Assembly (NCBI GenBank): GCA_038087875.1
Contig: CM075989.1
Span: 23,872,001-23,936,000 of the forward strand
DNA from: Malacoraja senta
Taxonomy: Eukaryota
DNA length: 64,000 nt
Direction of reading: 5' to 3'
The position numbers and the translations under genes are program-made. The notes beneath the pieces are model-generated. The model made no database searches, was not told the DNA's origin, and saw only the letters and a list, made by a program, of their open reading frames with translations. Shown piece by piece: positions 1 to 64,000 of the stretch (positions are counted from its first letter, which is position 1; each line of letters begins with the position of its first letter).

Positions 1-712
1 GCCTGTCCCGCTGAGTTACTCCAGCATTTTGTGTCTATCTTCGGTTTAAACCAACGTTCCTCCTACACACCACTTTCTCATTCACTCTTTACACACTAGG
101 GGGCAATTTGCAGAGACAATTAACCTACAAACTACTACAGTTGCAAAATTGTACTGGTGACAATTGATGTGCATGCACCTGGTGTGTTGCTGGCACCGGG
201 CATGCACCAACTGACCGGCGCATTGTTGCACAAAGTGTCGCACCAAGCCACCAGGCAGTGATGACAGCAGCTGCAACGCTACGCAACATATGTCTACACC
301 AGGTATGATGTTCTTTGCCCGAAGTAAGAATGAGGCTGGAAGGTGCAAGTGTCTTGAGAATTATCTGCAACAAAATGTATAGATGGAAAACGATGAGCAG
401 GAAATCCCAGTCCCTCGCTGCAAGAGTTTCAAGAGGCTAATTTACTGGTAATTTAATTAGAAAAGCTAATGAAATGTGTATTGTAGAGGAATTGAATGCA
501 AAATGAGGGAGATCATGCTTCAGTTACAGAGTGCGCTGATGAAACCGCAGCTAGTGTACTTAATTAGTCTTCTTATTTAATGAAGAATGCTTGATGCGTT
601 GGAAAGTTAATTAAACTAGGAATGGAACATTGTTAGACTAGAATGGATGAGCTGTGTCATGGGGAAAGGTGGGGCAGGCGAGGCTTGCAACCAATGACCT
701 TTAGAAGACTAA

Positions 713-981
713 TGGGCCAGTCCCACTTACACGACTTTTTCGGCGACTGCCGGGACCCGTCATAGGTCGTTGCAGGTCGGCAAAAAATTTAAATGTGTTG
801 AAAATTCAGCGGCGACCAGAAAGACGCTACGACTCTTTGGGCGACTGATGAGACGACTCACGACCATACAGGCGACACCCTGGCGACATGTCGCGGGGTG
901 AAGCCTGTATGGTCGTGAGTAGTTGCCCAAAGAGTCGTACCTTGTTCTGGTCGCCGCTGGATTTTCAACATGTTGAAAATT
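713..981. mobile_element. PIF/Harbinger-type MITE, right end truncated by a SINE
   Basis: Starts GGGCCAGTCCCACTTAC and has the same internal palindrome as 47745-48046. Confidence 0.75.
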
Positions 982-1469
982 ACCTCAGCCATGGTGACGC
1001 AACGGTAGAGTTGCTGCCTCACAGCGCCAGAGAACCGGGTTCGATCTTGACTACGGATGCTGTCTGTATGGAGTTTTGTACGTTCTCCCTGTGACCGCGT
1101 GGGTTTTCTCCGGGTGCTCCGGTTTCCTCCCACATTCCAAAGATGTACGGGTTTGTAGGTTAGTTGGCTTCTGCAAATTATCCCAAGTGTGTAGGATAAA
1201 ATTTGTGCATGGGTGATCGCTGGTCGGCATGGACTCAGTGGGCCGAAGGGCCTGTTTCCATGCTGTATCTTTGAACCAGAATGGAAAGCAAAGTTGCAGT
1301 TGCAATCAGATTAACCATTTGCAAAAGCAATTTATTATGTTTGTCTTGAGGAGCATGTTGTGTACAAGTTGTTTGTTCGTTCTGTCCATTCATATCACAG
1401 TAAGACTCAAGCAGTCTCCTAGCTGGTAATTATGCAAAACCAGTTAGGTACAGCGGGATAATGGTACGG

Positions 1470-1872
1470 TACACCTCACGCTGCCTCGGCAAGGCCAGCA
1501 GCATAATCAAGGACCAGTCACACACTGGCCACTCCCTCTTCTCCCCTCTCCCATCAGGCAAGAGGCATAGAAGTGTGAAAACACACACCTCAAGATTCAG
1601 CGACAGTTATCAGGCAACTGAACCAGCTGTTATCAGGCAACCGAACCATCCTACCACAACCAGAGAGCAGTCCTGAACTACTATCTACCTCATTGGTGAC
1701 CATCGGACTTGATCGGACTCTGTAGTCTTTACCTTCCCCTTATCATGTATCTGTACATTGTTAATGGCTCGATTGTAATCATGTATTGTCCTTCCGATGA
1801 CTGGTTAGCACGAAACAAAAGCTTTTCACTGTACCTCGGTACATCTTGTGACAATAAACTAAACTGAAACTG
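1470..1872 (+). mobile_element. Rex1/Babar 3' end (representative; related pieces at ~11935-12360, 12930-13235, 14625-14830, 19500-19680, 37870-38050, 38740-39035, 42235-42725, 60685-60865)
   Basis: SRCLGKASSIIKD..H.GHSLFSPLPSG peptide, followed by a shared 3' UTR ending ACAATAAACTAAACT. Confidence 0.75.
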
Positions 1873-3709
1873 ATGGGAGCTGAGGACAAATTGTGAAATA
1901 TCCCAGTGTGAAATTCAAAGGAAATATTGAAAGTCGGAGGTAATTGGAAACAATTCATAACATTGGTTGGTGTTTAAGGAGCGATCTGCAGAGATGGTCG
2001 GTTGTAAACAATAAATCTCTCTTAAGTAATCTCATGCTTCACATAGAAGTACAGAATGTTCATTGTGAAACGACAAAGACTTTGTAGAGAGTGACAGCAC
2101 CAAAACACAAATGAAATCACCGGAGATTGTTACCACATATATCAGTCTCAGAGGAATTCAGCGTACAAACTGTCACAGCAGCAGTTACAATGCTTTCATC
2201 TAACTCCTCATATGGGAGTACATTTAGAAAGGAGATGAGGAGGAATTTCTTTAGCCAGAGGGTGGTGAAACTGTGGAATTCATTGCCACAGACGGCTGTG
2301 GAGGCCAAGGCATTGGGTATTTGTAAAGCAGAGATAGATTAGTGCGGGTGTCAGGGGTTATATGGGGAGAAGGCAGGAGAATGGGGTTAGAAGGGAGAGA
2401 TAGATCGGCCATGATTGAATGGTGGAATAGACCTGATGGGCCGAGTCGCCTAATTCTGCTCCTATCATGTATGAATTTATGGTCAGGGAGTAATTAGTAG
2501 AAGCAGATTAAGATTTATTGGAACATGGAAGTGCTGTGGCTCATCACTTCTCCCTGCCTCATCGTGACTTATGCATGGTGCCCGCATTAACCGACAGGAA
2601 TGAATAATAAAGAAAATCATAGCAGAAATATTCTATTTCCTGAGCCAGAGGGTGGTGAATCTGTGGAATTCATTGCCATAGACAGTTGTGGAGGTCAAGG
2701 CATTGGGTACTTTTAAAGCAGAGATTGATAGGGTTAGGATTAGGCTGAAGGAGGGTCTCAACCCGAAACATCACCTTTTCCTGTCTCCAGAGATGCTGTC
2801 TGACCCACTGAGTTACTCCAGTTTTTTGTGTGTATCTTTCATTGACAGGTCTTTATTAGTAGGCGTGTTAAAGTTTCGGGGAGAAGGCAAGAGAATGGAG
2901 TTGAGGATTATGGTAGCGACCAAGTCAACAGATTTTTTAAAAGCGGAGATTAACAGGTTCTGGATTATAAGGACATCAAAGGTAATGGGGCTGAAAGGCA
3001 GGAGAACGGGGTTGAGAGGGAAAGATAGATCAGCAATCCTATTTTTTGTGTCAATCTGCAAACTTACTAATCAAGCCTTCTACATTCTGATTCAAATCGT
3101 TGATGTAGATGACAAACAGCAATGGAGACAGCACCGACCTTTGATGCACATCACAGGCCTCCAGTCAAAAAAACAACTGTCCACTGTCACCCTCTGCCTC
3201 AAGCCCATTATGTGTTGAAATGTTGCTGCCGACCATCCTTGACCGGGCTCAACCCACAAACCTCTCCATAAACAGTCAAACATGTTGACCAATTGCACCA
3301 CAGTGACTTTGTTACCTCTGAGACTCCAGGCTAATTCACATGTGGTGCAGAAATTAAAGGTCATACGTGATAGGAGTAGAATTAGGCCATTCGGCCCATC
3401 AAGTCTACTCCACTATTCAATCATGGCTGATCTATCTCTCCCTCTTAACCCCATTCTCCTGCCTCCTCCCCATAACCCCTGACACCTGAACTGCCTTAAA
3501 ATATCCATTGACATTGCCTCCACAGTCTTCCATGGCAAAGAATTCCACAGATTTGCCACCCTCTGAGTGAAGATGGTTTGCATCAACTGCGTATAGAGCC
3601 GCAGTCTATCGTCAACCCAGCCATATCTCCCTTGGAATATTTATTTAATGTAATCAATTTATTTAATTCGACATCCAGCATCCTCAACTCACCCCTGCCC
3701 TCCACTCAA

Positions 3710-4825
3710 CATAGAAACAAAGAAACAGAAAAATAGGTGCAGGAGTAGGCCATTCGGCCCTTCAAGCCAGCACCGCCATTCAATATGATCATGGTTGATC
3801 ATCTAAAATCAGTACCCCATTCCTGCTTTTTTCACCATTTCCGTTGATTCCGTTAGCCCTAAGAGCTAAATCTAACTCTCCCTTGAAAAGATCCAGTGAA
3901 TTGGCCTCCACTGCCTTCTGTGGCAGAGAATTCCACAGATTCACAACTCTCTGGGTGAAGAGGTTTTTCCTCATCTCAGTCCTAAATGGCCTAACCCTTA
4001 TTCTTAGACTGTGACCCCTGGTTCTGGACACCCCCAACATCGGGAACATTTTTCTTGCATCTAGCCTGTCAGTATCAGTATCAGTATCAGTATTTCTTTA
4101 ATATCATTTCACTGAATACTCGCATACACAGAGGAAACGAAAAAACGTTGCTCAATCGGTTTCCATTCAGTGTAAAAAACAAAAGGATAATACATAGAGC
4201 TTTAAAAACAAATTAAAATTACCATTCTTAAAAAGAAAGTAGGCCTAAAAATTAACAATATAATAAAAACAGTCATTCTGATCGACAGTGGCTTCACAGT
4301 GGCTTTACTTGACAGGTGCCTAACTGTCAAAGTATGGGGCGCGGTTGGATGTGTGGATGAGCGATGTTTTGGGAGGGGACAAAGTCCGTTAATCAGTCTT
4401 ATTGCCTGTGGGAAGAAGCTGAGGAGCATCCTGCTGGTTTTGCAGCTGATGCTCCTGTACCTCTTCCCAGATGGCAGAATGGAAAAGATGTGGTGTGATG
4501 GGTGGTGGGGGTCCTGGATGATGGAGATGGCTCGACTGATGCTCCTCTTCTTGTATATCTCCAGCAGGAAAGGGAGTGGGGCACCGATAATCCTGCTGGC
4601 GGTCTTCACTATCCTGTTTAGTTGATATTGTTCGTAAGCCTTGCAGCTCCCGAACCAGGAAGTGATACCGTAGGTTATTATGCTTTCAATTGTGCCCCTA
4701 TAGAAGGTTCTTAGATGGGCAGTGGGGAGACCATCCTGTCCAATTTTATATGTTTCTATAAGAGTCCCTCTCATCCTTCTAAATTCCAGTGAATACAAGC
4801 CTAGTCGACCCATTCTTTCATCACA
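3710..4825 (-). mobile_element. CR1 3' fragment interrupted by a Rex1/Babar insertion (~4071-4734)
   Basis: CR1 peptide lies on both sides of the insertion (TRGHSLRIR; LGLYSLEFRRMRG). CCTGTC is repeated at 4065-4070 and 4735-4740. Confidence 0.8.
4071..4734 (-). mobile_element. Rex1/Babar LINE 3' fragment
   Basis: FYRGTIESIITYGITSWFGSC...DPHHPSH..LPSGKRYRS peptide; (GATACT)n microsatellite tail. Confidence 0.85.
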
Positions 4826-7800
4826 TCGCTGTGTTAAAAATACACTCCATTTTATGAAATCACGGTGGCTCTTTGACTCACGGTGTCCCTGGCTAACAAA
4901 AACATTGATTTTACTGTACATTCAAAATTAATAGTTGACCTACATCAATGGCTTTTATAGAAAGGCATTTCAACCTATGTCACCTTTACCAATGGAAACA
5001 TTTTCTAATTTCGTATCTGTGAGGCCTCACTCTGATTTTTAGTCACAGGCCCCCAAATAGATTCTTTCTATTGACTTTTAGACGGCCTCAAAATCCCCCC
5101 AAAATCGATCAAATTAACATTGATCTCCACATAATTTGGCGCTGAGTTTGTGGCTATGACTCCGGTCATAGGTCAATGCCGTGACCTCAAGGGTCAAAAT
5201 ATATTTCCTGAGGTCTGGTGCCCTTTATGGTCACTTTATTTTTAAGTTTGGTTAAATCAGCTATCCCAGCACAGCTTAGTTTCGTTTAGTTTCGAGACAC
5301 AGCGTGGAAACAGGCCCTTCAGTCCACCGAGTCCGCGCTGACCAGTGATCAGCCGTACACTAGTTCTAGAGATAATTTACAGAAGCCAAGTAACTTACAA
5401 ACCTGCACGTCTTTGGAATGTCAGAAGAAACCGGAGCACCCAGAGCAAACCCACGCGGTCACAGGGAGAACGTACAAACTCCACACAGACAGCACCCGTA
5501 ATCAGAATCTAACTTGGGTCTTAGACGCTGTATGGCGGCAACTCTACCTCTGTGCCACCCTAAATGATTGATTCATAGGTACATCATGGAAAGAAGCCTT
5601 TTGAGTCTACTCCATGCCGACCATCCATCACCCCTTCACACTAGTTTTATGATGTGCCACTTCTGCATCTACTCCCTACACTCTACAGAGACTGCACGTC
5701 TTTGGAATGTGGGGGGAAACCAGAGCACCAAGAGGAAACCCACGCGGTCACATGGAGAAGGTGCAAACTCTACACAGACAGCAACTGAGGTCTGAACCGA
5801 ACCCGTGTCTCTGGCGCTGTGAGGCAGCAACTCCACCGCTGCGTCACCGTGACACCAGATTTTTAACTTGTAGGTTACATTTAATAATAATCTGCTAGGT
5901 CTGGTGTAGCACTAAATTTAAAATTCATCGCTCACAATCTCCTATGGGATTGATCTCGTGTTTAATGTGAATAAACGGACTCCTCTGAAAGATGCCTTTC
6001 AATCCGTGTGATGATGGGTGGTATAGGCAAGTCATACTGAGATACCTGGCGTTATGAGGCAGCAGCTCTAACACTGCACCATTGTGCCACCCTTATGCCA
6101 GCTGATAATGGAAACTCAGAAGATGTCCTTGAGTCCGTTGGTAACGTTCCAAGAGAGAGTTAGATTTAGCTCTTAGGGCTAAAGGAATCAAGGGATATGG
6201 GGAGAAAGCAGGAACGGGGTACTGGTTGTGGATGATCAGCCATGATCATATTGAATGGCTGTGCTGGCTCGAAGGGCCGAATTGCCTACTCCTATTGCCT
6301 ATGTTTCTGTGAATGTGGATTTCCAGCTAATGCTGAGTGTCCTGAAGTACTCTCACTGCACATGTTCATCTGATTAGCTACCAAATGAAGCAATCTCTTG
6401 TGAAGAAGCAAGTTTCAAGTCCGATTCCAGTGAATTCAAAATTAATATATATTACGAATATATACAGAAAACATATTGAGGCACTGCGACTTGGTTTCAG
6501 TCATAAATGTTTGGAATTAATTCTTTGCAAACTGGATTAAGACGATCAAGTAATGTGCCATTATTTAACAAGCGTTAAGATAAGGATAATGGAAAGCGAA
6601 GAGATCTTTGCTCATACTCTTGCCATGAAATATCCCCTGCAACGAGACTCGAGATAAGAAAAAGTATGAAATGCTCGTGTTTTTAAGCCTAAGGCCACTT
6701 TTCAAATCTTTTCAAAGTCTTTTTGAAGTCTTGCATCCATCCTGCAGCAGCCTTGAGGTATCGCCTCTGGGATCAGAGCCACAAACACTGAGCTTCTGAT
6801 TCATCTGCTGGAGTATAAATCACAAACAAGGCAGCCTGAAATGTCAAAGGTGACTGTGAGTCAGGGAAGCGTTGTGCAAGCCCTGGCATAACATATGTAC
6901 ATTTCTTGCAATAAATTAATAGATAACTTGACAAATCACAAATAACATAGTTTATTTTACATCTGCCATGCTTTTGAGAGGGAATATGGATTTTTTTAAT
7001 TTTTGCAAACCATCTGTTTTATAGGAATGCTATCAATGGCTCATTTCCCTTTATTATACGGCTTGCCTGATATACATATTTTAATCTTTTCAGCTTTTTT
7101 TCCTGCTCATGTATTTTGATGTTTTCCCTATCCCTGTTCCTTGTGTTCCTGGCCCTCCCCCCTCTCCATCCATCACCTGCTGGTCACTGACATCAGGCCT
7201 TATCAGCATCTATATTTTAATAGCTTACAACCCAATGTATGAACATTGAATTCTCCAATTCCAGATATCCCCTCAAAACACACATCCCTTTCTCCCCCAA
7301 ATAACCCCCCCCCCTCTCTTTCCCACTCTTCCCTCCCTTGTTCCCCACCTGGATTCCCACTTATTTCACCCCCCCCCACCCCCCCAGCTAATTTCCTGCC
7401 CCGAGCTTTACAATCCGCAACTCCTCAAAACTCTCTCACACCTTTGTTCCTTTCTTATCTTTGGCCTTTGTTCCAACCAGCTGCCTGCCTGAAGAAGGTT
7501 CTCGACCTGAAACGTCACCCACTCCTTCTCCCCAGAGATGCTGCCTGACCCCCTGAGTTACTCCTGCATTTTTGTGTCTATCTTTGGTTTAAACCAGTAT
7601 CTGCAGTTCCTTCCTGCACATGACTATCAAACCCTCCCCCCCCCCAACCTCGCTTGTCTGCCACTCCCCTTTTCCAGCTTCTCTGTCCCCTCCTCCCCTT
7701 ATATTCAGACTGAAGAAGAGTCGTGACCCGAAACGTCACCCACCCATTTTCTCCACAGATGCTGCCTGACCCGCTGAGTTACTCCAGCACTCTGTGAAAC

Positions 7801-8377
7801 GTCACCTATCCATGTTCTCCACAGATGCTGCCTGACCTACTGAGTTACTCCAGCACTCTGTAAAACGTCACCTATCCATGTTCCGGCAGCATCTATGGAG
7901 CGAAGGAAATAGGCAACGTTTCGGCCCGAAACCCTTCCGGGTTTCGGCCCGAAACGTTGCCTATTTCCTTCAGGGTTTCGGCCCGAAAGGTTGCCCATTT
8001 CCTTCGCTCAACAGATGCTGCCTGACCCGTTGAGTTACTCCAGCGCTCTGTGAAACGTCACCTATCCATGTTCTCCACAGATGCTGCCTGACCCGCTGAG
8101 TTACTCCAGCACTCTGTGTCCTTTTTTGTTTTAACTGGCATCTGCAGTTCTTTGTTTCCATATTTTTAATCTGTCCTATCCTGTGGCGACAATTTGTAGT
8201 GGAGTGTTTTCTCAGATGAAGTGTGGGGATCGTCTCAGAGGTCTGGCATGAGAACACAGGGTCATTTCAGAGATATAACTGGGTTTGGGGGAATGGTTTG
8301 GCAGTTTTTATGGATCTGGGAGTTTCTATTCATGGCATTGCAAGAAGCAATTGATCTGAAAACAGCCTGCGAGTACA

Positions 8378-9984
8378 CAGTGGCTTGCAAAAGTATTCAT
8401 ACCCCTTGAACTTTTCCACATTTTGTCACGTTACAACCACAAACGTAAATGTATTTTATTGGGATTTTATGTGATAGACCAACACAAAGTGGCGCATAAT
8501 TGTGAAGTGGAAGGAAAATGATTCATGGTTTTCAAATTTTTTTACAAATAAAAAACTGAAAAGTGTCGCATGCAAAAGTATTCAGCCCCCTTTACTCTGA
8601 TACCCCTAAATAAAATCCAGTGCAACCAATTGCCTTCAGAAGTCACCTAATTAGTAAATAGAGTCCACGTGTGTAATCTAATCTCAGTATAAATACAGCT
8701 GTTCTGTGAAGGCCTCAGAGGTTTGTTAGAGAACATTAGTGAACAAACAGCATCATGAACACACCAGACAGGTCAGGGATAAAGTTGTGGAGAAGTTTAA
8801 AGCAGGGTTAGGTTATAAACAAATATCCCAAGCTTTGAACATCTCACGGAGGACTGTTCAATCCATCATCCGAAAATGGAAAGAGTATGGCACAACTGCA
8901 AACCTACCAAGACATGGCCGTCCACCTAAACTCACAGGCCGGGCAAGGAGAGCATTGTTCAGAGAAGCAGTCAAGATGCCCATGGTAACTCTGGAGGAGC
9001 TGCAGAGATCCACAGCTCAGGTGGGAGAATCTGTCCACAGGACAACTATTAGTCGTGCACTCCACAAATCGGGCCTTTATGGAAGAGTGACAAGAAGAAA
9101 GCCATTGTTGAAAAAAAGCCATAAGAAGTCCCGTTTGAAGTTTGCCACAAGCCATGTGGGGGACACAGCAAACATGTGGAGGAAGGTGCTCTGGTCAGAT
9201 GAGACCAAAATTGAAGTTTTTGGCCTAAATGCAAAACGCTATGTGTGGCAGAAACCTAACACTGCACATCACCCTGAACACACCATCCACACTGTGAAAC
9301 ATGGTGGTGGCAGCATCATGCTGTGGGGATACTTTTCTTCAGCAGGGACAGGGAAGCTGGTCAGAGTTGATGGGAAGATGGATGGAGACATATACAGGGC
9401 AATCTTGGAAGAAAACCTGTTAGAGTCTGCAAAAGACTTGAGACTGGGGCGGAGGTTCACCTTCCAGCAGGACAACGACCCTAAACATACAGCCAGAGCT
9501 ACAATGGAATGGTTTAGATCAAAGCATATTCATGTGTTAGAATGGCCCAGTCAAAGTCCAGACCTAAATCCAATTGAGAATCTCTGGCAAGACTTGAAAA
9601 TTGCTGTTCACAGACGCTCTCCATCCAATCTGACTGAACTTGAGCTATTTTGCAAAGAAGAATGGGCAAAAATTTCAGTCTCTAGATGTGCAAAGCTGGT
9701 AGAGACATACCCCAAAAGACTTGCAGCTGTAATTGCAGCGAAAGGTGGTTCTACAAAGTATTGACTCAGGGGGGGGCTGAATACTTTTGCATGTGACACT
9801 TTTCAGTTTTTTATTTGTAACAAAATTTGAAAACCATGTATCATTTTCCTTCCACTTCACAATTATGCACCACTTTGTGTTGGTCTATCACATAAAATCC
9901 CAATAAAATACATTTACGTTTGTGGTTGTAACGTGACAAAATGTGGAAAAGTTCAAGGGGTATGAAAACATTTGCAAGCCACTG
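8378..9984 (+). mobile_element. Full-length Tc1/mariner DNA transposon, DD34E, IR/DR type, Passport (PPTN)-like
   Basis: ~213-bp terminal inverted repeats (8378-8590 and 9772-9984) start CAGTGGCTTGCAAA and contain the internal direct repeat TGCAAAAGTATTCA. TA follows the right end; CA precedes the left end. An internal transposase frame is present. Confidence 0.95.
8755..9764 (+). pseudogene. Tc1 transposase, stop-free over ~335 codons, with the initiator ATG out of frame
   Basis: GRPPK, WSDETK, FQQDNDPKH and SPDLNPIE motifs are present, with 34 residues between the second D and the E. The ATG at 8755 is shifted +1 from the long frame; the ORF track start at 8739 is a GTG. Confidence 0.85.
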
Positions 9985-12454
9985 TATGTGTTAAATTGTG
10001 GCACTGTTGATGCCGCTGGCAGTTGTATCTAACTGCATTGTCAACCACTGTAGTAGTCATGTCTCCATCAACATCTGAATTTTTGTTTCAAAGATAGTCT
10101 TTTAATAAGGTTATAACTGGTTTTCCCGTGGAGACAAAGACTTTGTTTAGTTTAGGTTAGAGATACAGCGTGGAAACGGGCCCTTCGGCCCATCGGGTCC
10201 ACGCCGACCAGCGATCCCCACACACTAGTTCGATCCTACACACGGATGACAATTTATAGAAGTCAATTAACCTACAAACCTGTACATTTTTGGGATGTGG
10301 AAAGAAACCAGAGTACCCGGAGAAAACCCACGAGGTCACAGGGAGAACATACAAACTCCGCACAGATCTGTAGTCAGGATTGAACCCGGGTTTCTGGCAC
10401 CGGAGTTCCCCCTGTATCTGTGTGGGTTTTCTCCAGGTGCCCCGGTTTCCTCCTACATCCCGAAGATGTGCAGATTTGTAGGTTAATTGGCTTCTGTAAA
10501 TTGTCCTGATTATGTTGTATGTGAAAGTGGGAGAAGATAGAAATGGTGTACAGGTGATCGCTGGTTGGCGTGGACCCGGTGGGCTGAAGGGCCTGTTTCC
10601 ACGCTGCGTCTCTACACTAAAGTAAAAGTGAGCATTGTGACAATGCCAGAGATTATAATCAGCACCATGAATGTCTCCGGAATTCTCCGCTGCCCGCAGG
10701 GCTGTGGTCATCTGTCCAGATATGGGATTAACGTTGGATTAGTGTAAATGGCCAGGATGGTAGACATGAGCACAGTGGGCCGCAGGGCCAGTTACCATAC
10801 TGTATGAAACATAGAAACATAGAAAATAGGTGCTGGAGTAGGCCATTCGGCCCATCGATCCAGCATCGCCATTCAATATGATCACGGCTGATCATCCAGA
10901 ATCAGTACCCCGTTCCTGCTTTCTCCCCATATCCCTTCATTCCATTAGCCCTAAGAGCCAAATCTAACTCTCTCTTGAAAACATCCGGTGAATTGGCCTC
11001 CACTGCCTTCTGTGGCAGAGTTACGTCAGGAGAATGGGGTTAGGAGGGAGAGATAGGTCAGCCATGATTGAATGGCGGAGTAGACTTGATGGGCCGAATG
11101 GCCTAACTCTGCTCCTATCACTTATGACCTGTCGATCAGAATTCACAACGCTATGGGAATTGTGTTTGGTTGATATGCGCGGTTGTCATACTGAACTGGC
11201 CAGTCCGTACTGGTAAAGGACACGGCACCTTAGCCAATACTGCCGTCCATTGTATGTTTCATGGTCAACCAGTATTTTGTTTTTGTGTTGAACTAGAGTG
11301 TCCTTTTATGTTATGTTATTCATCTGCCTGTTTCACACCAGAGGGAGTACCTCTTCATCTCTATATTGATCAACACTCAATACATTTTTCAGGCTCCAAA
11401 TCTTGCGAAAATATCCTACTGTTGGCGTGGGAGATAGAAGCAAGGGAGCACCGCCAGAGGCATTACATCGACTGCTTACACAACTACCCTCCTTCCCCAT
11501 GGAGAGAGGCTGCAATACAGGTCGTCTCTCTCCATGATTACTTGCTGGCTTTGTATCACCATACCGGCCAACTTTTCCCATCTACATTAGTCCCACCTGC
11601 CTGCTTTTGGTCCATATCCTTATAAACCAGTCTGATTCATAAATCTGTACGTCTTTGGAGGGTGGGAGGAAATTGGAGCATCTGGAGGAAACCCACGCGG
11701 TCACGGGGAGAACGTACAAACTCCGTACAGACAGCGCCCATATTCAGGATCGTACCCGGGTCTCTGGCGCTGTGAGGCAGCAACTCTACCGCTGCGCCAC
11801 CGTGCCGCCCAACACAGTCAGCACAAAACATTTTCCTCAAAGGATATCTCATCAAGAAATGCTTTGATTGTCCACAACAGGCATCCTCGATACAGTGAGG
11901 AGTGTACTGTGTATCGTGTACAGTCTCGGTTCCTGGTGTGCTACAAAAAGTTGTGACCACTGCCCAGTCCATCACCGGCTTTGACCTCCCCACCATCGAA
12001 GGGATCAATCATAGTCGCTGCCTCAAAAAGGCAGCCAAATTCATCAAAGACCCACACCACCCTGGCCACACACTCATTTCGCCACTGCCATCAGGAAGAA
12101 GGTAGAGGAGCCTGAAAACTGTAATGTCCAGGTTCAGGAACAACTTCTTCCCTACAGCCATCAGGCTATTAAACACTACAATGAATAAGCTCTGAACTCT
12201 GAACTGTAAAAGACTATATTATTGCACTATATTTGTTATTTATTGAACTTTTTCTTTTTTTTCTCTTCCCCCATTATGTACTATGTTTACATATTCACAT
12301 ATTCTGTTGTGCTGCAGCAAGTAAGAATGTCATTGTCCCGTCCAGGACAAATGACAACTTGACTCTTGCTACAGGGTCAGCATTTGAAATAGGGAAGCAA
12401 TAGAAATGCAACTTGTGTCTCCTTAACCATACAGACGAAGGGTCTCGACCCTTA

Positions 12455-12780
12455 ATATCACCTATCCATGTTCTCCACAGATGCTGCCTGACCCGCTGAG
12501 TTACGCCAGCACTCTGTGAAACGTCACCTATCCATATTCTCCACAGATGCTGCCTGACCCGCTGAGTTACCCCAGCATTCTGTGAAACGTCGCCTATCCA
12601 TGTTCTCCACAGATGCTGCCTGACCCGCTGAGTTACTCCAGCAGTCTGTGAAACGTCACCTATCCATGTTCTCCACAGATGCTGCCTGACCCGCTGAGTT
12701 ACTCCAGCACTCTGTGAAACGTCACCTATCCATGTTCTCCACAGATGCTGCCTGACCCGCTGAGTTACTCCAGCATTTTG
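12455..12780 (+). repeat. Tandem array, about 5 x 66 bp, derived from the Penelope-like tail
   Basis: Unit GAAACGTCACCTATCCATGTTCTCCACAGATGCTGCCTGACCCGCTGAGTTACTCCAGCACTCTGT. The same unit recurs at ~7730-8120. Confidence 0.9.
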
Positions 12781-15076
12781 TGTCCTTTTGTGTATTAACC
12801 AGCATCTGCAGTTCTTTTTTTCTACAATAAAAGGATACACTTGGCATAAAAAGAGTGTTGAGAGGATTTGACTGGTTTCAGGGATGACATATCTACCTTA
12901 TTAGGAAATACTGAGTAGACATGTACATTCCCCCTTCTCCCCTCTCCCATCGGGCAAGAGGTACAGCAGTGTGAAAACGCCCACCTCCAGATTCAGAGGC
13001 ACTTTCTTCTCAGCTGTTATCACCAACTAGAGAGTGGTCTTGATCTCCCATCTACATCATTGGAGATCTGCGAACTATCTTTAAGTGGACTTTACCTTGC
13101 ACTAAACGGCATTCCCTTTATCCTGTATCTGTGCACCGTGGATTGTAATCATGTGTTGTCTTTCTACTGACTGGTTAGCACGCAACAAAAGCTTTTTACT
13201 GTACCTCCGTACACGTGACAATATACTAAACTAAATCTAAAAAGGAAATTAGAAGAATGGATGAAAATCATTGAAAGTACTAACTTTTTATTTTGGGCTC
13301 AACAAGGGGTCGAGACCAGGGGTCATAGAATAAAGGGTGGGTGATTCAGGAATAACATGAGGAGCAATTTCTCAGTGCAAACTTTAACATTCTCTAGCTG
13401 AGAGGGCCATGGTTTCTCAGCCATTGAATTCATTCGAAACAAGGACGACAGATTTGTGGATATTGTGGGAATAATGTAGAATGGGAATAACGCAGGAAAC
13501 CAGCGTTGAGCTTGATGAACCCATTAAATTGATGAAAGGCAGAGGAGGCTCAAGGGGCCAGATGATCATTAGTGCTTCTAATTTTTAGGCATGTATCTTG
13601 ATAGACATGATGTACATTTGTATGGGACTGGTGGGACATTAGTGAATCACCCCCTGGTGGTCATCTTGTTGTTGTCCATTTTTCCAATTAGTAGTTCAGC
13701 CAACACTCTGCCCACAGTTAAAATCCTCTTCCCAAATTACCCTGAGGATGTGTAAACGATTCTGTGCAGACACTCTTGCCTTCATTTATTTCAAACAAAA
13801 GGCAAACTTGTAGTTTAATTGATGAATTAATTGGAAATAATGTCTTTGTGTTTCTTCTCTTACTGAGTAATGAAAGCACAAAATTCTGGAAGTTATTTGT
13901 TAGCATCTGAGAATATATGTTTAAGGGTGAACAGAAAAACATGGAAGTAATTCTATTAGTCCCGAACCAGGGAGTCCAGAACCAGGGGCCACAGTTTAAG
14001 AATAAGGGGTAAGCCATTTAGAACGGAGATGAGGAAACACTTTTTCACACAGAGAGCATTCTGAACATTAATAGCCCAATGCACTTTATCTGTTTATTTA
14101 TTTATTTATGTGTGTGTGTATATATATATATTCTATGGTATATGGACACATTGATCTGTTCTGTATTTATGTCTACTATGTTCTGTTGTGCTGAAGCAAA
14201 GCAAGAATTTCATTGTCCTATCTGGAACACATGACAATAAACTCTCTTGGATCTTGAATCTTGAATCTTGAGTTGTGAGTCTGTGGAATTCTCTGCCTCA
14301 GAGGGCGGTGGAGGCCGGTTCTCTGGATGCTTTCGAGAGAGAGCTAGATGGGGCTCTTAGGGATAGTGGACTTAAGGAATATGGAGAGAAGGCAGGAACT
14401 GTTTGGGAATGATCAGCCATGATCACATTGAATGGCAGGTGCTGGCTCGAAGGGCCGAATGGCATACTCCTGCACCTATTGTCTACTGTCTATTGTCTAA
14501 TTGAATTGCATTCAAACAGCACCTTTCACAACACAAGAAAGGAGGTTTTAGTTTACAAATGCAGCGTGGAAAGAGGCTCTTTGGCTCCATGAGTCCACAC
14601 CGAACATTGATCACCCGTTCTCATTAGTTTAGTTTAGTTTATTGTCACGTGTATCGAGGTACCATGAAAAGCTTTTTGTTGCGTGCTATCCAGTCAGCGG
14701 AAAGACGAGCCGCCCACAGTGTACAGATACAGGATAAAGGGAATAACGTTTAGTGCACGATAATGTCCGATTAAAGATAGACCAATGAGGTAGATAGTAG
14801 CTCAGGACGGCTCTCTCGTTGTTGATAGGATGGTTCAGTTGCCTGATAACAGCACCCTTGTGAATGCTGCAATAGACTGTTCTCTGCCTTGCATATCATT
14901 GAACTAAGATCAGGTGCAATTTATTTTTTTAATAATAATTTCTGGCAGTGTGTACCAGCTGCAGAATTGGGTGGTGCAGTAACTGGTGAAATTAGATCGA
15001 GACAATTTGGAAGGTAGACAAAAATGCTGGAGAAACTCAGCGGGTGAGGCAACATCTATGGAGAGAAGGAATAGGT

Positions 15077-15104
15077 GACGTTTCGGGTTGAGACCCTTCT
15101 TCAG
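15077..15104 (-). ncRNA. Minimal hammerhead motif in a Penelope-like fragment
   Basis: The reverse complement reads CTGAAGA-A-GGGTCTCAACCC-GAAACGTC. Confidence 0.55.
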
Positions 15105-18100
15105 ACTGAATGACTAGACTATTTGGACCTGTGTTCACCCTTACCTGGTAATTGTGTCCAAAAGGTTTCTACTATTAGACACCAGTTGAATTATTTTTTT
15201 GCAACACAATCTGGTGGGATCTGATCATTTGTTCTGGAGAAGAAGATTAAAGATTTTGATTCAGATATGGATTTTTTTTTAATGTTGCAGGATTGATTGG
15301 CAGTTGTCCTAGTGAGTGATGTATTCTTTATTCCCGCAGTGCTCGTGAATCACCGATGGATACTTGAAAGTACCTATCGTGGGTGTCTAGCGAGCAGAAG
15401 TGTTTCCAAGCCATTCGAGATTCCAATGCAGCACAAAGGTGAATTGTCATGTAATATTTATCAGCAGTATGCTGCATTGAATGTTAACACAGAGAAGCAA
15501 ACGTTACTGCTAATCCCACTCTGCAATGAATATCCTAAACTTTCCACCAATCTATTTGTTCTCAATCACATTCAGCTACCTGTTCAAAGAAAAACCTCAC
15601 TTTAAATTGTTTAAGAAGGAACTGCAGATGCTGGAAAATCGAAGGTAGACAAAAATGCTGGAGAAACTCAGCGGGTGAGGCAGCATCTATGGAGCGAAGG
15701 AAATAGGCAACATTTCGGGCCAAAACCCTTCAACCCTTCTTCGGACCCTTCGTTTGAAGAAGGGTTTCGGCCCGAAACGTTGCTATCGGGTGGTGAATCT
15801 GTGGAATTCTTTGCCATAGAAGACTGTGGAGGCCAAGTCCATGGATATTTTTAAGGCAAAGATAGATAGATTGTTGATTAGTACGTGTGTCAGGGGTTAT
15901 GGGGAGAAGGCAGGAGAATGGGGTTAGGAGGGAGAGATAGATCAGGCATGATTGTACGGCGGAGTAGACTTGATGGGCCGAATGGCCTAATTCTGCTCCT
16001 ATCACATGGCCTTATGACCTTATGACCTTTATAGCTCGAGGCATTTGAAACCAAGGCCAAGCATTGAGGTGATACCAGTGGGAGCAGCCATATGTGTGTG
16101 GGTGTGATGTTCATCAGAGGATGTACACAGCAGAATTTTGGGCTAACTCATAGAAACATAGAAAAATATGTGCAGGAGTAGGCCATTCGACCCTTCGAGC
16201 CAGCACCGCCATTCAATATGATCATGGCTGATCATCCAAAATCAGTACCCCGTTCCTGCTTTCTCCCCATATCCCTTGATTCCATTAGCCCTAAGAGCTA
16301 AATCTAATTCTCTCTTGAAAACATCCAGTGAATTGGCCTCCACTGCCTTCTGTGGCATAGAATTCTACAGATTCACAGCTCTCTGGGTGAAGAAGTTTTT
16401 CCTCATTTCAGTCCTAAATGGCCGAGCCCTTATTCTTAAACTGTGCCTCAAGTTAATAAGGAGAAACTGCTTTGGAATAGTCATCCCAAGGTTTAGTTTA
16501 TTGTCACGTGTACTGAGGTACAGTGAAAAGCTTTTTGTTGCTTGCTATCCAGTCAGCAGAAAGACTATACATGATTAATTCAAGGCAAGATTCCAGCATC
16601 TACAGTTCCTTTGGTAATTTGTAGGTTCCATCTAATAATAACCTACCAGGTCATGTGTAACACTAAATTTAAAATACATCGCTCACAATCTCCCATGAGA
16701 TTGATCTCGTGTTTAATGTGAACAAACAAACTCCTCTGAAAGATGCCTTTTAATCCATGTGATAATATGGTGGAAAAGGCAAGTCACACTGAGATAGCCA
16801 CCAACACAATAAAGCTACACATAACCCTTTCCAATTTTAAGATTTGCTTCTAAAGGTTAGCTTTCTGACCACATGCGCTCTCACATGTCTCAATTTGAAG
16901 ATAAAAGTCACATAGCATGGCCCTAACTTTCTGCCATTCAGTTCCCCAGGATGAACCACTATTGGCAAACTAAGTGATGATTATCAAGGGTTCATTTATT
17001 TATTTATACATATCCCCTGGTTTTGCCTGTCTCCTGACTAATGGCTTTGAAACGGGTCCACCTGCGATCTTTGTCTACAGATGCTCTTAAACAAGCATAG
17101 GTACACATAGATACATAGATACATAGACAATTGGTGCACGAGTAGGCCATTCGGCCCCTCAAGCCAGCACCACCATTCAATGTGATCATTGATGATTATC
17201 CACAATCAGTACCCCATTCCTGCCTTCTCCCCATATCCATTTATTCCGCTAGCCCTAAGAGCTCTATCTAATTCTCTTTTGAATGCATCCAGTGAATCGG
17301 CCTCCACTGCCTTCTGAGGCAGAGAATTCCACAAATTCACAATATAGGAGTAGACTTCTCAGCCCTTCAAGCCTGTTCCAGTTTCAATAAGATGATGGTT
17401 GATCTTATTGTAACTTCAACTCCACCCTCTCAACTCTCATCCCCATCTTCCAACCTACCTCACTGGACACTGGACATTTACTCTGGAACTGTTAGGCTAC
17501 AAAAAAACTATATTCCACTATACTCTAGTATTTTACACCTCGCTCTGCCCACAATATACTTGCACATGACCCTGAATGTATTCATGTGCACTATTATCTT
17601 GAGTGCCTTGGATAGCATTCACACTAAAGATTTTCATTATACACCAGTACGTTACAATAATATACCAATACTGTCACATGGAATGCACAGCCCTCTGTTC
17701 AAATACTCCCCTGACCCACCCAATCTCAACCCCTCTGAATTGTCCTTCTGCTCAAATTCCAAGTGCTGGAAAGACATCAACCATCTTGACCTCTCTACTC
17801 CCCTCACTCACACCAATCTCACCCACTCTGAAACACAGCACTTTGCACAGAGCTGAAGAAGGGTCCCGGTCCGAAACGTCACCTATCCATGTTCTCCAGA
17901 GATGGTGCCTGATCCGCTCAGTTACTCCAGCACTCTGTCCTTTATTGCAAACAAGCATCTGCAGTTCTGCAGGTCTTTGTTTCTACCTGTTACCAATACC
18001 CACAATAACCTTTCACCCTATTCCTTATCCATTTCTATTGTACAATATTCAAAGACTCTGCTTCAAGCTCCCTTTGAGCAGAGGGATTCAAAGACTCACA

Positions 18101-18294
18101 ACTCTAAGGCAACTGAAAGATTGATTACCTTGGGCTCCTGAGCAGGGCAGCAATGATAGTTTCCTGATGTTTTTCTTCTTTCCACTGATGCAGCAACATT
18201 GGCCTGGGACTTATTGTCTCGAGTTGTCATGATTTGCAAAACTTTACAGATAATGTCAAGAAGTTTTGCACATGGGGCTTTGATTAAGTTCAGT

Positions 18295-18610
18295 TTTAGT
18301 TTAGTTTAGATCAGAGATACAGCACGGAAACAGGCCCTTCGGCCCACCGAGTCCGAGCCGACCAGCAATCCCTGCACATTAACGCTACCCTACGCACCGC
18401 ACCCTAGGGACAATTTACAATTATACCAAGCCAATTAACCTACAAACCTGTACGTCTTTGGAGTGTGGGAGGAAACCGAAGATCACGGAGAAAACCAAAG
18501 CAGGTCACGGGGAGAACGTACAAGCTCCATACAGACAGCACCCGTAGTCAGGATCAAACCCGGGTCTCTGGCGCTGTAAGGCAGCAACTCTACCGCTGCG
18601 CCACCGTGTT
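18295..18610 (-). mobile_element. HE1-like V-SINE, minus strand (representative)
   Basis: Reverse complement of the SINE above. Other minus-strand copies at ~5275-5560, 5690-5850, 10145-10395, 11640-11810, 34640-34930, 56452-56740, 63175-63380, 63515-63740. Confidence 0.85.
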
Positions 18611-19984
18611 CAAGCTTTTCTTCACCTGGGCAATACAGAGAGAAGGGAAAGGTTAATGTAAAATATACATTACAGGGTGTTGCTGACCTACCCCCCTCTC
18701 CCAGACCTCACATAAATAATATTGAGATCATCAAAGCTTAATCTGTACATTTAAAGAGGAAAAGTTTGTTCGTGGACAGATCCCAGCTACTTGAATCTCC
18801 AACTGCATCTTTTAGGGCGGCACGGTGGCGCAGCGGTAGAGTTGTTGCCTCACAGCGCTAGAGACCCGGGTTCGATCCTGACTACGGGTGCTGTCTGTAC
18901 GGAGTTTGTATGTTCTCCCTGTGACTGCGTGGGTTTTCTCCGGGTGCTCTGGTTTCCTCCCACATCCCAAAGAAGTACAGGTTAGTAGGCCAATTCTCTG
19001 GATGCTTTCAAGAGAGAGTTAGATAGAGCTCTTAAAGATAGCGGAGTCAGGGGATATGGGGAGAAGGCAGGAACGGGGTACTGATTGTGGATGATCAGCC
19101 ATGATCACAGTGAATGGCGGTGCTGGCTCGAAGGGTCGAATGGCCTACTCCTGCACCTATTGTCCATTGTTAATTTGCTTCGGTAAAATTGTAAATTGTC
19201 CCAATTGTGTGTAAGATAGTGTTAGTGTGTGGGTGATTGCTGGTCGGTGTGGGCTTGGTGGGCCAATGGGCCAGTTTCCGCGCCGTATCTCCAAAGTCTA
19301 AAGTCAATCATTGTGGTGAAAGAACGGATGTGACTAGGTCACTGTTAACTGCCCACCCTTTTTCCCATCACCATTCTGTCTGTTGCCTGCCTTTAATTCA
19401 AAGGTAGTCCAGTCTGAAGAAGGGTTCCGAACCGAAACATCACCCATCCTTTATCTCCATAGATGCTGCCTGACGCACTGAGTTTGTTCAGTTTCAGCGT
19501 CAGTTCAGTTTAGTTTATTGTCACGTGTACCGAGGTACAGTGAAAAGCTTGTGTGTTGCGTGCTATCCAGTTAGCGGAACGGCAATACATGATTACAGTC
19601 GAGCCATTCACAGTGTACAGATAAATGATAAGGAAATAACGTATAATGCAAGGTAAAGCCAGTAAAGTCCGATCAAAGATAACTGCAGCATGCCGTGTCT
19701 CTTGTCTTCAGACCAGTACTATGTGACCTATTGCTATATTTAAGAGGGAGTTAGATGTGGCCCTTGTGGCTAAGGGGATCAGGGGGTATGGAGAGAAGGC
19801 AGGTACGGGATACTGAGTTGGATGATCAGCCATGATCATATTGAATGGCGGTGCAGGCTCGAAGGGCCGAATGGCCTACTCCTGCACCTATTTTCTATGT
19901 ATCTATGTATCTATTAGCAAACATCTTCAGTTATGTGTCTGTCTGTTTATGCAGGGTCAGATCGGGGGGAGTTCCCCCCGCCTC

Positions 19985-20210
19985 GGGTACCATGTAATCC
20001 AGTGCTACCCGCTCCATGGTCGGATAATCGGCGACTAAACCGTCTCCCCCACCTGGTTTGCCAGGTGAGGAGGGGGCTGTGGACCCCCAGCAGGACCAAA
20101 AACAAGACCTGTCAAAGGGCGGATGAGCTCCTAGCGAGCCGACGGCCATCCACACTTCAGTAGAAGTTGCGATCACTGTCGTACACGGCATTGTAAGGAA
20201 TGAAGAAAAA
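19985..20210 (+). mobile_element. Short interspersed element, possibly RTE-derived (second copy ~32365-32590)
   Basis: Two near-identical ~225-bp copies, GGGTACCATGTAATCC...CATTGYAAGGAATGA. The RTE assignment is tentative. Confidence 0.55.
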
Positions 20211-23200
20211 CATGAAATATAATTCTTCGCTCTCCTTGCTTCTCAAAAGAGAAGTTGTTATGTCGTTATGCAAATGAGAAATACTCTCAGTAGGCTCTAA
20301 TGGAAATATCAACAAACTTGAAAATGTTGGAGGGTTATTCTTTTCTTTTCGAGTTCAGTGTTTGAGCTCAGTAATTTAAGTGGCAGGGAAGTTGCAAATC
20401 CATGCCAGAACTATGAACTCATCAGAGAAAATAAAGGCTGATGCCACGAGATGTGTTGTAAGGTTGCATTTCGTTATCCTGAACATGCGCCAGAGGTAGG
20501 TAGTTAATGTCTGCTGCAGGCTTTGGTATCACAGTGCATTAGGAGCTTCTGCAGAGAACACGGCAACTCCACAATGCATAGGAAGGAACTGCAGATGATG
20601 GTTTAAACTTAAGGTAGACACAAAAAGCTGGGGTAACTCAGCAGGTCAGACAGCATACCTGGAGAAAAGGAATAGGTGACGTTTAGTGTCGAGACCCTTC
20701 TTCAGACTGAGAGTCAGTGGAAAGGGAAACGAAAGATATAGATGGTGAATGTATAGAGATGTAGAACAAATGAATGAAAGATGTGCAAAAATTTGATTGG
20801 ATAACACACACCAAAAAGCTTTTCACTGTACCTCGGGACAAGTGACAATAAACTAAACTGAACTGAGACCTTTGTCCAGCTTACACCCCAGCCGTATAAA
20901 TATTGACTTCTCTAACTTCAAGTAACCCCTTGCTTTCCCTCTCTCTCCATCCCTCCCCCTTCCCAGTTCTCCGACCAGTCTGACTGTTCCAGATTACATT
21001 TTATCTCTGGACAAAAAAGCTGGAGAAACTCCGCGGGTGAGGCAGCATCTATGGAGCGAAGGAAATAGGCGACCCGAAACGTTGCCTATTCCTTAAGGGT
21101 CTCGACCCGAAACGTCGCCTATTCCTTCGCTCCATAGATGCTGCCTCACCCGCTGAGTTTCTCCAGCTTTTTTGTCCTTCCATTTTTCCAGCATCTGCAG
21201 TTCTTTCTTAAACATTTTATCTCTGTTTGCATTGCTGTTACCTTCTCCTAGCTAACAATGATCTATTCTACCTCCTCCAGCCCCTTTGATCTCGTTCTCT
21301 CACCTTAACTTCCTTATCTCTGTATCTCCCCTCTCCCCTGACTCTCAGTCTGAAGAAGGGTCTTGACCCTTCTCTCCAGAGATGCTGCCTGTCGCGCTGA
21401 GTTGCTCCAGCATTTTGTGTCCCACACCACAATGCATGAGGCTTACCAGATTCTCCGCAGTTTGTACATCAGACGTTGTCTATCGCTAACTCCTCAAGCA
21501 GGGCAATTCAAACTGACCAACATCTTTGGAACATCAATGGCCCATTTTTCTTTAGGAATAATTTAACCAGCATGAGATATTGGCTGCTGTGCTGCGCTGT
21601 GCTGTTCTGTGCTGCCTGCTGTTCATGCTGAGTCTAATTACCATCTTTCTGTTCCCATTTATTGTTTTTTTGACAGCCTAATCAAGAGACTTGTTCAACA
21701 TATTTAAGGAAACAAAGGAGTTTACCAGATATAATCAGGTACAATTATAATTGAAATTACATCACTCATGTTCACTTAATGAGTGCTCGATTCCAGATGT
21801 GTAGTGCAACATCAAAGGCACCTTCTACTGAATGCAGCAGATGGACACAGTTGCCTGCTCCAGGAGGCAAAGAAACATGTATTTGTGCACTACATCAGTC
21901 AGAAGCTTTCCCCACTAGAGGACGTAGCTATTACGTCAGAGGGGGGAAGGTTCAATGGAGGAGTGTGGGGCAAGTTTTTCACCACAGAGGGAGGTGGGGA
22001 CCAGGGACACATGGTGGTGGAGATGGTAATGCAGGGACTAGAGGGATATGGATCATCTACAGGCGGATGAGATCAGTTTAACTAGGCATCACGCTGCTGG
22101 ACTGTCCTCTGTTCTGTGTGTTTGTTCATGTTTGACTGAAGAGCACAAAAAACTAAGAAAAACAGTGTTCAGCACCGGTACATCTCCTCAAATTACATGG
22201 ACTTTTCAAGTCAAGTCACTTTTGTTGGTAACTACACTGTTTCTACACTTCAAGGTTCACAAACTACACAAAGATATATGCCCATTGAATCTGAAGTAGG
22301 TGCCGATCTGAAACATCACATAGAAACATAGCAAAATAGGTGCAGGAGTAGGCCATTCAGCCCTTCGAGCCAGCACCGCCATTCAATGTGATCATGGCTG
22401 ATCATCCACAATCAGTACCCCGTTCCTGCTTTCTCCCCAAATGCCACCCATCCATTCCCTCCACGGAAGCTGCCTGACCCACTAATTTACTCAGGCACTT
22501 TGTGCTTTGGCCATTAAATCTGTTGGCTAAGGTATTATTAGCATTCCCAGAGGTTGCGCCAGTTTTCAAAAAATACTATGGGATCTTTACTTGTTCATAA
22601 GTGATAGGAGCAGAATTAGGCCATTCGTCACTTCAAGTCCACCGCCATTCAATCATGGCTGATCTATCTTTCCCACCTAACCCCATTCTCCTGCCTTCTC
22701 CCCATAACACCTAACACCCGTACTAATCAAGAATCTATCTATCTCTGGGCAGCACGGTGGCGTAGCAGTAGACTTACTGCCTTGCAGCACTAGAGGCACA
22801 GGTTCGATCCTGACCACGGGTGCTTGTTTGTACGGAGTTTGTACGTTCTCCCCGTGACCTGCGTGGGTTTTCTCAGAGATCTTCGGTTTCCTCCCACACT
22901 CCAAAGACGTAGAGGTTTGTAGGTTAATTGAATCAGTGTGTAAAACAAAATTTTAAAATTGTCCCTAGTATGTGCAGGATCGCGTTAAGGTGCGGGGATC
23001 GCTGGCCGGTGCGGACTCGGTGGGCCGAAGGGCCTGTTTCTGCTCTGTATCTCTAAACTAAACTGTTTCACGATGCACAGAATCTCTGTTCCGTCACGCA
23101 CACACAGCCTAGCTCACCTGCGTACAATATGGGCACAGAGTCTGGCACACACACACTCTCAACCACGTTTCACAATCTCTTCCCGTGACTCTGTCTCTCT

Positions 23201-24240
23201 TTCTCTTTCTCTCCCCTTAATTTTTTTGACATTGACATTGTACATAGAATGGTGCTTTTGGCAATATTTTGATTAAAAAAACATGAGTTGATATATCATC
23301 CAAAGATGTTGTAAAGATCGAAGTTACAAGCTTTTGAAGATCATGTCTGAAACATTTGATAAAATAAGTACACCTTTATAATTGAACATCTAAATAATGG
23401 TAGATGCTGGAAATCTGAAATAAACAACAAAAAAAAGGAAAAATATTTTTTTCTAACAACTTTATTATATTATCGACCAATTATCACATGAAAAGCCCAC
23501 AGGTTTTTGGCAGGTCTGTTGATCCTGGCTATCTCAGGGAAAGTATATCTTGTAATGAAAAGCATATTGTTTCAAAAGCACGCAGGAAAATAAAGCATAA
23601 TACAGGTATCAAAAACAGTACGTTTGAATGCAAGAATTGGGAAGTAAATGCAAGAATTGGGAAGTAAATCGAAAAAGAAAGGGAAAAGTTGTCTCTTACC
23701 TGTTGTGGTACACCTGGCCGCCACCTGACATCTTCCTTCAGTCAGAGGAGCTGGCCGCGGAGAGTGCTCTGAGTGAAGTATGATGATTGCCAGTGTTTGT
23801 TCTGCCCTTACCTCACGGTGTTGCAATGTTCTATAAACCTGACCCAGAAACGTTGACATCTGCCAAAACCACGCAGCTGGAATTGAGCAGGAGACGGGGC
23901 ACCAGAGCTGACGCCTTTGTGATTGGAAACGAAGCATGTTAATGGTGCAGTTCGCAGTTCCAGGGCCACGTCCAACTATCGAATTAACATGCTGGCTGGC
24001 ACAGCTGCCTTACAGTGCCAGAGTTCCGGGTTTGATTCTGTCTGTACGGAGTTTGTACGTTCTACCCGTGACCTGCATGGGTTTTCTCCAGGTGCTCCGG
24101 TTTCCTCCCACACTCCAAAGACATACAGGTTTGTAGGTTAATTGGCTGCTGTAAATTGTAAATTGTCCTTTGTATATGGAATAATACGAGGTGATCGCTG
24201 TTTGGCGCGGACTGAATTGGTAGAAGGACTTGTTTAAGGT

Positions 24241-24510
24241 CTATTTTGCCTTTTCTATGGCTATTTTGCATGTTCCTAGGGCTATTTTGCATGTTTCTAG
24301 GGCTATTTTGCATGTTTCTAGGGCTATTTTGCATGTTCCTAGGGCTATTTTGCATATTCCTAGGGCTATTTTGCATGTTTCTAGGGCTATTTTGCATGTT
24401 CCTGGGGCTATTTTGCATATTCCTAGGGCTATTTTGCATGTTTCTAGGGCTATTTTGCATGTTCCTAGGGCTATTTTGCCTTTCTCGTGCTATTTTACCT
24501 GTTTCTAGGT
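24241..24510. repeat. 21-bp minisatellite, about 12-13 units including degenerate flanks
   Basis: Unit GCTATTTTGCATGTTYCTAGG. Confidence 0.95.
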
Positions 24511-25626
24511 TTTGTTTGCATCCGGCAATAAATGATGTTTCACCCAACCAATTGATTGTTGCCTAAACACATGGCATCATGAATTTCCGTCCAGCAAAGA
24601 ACTAACCACAATAACTTGTTGACAGACTATACTTCCAAAGCCAATGGGAGTAACAACGAAGGGCCTTTAGAAATCTATCAAGCTATTGGAAATCGGGATG
24701 GAAGGAATGGATGACACGTTACATAGAGTTGGCAGAAGAAGTTGAAACAGGAGGGAGCAAGAGCTTCATCATTCCTCAGCATGGTGCAACATTCAGACAG
24801 ATATGTACACCTGGGGAACGTTAAGGAGAGGCCTCTGAAGCAGAATAATATGTTGGCTTTTATTTGGCCTTGTGATCAGCCTGTGTACCATCTCAAAGCC
24901 TATTCTCTGATTCCTTACAAACCTGCCTTTGATTTTCAAATGGAAATAACCGGGTTTCTCTATTTAACTATTTCAAGGCAACCATTTGGAGTATTACGTG
25001 CAGGTCTGCTCACTGTCGTTACAGGAAAGGTGTGGAGGCTTTGGAGAGGGGAGGGAAGGGGAGGTTTACCAGAATGCTGCCTGGATTAGAGGGTTTCAGC
25101 TACAGGAGAAGTTGAACTTGGATTGTTCTCTCTGGTACGTCAGAGGTTGATGGAAGGCCTGATAGATGTATATACAATTATGAGAGGCATAGATAGGGTA
25201 GACAGTCAGAACCTTTTTCCCAGGTTGGAAATGTCCAACACTAGGGGGCATAGCTGTAAGATGAGAGGGGGAGAGTTTAACGAAGATGTGCAGGACTATT
25301 TTTTTTCCACAGTGAGTGGTCGGGGACTGAAATGTACTGTCAGGGGGGGTGGTGGAGTCAGATACGATAGTGGTGTTTAAAAGGCTTTTAGATAGGCACA
25401 TGGAATTGCAGGAATGGAGGGATATGGATCATGGGCAGACAAATGAGATCAGTTTAACTTCAACATCATGTTCGGCACGGACATTGTGGGCCACAGGGCC
25501 TCTACTGTTCTATGTTCCATGTTCAAGGATTTTGCTGTATTAAAACTCTCTCTCTTAGTACACACACCAGTGAGCTTGATAGATTTCTAACGGTCCTTCA
25601 CTCTTTTCCCATTCGCTTTGGAAGCA

Positions 25627-26370
25627 TGAATGAATGAATAAGTTTATTGGCCAAGTATTGACATACAAGGAATTTGCCTTGGTGCTCCGCCCACAACTGA
25701 CAACATGACATACAGTGACAGTTAGGAATGTTACATAAAACATTAAACATTAATAATAAAACATTATTGATTAAACATGTGAATTAAATAAAATACCAGA
25801 GCAAAAGGAGGCTACAGATTTTGGTTATTGAGTAGAGCTACTACTCGTGGAAAAAAGCTGTTTTTATGTCTGGCTGTGGCAGCTTTGACAGTCCGGAGTC
25901 GCCTTCCAGAGGGACGTGATTCAAAGAGCTTGTGGCCAGGGTGAGAGGGGTCAGAGATGATCTTGCCCGCTCGCTTCCTGGCCCTTCCCTCCATACAGTT
26001 CGTCAATGGAGGGAAGGTTGCAGCCAATAACCTTCTCAGCTGATCAGACGATTCGCTGCAGCCTCCAGGTGTCGTGCTTGGTGGCTAAGCCAAACCAGAC
26101 CATGATGGAGAAGGTGAGGACAGACTCTAAGATGGTCGTATAGAATTGGACCATCATTGCCTGTTGTAGATTGTGCTTCCTCAGCTGCCACAGGAAGTAC
26201 ATCCTCTGTTGTGCCTTTTTGACTATGGAGTCGATGGTAGCTCCCCACTTAAGGTCCTTGGAGATGATGGTTCCCAGGAACTTAAAAGACTCCACAGATG
26301 TGACTGTGGTGTGTTGATGGTGAGTGGGGTGAGGGGAGGGGGAGCTCTCCTATAGTCTACAATCAATTCC
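25627..26370 (-). mobile_element. Rex1/Babar LINE 3' fragment
   Basis: ESFKFLG...KKAQQRMYFL and SDPSHPGHKLF..PSGRRLR peptides; (TTCA)n tail; AAGCA repeated at 25622-25626 and 26371-26375. Confidence 0.85.
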
Positions 26371-26867
26371 AAGCACAGTCCGTTAACAACTTTTGTAAGA
26401 CATGGATTAAGATTCGCTCGATTTCCAGAGTGCTTCTGGTAAATATATATAGTTCACAGCTTCTGAATATTGATTGGGTTCTCATGATACTTAACTTCTT
26501 CATTAGTTGTCTTTTGCAAGTTTTCACATGGGAAAAGTTCAAAATGATTGCATCCTTACCCATCAAAATGATTGCAGTTGGGGTTGATGTTGCTTGGAAC
26601 ACTTATCAACGCTGGCAGCTGCAGCATGTTGCAGCATTAAATAAATATTGATCATCCGATGGTGAGAGTTTTTCCAGTGAATGGAAATCTTATTAATGTG
26701 TATGTGTCACTTCCCTCGTCAATTTACAAAACCAAAGAAGAATATTTTTCAATGAAGAATATATGAGTCTGAAGAATGGTCTCGACCTGAAAAGTCACCC
26801 CTTCTTTCTTCCCGGAGATGCTGCCTGTCCCACTGAGTTACTACAGCATTCTACAGTATACTACAGA

Positions 26868-27745
26868 TCAGCGGGGGCGCTGCCAGTCGGCTGCCCTGCC
26901 AGCAGCGTGTTCGTTATTTCGACATTTCGACTTTTTTTGTTTTTTTGGTGTGTCTAAATGTTAGTTTAGGTGTCTCTTGGTGTGTCTTGCGTGGGGGGTG
27001 GTGTGGCGGGAAAATGTCTCTTGGTGTGTCTTGTGTGGGGGGTAGTGTGGCGGGAAAAGGGGGAAACTGCTTTTTGGGTCGCCTCCTCGACGGAGAGGGA
27101 ACTTTTTCCATGTCGCCTCCCTCGCGGCCAAACAGCTTGGATTGGAGCGGCCTTTCCCGGAGTCGGGCCCAGAGCTTCAACAGCGTGGACATTTCCATCG
27201 CGGAACGGGCGAACCCTTGCCGGAGAGGAGTGCTCCGATCGCTGGGCTGGTGAATTTGGCATCACGGGGCTGTGGTCTGCGGAGCTTCTAGCTGCGGGCG
27301 GGGCGTGGACTTACCATCCGGAGTCTGGGATCCCTTGCCGGTGATCACCGGAGAAGAGCTCCGACCGCCAGCCTGCGGCCTATAACATCCTGAAGCCGCG
27401 GTCTCCGGTAGGAAAGTGCCGATTCAGGCACTCCAAGCCGCGGAGTGTGTTTGACCGTGCCAACGTCGGAGTTTGGATCATCCCGACGAAAGGGCCTGTA
27501 TATCGGGCTGTCCGTAGTGGCGACTACAGAGGGTTCATGGCCCCGACCACGGGTGTGAATAAAGGAGGAGGACTGACTGAACTTTGTTGCCTTCCACCAC
27601 AGTGAAGAATGTTGTGATGGATGTTTGTGTTAAATTCTATTGTGTATTGTGTGTTCTTTTTTTAAGGGTATCGCTGCTGGCAAATTCATTTCACTGCACC
27701 TTCGGGTGCATGTGATGAATAAAATTGACTTTGACTTTGACTTTG
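26868..27745 (+). mobile_element. Non-coding GC-rich retroelement with a Rex1/Babar-like 3' tail (related copy ~59680-60443, minus)
   Basis: Both copies share a GGCGC...GGCTGCC head, a T/G-rich block, GCCTTCCAYCACAGTGA, and AATAAA plus a microsatellite tail. Confidence 0.55.
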
Positions 27746-28118
27746 TATTTTGTGTCTGTCTTCGGTATAAACTAGCATCTGCAGTTCCATTCTACACAGT
27801 ATTTTTTTACCTGATGCCTCTTCTGCTGTTTCTGTGCCCCAGTGGATATTTTTCCAATCCATTCAAACTGTTTTGGGTGGAAAATATGGAATGATACAGA
27901 GGCAAAGGTGAATCATGTTAGAAACATAGAAAAATAGGTGCAGGAGTAGGCCATTCCAGCACCGCCATTCAATATGATCACGGCTGATCATCGAAAATCA
28001 GTACCCCGTTCCTGCTTTCTCCCCCATATCCCTTGATTCCTTTAGCCCTAAGAGCTGAATCTAACTCTCTCTTGAAATCATCCAGTGTTGTATCACATCG
28101 AAAGAACAGCAGAACGTT

Positions 28119-28146
28119 CTGAAGAAAGGTCTCGACCCGAAACGTC
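28119..28146 (+). ncRNA. Minimal hammerhead motif in a Penelope-like fragment (similar cores at 7710-7737, 17853-17880, 42521-42548)
   Basis: CTGAAGA-AAGGTCTCGACCC-GAAACGTC. Confidence 0.55.
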
Positions 28147-29089
28147 ACCTATTTCCTTCGCTCCATAGATGCTGCCTCACCCGCTGAGTTTCTCCAACAT
28201 TTTTGTCCACCTTCAGAACTGGCGAGTGTCGTTTATCAGAAGGTCCCGGTGAGCCGCGGACATTCCCCGACACTTGGCCTGGCCCGTCTCGCCCACCGGG
28301 GCCCTGGGAGTGGGAGTCTCGTCCGGGCCCGGCCCCTGCTCGCCCCCAGAGACCGAGAAGGGGAGAGGAGGTGGAGGGAGACGGTGACAGACGCTGGACA
28401 AGGGGCCGGGAGGAATAACCGGGGGGTCTGACCCTCCGCGTCCTCGAGGTCGGCTGCGGGAGGCGCCCCCCCTCCCCGGGGCACCAAGGCTGAAGGGGGC
28501 CGGGCGAGGAGAGGGGCGACGGTTCATGGAACGATCCAGACGAAGGCGACGGCAGCAACGTGCCTTAATGGCCGACTGTAGCTGGGACTGGGAAATGGTC
28601 CCAAAACCTGGCGACTCTTATGTATGGAGTTAACCGCGGATTGTACTTGTGTGTGGCAATAATCTATATACAGACCATTGGTACACATGATATTACAGAA
28701 CCATTAAACTATGGATAGCGTGCAACAATAAAGCTTCTCACTGTACATGTGACAAAGAACTAAAAGGTGGCACAGTGGCACGGTGGCACGGTAGTAGAGT
28801 TGCTGCCTCACAGCGACAGAGACCTGGGTTCTATCCTCAATATGGGTGCTGTCTGTACAGAGTTTGTACCTTCTCCCCGTGACTGTGTGGGTTTTCTGGT
28901 TTTCTCCCACATTCCAAAGACTTGCAGGTTTGCAGGTGAATTGGCTTCTGTAAATTGTCCCTAGTGTGTAGGATAGAACTAGTGTTCTACAAGTGACTGC
29001 TAGTTGGTGCTGACATGGTGGGCTGGAGTGCCTGTTTCAGCGATGTATCTCTAAAACTACAACTATAAAACATCTAGTGACTCTTACAG

Positions 29090-29920
29090 ATGCAGTTTAA
29101 TGTGGATAAATGTGAGGTTCTCCACTTTGGTAGCAAAAACAGGAAGGCAGATTACTATCTAAATGGTGTCAAGTTGGGAAAAAGGTGAAGTACAACGGGA
29201 TCTGGGGGTCCTTGTTCATCAGTCAATGAAAGTAAGCATGCAGGTACAGCAGGCAGTGAAGAAAGTGAATGGCATGTTGGCCTTTATAACAAGAGGAGTT
29301 GAGTATAGGAACAAAGAGGTCCTTCTGCAGTTGTACAGAGCCCTAGTGAGACCACACCTGGAGTATTGTAGGTTTGGTCCCATAATTTGAGGAAGGACAT
29401 TCTTGCTATTGAGGGAGTGCAGCGCTGGTTCACGAAGTTAATTCCTGGGATGGCGGGACTGTCATATGTTGAGATAATGGAGCAGCTGGGCTTGTACACT
29501 CTGGAGTTTAAAAGGATGAGAGGGATTCTTATTGAAACATATAAGATTGTTAAAGGTTTGGACACGATAGGGGCAGGAACCATGTTACCGATGTTGGGGG
29601 AATCCAGAACCAGGGGCCACAGTTTAAGAATAAGGGGTAAGCTATTTAGAACGGAGACGAGGAAACACTTTTTCTCACAGAGAGTTATGAGTCTGTGGAA
29701 TTCTCTGCCTCAGAGGGCGGTGGAGGCAGGTTCTCTGGATGCTTTCAAGAGAGAGCTAGATAGGGCTCTTAAAGATAGCTGCGTCAGGGGATATGGGGAG
29801 AAGGCAGGAACGGGGTACTGATTGGGGATGATCAGCCATGATCACATTGAATGGCGGTGCTGGCTCAAAGGGCTGAATGGCCTACTCCTGCACCTATTGT
29901 CTATTGTCTATTGTCTATTG
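29090..29920 (+). mobile_element. CR1-clade LINE (HER1-like), 3' ORF2 fragment plus tail
   Basis: RDLGVLV..., LYRALVRPHLEYC and TRGHSLRIRG...FFSQRV..LWNSLP peptides with a frameshift; (CTATTGT)n tail. Confidence 0.9.
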
Positions 29921-31279
29921 ACTCAGTGGGCTGTTTCTGTACATACTGTACTTAATTGGGGATTGTACTTATGTAAGGCAATAATCTTACTGATCTGTGT
30001 GCAAAAAGAAGAATCCATCTGTGCCTTGACAATAAAGAACCATTGAAGCATTGATTTATAATCGCAGAGTTTTAGTTTTGTTATTTTCCACTTACTGGAG
30101 CTGATTATGACCAAGTCCAAGAGCTACTGGGAGTTGCAGGGAGCCTAAAAGTTGCCCTGACTCTCCAAAAGGTATCTGGACTACAGTTAAGCAGTTTTGC
30201 ACAGGGCAGCACAGTGGAGCAGCAGGTAGTGTTGATGTCTCCAGAGTCCCGGGTTTAATTGTGACCTCTGGTGCTGTGTGTTTGTGTGTCCTCCCGCTAA
30301 CTGTGTGGGCTTCCTCCGAGCATTCCAATATCCCCCCCACATCTCAAAGATGTGTTGTTTAGAAGAGTAATGTATTGAAAATAAACTGCTTTTTCCCCAT
30401 TTAAGTATTTTAAGTATTGAAGCTGTATTAAAAAATGTGTCTCTTTGTCAGTTAGATAGTTAGTTAGTTTAACATCATGTGTGCCGAGATAAGGTGAAAA
30501 GGTTTTTGTTGCGTGCTATCCAGTAAGGTGGAGAGACTTTCAAAGGCCATTTACTATTCTCCCATTCACATATCTGTTTAAGACTTGGATTAATATTCAG
30601 TCGATGTCTAGACCACTACTGGTAAAGATCTAGTTCACAGCCCCTGAATATTGATCGAGTCTCTTGATAATCAGTTTGTTCCATTAGTTTGTCTTTAACA
30701 AGTTTTCACGTGTGAAGTAAAGTTCAAAACTGCAGCAGTTGATGTTGCCCATTGTAAATTAGCATGTAAACATAGTGACAATAGACAATAGGTGCAGGAG
30801 TAGGCCATTCGGCCCTTCAGGCCAGCACCGCCATTCAATGTGATCATGGCTGATCATCCACTATCAGTACCCCGTTCCTGCCTTCTCCCCATATCCCCTG
30901 ACTCCGCTATCTTTAAGAGCCCTATCCAGCTCTCTCTTGAAAGTATCCAGAGAACCGGCCTCCACCACCCTCTGAGGCAGAGAATTCCACAGACTCACCA
31001 CTCTGTGTGAGAAAAAGTGTTTCCTCATCTCTATTCTAAATGTCTTACCCCTTATTCTTTCCTGCTTACCCCTGCCCTGTGGCAAGAAAATTGGGTTGGG
31101 AGGGGCGATGAGATTGGTGAAGATATGAGAACAAAAGAATTAAAGGAAGATAATTGAGGAACTGGGAGCTGGCATGGATCTGATGGGCCAAATGGTCTTC
31201 TCTGCCTTCAGAAAATAGAAACATAGAAACTGTAACAAATACCAATGTACTACAACAGTCCAAAACTTGTTACATATAT

Positions 31280-32319
31280 TACCAATGTTACAAAATTTTG
31301 AGATTTTTTTAAAATAAGGTCTGTAATTCATCCCATCAGATAAAGCATAAAAATAAGTTTAATTTGACACCTAATTCACTTTGATGTCTTCAGTATTAAA
31401 AAAGTTATGGCCATTTTCATACTCGGAAATTAGCATCTTGTTCCCTATTGCTTTTCCATTGTCTTAACACAAAAGCTGTGATCGAGGACAGTCAAAAGCC
31501 CATAACTTTCTTAAAAATTAAGAGAACTGAAAGAAATGTTCAGTTATTATAGATTGAAGCATTCTGAAACAAATATGAAACAATCTTACTTAGATGACAT
31601 GAAATTAAAGCATATAATTAGTTAGTTACCTAATTGTAGCTAATTACAAAATTCAATTACTAGATCTAAACATCTATCAATTTCTTAAGAATAGATTAAC
31701 ATTTTTAAATAGCCTAAGTGTCCAAATAACATTCACACAAGAATTCACAATATAACATAATTTTTTTATCTCATTGTCATGGATTTATAGGCCAAATGGA
31801 AGAAATGTAATGTTTAATACCTGTAAATTAATGGGCATTTATATCATCTTGCGAATGGGGATTTCTGGAACGCGATCATTTGGAACGTTGATTTGCGGTG
31901 AATTTAACCCCGTATCGGCATGAAAATTATTGCTGTTAGTTCGGGGAAAATCACCGTTTCGCATGTAAAATGTGAATTAAAGGCCTCTTAAGGAGAACGT
32001 TTACACATAAAAATAAACTGCTTTCGTTTACCTGTCCCGTGTGTGAAATCCGTCCCCGTTGTCAGCGTTGACGGCTTCAGAAGCTGATTTTAAAATGACT
32101 CCAGCGCTGAAACTGTCGGGAGATTTTTAAAACAAAATACTCAAAACGCCCCTCGGAACGATTCTTCCGCAAAAGCTGGTACTCCAACGAAATATAATAC
32201 AGGACAAGGTAGGAGAAACCCACGTTTTAACCCCGCCCCCCCTCAAAGGCGCCAAAATCGCACACACGGCCAGTGGCAGAATTGCAGCGCTGCTGAAGGT
32301 AAGTATTGTAACATACCTA
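31280..32319 (+). mobile_element. Non-autonomous DNA transposon, ~1040 bp, 7-bp TSD (copy 1; orientation arbitrary)
   Basis: Imperfect TIRs TACCAATGTTACAA ... TTGTAACATACCTA. The direct repeat CATATAT flanks it at 31273-31279 and 32320-32326. It is homologous along its length to 40703-41743. Confidence 0.85.
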
Positions 32320-35029
32320 CATATATGTAGAGGTTGAAAACACTCCCCCCCCCACCCCAGCCACGGGTACCATGTAATCCCGTGCTACCTGCTCTATGAT
32401 CGGATAGTCGGCGACTAAACCGTCTCCCCCACCTGGTTTGCCAGGTGAGGAGGGGGCTGTGGACCCCCAGCAGGACCAAAAACAAGACCTGTCAAAGGGC
32501 GGATGAGCTCCTAGCGAGCCAACGGCCATCCACACTTCAGTAGAAGTTGTGATCACTGTCGTACATAACATTGCAAGGAATGATGATAAAGCACACACAC
32601 ACACACCAACATCCTATACTTCCAGCGGCGGAAGTCCGCAGGAACTGGAGGACAGAGATGTGTGGTGTGTCCGTCACCGTTCCCGTCGGAAACCAGCACC
32701 ACTGCGTCGCTAATGTTTTCAACGATGATGAATGAATGAATGAATGAAAACTGGTTCATGTGAATTGATTGGCAAATTTTAAATGTCAAGGAACAATTTA
32801 TTGCATCTATTCTTGAATATCAGCAAATAGTCGACAGGAATCTTCAGGACAACCAATAGTTGCTGTGACTCTTGGCTCAGGAAACGGAGCCAGTTGTTAC
32901 GGTATGTTCAGCAACTGTGAAATGAGAAGAACATTCAACAAGTTATCACCAATTTGTCTTCAAATAACCACCTATTTCTTCATGAAGTGAAAGGATTTCT
33001 CGTTACGACATAGTCGAATGATCAATATCATGCCCAAGTGTACGTGTGAATAGACAATAGACAATAGGTGCAGGAGTAGGCCATTCGGCCCTTCGAGCCA
33101 GCACCGCCATTCAACGTGATCATGGCTGATCATCCTCAATCAGTACCCCGTTCCTGCCTTCTCCCCATATCCCCTGACTCCGCTATTTTTAAGAGCCCTA
33201 TCTAGCTCTCTCTTGAAAGCATCCAGAGAACCTGCCTCTGAGGCAGAGAATTCCACAGACATAGTGAATTCTCGCTAACTTGTGAGCAGCAATAGTCCTC
33301 CCTGTGAAGGCTGGGAAAATGCTAATTTAACCTAGCAGTCAGACTCTTTTACAGCGATGGCCCCATAATCTTAATACACATCCGAATGTCCAATGGATAA
33401 ATTTAGCGTATTATAGATAGACAAAAAAATCTCTTGAGCAACTCAGCAGGACAGGCAGCAACTCTGGGTAGAAGGAAAGTGGGTGTCGTTTCGGGTTAAG
33501 ACCCTTCTTCAGACTGAGAGTCCGGGGAGAAGGAAACTGGAGATATGGGTGGGTGCAACAAGAACGTAAGGTGCAGGAAAGTACTGCAGATGCTGGTTTA
33601 AATCAAAGATAGACACAAAATGCTGGAGTAACTCAGCGGGACAGGCAGCAACTCTGGAGAGAAAGAATGAGTGGTGTTTTGGGTCGAGACCCTTCTTCAG
33701 ACTGTAAGGTGTTCCTTTTGTCATCACCCTCTGCAATAGGTCTCAGGCCATCTTAGGGTTGATGTTTTGGTTGAAGCTTACTAACTGCAACCCCTCGTAT
33801 AAACAAGTGTTGGAAACCAGAGGTAGATAAGTCTATTGCTTTTTAATTGAGAGTTGTGGAGCATGGTTTCATGCAAGCCCATTTTCAGGCAGGGTGCAGA
33901 TAGGAAACAAGACACTGTTGGATTTTCTGGCACATCAGATTGAATAAAGGCTTCTGTGAGCTACGGTTGTCAGTATTGACTAACGACCACGGAGCGAGTG
34001 GATGAATGCAGATGATTAAAGTTGCATTAGCAAGAACACAGCTTGATATTTTTACTGAAGCAAATCTCGCAAAACTTAAATGTTGTATATGAATTATTGA
34101 ATTAGTGTATCGACATTTTCATGGCTGGCTTAAACCTGATGCCCAGTTACTGGTGAGGTAAAGACAATATTAAAATGTAAATACTAAAGCTCTGGACCGT
34201 TCTATAGTCTGCTAATATTGTTAACCAGATCTAAATACTAGAGGAAAGCTAGAAATATGAAATAGCATTGGTCCAGAGCTCACTAGTCATTGACAGCGGT
34301 TGAAACAAGCAGTTTGGGGCGGCACGGTGGTGCAGCGGTAGAGTTGCTGCCTCACAGCGCCAGAGACCCGGGTTCGATCCCGACTACGGGTGCTGTCTGT
34401 ACGGAGTTTGTACATTCTCTCTGTGACCATGTGGATTTTCTCCAAGTGGTCCGGTGACCACTTGTGAATTGTCCCTTGTGTGTAGGATAGTACTAGTGTA
34501 CAGGGCGAGCACACATCTGCACGCTCTTGGTGGGCCAAAGGGCCTGTTTCGTGTTGTATCTCTAAAGTCTAAATTCTAAATGGGAATGTCAGTGATCAGC
34601 CATAGAAACTGCATGAAATCTCAGACTTTGTACTCCCAGAATTAGAGATACAGCGCAGAAACAGGCCCTTCGGCCCATCGAGTCCGCACCGACCAGCGAT
34701 CCCCTTACAGTAACACTATCCAACATACACTAGGGACAAGTTACAATTTTATCAAAGCCAATTAACCTGCAAGTCTTTGGAGTGTGGGAGGGAACCGGAG
34801 CACCCGGAGAAAAGCCACTCGGTCACAGGGAGCACGTGCAAACTCCGCCCAGACAGCACCCGTGGTCAGGATCGAACCCGGGTTCTCTGGCGCTGTGAGG
34901 CAGCAACTCTACCGCTGCGCCACCGTGCCGACTGGTTTTTGAAATGAAAGTTGTGGAGTTTAACGTTGCCCTCCCGTAGCTCTGCCAAATTGTGTGTGTT
35001 TTTTTTTCATCACTTCTCACATTTATCTT

Positions 35030-35341
35030 TCAACCCCCGAACCCATACAAGGTTCGCCCCTGGCGTTTCAGTGCGTGCACCACGTCCACAGCTGCCACTG
35101 TCTGGCGTTCCGCATGTTCTGTGTAGGTCACTGAATCTCGGATGACATTCTCAAGGAAAACCTGCAAAACTCCGCGCTCTTCTTTGTAGGTTTGGCCAGA
35201 AATGCGCTTGACCCCAGCTCGTCGAGCCAAACGACGAATGGCAGGTTTGGTGATGCCTTGAAGGTTGTCACAGAGGTCTTTACGGTGCCGCTTTGCGCCA
35301 CCCTCGCCCAGCCCCCTCCCTCCATTCCCTCTCACTGACAT
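35030..35341 (-). CDS. H4: Divergent histone H4-like protein, 103 aa (H4 variant or intact-ORF pseudogene)
   Basis: Uninterrupted ATG-to-TGA ORF that aligns without gaps to canonical H4 ([43 protein letters not shown]). 83 of 102 residues are identical by manual alignment. Confidence 0.9.
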
Positions 35342-36482
35342 GATACCAAATCGCCAGTTGATTTTAAACCAAAGGAAGAAAACGAAAGCGTTGCTTCTGT
35401 CCCAACACTTCTCCCCGTTAAAGGCAAAGTCAAGTGGCTTTTATGACATACTGGGATTAATACAGAAACATAGCGCGCGTCACAGCTAGGTTTTCAAATC
35501 AGTTTGCAAATCAAGCAAAGATTTCAAAGTATCACATGCCCAACAAGAAAATAATGGTAATTTCAATTCAACGGCAGAGTTGCTGCTCACGGATGAAGAA
35601 GAATATGTTTTATACGGCTCACCCTCAGAATACCCCGAGATGAAAGAAAGAAAAGCTTTCATGACCTCGACATGCCCGAAAGCACTTTAGAGCTGAGAAA
35701 TTTAGGGAATACCGTGGCCAATTTGCACACATCTGGGTCCAACAAACAGCAGAAGGACCAAGGCATCAATGTGGGGCTGCAGAGCACTGTGTTTTTACTT
35801 TTGAATTCCAAAGTTTTAATGAATTACGCATGGAAACAACATCATGGAGCAGTCAAGAGTGTTTGTTTTATCCTCATCTGCACCAAGACGCAACAATGGA
35901 ATTACCTGCAGCAACACAACAACTTTGTAAACACAGCCCTCAATAGATAATATAATAAACAGACTAAAATAGAAGTTTAATAAATAAAAAACTCAATACA
36001 ACGCCTGTTCATGTTCTCCGGAGATGCTGCTTGACCCACTGAGTTACTCCAGCACTTTGTGTCTTTTCTTTTTTGCCAAATCACTATATCCATTTGCAGA
36101 TTATTTTCAATGGAGTTTTAGGGTTATTTTACACCTTCCTTCGAATGCACTTGGGAGCTTATTTTAACATCTCACCCAACAGATGACAAGGATGTCTCAT
36201 TATTGTCTTGTTTTATGTTACATTCTATAGTGCGGTGTTTATCCTATGTGTGTGCTGCAGGGTAACTCAAATCCCACTGCACCAATTGGTGTATGGGACA
36301 ATGAATGTAACTTAAACATGAATGTAAGACTATTTTTGTGTTGAAGTCTAGAGGATTGGGGAGCATTGGAATCAAAACTTTTTTAAAATCTCAGGATCCT
36401 GATAAAAAATAATCAACACTCCCAGAACATGTAAAATTTTGAAATGATGCAGTCGTCCTTTGATTCAGAACAGAACAGATTA

Positions 36483-36675
36483 TTATTTCATCTTGCTGTA
36501 CATAAGATTCTTTAATCGTTCGCAAAACGACTGTGAATTTGTGCCTGGATGGTGTTCCGGGTTCCTGTGCAATGCATGGGGTCGAATTATTATTGGTCTG
36601 AATCTTGTTTTCTTGTCGGGATCAGTGACGATTAGTCTCATAACCAATTTAACTTCCAGCAAGTGAGCCAATTCT
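36483..36675 (-). CDS. Candidate terminal coding exon of an unknown 94-aa protein
   Basis: Acceptor TTTTTACTTTTCATCAG|A (phase 2), then 63 open codons ELAHLLEVKLVMRLIVTDPDKKTRFRPIIIRPH...YSKMK*; lies in non-repeat sequence. Confidence 0.4.
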
Positions 36676-39128
36676 CTGATGAAAAGTAAAAAGTCCTCCT
36701 GTCATTTATTCTGCCACCATTTCATGCCACTTCTTTGATGCAGAAGTTGACCAATTTGCTCTCAGATCTCACGTTAAAAGGAACCCAATTAACAGAAGAG
36801 ATTCAGCAAGATGTTACCGGGGCTGATGGGCTTGGCCCGTAGGAAGAGGTTGGATAGGCTGGGACTTTTATGTTTGGAGCATAGGTGTCCTTCTTCAGGG
36901 GGACAAGATCGTGTGAGAAATGGATAAAGTGAATACTCACAGTTTATATATTCCAGAGTAGAAAACTCTGACAATAGACAATATGTGCAGGAGTAGGCCA
37001 TTCGGCCCTTTGAGCCAGCACTGCAGTTCACTGTGATCATGGCTGATCATCCACAATTAATACCCCATTCCTGCTTTCTCCCCATTTCCCTTGACTCTGC
37101 TATCTTTAAGAGCTCTATCTGAAGCTCTCTTGAAAGCATCCAGAAAATCAGCCTCCACTGCCTTCTGAAGCAGAGAATTCCACAGATTCGCACCTCTCTG
37201 GTTTCCTCATCTCTGTTCTAATTAGCCTAACCCTTATTCTTAAACTGTGACCCCTGGTTCTGGACTCCCCCAACATCGGGAACATGTTTCCTGCCTCTAG
37301 CGCGTCCAATCCCTTAATAATCTTATGTTTCAATAAGATTCCCTCTCATCCTTCTAAATTTCAGTGTATACATGACAATGAACTCTCTTGAATCTTGTAT
37401 ACGTCCAGCTGCTCCATTCTTTCAACATATGACTCTGGAACTAGTTGGAATCGGCTTAATGTGTAGGAAGGAACTGCAGATGCTGGTTTAAACCAAAGAT
37501 AGACACAAAAGGCTGGAGTAACTCAGCGGGACGGGCAGCATCACTGGAGGGAAGGAATGGGTGACGTTTTGGGTCGAGACCCTTCTTCAGACTCGTTAGG
37601 GAAAAGGGAAACAAGAGATATGGACAATGTTGCAGAGAGATAAAGAACAATGAATGAAAGATATGTAAAAAAGTAATGATGATAAAGGAAACAGGCCGTT
37701 GTTAGCTGCTTGTTGGGTGAAAACGAGAAACTGGTGCGACTTGGGTGGGGGAGGGATAGAGAGAGAGGGAATGCCGGGGTTACTTGAAGTTAGAGAAATC
37801 AATATTCATACCACTGGGCTGTAAGCTGCCCAAGTGAAATATGAGATAGGCATGGGCTTAATATGAGAGTTTAGTTTTGTTTCGTTTATCATCAGCTGTA
37901 CCGAGGTACAGTGAAAAGCATTGTGGTGCGTGCTGTCTAATCAGCTGATAGGCTGTACATGATTACAATCAAGCCTTCCACAGTGTACAGATACCGGATA
38001 AAGGGAATACCGTTTAGTGCAAGATAAGGTCCAGTAAAGTCAGATTTAAGAGGGACCTCAGAGACAACTTTCTCACTCAGAGGGTAGGCTGTATCTGGAA
38101 TGAGCTGTCAGAGGAAACCCAGAAGCAGATGTAATTATCACTTCTATAAATCATTCAAAGATATATGGGGAGGAAGGGTTTAGAGGGCAATGGACTAAAT
38201 GCAGGCAAATGGGGCTAACCCATTGTGCCAATGTGGTTAGTATGGGCAAGATAGGCTGAATGGCCTGTTTCCATGCTGTATAGCTCTATGATTCTATGTC
38301 TCAATGATGCTGGAACTTAATACCAAGGAAATAACTTTGAACTTTGATTTAAATTTGCAGGGAAAAAAGTTCAAATTAAATTCTAGCCACTGCATAGTGA
38401 AAGGAACACTAGGCAGTAATGGGTGGTGTATGTGTAGGAAGGAACAGCGACTGAAGATAGACGCAAAAAGCTGGAGTAACTCAGCGGGACAGGCAGCATC
38501 TCTGGAGAGAAGGAATGGGTGACGTTTTGGGTCAAAACCCTTCTTCAGACCCTTCTTCAGAAGGATTCCAACCCGATACATTCTCCAGAGAATGTATCTC
38601 TGCAGAACCATTCCTTCTCTCATGAGATGCTGCCTGTCCCGCTGAGTTACTCCAGCTCTTTGTGTCTATCTTAATGGGTGGTGTATGGTGGATGTGGCAA
38701 GTACATAACAGCTGGGAAAAAACTGTCCCTGAATGTGAAATCACACACCTCCAGATTCAGGGACAGTTTCTTCCTAACAGTTATCAGGCAACTGAACTGT
38801 CCTCTCACCCACCAGAGAGTGGTCGTGACCCGCTATCTACATCATTGACCTGTCTCCAATCGGACTTTTCTGGACTTTATCTTACACTAAACATTATTCC
38901 CTTTACCCTGTATCTGTTCCCGATGGATGGATTGATTGTAATCATGGACAGTCTTGCCGCTGACTGGACAGCATGCAACAACAAAGCTTGTCACTGTACC
39001 TCGGTACACATGATAATAATTAACTAAACTAAACTGAGCATCTGGGACAAGTACCTTTGTTGTTACCTGTAGCAAGCTTATGATATTGCAGCTTTTTCTT
39101 TAAACTTTGGCTACGTTTTCTTTGTGTA

Positions 39129-39442
39129 AGGGCGGCACGGTGGTGCAGCGGTAGAGTTGCTGCCTTACAGCACCAGAGACCCGGGCTTGATCCTGAAGAC
39201 AGGTGCTTGTCTGTACGGAGTTTGTACCTTCTCCCCATTACCTGCTTGGGTTTTCTCCGGGTGCTCCGGTTTCCTCCCACACTCCAAAGACGTGCAGGTT
39301 TGACGGTTAATTGGCTTTGGTATAAATGTAAATTGTCCCTAGTGTGTGTAGGATAATGTTAATATGTGGGGATCGCTGGCCGGCGTGGATTCGGTGGGCC
39401 GAAGGGCCTGTTTCTGCACTGTATCTCTAAACTAAACTAAAG
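39129..39442 (+). mobile_element. HE1-like tRNA-derived V-SINE (full-length representative)
   Basis: tRNA-like head with A box (TGGTGCAGCGGT) and a degenerate B box; V-domain core CTCCGGGTGCTCCGGTTTCCTCCCACA; CR1-like tail ending (CTAAA)n. Other plus-strand copies at ~990-1270, 18814-19300, 22746-23065, 28770-29060, 34316-34580, 41915-42170, 44411-44702, 47355-47620, 51177-51485, 60870-61070. Confidence 0.85.
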
Positions 39443-39671
39443 TTCCATTCTTTATTACACATTTTGTAAAATGTTAACAAAATTGGTGGAGGAGGTGTGT
39501 TGTACTTACGTTTGAACCCTGGTGTAGCAATACTGGTGTGCTCCAGAGTTCCACACAGGCCACTCTTCCCTAGACTGGCACAGCATCAGATTGTATCAGG
39601 CACTATTAACTGTGCAGAAATGGCTACTCCAGTTCATAAGATCACAATATCATGTGATAGGAGTAGAATAA

Positions 39672-39990
39672 AGGGCCTGTCCCACTTGGCGATTTTTTAG
39701 GCAACTGCCGGCGACTGTCATAGCCGTAGCAGGTCGCCGAAAAACCGGCAACAACCCACATCATCCTGGCGACAACTACAACAGCACCTACGTCAGGAGA
39801 AGTCAAGGTAATCTCATTGGCGTCAAACCCACTGTCGACGAAAATTTTTCAACGTTGAAAATTTAGCGGTGACCAGAAAGACGCTACGACTTTTTGCACG
39901 ACTGAGGAGACGACTCCCGGCGACCACCGGCGAACATGTGGCGACAAACTAGTCGCCTGCAGTTGCCTAAAAAATCGCCCAAGTGGGACA
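39672..39990. mobile_element. PIF/Harbinger-type MITE (related subfamily) inserted in a CR1 3' tail
   Basis: AGGGCCTGTCCCACTTGG ... CCAAGTGGGACA ends. It interrupts the CR1 tail motif GAGTAGAAT|GCCATTCGGCCC. Confidence 0.75.
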
Positions 39991-40400
39991 TGAGCCATTC
40001 GGCCCATCAAGTCTGCTCCGCCATTCAATCATGGCTGATCAGTCTCTCCCTCCTAACCCCATTCTCCTGCCTTCTCCCCATAACTCCTGACACCCGTACT
40101 AATCAAGAATCTATCTATCTCTGCCTTAAATATATCCACTGACTTGGCCTCCACAGCTGTCTGTGGCAAAGAATTCCACAGATTCACCACCCTCTGACTG
40201 AAGAAATTCCTCCTCAACTCCTTCCTAAAAGAACGTCCTTTTATTCTGAGGCTATGACCTCTAGTCCTAGACTCTCCCACTGGTGGAAACATCCTCTCCA
40301 CATCCACTGTATCCAAGCCTTTCACTATTCTGTACGCTTCAATGAGATCCCCCCTCATTCTTCTAAATTCCAGCGAGTACAGGCCCAGTGCCGACAAACG
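39991..40400 (-). mobile_element. CR1 3' fragment (others at ~410-705, 2215-2480, 13965-14500, 16150-16445, 25025-25520, 30775-31060, 36970-37430, 43290-43890, 46865-47350, 48830-49540, 55010-55340)
   Basis: LGLYSLEFRRMRGDLIE...TRGHSLRIKG...NFFSQRVVNLWNSLP peptide. Confidence 0.85.
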
Positions 40401-40702
40401 CTTTTAATCACAACACTGACCACACGTCAAAAATAAATAATGACCCATGATCGAGCATTAATCTAAGGTCATTACTGGCCCTGCATAAAGTGCAAGCTCT
40501 GGTTTTATTTCAATTACTCTTCCGTTCTTTTGCTCCATTAATTAAATAAGTGGAAATTGACTGAAACATGAATCCACTTTGTGCATTCCACATTGGAAGC
40601 TCCACACTGTGTCGGGGCACGGCTGTGCGGGAGGTGAGGGAAGTCTATTTGAAATTCATATCACTTTTGACTTCTTGTTCTCTTTTTATGAAGAGCTTTA
40701 GT

Positions 40703-41743
40703 TAGGTATGTTACAAAACTTACCTTCAGTTGCGCTGTAATTCTGTCACTGGCCGTGTGTGCGATTTTGGCGCCTTTAAGGGGGGGAAGGGTTAAAACGC
40801 GGGTTTCTCCTCCCTTGTCCTGGTTAATATTTAGTTGGAGTACAAGCCTTGGCTGACAAATCGTTCCTAGTGGCATTTTGTGTATTTTTTATTTTTATTA
40901 AATCGTCAATGTCAGCGCTAGAGTAATTTTAAAAGCAGCTCCTGAAGCGTCAACGCCGATAACGGGGACGGATTTCACACACGGGACAGGTAAACGAAAG
41001 TGGTTTCTTTAAATGTATAAAAGTGCTTCTTAAGAAGCCTTTAATTCACAATTTTTCATGCGACACGGTGATTTTATTCCCCGAATTAACGGCAGTATTT
41101 TTCATGCCAATACGGGGTTAAATTCACCGCAAATCAACGTTCCAAAAGATCGCGTTTCAGAAATCCTCACTCACAAGATGATTTAAATGCCCATTAATTT
41201 ACAGGTATTAAACTTTCAATTCCTTCCATTTGGCCTGTAAATTCATGAAAATTAGATTTAAAAATTATGCTATATTGTGAATTATTGTGTGAATGTTATT
41301 TGGACACTTAGGCTATTTAAAAATGTTAATCTATTCTTAAGAAATTGATAGATGTTTAGATCTAGTAATTGAATTTTGTAATTAGCTACAATTAGGTAAC
41401 TAACTAATTATATGCTTTACTTTCATGTCTTCGAAGTAAGATTGTTTCATATTTGTTTCAGAATGCTTCAATCTATAATAACTGAAAATTTCTTTCAGTT
41501 ATCATAATTTTTAAGAAAGTTATGGGCTTTTAACTGTCCTCGATCACAGCTTTTGTGTTAAGTCAATGGAAAAGCAATAGGGAACTAGATGCTAATTTCT
41601 GAGTATGATAATGGCCATAACTTTTTTAATACTGAAGATATGAAAGTGAATTAAGTGTCAAATTAAACTTCTTTTTGTGCTTTATCTGATGGGATAAATT
41701 GCAGACTTTATTTTTAAAATCTCAAAATTTTGTAACATTGCTA
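40703..41743 (-). mobile_element. Non-autonomous DNA transposon, ~1041 bp, 7-bp TSD (copy 2, inverted relative to copy 1)
   Basis: Ends TAGGTATGTTACAA ... TTGTAACATTGCTA. The direct repeat CTTTAGT flanks it at 40696-40702 and 41744-41750. Confidence 0.85.
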
Positions 41744-42444
41744 CTTTAGTGACTTTTGTTATAGAGTCATACAGTGATACAGCGTGGAAACAGGCCCTTC
41801 GGCCCAACTTGCCCATGCTGGCCACCATGTCCCAGCTACACTAGTCCCACCTGCCCGCGTTTGGTCCATATCCCTCCAAACCTGTCCTATTTATGCACCT
41901 ATCTATGTCCTATCCGAGACCCGGGTTCGATCCTGACCACTGGTGCTGTCTGTACAGAGTTTGTACGTTTACCCCGTGACCATGTGGGTTTTCTTCGGGT
42001 GTTCCGGTTTCCTCCCACATTCTAAAGACATGCAGGTTCGTCAGTTAACTGGCTTCTGTAAATTGTCCCTAGTGTGTGTTGGATAGAACTAGTGTATGGG
42101 GTGATTGCTGGTCAACGTGGACTCGGTGGGCTGAGGGGCCTGTTTCCACGCTGCATATCTAAACTAAGCCATATATCTAAACTAAGCCATCAAAATAATA
42201 TACCATCTTTAATTTGAACTTTGTGGTACAAGATCAGTTTCAGTTTAGTTTATTGTCACATGTACCAAGGTACAGTGAAAAGCTTTTGTTGCGTGCTAAC
42301 CAGTCAGCAGAAAGACAATACGTGATTACAATAGACCCATTTACAGTGTATAGATACATGATAAGGGAATAACGTTTAGTGCAAGGTAAAGCCAGCAAAG
42401 TCCAATCAAGGATAGTCCAAGGGTCACCAATGAGGTAGATAGTA

Positions 42445-42645
42445 CTGGAGAAACTCAGCGGGTGAGGCAGCATCTATGGAGCGAAGGATATAGGCAACAT
42501 TTCGGGCCAAAACCCTTCTTCTGAAGAGGGGTTTCGGCCCGAAACGTTGCCTATTTCCTTCGCTCCATAGATTCTGCCTCACCCGCTGAGTTTCTCCAGC
42601 ATTTTTGTCTACCTTGGATTTTCCAGCATCTGCAGTTCCTTCTTA
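42445..42645. mobile_element. Penelope-like LTR fragment with inverted (fold-back) duplication
   Basis: GAGAAACTCAGCGGGTGAGGCAG...CCCTTCTTCTGAAGAGGGG...CTGCCTCACCCGCTGAGTTTCTC, with the apex at the hammerhead core. It is inserted in a Rex1 3' UTR. Confidence 0.7.
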
Positions 42646-42781
42646 ACCAATAGATAGTACTGGAGTTCAGCACTGCTCTCTAGTTGTGGTAGGGTGGTTC
42701 AGTTGCCTGATAACCGCTGGGAAGAAACTGGAGATGTGCGTTTTCACACTTCAATACCCTTATTTCTGTTCTGTTAGTTAC

Positions 42782-42873
42782 CTGTGTAGTCCTGTTGAAG
42801 TCCGCTTGTCAGTCTTGCTCAGTATCACCTGCCTTTCAGGCTGGCTGATCATCTCTTCAGATGTACAGTCCAT
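42782..42873 (-). CDS. Candidate coding exon 1 of an unknown 94-aa protein
   Basis: GTCATGG Kozak context; encodes MDCTSEEMISQPERQVILSKTDKRTSTGLH; ends CAG|GTAACT (phase 2); lies in non-repeat sequence. Confidence 0.35.
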
Positions 42874-45800
42874 GACACGGCTACCAGGCACGGCCTTTAA
42901 TCAGAGAGATGAGGATTCAAGAGTACAGCGCTTGTCAACGACTGAATGAAGTCAGCAGTTAACAGCTGTGGGCACAAGTCAGATGGAATGAGCAATTCGC
43001 AGCTAACGCCACAGGCAAGGAAATCATTGGCAAAATTGCTAAGCACTCGAGTAAACTCGAGATGTAAGCGGACACTGGTATTTGTGTGGCTGTGTGATAT
43101 TAAAACTGATGAATGCAGTGTTCCCCTGTCTTAGCATTGTTGCTGGTCATGTGCATTGTTAGGTACTTGCAAATGTCAGCATTATGCAGGACCATCCACA
43201 AACTGTGGCTACTTCCAGAGCTGCAGGCTGCTCCTGTGCTGTCCTTTAACCAGTTTCAACTTTACTGTATTTTTCCAAGATCTAATCTATAAGAAGGCAA
43301 ATGTAACGTCAGCATTCATTCTGAGAGGACTATATTAAAAACGAGCATGTAACGCTAAGGCTTTATAAGATAGTGGTCGGACAGAATTTGGAGTATTGTG
43401 AGCAGTTTTGCCCGCCATATCTGAGGAAGGATGTGCTGGCGTTGGAGAGGGTCCAGAGGAGGTTTACGAGAATGATCCCGGGGATGAGTGGGTTAACGTA
43501 TGATGAGCGGGTGACGGCACTGGGCCTGTACTCGCTGGAGTTTTTGAAGGATGAGTGGGACCCTCATTGTGAAATGACTGAATAGTGAAAGGCCTGGATA
43601 GAATGGATGTGGAGAGGATGTTTCCACTAGTGGGAGAGTCTCGGGCCAAATGGTTGTACCTTTAGAATGGAGATGAGGAAGAATTTCTTCTGCCAGAGGG
43701 TGGTGAATCTATGGAATTCATTGCCGCAGTGGGCCGTGGAGGCCAAGCTATTGGGTATTTTTACAGGCAGAGATTGACAGGGGCTTGATTAGTAAGAGCA
43801 TCAGAAGTTACGGGGAGGAGAGGGTTGAGGGGAAAAGTAGATCAGCCATGATCGAATGGCAGTACAGACTCAATGGGCCTAATGGCCTAAATCTGATCCT
43901 GTGTCTGAAGGTAAGAGTACAATGCAAAAACTCCTTCCATCCTTATGTTGACACCTGCCTGAACTCAATACTGAACAAACTAACTTCCAGGGGCTGGCAT
44001 TTCTTTATTTATTGCAAACAAGGATATATTGCAAATGGAGAAAAAATTGCTGATGCTGGAAATGTAACTTTGCAACTGTGATTTGTAACGTAACTCGAAG
44101 CAGCAGCATCGTGATACGTAATTGTCAGCAATTATAAACTGAAGTGAGATTTAACTTCCAATTAATCAGATTGTTCTCAGAAAAATGTAGAATCTGAATC
44201 TTAAATCGGAGCAGGATTATGCTGATAAAGTAAGTTTATCATTTCCAAAAAGCAACTAAAATCCAGGAAAGCTGTAATTCTTAAAACCAATCTTGAATTT
44301 TTCACCACGTTGTACCCAGCTACTAGATGAAAACTCTTCGAAATTTTTATCCCACATTATAACAGCAATTACACTTCAAAACTATTTAAAACAGTTAAAA
44401 TATTAAATGCGGGGCGGCACGGTGGTGCAGCGGTAGAGTTGCTGCCTCACCACACCAGAGACCTGGGTTCGATCCTGACTACGGGTGCTGTCTGTACAGA
44501 GTTTGCACGTTCTCCCCGTGACCTGCGTGGGTTTTCTCCAAGATCTTCGGTTTCCGCCCACGCTCCAAAGATGCGCAGGTTTTTATGTTAATTGGTGTAA
44601 ATGTAAACATTGTCCCCAGTGTGTGTAATGTGCGGGGAGTCGCGGGCTCGGTGGGGCGAAGGGACTGTTTCCACGCTCTAGCTCTAAACTAAACTAAACT
44701 AAGATGATAAGGGTTTGGGAATTTTCTAAGGATCTCAAAGTCTAGGGAGTGAAGTTCAATATATAAAAGAAAACTAACTAGTGTGAAATCTCCAACTTTA
44801 GACAACTAACCATCAACACCTCCTCTTCCTCCTGCCTCTCTTCCCTGCATCCCACCTATTTCTCCCACTATTCCGACAGACCTTCAACTTCTCCCATTCC
44901 CTTCCACCTGTATCCTTTCCTCTAGCTTCACATTCCTTGTCTCCGCTCGCCCTGCCTCACACCCATTTTCTGATTCTCAGCTCTGGCTTACGTCCACATA
45001 ATTCACCAATGTAAACCCTCCTCACCTGTATCCACCTATCCCTTGCTTGGATAGACACAAAATGCTGGAGTAAAATGCTGGAACAGGCAGCATCTCCGGA
45101 GAGAAGGAATGGGCAACGTTTGGGATCGAGTCTGAAGAAAGGACTCGACCCGAAAAGTCACCCATTCCTTCTTTCCAGAGATGTTGCCTGTCCCGCTGAG
45201 TTACTCCAGCATTTTGTGTCTATCTTCGGTGTAATCCAGCATCTGCAGTTCCTTCCTGGACCCTCCATCCTCCTCTCCGGTTCCCGGTCTACGGGGGCGG
45301 GAAGGGGCCGGGCTTGGCGGCTCCCTCTCCCGGTTTCCATGGCAGGTGAGACGAGCCAGGCCTGGTGCCAGGGGAAGGGCCGGGGCTCGCCGGTAACGTG
45401 ATCTGCACCGTCGCCCTCAGGGGAAAGTTCAAATGACAGTGCAAGAGATTGGCCACAAACTGCATCAGTAGCAATGAGGCAAAACTGTAATGTAAGCAGC
45501 TTAATAAATGAACGTAAACTGCAGCGGGATACAGCAGAGCACACTTAAACATTCACCCTCTCACAGACCAGAGTGCTCCTTTCCCAAGAGTCACATTTCA
45601 TCTGGAATTATAAAGCTGTCAGCTCATTCCTAGTAAAGTACAAGAAACTGCTGCTGATGGAGGTTTTTAAACACTGGTGTTTTTATTCTAATTTACCCGT
45701 TGGGATGTGGTCACCGTATGCAAGGTCAGCATTTATTGTTCTCCCAAACTGTCCGCGGGGAGGAAGGAGTGTGGTGTTAATGGACGCTGCAGTCTCCACA

Positions 45801-47744
45801 ATGAAGGCACATCCACAGTGTTGTGTGACAATAGACAATAGGTGCAGGAGTAGGCCATTCGGCCCTTCGAGCCAGCACCGCAATTCAATGTGGATCATCC
45901 CCAATCTGTACCCCGTTCCTGCCTTCTCCCCATATCCCCCTGACTCCGCTATCTTTAAGAGCCCTATCTAGCTCTCTCTTGAAAGTATCCAGAGAACCTG
46001 CCTCCACCGCCCTCTGAGGCAGAGAATTCCACAGACTCACAACTCTCTGTGTGGAAAAAGAGATGAGGAACATTATCGTTTTACCACCCACCCTCCTGGT
46101 GTTGAGATTCATGCCACACCAACCTAGCAAGGCAGTGATGGAGGGCAGTGCCTGAGGTAAGGGAGAAGTGGCCGGACTTTGGCTGCCTCTGCCCCTAAGC
46201 CACTGCTGGCAGTCAGTCACCAGTCTGACAGACTTCCCACCACTTGCCTGGAGAGCTCTTCCCCAGGAAGCTCGAGCAGTGGGCGTGATAGCATTTCAAT
46301 ATGGGCTGTGAATTTACGATACGATATGATAGAACTTTATTTACCCCAAGAGGGAAATTGATCTGCCAACAGTCATAAAAAAACAGATCAACGATGATTG
46401 GCGGAGTAGCAATGAAACTTCTGTCCGATAATGCTCCTGTTCAACGCTTTATTTTGATCCTTTACAAAAACCCATTGTGAGAACTAAGTACAAGTTCTTG
46501 CTGTAAAATCTAAATACAGTGTGTCACGCATTAACCACACGTCAGCCTTGGAGAGCCCGACATTTGGCATCTCCTTCAGGGTATGAGTTGCATTGGCTGA
46601 TCATTAATTTGCACTTGGAGCATACAGCGTTGGATCCTTTAAGTTCTCAAACGCTGTTGAGAACTCGTAAACCAGGTATTTATAGCCTTCTCGTGAGAAT
46701 ACAAAAAAAACTGTTCTCAATAATCTACCTCTGGCCCATTGCAATTGAAAATGAATGCGAACACTGCTCTCAGGTTTCTTCACCCAATGGTTTGATTGAA
46801 CTGAATCATCCTGCAAACTCAATCTCAGAGACTGTTATATCCTGATAATACAATGTGCTGAACAACTTGGATTGGATTCTCTAGAACGCCGGAGGTTGAA
46901 GGGAAACCAAAGATAGACACAAACTGCTGGAGTAACACAGCGGGACAGGCAGCATCTCTGCAGAGAAGGAATGGGTGATGTTTCGGGTCGAGACCTGATA
47001 GAAGTGTGTGACATTATGAGATAGGGTAGACACTCATAGGGTGGAATTGTCATAGACTAGTGGGCATAACTTTGAGGTGAGAGGGGCAAAGATGAAAGGA
47101 GATGTGCGTGGGAGGTGTTTTACACAGAGGGTGGTGGGTGCCTGGATTGTGCTGCCAGGGGTGGTGGTGGAAGCAGATACCATTGTGGTATTTAAGAAGC
47201 TTTTAGATAGGCATATGGGTACACAGGGAATGGAGAGATATGGATCACGTGCAGGCAGAGGAGATTAGTTTACCTTAGTTTCTCTTGGCTTTGTGTTCAA
47301 CACAGACATTGTGGGCCAAAGAGCCTGTTACCGTGCTGTACTGTTCTATGTTATATGGTGCAGTGATAGAGCTGCTGCCTCATAGACCCAGGTTCGATCC
47401 CGACTACGGGCGCTTGTCTGAATGGAGATTGTATGTTCTCCACGTGACCTGCGTGGGTTTTCTACGGGTGCTCCAGTTTCCTCCCACACTCCAAAGACGT
47501 GCCGGTTTATAGGTTAATTGGTATATTTGTAAATTGTCCCTATTGTAAGTGTGCAGGGATCACCGGTTGGCACAGACTCGATGGACCAAAGCGCTTGTTT
47601 TTATGCTGTAAACTAAACACTATAGGGGCATATTGTTGGGCGAAGGAAAGGATTTGGCATGACAAATCTTGGACTTGATGGCTGCACTATTTTGTAATGA
47701 TAATAAGACATTTTGTAATAAATCCATCAAAACGGCATCAATAA

Positions 47745-48046
47745 AGGGCCTGTCCCACTTACGCGATTTTTTTCGGCGACTTGCCGGCACCCGTCATAGT
47801 CGCAGCAGGTCGCCGAAAATTTTCAACATGTTGAAAATCCAGCGGCGACCAGAAAAAGGTACGACTACTCACGACCATACAGGTGTCACCCCGCGACATG
47901 TCGACACGTGAGTAGTCGCCCAAAGTGTCGTACCTTTTTCTGGTCGCCGCTGGATTTCCAAAATGTTGAAAATTTTCAGAGACCTGCTGCGACTATGACG
48001 GGTGCCGGCAAGTCGCCGAAAATATCGCGTAAGTGGGACAGGCCCT
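47745..48046. mobile_element. PIF/Harbinger-type palindromic MITE (complete)
   Basis: TIR AGGGCCTGTCCCACTTACGCGA. Almost the whole element folds back on itself. TAA flanks both sides (47742-47744 and 48047-48049). Confidence 0.85.
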
Positions 48047-49544
48047 TAACTATTGGTGGGGCCATTTAACATGGAAACTTTAAATGAAGAATCCAATTCC
48101 TTATTTGTATAATTTCCTTTTACAACGAGACGAAGGTTTAACATTTCAGCACAGTGTTCTGGTGCAGCTTTTAGTAGCTCTTTTAAACTTACAATGAAAT
48201 CAATGTTGATATAATATGGAATGCTACTGGAACTAATATCTTGTGAAAAGTCCTGTTTTTTTGTTTGGAAAACAAACCACACCTCTTGTAAAAAAAAACT
48301 TGTCCAGTACATTTCATGTCAAACTTTGACTCAATTACCTTAAAGTTATGCTCTCTAGTCCTTGATATTTCCACCCTGGGAAAATGGTTCTGACTCTCTA
48401 CCCTATCTATATGCCTCATAATTTTATTGGCAAGTCCATTCATCCTTCACAAAATTCCCATCTCAAGAGTGTTTTTATTGTCATGTGCGCTGAAATGGAA
48501 CAATTACATTTTTACTTGCGGCAGCACACCAGATACTGTATGTAAACATAGTACTCTTGATACGCTTTGAAAGTTGAGACAACAGAACTTGTGTTCAAAG
48601 ACCTCTGTTCTTGATGCCAAAAGTGCTTTGATTTTACAGGAAGTGAACTCTGTTTAAAGTGTGGAGTTGAATGTAATGAGGGAAACACTGTAAACTAATT
48701 AGATACACATTGATCTTACTGTGATAATGACCAACTAATCTGTTAGTCGGGAGAGAAATATTGGCCAGAAAACCAGGCAGAGAAAAACAGATCTTTTACA
48801 TGCAACTGAAAGAATCGATTGGTTCATAGGGTTATACTGCACGAAAACAGGCCCTTCAGCCCAACTTGCCCATGCTGACCAAAATGCCCCATCTATATTG
48901 GTTCCACCTTCCCATATTTGGCCCATTTCATTTATCCATGTACCTGTCCAAATGTCTTTCGAATGTTGTGAAAGTACTTGTGTCAACTACCTCCTCTGGC
49001 AGCTCGTTCCATATATCAACCACCCTTTTGGAAAAACATGCCCCTCAAGTTCCTATTAAATCTTTCCCCTCTCACCTTAAACCTATGTTCTCTTGTTCTT
49101 GATCCTCCTATTCTGGGTAAAAGACTTTGTGCATTCAACCTATCTATTCCCCTCATGATCCAACACCCCTCTAAAAGTTCACCCCTCAGCCTCCTGCGCT
49201 CCAAGAAATAACATCCTCACCTGCCTGACTTCTCCCCACAGTTATGGCCTACAAGTCCAGTCAACATCCTCGTAAATCTTTGCACTCTTTCTAGCTTAAC
49301 AAAACCCTTCCCTTAGTAGGGTGACCAAAACTGAACACAATACTCCATATGCAGCCTGGGCAACTCTAACATAACATCCCAACTTCTACACTCAAAGCCC
49401 TGACTGATGAAGGCCAATGTATCAAAAACCCTATCCACATGTGACACCACTTTCAAGTAATTATATACCTGCACTCCTAGATCCCTCTACTCTGCAACAT
49501 GCCCCAGGGCCAACCCTTCAATGTGTAGGTCCTGCCTAGGCATT

Positions 49545-50460
49545 TGTCCTTTTGCATACCGTCCATACAGTTTGATGACCTCGAAAAGATCATCCACACA
49601 TTCATCTCCTCCCGCCTAGATTACATAGATACATGGATACATAGAAAATAGGTGCAGGAGTAGGCCATTCGGCCCTTCGAGCCTGCACCGCCATTCAATA
49701 TGATCATGGCTGATCATCCAACTCAGTATCCCGTACCTGCCTTCTCTCCATACCCCCTGATCCCCTTAGCCACAAGGGCCACATTACTGCAACTCCCTTT
49801 ACACTGGCATCAGCCAATCTTCCCTGTCCCGCCTGCAACTGGTCCAAATCGCCGCAGCGAGACTCCTGACGGGCACCCGAAAAAGGGACCACATCACCCC
49901 GATCTTGGCCTCTCTCCACTGGCTCCCTGTGCGGTTCCGTATTAACTTCAAGATCCTCCTCCATGTCTACAAAGCCCTCAATGGGCTTGCCCCCACCTAC
50001 ATAAAAAGTCTTCTCACCCACCACTCCACCTCCAGGTCCCTCAGATCGGCCGACTTGGGGTTGCTGAATATCCCACGGTCTAGGCATAAGCTCAGGGGCG
50101 ACCGCGCCTTTGCGGTTGCAGCCCCTAGACTGTGGAACAGCATCCCCCTCCCCATCAGAACTGCCCCCTCCATCAACTATTTTAAGTCAAGACTAAAGAC
50201 TTATCTATACTCCCAAGCCTTTCCTGACGTCCTCTGAGTGAGGGCTACATGTATATATGTAGGTACACAAAAATGCTGGAGAAACTCAGCGGGTGCAGCA
50301 GCATCTATGGAGCGAAGGAAATGGGTAACGTTTCGGGCCGAAACCATGTATGTAGTTTGTTTTGTTTGTGCTATTCTTATAACAAATGTAAAGCACTTTG
50401 GCCAACGAGAGTTGTTTTTTAAATGTGCTATATAAATAAATGTGACTTGACTTGACTTGA
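49545..50460 (+). mobile_element. L2-clade LINE 3' fragment with nested CR1 tail (~49623-49782) and Penelope-like piece (~50262-50345); second L2 tail at ~62636-62906
   Basis: LASLHWLPVRFRINFKILL.VYKALNGLAP...GDRAFAVAAPRLWNSIP peptide; (GACTT)n tail. Confidence 0.85.
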
Positions 50461-52811
50461 TTCACTTGTACCATGTCCATCTTCATATCTCTAGTCTCTC
50501 TCTCCCCTGACTCTCAGTCTGAAGAAGGGTCTCGACCCAAAATGTCACCCATTCCTTCTTTCCTGAGATGCTGCTTGTCCCGCTGAGTTACCCCGGCTAT
50601 CTTTGGACTAAACCAGCATCTGCAGTTCGCCGCAAAATTCAACGTTAAAAATAATTTGTTGTTTTAAGTAACTATTTGTTATAATTTGTGGGGGGGGGGG
50701 GGGGTTCCTTTATTTTTTCCTCGGGCAGCACCTGTAACGTGAATGAGATCTCGACCCCAAAATGTCAACAATTATTTCCCCCCTTACCCCACCTCCCACA
50801 GATGCTGCCCGATCCCTGAGTTTGCCCAGCAGTTTGGAGTTTGTTCCAGATTCCAGCATCAGCAGTCTCTTGTGCATCCAAATATTGATTGAAGCATTAG
50901 TGATAACTCCATTTGAAGTCACGCCATGAAGTGTTTTATATCCATTTTACAGAGAGCACTGTCTCTATTTATTGTCTTTCTGGGAAAATGACACCTTTAA
51001 CAAATAGCCCAGCAGGACTGCTTTGGAAGTCACAAGCATTTATTGTGCTTAGGTCTCTGCTTCAGAAGATATGAGCATGTGCACTAGGATTGTGCATAAC
51101 CAGGATGCCTTGAGTTATCCAGTATATATTTGTCTCTTATGGTGAAAACAGATGCCTGGCCTCAAATTCAAGATGCAGCACGGTGGCGCAGCGGTAGAGT
51201 TGCAGTCTCACAGCGCCAGAGAGCCAGGCTCAATCCAGACCTCAGGTACTGTCTGTGCTGGAGTTTGTACGTTCTCCCCGTGACTGCGTGGGTTTTCTCC
51301 AGGTGCTCCGGTTTCCTCCCACACTCCAAAGACGTGCAGGTCGGTAGGTTAATTGGTTTCTGTAAATTGTAAATTGTCCCAAGTGCGTGGGATAGTGCTA
51401 GTGCACGGGGTAATCACCGGTCAGCGCGGACTCGGTGGGCCGAAGGGCCTGTTTCGGAGGCTGTATCTATCTCTAAGGTCTAAAGTGCCAGAATATTTCT
51501 GTCTTAGTTTCAGATCTCTTTATCATGTAGAGTCTTCTCTTTTAACATGGAGCCGCTACCAGATAGCAACTATTGAAATATTTAAGAGAAGCATCTCTTG
51601 TGTATATAATTTATCGTGTGTTGCCATGTACATACGAGAAGCACCACAGCCCTGGGTCCGAGCACGGATTACATGCTTTGACTAACGAGGTTGACTCAGA
51701 CAAAACAGCAATACCACAAGTTCTCTTCACAAAAGATGGATCAGGATATACGTGTGGGAATTGTGTAAGCTTGTGTTGCCCAAAAAAAGTTTAACTGCAA
51801 ATTGGGCAATTAAAGAGTCCCTTGCAGACGTGGTCATGCACAGCACTGGGGGCTCTGGCAGTGTTTAGAAAACATCTTTGACATTGCCATCACAACTCGT
51901 ACCAGGCAATGGGCATCTGGGACCCTATTGTTAGACTTTCCTCCTCTGATCACTGATGTACATGTTGGTGAGGTACTAAGTTTCACATCTGGGAGATGTG
52001 CCAACTGATCAGAACACAGCTCTTGGCCTTGTTTCCCGGACAGCTAAGCTTCTAATCACAATCAAAGATGGTGAGGAAGTGTCTGTGACATGACTGTGGC
52101 TTTGTTCGACTTGTATATTAGATGGTGATGTGCTATTTGTATATGGTTCAATGATTCAATGGTCCTTTATTGTCACGTGTACCAAGGTACAGTCAAACGC
52201 TTGTTTGTTACATGGTATCATTAAGAATCATTTGATCTTTATTTTTGCTCAGTCTTCTTCTTGTCGAGTCCACGCACAAGATTAGAAGTTATTCAGCCAG
52301 AGCTGAACACACTTCTCGGCATCTGCATACAATGGTGTCTGTCTTGTACTTCTTGTGCTTCTTGTGCTTCTTGTGTGTGGTGGTGGAAAGATTGGTGGAG
52401 ACAGGACCATGACGTGAACACTCTTTCCTTGACCCCATTTGTGCTCAGTGATTTGCCGAGAGTTTCTGTACTGTTTGTGTTCTGTATTCTATCAGAGTGG
52501 ACAGTGTGTGTGATTGTTGGATGGGGGCTTGTGATAAGACCAACAACTAAGACCCATCTCAACTTGTTAATAAAATGCCAAGGAGTCTCCACCTGAACTC
52601 AGTGGAAGAGTTGCCCAATGCAGTTCTCAATCAAATATGTAGACAATGGTTCGATGGGGCTTTATATGTCACATATGCAACTGCACCGTGACATTATTTT
52701 TGCATATATTACACATGTTGGTGCTGCCATTTTTGGCGCCATTATACAAAGTCCAAAGTCCGGTCGGCCCGCTTGCTCGATGTACAGGAGCAGTTCAGAC
52801 AAACCGACGTC

Positions 52812-53128
52812 CCTCTTCTCTCCTCTCCTCTCCTCTCCGCTCCACTCCTCCCCTCCCCTCTCCTCTCCTCTCCTCTCCTCCCCTCTCCTCCCCCTCCTCC
52901 CCCTCCTCCCCTCTCCTCTCCTCTCCTCTCCTCTCCTCTCCTCTCCTCTCCTCTCCTCTCCTCTCCTCTCCTCTCCTCTCCTCCCCTCTCCTCTCCTCTC
53001 CTCTCATCTCCTCCCCTCTCCACCCCTCTCCTCTCCTCTCCTCCCCTCTCCTCTCCTCTCCTCTCCTCTCCTCTCCTCTCCTCTCCTCTCCTCCCCTTTC
53101 CTCTCCTCTCCTCTCCTCTTCTCTCCTC
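52812..53128. repeat. (CTCCT)n polypyrimidine microsatellite
   Basis: Directly visible in the sequence. Confidence 0.95.
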
Positions 53129-54455
53129 GCCCGGCCATCTCTGTGTCCCTCTGCCAGCCCTTGCTCCTTGCATTCAACATTTCTAGCTTCCCCCCAATTA
53201 CACTGTGCAACTAGCCTTTGGGTGGGTTGCCGGTCCCACTGACTGATGAGCCTGCGGACAGATAACTGGTCACGACAACCAACAAGCCTTGGGGCGAGGT
53301 CCTGCTGAACGAGCCTTCCAGATGTCAAGGAGCAGTTTGGAAAATTCTTCAATGCGTCTCATTTGCTTGCATTTATTTATAATTAAAATGGTTTACAGAT
53401 ACGAGAAGTTGTCCAAATCTAGTGATTTGCAGTACATAAATTGGAATGCCTTTTAACAGACTTCATCCCCTTCCAAGTGGAAACTGATTGTAAAGGGGAT
53501 GTCTGGTAATAAAAACTCAAGTGGCAACTAACGAGCTGTACATAACCCTGACCATGTCGGCACACAATGAATGGAACTGTTGATTCTTGGCCCTTGAGTA
53601 TATGTTCCCCTTGAACTTGCAATTTCTTTGAAGAAGTCAACCAAAAAAAATGTTAGCAGTTGTGCCTGAATAAATAAATAGGTACCAGTTCATGGTGCAG
53701 TAATCAACCCTGTATTTTTTGCGTATACATCACACCATTCTATTTTGTGAAAGCGATCAAACATCTAACATTTCATTTCCCTTCTTTCAAATTAAAAAAG
53801 GATGCAGTTTATGAGAAGTTTTGTATCATTTTTTGATACAAATATCTGCAAAGTTATTTATTGAGGTTTGCATTTCAACCTGAATAGCAACTCACGATTA
53901 AACATCAAGTCGGGCTTCAGAAAGCAAACGTCTTGCAATAAGACTTCTCAAGTAAACTTTCAAAGACTTTACGTAAGGTTTCCAACATTCCACTGTCGAC
54001 AAAAGTTGAGATTTTTTGCAGTTTTGAGGCCCACGTCAAACCTGTCAGAGGATTCAAACCGTTCCCTCCGAAGAAAGTTTAAATAAACGAGTCGTCACAG
54101 AACACTACTTGTTATTTCCAACAACTCTATCTGAAATTTGTATTATTTTTCAGCTTCACCTACCGGAACTGTTCAAAGAAACTGAATATTTACTTCTGTT
54201 GTCAGTACAACACTGACCAATCCATTGTATTCTCACTGCGGTAACTATGAAGGCTGAAAAATCTATCCATCTTAACAGCTGTCACAAAATTCCTGGAGGA
54301 ACATATTTGAAGAGGTCACCCCACTGGAATTCTTGTAAATGATGTACTGATTTCAGCTTGTACGAGGGAGTGGTTTGACATTGTAACAATCGTCACTTGG
54401 CACTTGGAAGTTTTTGTATCTTTTTGTGTTCATCATTATAGAACCACTATAATCA

Positions 54456-54483
54456 CTGAGGATGGGTCTCGACCCGAAACGTC
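54456..54483 (+). ncRNA. Minimal type I hammerhead ribozyme motif within a Penelope-like LTR fragment
   Basis: CTGAGGA-T-GGGTC-TC-GACCC-GAAACGTC gives the CUGANGA box, helix II, the GAAA box, a palindromic ACGU helix III and a GUC cleavage triplet. Confidence 0.6.
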
Positions 54484-57400
54484 ACCCATTCCTTCTCTCC
54501 AAAGTTGCTGCCTGTCCCGCTGAGTTCCTCCAGCATTTTGTGTCTACTCCAGAACCAGTGTTATGAGTCGCGTTGAAGGATAACAGCTGCTGCTTTACAA
54601 TCATAATTACTTCATCTAAGACCATATGCAGGAATTAACCTGCAGAAGATTGATTTTTGTTTTGTTTTGATGTTCCTGTCTTCAAGGAAAGACCACTGAC
54701 ATTGGGTGGGTTACAAGATTCCAGGATGCAATTATCAAGTCTGCCCAGAATCCCGATTCCAAGATATCAAAGGCTCTCTTCAACAAAGGCAATTGAACTT
54801 AGACACAACCTCTTTTAGAAGCACAGTCGTGTGTGGGCAATGATTTTAAATAACGGTAGTGGTTAGCATGCACAGGTTTCATTGCAATAATAACAAGGGC
54901 CTGGTGAGTAAAACAAAATCTGTATCTTTGGAACATTTTGCATTCTTTAGAATCTTATTATTGACTGTGTCGATTAATTGTGGAAATCGAGTTACCTGAA
55001 ATAGGTTCATAAGTTCTTGGAGCTGAATTAGGCCATTCGGCCCATCAAGTCTACTCCGTCATTCAATCATGGCTGATCTATCTCTCCCTCTCAACCCCAT
55101 TCTCCTGCCTTCTCCCCATAAGCCCTGACACCCGTAATGATCAAGAATCTGTCAATCTCTGCCTTATAAATACCAATTGACTTGGGATCATTGTAGTCTG
55201 TGGCAAAGAATTCCACAGATTCGCCACCCTCTGACTAAAGTAATTCCATCACATCTTTCTAAAGGTACAACCTTTCATTCTGACTTCTATGGCTTCTAGT
55301 CCCAGACTGTCCCACTAGTGGAAACATCATCTTCACATCTCTTGAAGTTGAGCACATCTCCAGAGGCAGAAGGCACCAGATCAATTGGTGTAGAGAGTGA
55401 GAACTCCATTATTTTATGATCGACACAAAAAGCTCAGCGGGTCAGATAGCATCTCTGCAGAGAAGGAATAGGTGATGTTTCGGAATGGGTGACGTTTCGG
55501 GTCAAAACATCACCCATTCCTTCTCTCCAGAGATGCTGCCTGTCCCGCTGAGTTACTCCAGCATTTTTAGTCTATCTTCGGTATAAATCAGCATCTGCAG
55601 TTCCTTCCTACACCAATATTTTATGTCCCATTCTTCAAAGGTTTGTCACAAGAATAACAAAAGAAAAAAAAAATTCTCTCCTGCTTCTCGTGAGCTCAAA
55701 GATGTTTTCAGCTGAGGAGAAAGTAGTCTTGAGATCAAGTAACTGCTACAATACAGGAAACATTTTTAAATCGGCAACAGCCATCAAAGCCTGGATGTGG
55801 TGAGGCTTCCCAGCACTCATGAAAGCTTGCATTTACAAGCTATTGGTTGGGTTGGAAACTGTAAAATACATTCTCCATGAACTACACTCCACACAAGGCT
55901 GAAGGGATGCTCTTACAGAAGTGTGTAAAATCATGATGAGAACAAGGGTTGGGGAATTGAGAACCAGAGGCCATGGGTTTGAGGTGAGAGGGACAATTCA
56001 ACCGGGTAACTGTTTCACTCGGAGGGTGGTGTGTGTATGGAACGAGCTGCCAGAGGAGGTAGTTGAGGCAGGGACTGTAACAACATTTGGGCAGGTGCAT
56101 GGATAGGAAAGATTTAGAGGGATGTGGGTGAATGGGATTAGTGTCGATGGGACATCTTGGTCCCCATGATGAATTGGGCCCTTCTTCTTCTTTTGTGTGG
56201 CGTGCACAGCCTAAAGTTGTTGGACAACTTGTTCTATTTGATCTTCCGTTTGTGCACGTCGAGTTTATTGCATCAGTCGAAACAGGGCGGACCACGTGAA
56301 GGTTGCAATCTTCCACCCCAATTGGGCCATTTGATGATTCTATTACTCTATGCATTTCTCCCCCAAAAGGAAGCCTGATCAATAGCAATTGTTCCATCAT
56401 GATTGCTTCATGCAGAAATCTTTGTTTGAAATAAATTACTCTTCAGAAGTTTACTTTAGAGATACAGTGCGTAAACAGGCCCTTCGGCCCACTGAGTCCG
56501 CGCCAACCAGCGATCCCGGCGCAACAACACTATCCAACAAACACTAGGGACAAATTGCAATTCTGCCAAGCCAATTAACCTACGTCTTCGGAGTGTGGGA
56601 GGAAACCGAAGCACCCGGAGAAAACCCACGCAGTCACAGGGAGAACATACAAACTCCGTACAGACAGCACCCGTAGTCAGGATCAAACCCAGGTCTCTGG
56701 CACTGTGAGGGAGCAACTCTACCGCTGCACCACTGTGTCACCAGTGGCTATGATCACCACCCATTGTAACTTAATTCTCACTTTGTTTTTTTCTATTGTT
56801 ATTTTCCATGTTGTGTATCTCTGCCCTTTTGCAGAATATGTATCTATTTGAAGACGCCACAAATCTCTTTCCCCTGCTGTCAGGCGGACTGGCTGGTCCC
56901 TAAGTGCAATGCCCATGACTTTGCTGAGGAGATGCTTGCACCATCAATTGTGTCGAAGAGTCAAAGGGGCCAGATGTGATTCACGAGACAGGTCTTTCCT
57001 GCTGCCACTGTCAGATGTCGACACACTGTGTGCAGTAGAGTGGACATCAAAGATATTTGGCCTCAAGCCATTTGGTGTGAAGGGAGGCCTCTGTTCTCCT
57101 TCCAGGTGTTCTCCAAGTTCTGCCGAGGCTGGTAAGTGCTTCCTGTCTTGAGGATAAATCTGGAGACACTGCCATACTTGCAGCTGGACCAAAGCTGTTG
57201 TATGAATGAAGTCTGTGATAGTCGTGTGCCCAAGGTCATGCAACAGTTCAGGACTGGCCTGACCCTTCTTGCAAGGATGTTTTTCAGAGTCATTGAGGGT
57301 CTTTGCCGCTCCACATTTACAGCCCTGGTAAAAAGTGCTCAATAACAGATTGAATTGATATGGTATCTGTCGGATTCTTGATTAGTACAAATATCAGAGG

Positions 57401-58926
57401 TTATGGGGAGAAGGCAGGAGAATGGGGATAGGAGAGAGAGATCAGCCGTGATTGAATGGCGGAGTAGACTTGATGGGCCAAATGGCCTAATTCTACTCCT
57501 ATCCCTTATGACCTTATGACCTATTAATTCTTTCCGTCCTCAGCTTAAACCAATGACCTCAGGTCCTCCATTCCCCAACTCTGGGCAAGAGACTGCGTCT
57601 ACCGAGTCTATTCCTCTCATGATTTTGTACACCTCTACAAGATCTGTCCGTATGACCTTAAGACTTAGGAAGGAACTGCAGATGCTGGCTTACACCAACG
57701 ATAGGCACAAAATGCTGGAGTAACTCAGCGGGTCAGGCAGCATCTCTGGAGAAAAGGAATAGGTGATGTTTTGGGTCGAGACCCTTCTTTAGACCAACTG
57801 CAGTCTGAAACAGGGTCTCCACCCAAATCGGCACCTAATCCTTTTCTCTAGAGATGTTGCCTGACCCGCTGAGTTACTCCTGCATTTTGTGTCTATCTTT
57901 TGAATGTGTATGCTATGTGTTAATGTGGTACCCTGAATCTTTCAAATGATTGCATTCCAGTACAATGTTTCAGCCGCTTTAGGAGACATTTAAGACATCT
58001 GCCAAACATCTTGGCCAAGAGTGAGGGCTTAACTAGAGTCTTAAAGGAGGGTGAGAGGAGATTTCGGACTGGGATTGAAGGAAGGTGAAGCCGTGTTTGT
58101 CATTGGTGAAGCAATCAAAGTTGTGGAAGTGGATCAATGATACTTTATTGTCTCATGTACCTCAGTGAAATCTTTTGTTTTGCATTAAATACAGTACAAT
58201 CATATTATACAAGTACAAAAGTGCAACAGAGTAGTGTAAGATTAGCAGACTTCATTGAGGCAGATCACAAACCTAGCAGGCCATACACTGTATACATGCA
58301 TCAAACGGAATGACATTTAGAGTCTTATCCCCAAAACTATCTCCATTTCAGCAGTGGCGAACACAATGGGACAGACCACATGTCATTCTGCAACAGAAGA
58401 TAGACACAAAGTGCTGGAGTAACTCAGCGGGCTATGCAGAAACATCCTGACCTGAAACGTCACCAATCCATGTTCTCCAGGGATGCTGCCTGACCCGTTG
58501 AGTTACTCCAACACTTAATGTCTCCGTTTTATTACTGTGTTGCCCCTTTACATATGCACGTTCTTCTTTGTTTCCTGCTGAACCTCCTTGAGCTAAAAGG
58601 CTTGTGTATTCATTGGCAAGTTGGAGGTAATTTTAACCAAACTGGGTGGGTGAGAAACCCACAGACTTTGTAACACCCCACCCAATGACGACTCTTTGCT
58701 GACCTCAATGGAGAGGAGAAAGGTGGGCAGTGAAACGTGTTTTGTTTGCAGAATCATTTGTTTCCTCACTGGAATGTTGGCAAAGCGATGGATTAATTTA
58801 GAATTCTCTTCTCTTTTAGAACTGGGCTTGTATTATTTTTGTGTGTGTGGGGGGTAAAGTTCTTGCACAGTACTTGAGTGAATTTTATCTAAAACTTGAT
58901 TGCTAAAGGACGATTTGTGTGTGTTC

Positions 58927-59089
<163 letters not shown>

Positions 59090-59174
59090 TATGGAAATGC
59101 ACGGCATTAATGGGCTGACATGCCATTGTTCAATACACAATGTCTGATAGCTAATCATAATCATTTTTTAAAAC

Positions 59175-59668
59175 TTTTTTTTATTTTTTTTATTTTTTAT
59201 TAGAAGTATTGTGCAGTGCAGTGATCTCAAACAAACATAAAATTATACATTTCTTGTACCACTTCTTATTTTAAACTTTAATAAGAAAAAAGATAGAGAG
59301 AGTTAGCAGAGATAGTAAGTGAGTGAGTGAAAGAGTGGTCCAGGAAACCCCATAGGGACCTAAACCACAAGAAAGTGTTAAACAAAAAAAAACAAAAGAA
59401 GGAAAATGAAAAAAAAGTAAGATAAGATAAGACAAGATAAAAGGGATGTACCTACTTCATATCTTTACTCACCCCTCACCAGGTCCTGAAACCATTTACT
59501 CGCCAGGGCCTGAAACCATTTATTATCAACATTTTGTTGCACCCTATATTTGTAATAAGTCGATAAATGGAGCCCAAATCTTTTGGAATTGGTCTGGGTT
59601 ACCTGCTAAGAGGAATCTCATATCTTCTAGGTGTAACAGTTCCGACATATTAGAAATCCATATTTTTA
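59175..59668 (-). mobile_element. L1-clade LINE 3' end
   Basis: The minus strand encodes KIWISNMSELLHLEDMRFLLAGNPDQFQKIWAPFIDLLQI*, which resembles a fish L1 ORF2 C-terminus. A T-rich UTR and AATAAA/poly(A) follow. Confidence 0.65.
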
Positions 59669-62600
59669 TTTTATTTTAATCATAATTATAATCATACTTT
59701 ATTAGCCAAGTATGTTTTGCAACATACGAGGAATTTGATTTGCCGTACAGTCATACCAATAAACAGCAACAAAACACACAAAATACATTTTAACATAAAC
59801 ATCCACCACAGTGACTCCTCCACATTCCTCACTGTGATGGAAGGCGAAAAAAAGTTCAAATCTCTTCCCTTCTTTGTTCTCCTGTGGTCGGGGGCCTCGA
59901 GCCTTCGTTGAAGGGTCGATCGGCTCCCGCAACCGGCGGTTGAGCCCCCCGCATTGGGGCGATCAAGCTCCCGCATTAGGGGGGATCTCAGCTCCCCCGT
60001 GCCGGGCGATCGGACCCCGGGTCGGGGCGAGTCGAACTTCCTGCGGCTTGGAGCTTCCCGAAATCAGTCTCTACCCGAGACTGCGAGTTCCTCGATGTTG
60101 GAATCCGCAGGCCGCAGTTGGAGCGCCGATCCCAGGCAAGGGATCGCAGGCTCCGATGGTAAGTCCACAGCGCCGTGGTGGGAGTCAAAGTCAGTCTCAT
60201 GCAAGGCCTCCAGCTCCATGATGTTAGGCCGCAGAGCGACCGGAGATACAATCCAGAAAACAATCGCATCTCCGGCAAGGTAAGAAATTGAGAAAAAAGT
60301 TTCCCCCGACCCTCCCCCCCACCCCCACATAAAACAAACCATAGAACATTAACACAAACTTTTTAAATCACACAAAAAATAACAAAAAAGAGGAAAAGAC
60401 AGACAGACGAGGCAGCCATCGCTGACGGCGCCACCCGGTGGATGATACTTTATTAAGAATTATTCAAAATTATCTCCATTTCTGAAAAGGCAAGATATAA
60501 GGTTGGTGACGTGAGGGGTAATTTATTTCACACAGAGCAGTTGGAACTTGCCAATTGAGGAGGTGGTGGTGGAGGCAGATACGCTGGAAACAGGGAGGGT
60601 ACATCTCAACCAAGCACTTGCTTCATCACCAAGGCACTTCAGGCAATGGGTCGAATGCAGGTGAATGGGATTGGTATGTACGTTCACTTCAGTTTAGTTT
60701 ATTGTCCCGTGTACCGAGGTACAGTGAAAAGCTTTTGTTGCATACTATCCAGTCAGCGGAAAGACAATACGTGATTACAATCGAGCCATTTACATGGTAT
60801 ATATACATGATAAAGGGAATAATGTTTAGTGCAAGGAATGCCAGTAAAGTCTGAACACGGATAGTCTGAGGGTTCGATCCTGACTACGGGCGCTGTCTGT
60901 ACAGAGTTTGTATGTTCACCCCGAGACTGCGTGGGTTTTCTCCGGGTGCTCTGGTTTCCTCCCACACTCCAACCTCCAACGACATGCAGGTTTGCGGGTT
61001 AATTGGCTTCTGTGATTTGTCCCTAGTGTGTAGAGAGACACGGTGTGCCAACAGGCCTGTTTCCGCATTAAATGTACAACTGAATGGACATGGTAGGCAG
61101 TGGTTGGGCAATGTGACTGCTCTATCACTGAATCAACTTCCAGAACGATTTGCAGAGCTTAATACCAGAGTTTCACCCACTAGCACAGGCTTTTACCTGA
61201 CTCAGGCAGGTGGGACGTGTGTAGATTTGTATGTTCATAGGTTCTAGGAGCAGAATTAGGCCATTTGGCCCATCAAGTAATCTTTCCCACTAATGGAAGC
61301 ATCCTCTGCACATCCACTCTATCCAGGCCCTTCATTATTTGGTAAGTTTCAATGATGTACCCCCTCATCCTGATGGGGCATGTTAGTCGGCATGGACAAG
61401 TTGGGCCGAAGGGCCTGTGTTTGTGCTGTGTGATTCTATGAGGTAGCTGACAGCCTGCTGGGTCCAGGCAGCAGGGTGTGTGCGGAGGGCTTGTACCCAT
61501 CACTGTCTATGATGGAAGAGCTGACACACACCACACCTGTTGTCCTGCAGGCACGCATTCTGCTGCCGCCAGACCTCTGCACTCCTGCACGACAACTAGC
61601 TGCTAATGTACCGCAGCTCATTGCCACGGGGAGACAGGCAGCTACTGACGGCTGGTATCTCTGTGTCCGGTGAAGGCACGATTCAGCCTGGTACAAATGA
61701 TATCTCACTGGCCTGAGATCACAGTCATTCAATGGAGGGTGGTGACACTCTGCTCCAGAAAGTGAGCAGGTGACTAAACCAAACGTTATTCCATCATCAT
61801 GTATCTGTACACTGTAAATGGCTCGATTGTAATCATGTATTGTCTTTCCGCTGACTGGTTAGCGCGTAACAAAAGCTTTTCACAGTACCTCAGTCCGATC
61901 AAGGATAGTCCAAGTGTTTAAGAAGGAACTGCAGATGCTGGAAAAATCGAAAGTAGACAAAAAATACTGGAGAAACTCAGCGGGTGAGGCAGCATCTATG
62001 GAGAAAAGGAATAGGCGACATTTCGGGTCGAGACCCATCTTCAGACTGATGTCGGCGGGGGGAGGTGGGGGGGGTGGGAAAATGAAAGGAAGGGGCGGAG
62101 ACAGTAAGCTTTGTGGGAGAGCTGGGAAGGGGAAGGAGGGAGAAAGCAAGGACTACCTGAAATTAGAGAAGTCGATGTTCATACCGCTGGGGTGTAAAGG
62201 ATAGTCCGTGGGTCACCAATGAGGTAGATAGTAGTTCAGGACTTCTCTCTGGTTGTGGTAGGATGACATTCTGGTTGGTTGGACAGAAAATGGGAAATTA
62301 TATTAAATCTGGAGATATGTGAGTTAATGCTTCTGAAAGAATGGAATGGGACAAGGGACACATGGCAATAAACTAAACTAAACTAAACTGAACTACGGCA
62401 TGGTGTCCTGTTGCTCTCTGTGTGAAGGTGTTGAGCTGCCCCCATGTGGCAGGGATCTGATCCCCAGTTGGGTCAAATGAGATCACGTGGATGAGCTCAG
62501 ACTTTGTGTAGTCAGACGCAAAACGCTGGAGTAACTCAGTGGGTCAGGCAGCATCGCTGGAGAACATGGATAGGTGATGTTTCAGAGTGCTGGAGTAACT

Positions 62601-64000
62601 CAGCAGGTCAGGCAGGATCTCTGGGGAACATGGGCAGGTGACCACGCCTTTGCGGTTGCAGCTCCTAGACTGTGGAACAGCATCCCCCTTCCCATCAGAA
62701 CTGCCCCCTCCATCGACTCCATTAAGTCAAGACTAAAAACCTATCTATACTCCCAAGCCTTTCTTGACATCCTCTGAGCGAGGGCTATATGTATATATGT
62801 ATGTAATTTGTTTGTTTATACTATTCTTATAACAAATGTAAAGCACTTTGGCCAACGAGAGTTGTTTTTTAAATGTGCTATATAAATAAATGTGACTTGA
62901 CTTGACTTTTCGGGTCAAAACCCTTCATCAGACTGGACTTTGAATGGAGATGGTGCATTGCCGACGCACTCAGTGGGGGTGGGGAGAGTAGAGTCACTCC
63001 CAGCCCTTACCATGAAGTGTTTGTGGCATCCTGCATGCAGCACGCTGGGGGAAGGTGGAGGTGAACACTGCTCGCCATATGCATTAGGCCAGACATCGCT
63101 AACCGCATACTGGTCGACCCTGCCTGCATCCTCGTTAGCCTCCTACACATGTTATCTACACTTATGCTTCCAACATACTAGGGGCAATTTACAGAAGCCA
63201 ATCAACCTACAAACCTGTACATCTTTAGAGTGTGGGAGAAAACCGGAGCACCCGGAGAAAACCCACGCAGGTCACGGGGAGAACATACAAACTCCATACA
63301 GACAGCACCCATAGTCAGGATCGAACCCGTGACTCTGACGCTGTGAGGCAGCAACTCTACCGCTGCGCCACTGTGCCATCCCAGTTGTTGTTGTCACTGT
63401 GCTGACCCACACGGCTCATGTGTAAATTCCATATTCTATTATAATGGCTTAAATATTTCACATTGCTTCATCATCTTTTTTATCCGAGTTTAAAACAAGA
63501 GAAGAGGAAGATTGCAGTTTAGTTTAGAGATACAGCGCAGAAACAGGCCCTTCGGCCCACCGAGTCCGTGCTGACCAGCAATCCCCGCACACTAACACTA
63601 TCCTACACACACTAGGGACAATTTACAATTATACCAAGCCAATTAGCCTACAAACCTGCACACCTTTGGAGTGTGGGAGGAAACCGGAGATCCTGGAGAA
63701 AACCTACGCAGGTCACGGGAGAACATACAAACTCCGTACATTTGTGCCATAGAATTAATAGTCTTATAACATGACAACTCCATGGGGTGGGAGATTGCAA
63801 CCTTCATGTGGTCCCCCCTGTTTCGACTAATGCACTCAACCCGATGTGCACAAACAAATAGATCCAATAGAACAAGTTGACCTGCAACGTTAGGCTGTGC
63901 ATGCCACACGCAAGAAGAAGACAAGTCCATGAAAATTAATATCTGTTAAACAAACCGCTGCTTTAACAACCTGGCATTGGCCAACTGCTGGGAAGAGTAC

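What the first reader, a model, noticed from the sequence alone, without database searches (positions are those of the whole stretch)
35030..35341. Solitary, intact, lysine-depleted histone H4: candidate new H4 variant
Seen: a full-length, gap-free H4 ORF with 19 substitutions (G2V, K5N, K8R, K12E, V21D, R23C, I26L, G41A, L49Q, I50T, E52K, T54E, K59Q, A69S, K77E, K79Q, T82A, M84V, Y88H). Six of 11 lysines are lost, including tail sites K5, K8 and K12, mostly to neutral or acidic residues. The K16-K20 basic patch and the C-terminal 14 residues are untouched. About 19 CpGs are retained in 312 bp. I see no other histone gene in 64 kb and no GGCYCTTTTCAGRGCC stem-loop downstream; instead GATAAA and an A9 run lie within ~30 nt of the stop. 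Known: H4 is nearly invariant, few vertebrate variants exist (e.g. hominid H4G), and K5/K12 are HAT1 deposition marks. Inference: this could be a replication-independent variant that mimics acetylation or loosens nucleosomes (e.g. in germline). A decaying retrocopy remains a real alternative.
Basis: partly seen in the sequence, partly recalled or inferred. Interest (0 to 1): 0.72.

Follow-up and report, generated by a model that had tools for sequence, protein, structure and literature searches.

The report
Skate-specific lysine-poor histone H4 variant
Skates carry a lone, much-altered copy of the normally near-invariant DNA-packing protein histone H4, kept intact across several species and probably making looser chromatin, but whether and where it is expressed has not been shown.

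Summary
In detail: an intact 103-codon H4 on the minus strand (35341-35030), all 19 substitutions, 19 CpGs, no stem-loop, no other histone in 64 kb. It is not a one-genome accident. Five full-length relatives exist (RefSeq 'histone H4-like' of Leucoraja erinacea and Amblyraja radiata, three unnamed Logan proteins); 17 sites are non-canonical in all six. DNA from four more organisms covers the same locus with the same derived residues; 8 of 8 indels fall outside the ORF. Among orthologues, core changes are conservative and recur at the same few sites, the tail changes fastest, and net charge falls from +18 to +9..+11; five of six lack K5, K8, K12 and K16 altogether. Against: overall amino-acid divergence is about as fast as the flank, no full dN/dS was possible, and expression is untested. 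The A9 run looks like a remnant of the canonical 3' UTR, not a retro poly(A) tail. Best reading: an undescribed skate-restricted replacement H4 that loosens nucleosomes and escapes tail acetylation, probably germline (protein-coding and selected about 0.8; whole mechanism 0.6).

The parts
35030..35341 (-). Intact single-exon ORF for a 103-codon divergent histone H4 (P0001), 19 substitutions against human H4
   Evidence: orthologues; same locus in runs X3, X9, X19, X22
35279..35341 (-). N-terminal tail codons (residues 1-20): G2V breaks the SGRG start, K5N, K8R, K12E; fastest-changing part among orthologues
   Evidence: 10 of 21 minimum changes among six proteins fall in these 20 residues, p 0.003-0.004
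35033..35278 (-). Residues 21-102, mostly histone fold: 64 of 82 sites canonical in all six proteins; 13 sites changed in all six, among them V21D/E, R23C, T54E, K59Q, K77E/D, K79Q, T82A, Y88H
   Evidence: invariant columns
34985..35029 (-). 3' flank: GATAAA (35027-35022) and A9 (35007-34999), probably the worn 3' UTR of a canonical H4 with the stem-loop decayed in place
   Evidence: paralogue contigs keep aligning to 35015-35022 and their loose ends show an A-rich linker and then the stem-loop (tables 7, 8, compared by eye); no hairpin now
35342..35720 (-). Unique 5' flank (putative promoter and 5' UTR), orthologous in four other organisms at about 4-6% divergence; start site unknown
   Evidence: table 8 records 5, 16, 23, 30
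34640..34940 (-). Repeated element (SINE-like) that begins about 90 nt after the stop and bounds the unique region
   Evidence: self-BLAST unique segment 34941-35989; 16 copies of a like element in the window; the name SINE is from my recall

Best explanation
A canonical H4 gene was copied out of a histone cluster in an ancestor of these skates, lost its 3' stem-loop and became a lone, protein-coding replacement variant. SHOWN: intact ORF, orthologues, shared derived residues, lost stem-loop, charge drop from +18 to +9..+11. INFERRED: it still pairs with H3 and enters nucleosomes, because helix 1, R45, H75, K91, G94, Y98 and the C-terminal strand are kept; the nucleosomes are looser, because K77E/D, K79Q and K59Q remove core charge and V21D/E, R23C and K12E spoil the tail surface that docks on the neighbouring acidic patch; and they are blind to tail acetylation, because K5, K8, K12 (and K16 in five of six proteins) are gone while K20, K31, K44 and K91 stay. 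So it is a built-in, enzyme-independent open or easily evicted state rather than a plain acetyl mimic. Most likely site of use: germ cells (by analogy with other young, fast-evolving variants; about 0.55 if functional). Odds by step: selected protein-coding gene about 0.8; destabilising if incorporated about 0.8.
For: Five full-length relatives, two of them RefSeq skate proteins; 17 sites non-canonical in all six, one clade at 100/99 support. Orthologous contigs with flanks in 4 of 4 runs laid; 8 of 8 indels outside the ORF (p 0.04, or 0.10-0.14 after dropping 2-3 doubtful events). Core changes among orthologues are conservative (mean BLOSUM62 +1.0 against -0.43 neutral, p 0.002) and 6 of 11 fall on the 13 of 82 core sites already changed (p 0.004). 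Tail 10 against core 11 changes (p 0.003-0.004). 1 of 13 CGN arginine codons lost against 3.6-5.7 expected from CpG decay measured on 16 repeat copies (p 0.09-0.006). Chance that both RefSeq orthologues stay intact if neutral 0.01-0.07. All 10 residues hit in a human dominant H4 syndrome (PMC9069069) are invariant (about 0.07 by chance, worked by hand). H4 K77E lowers nucleosome stability and breaks telomeric silencing in yeast (PMC7515725 section 28). H4 residues 16-25 contact the acidic patch, and testis H4t of Oikopleura changes V21 and A69 too (PMC3156773). Mammalian lineage-specific H2B variants are fast-evolving and germline (PMC8857922).
Against: Overall rate is not clearly below neutral: amino-acid differences are 4.7-7.8% of nonsynonymous sites to the two RefSeq orthologues (core alone 4.2-5.4%), about the 4-6% seen in the 5' flank against other organisms. 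In organism G the ORF-plus-3'-flank contig is twice as divergent as the 5' flank (28/297 against 16/335, p 0.03). Visible orthologue changes are 6 synonymous and 6 nonsynonymous, not significant (p 0.08-0.14), and 98 difference rows were hidden, so stops in organisms B, C, F, G are not excluded. The 19 changes against canonical H4 are not significantly conservative (p 0.11); V21D, R23C, G2V, L49Q/P are radical. The pattern tests overlap and were chosen after seeing the data; protein databases only show intact copies. A model predicts that neutralising K77 lowers DNA access and that K5, K12, K59 matter little (PMC5856334). No AATAAA lies within 2 kb downstream.
Confidence: 0.6

Rival explanations
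1. An old H4 pseudogene (orphon) that survives intact by luck in slowly evolving skate genomes.
For: Amino-acid divergence about equal to flank divergence; faster change in organism G; radical substitutions; lost stem-loop; no conserved TATA box; skates hold other worn H4 copies, such as P0095.
Against: Changes cluster in the tail, are conservative in the core and recur at the same sites; arginine CpG codons are kept; indels avoid the ORF; both RefSeq orthologues are intact.
Confidence: 0.18
2. A functional gene whose product works like H4G: it binds H3 and chaperones but forms no stable nucleosome, acting as a disruptor or storage histone.
For: Changes at 77-88 lie in the helix 2/helix 3 region that meets H2B; H4G, with changes in these helices, binds H3 but forms no nucleosome (PMC6895281). 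Net charge is halved.
Against: Unlike H4G it keeps the full C-terminal strand and every residue of the human disease clusters; Y88H, A69S and M84L occur in other H4 proteins fetched here (22 of 122, 46 of 123, 34 of 123; a set biased toward the query).
Confidence: 0.12
3. A transcribed passenger: weakly expressed and purged only of dominant-toxic missense changes, with no benefit of its own.
For: Human H4 missense changes act dominantly while loss of one gene is tolerated (PMC9069069), so toxicity alone could protect key residues; overall rate near the flank rate.
Against: Stops and frameshifts would be harmless and should have accumulated (chance intact 0.01-0.07); lysines are lost step by step (organism G appears to keep K79; the five relatives add K16R), which looks directional.
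Confidence: 0.1

Closest known systems
Human H4.7 / H4G (H4C7)
   Same: Vertebrate lineage-restricted H4 paralogue about 81-85% identical to canonical H4, changes through tail and helices, linked to looser chromatin (PMC6895281, PMC8015243, passages read).
   Different: H4G lies inside histone cluster 1, lacks five C-terminal residues, is hominid-only and more hydrophobic; this one is full length, alone in 64 kb, found only in skates, and more acidic.
Oikopleura dioica testis H4t
   Same: Chordate H4 variant changing V21 and A69S; testis-specific, found in sperm (PMC3156773, passages read).
   Different: Three conservative changes and a male-specific cluster, against 19-26 changes with wholesale lysine loss and a lone gene; no sign of orthology.
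Mammalian germline H2B and short H2A variants (H2B.L, H2B.W, H2B.K, H2B.N)
   Same: Lineage-specific, fast-evolving under overall purifying selection, occasional loss (PMC8857922, abstract and passages).
   Different: Other histone class; their selection and germline expression are measured, here neither is.
H4.V of trypanosomes and rice, H4E of ascomycetes
   Same: H4 paralogues kept beside canonical H4; the T. cruzi gene is single-copy and outside the arrays (PMC13052989, search listing; PMC10878826, passages; PMC7617672, search listing).
   Different: Not animal; H4E differs mainly in terminal extensions; independent origins.
Engineered H4 K59Q, K77Q, K79Q and K77E mutants
   Same: The three best PDB matches are K59Q, K79Q and K77Q H4 chains (3AZK, 3AZM, 3AZL); K77E destabilises nucleosomes (PMC7515725).
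   Different: Single laboratory changes; this natural protein combines them with a rewritten tail.

Membership tests
Histone H4 | Full-length H4 sequence and histone fold | tested here: met
   phmmer E 3e-50 over residues 1-103 to canonical H4; 84 of 103 identical; Pfam histone-fold hits. The AlphaFold model from a 7-row alignment was low confidence (pLDDT 47) and adds nothing.
Replication-dependent (canonical) histone genes | 3' stem-loop | tested here: not met
   canonical skate paralogues do show it (table 7)
Replication-dependent (canonical) histone genes | Clustered with other histone genes | tested here: not met
   none within 29 kb on one side and 35 kb on the other; beyond the window unknown
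Replication-dependent (canonical) histone genes | Canonical protein sequence | tested here: not met
   19 substitutions
Replication-independent histone variants | Lone gene without stem-loop | tested here: met
   within the 64 kb window
Replication-independent histone variants | Orthologues retained with shared diagnostic residues | tested here: met
Replication-independent histone variants | Purifying selection on the protein | tested here: inconclusive
   pattern tests reject uniform neutral change; overall rate is near the flank rate and no full dN/dS could be computed
Replication-independent histone variants | Polyadenylated transcript made outside S phase | not testable with these tools
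   no RNA run could be laid
Replication-independent histone variants | Incorporated into nucleosomes | not testable with these tools
   needs reconstitution or chromatin mass spectrometry
Germline-specific histone variants | Testis- or oocyte-restricted expression | not testable with these tools
   analogy only (PMC8857922, PMC3156773)
H4.7 / H4G | C-terminal truncation, cluster location, hominid range | tested here: not met
   full C-terminus, lone gene, skate orthologues; features from PMC6895281
Processed pseudogene / retrocopy | Poly(A) tail and target-site duplication | tested here: not met
   no flanking direct repeat; A9 lines up by eye with the A-rich linker of canonical 3' UTRs
Processed pseudogene / retrocopy | Stops or frameshifts | tested here: not met
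   0 in six full-length proteins; 0 of 8 indels in the ORF; hidden rows could hold stops in four organisms

The most novel reading that the evidence does not exclude
Skates evolved the first full-length H4 replacement variant known from a vertebrate outside hominids: a germline histone whose tail has lost every acetylatable lysine under positive selection and whose core carries built-in acidic residues, giving acetylation-independent nucleosome loosening during sperm or egg chromatin remodelling.
Probability: 0.35. Interest if true: 0.85.

Novelty: new variant of a known kind. Interest (0 to 1): 0.7.

Why it matters
H4 is the most conserved histone; reviews read here list H4.7/H4G as the only human variant and call H4 variants infrequent (PMC11742582, PMC8015243). 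A full-length H4 with 19-26 changes, half the net charge and, in most species, no K5/K8/K12/K16, kept across skates, would be a natural test of which H4 residues a vertebrate nucleosome can do without and of whether H4 tail acetylation can be replaced by fixed sequence. Little skate is a laboratory model with a chromosome-scale genome, so expression and reconstitution tests are within reach.

Tried and rejected
No whole genome is held for this window, so synteny beyond the flanks and copy number were not tested. Sequencing-run search: no RNA holder listed; this says nothing on expression. The Logan proteins lie on contigs of 959-1054 nt, close to the 1049-nt unique stretch between repeats here, so I do not count them as transcripts. 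Orthologues outside skates: in three protein searches (best 120 listed each of 6065, 6673 and 484 hits) and the representative search (best 150) no other variant-like protein outscored ordinary H4; a diverged shark or ray orthologue could rank below the listed rows, and lengths outside 56-181 aa were not searched. Host gene: no convincing exon in 391 reading frames; frames under 40 aa and repeat-covered ones were not scanned. TATA-like words at 35614-35609 and 35445-35438 are changed in other organisms, so neither is accepted as the promoter. AlphaFold model uninformative; no fold search or complex prediction run, since an H3-H4 pair would pass by likeness to solved structures. No tRNA genes. 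Gene conversion as the cause of organism G's canonical-like codons 79 and 84 was rejected because neighbouring codons 77 and 82 stay variant. Earlier scan notes: four unrelated algal histone notes by sequence, none by words or place.

Full report
Observation. The stretch 35030-35341 holds an intact H4 reading frame on the minus strand. It has 19 CpGs (observed/expected 0.79; window 0.49). No other histone is in the window: tblastn finds only this ORF and 1 of 391 unique-region frames scanned against Pfam had a histone fold. There is no histone stem-loop by Rfam, pattern search or folding. No whole genome is held.

It has orthologues. The first protein search returned one protein aligned over its whole length and scoring above ordinary single H4s: 'histone H4-like' of Leucoraja erinacea, 84% identical. 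Its cluster has 5 members: XP_055516988.1 (Leucoraja), XP_032906001.1 (Amblyraja radiata, Rajidae) and three unnamed Logan proteins; the window's own protein is not in the collection. All are 103 aa without gaps. Seventeen sites are non-canonical in all six: 2, 5, 8, 12, 21, 23, 26, 49, 50, 52, 54, 59, 77, 79, 82, 84, 88, and the six form one clade at 100/99 support against canonical H4 and a worn Rhinoraja H4. The window's protein differs from them by 10-16 residues, so these are different species or old lineages; three of the five are within 1-2 residues of each other and may be one species. No further variant-like protein appeared among the listed rows. The window is therefore from a skate or a close relative (inference); I did not determine the species.

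Same locus in more organisms. The run search listed 24 runs: 2 of organism A hold the stretch, 21 of organisms B-H hold 5-11% of its words, 1 holds none. I laid 4 of them, one each of B, C, F and G. Each gave contigs that run into the unique flank: B 35222-35720, C 35222-35720 (plus an ORF piece 35134-35243), F 35134-35720, G 34945-35243 and 35386-35720. By depth these orthologue contigs keep D21, C23 and L26 (B, C, F), T50 and Q59 (C, F, G) and the first bases of the codons for acid 77 and A82 (G), while many other contigs, which I read as canonical paralogues, show the canonical bases. K52 and A41 are private to the window's lineage among these; B and C have proline at 1; G has an A at the first base of codons 79 and 84, so it may keep K79 and M84. 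All 8 listed indels are outside the ORF. Only 40 difference rows were shown and 98 were hidden, so a full dN/dS was impossible and stops in these four are not excluded.

Selected or decaying? For selection: among the six proteins 10 of 21 minimum changes fall in the 20 tail residues (p 0.003-0.004); the 11 core changes average BLOSUM62 +1.0 against -0.43 for neutral single-base changes (p 0.002); 6 of these 11 hit the 13 of 82 core sites already changed in all six (p 0.004). One of 13 CGN arginine codons was lost where CpG decay, calibrated on 16 repeat copies in the window, predicts 3.6-5.7 (p 0.09-0.006). The 16 derived residues of the two RefSeq orthologues (15 if Q52 is ancestral) imply a neutral chance of 0.01-0.07 that both stay intact; indel placement gives p 0.04-0.14. 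The ten residues mutated in a dominant human H4 syndrome (K31, P32, R35, L37, R40, R45, H75, K91, G94, Y98; PMC9069069, passages) are all invariant (about 0.07 by chance, by hand). Against selection: amino-acid differences are 4.7-7.8% of nonsynonymous sites to the RefSeq orthologues, core alone 4.2-5.4%, close to the 4-6% of the flank-dominated contigs, and G's ORF-bearing contig is more divergent than its 5' flank (p 0.03). The flank may itself be constrained, and the comparisons use different species. The visible orthologue changes are 6 synonymous to 6 nonsynonymous (p 0.08-0.14), and the 19 changes against canonical H4 are not significantly conservative (p 0.11). The tests overlap and are post hoc. 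I put the chance of a selected protein-coding gene at about 0.8: fast, but not at random. For scale, two skate genera are dated 33.9 million years apart (PMC12361510, passage); the 17 shared changes predate the split of the species seen here.

Origin. Paralogue contigs keep aligning for about 10 nt past the stop and 13-20 nt before the ATG, and their loose ends show an A-rich linker followed by the stem-loop (tables 7, 8). By eye the window's +11 to +31 resembles that linker, with A9 in its place and the hairpin worn away behind it. No target-site duplication was found. So GATAAA and A9 are more likely inherited 3' UTR than a new poly(A) signal and a retro tail. Whether the copy moved as DNA or RNA is open. 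No AATAAA lies within 2 kb downstream, so the 3' end of any transcript is unknown.

Mechanism (inferred). Net charge drops from +18 to +9..+11; residues 1-24 fall from +8 to +2..+4 and the rest from +10 to +7; only K20, K31, K44 and K91 are kept in all six, and five of six have no K5, K8, K12 or K16. H4 K77E lowers nucleosome stability in vitro and in yeast and abolishes telomeric silencing, whereas K77Q and K77R do little (PMC7515725, section 28 read). H4 residues 16-25 contact the acidic patch (PMC3156773, passages); V21D/E and R23C should weaken this. G2V breaks the SGRG motif of NAA40 substrates (PMC12265263, abstract). K59Q, K77E/D, K79Q, T54E and V21D/E were seen in 0 of up to 123 other H4 sequences fetched, while A69S, M84L and Y88H were common (a biased set). 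That the kept helix 1 and C-terminal strand serve H3 pairing and chaperone binding is partly from PMC9069069 and partly recalled. The acetyl-mimic reading is weaker: K8R and K16R mimic the unacetylated state, and an electrostatic model predicts weak effects for K5, K12 and K59 acetylation and less access for K77 acetylation (PMC5856334, passages). Germline use rests on analogy with mammalian H2B variants (PMC8857922, abstract and passages) and Oikopleura H4t; nothing here measures expression.

Comparison and novelty. It is an H4, not a canonical replication-dependent gene, not H4G (PMC6895281, passages) and meets the testable marks of a replication-independent variant, with selection only partly shown. 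Reviews name H4.7/H4G as the only human variant and H4 variants as few (PMC11742582, PMC8015243, PMC3380720, PMC10878826; passages). Six searches listed no paper on a skate or other cartilaginous-fish H4 variant; I read listings, not all hits. The little skate genome paper mentions 'histone' twice, neither about this gene (PMC10115646, passages). The library lacks most subscription journals and I opened no supplements, where gene or expression tables may list it. RefSeq has annotated two orthologues automatically as 'histone H4-like'. Verdict: a new variant of a known kind, interest 0.7, held below 0.8 because expression and codon-level selection are unshown.

Noticed in passing
window 8730-9764 (+): Uninterrupted 344-codon Tc1/mariner transposase frame with Sleeping Beauty-type HTH and DDE_3 Pfam hits; possibly a young, intact element.
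   Followed up: no
P0095 (XP_078284216.1, Rhinoraja longicauda): A different worn H4 (G14E, R23C, I26F, M84V, no normal start) annotated with a long N-terminal extension; it groups with canonical H4, not with the variant. Its contig (24.7 Mb) is of similar size to those of the Leucoraja and Amblyraja orthologues (24.0 and 26.8 Mb).
   Followed up: partly
window 35338 and 35104 in runs X3, X9, X22: Organisms B and C start the protein with proline instead of serine; organism G may keep K79 and M84, suggesting stepwise lysine loss after the skates split.
   Followed up: partly
window 35345-35367 in run X19: Organism F lacks 23 nt just before the ATG, yet its ORF part shows no indel.
   Followed up: no
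window 26047-26349 (-), 4202-4921 (-): Reading frames that look like retroelement remnants; the first hits Pfam ALKBH8_N. The retroelement label is my recall.
   Followed up: no
window 24062-24560, 52618-53242, 58833-59164: Simple tandem repeats that give spurious long ORFs.
   Followed up: no
whole window: About 46% of the window is repeated within itself and no host-gene exon was recognised: a gene desert or a long intron.
   Followed up: partly
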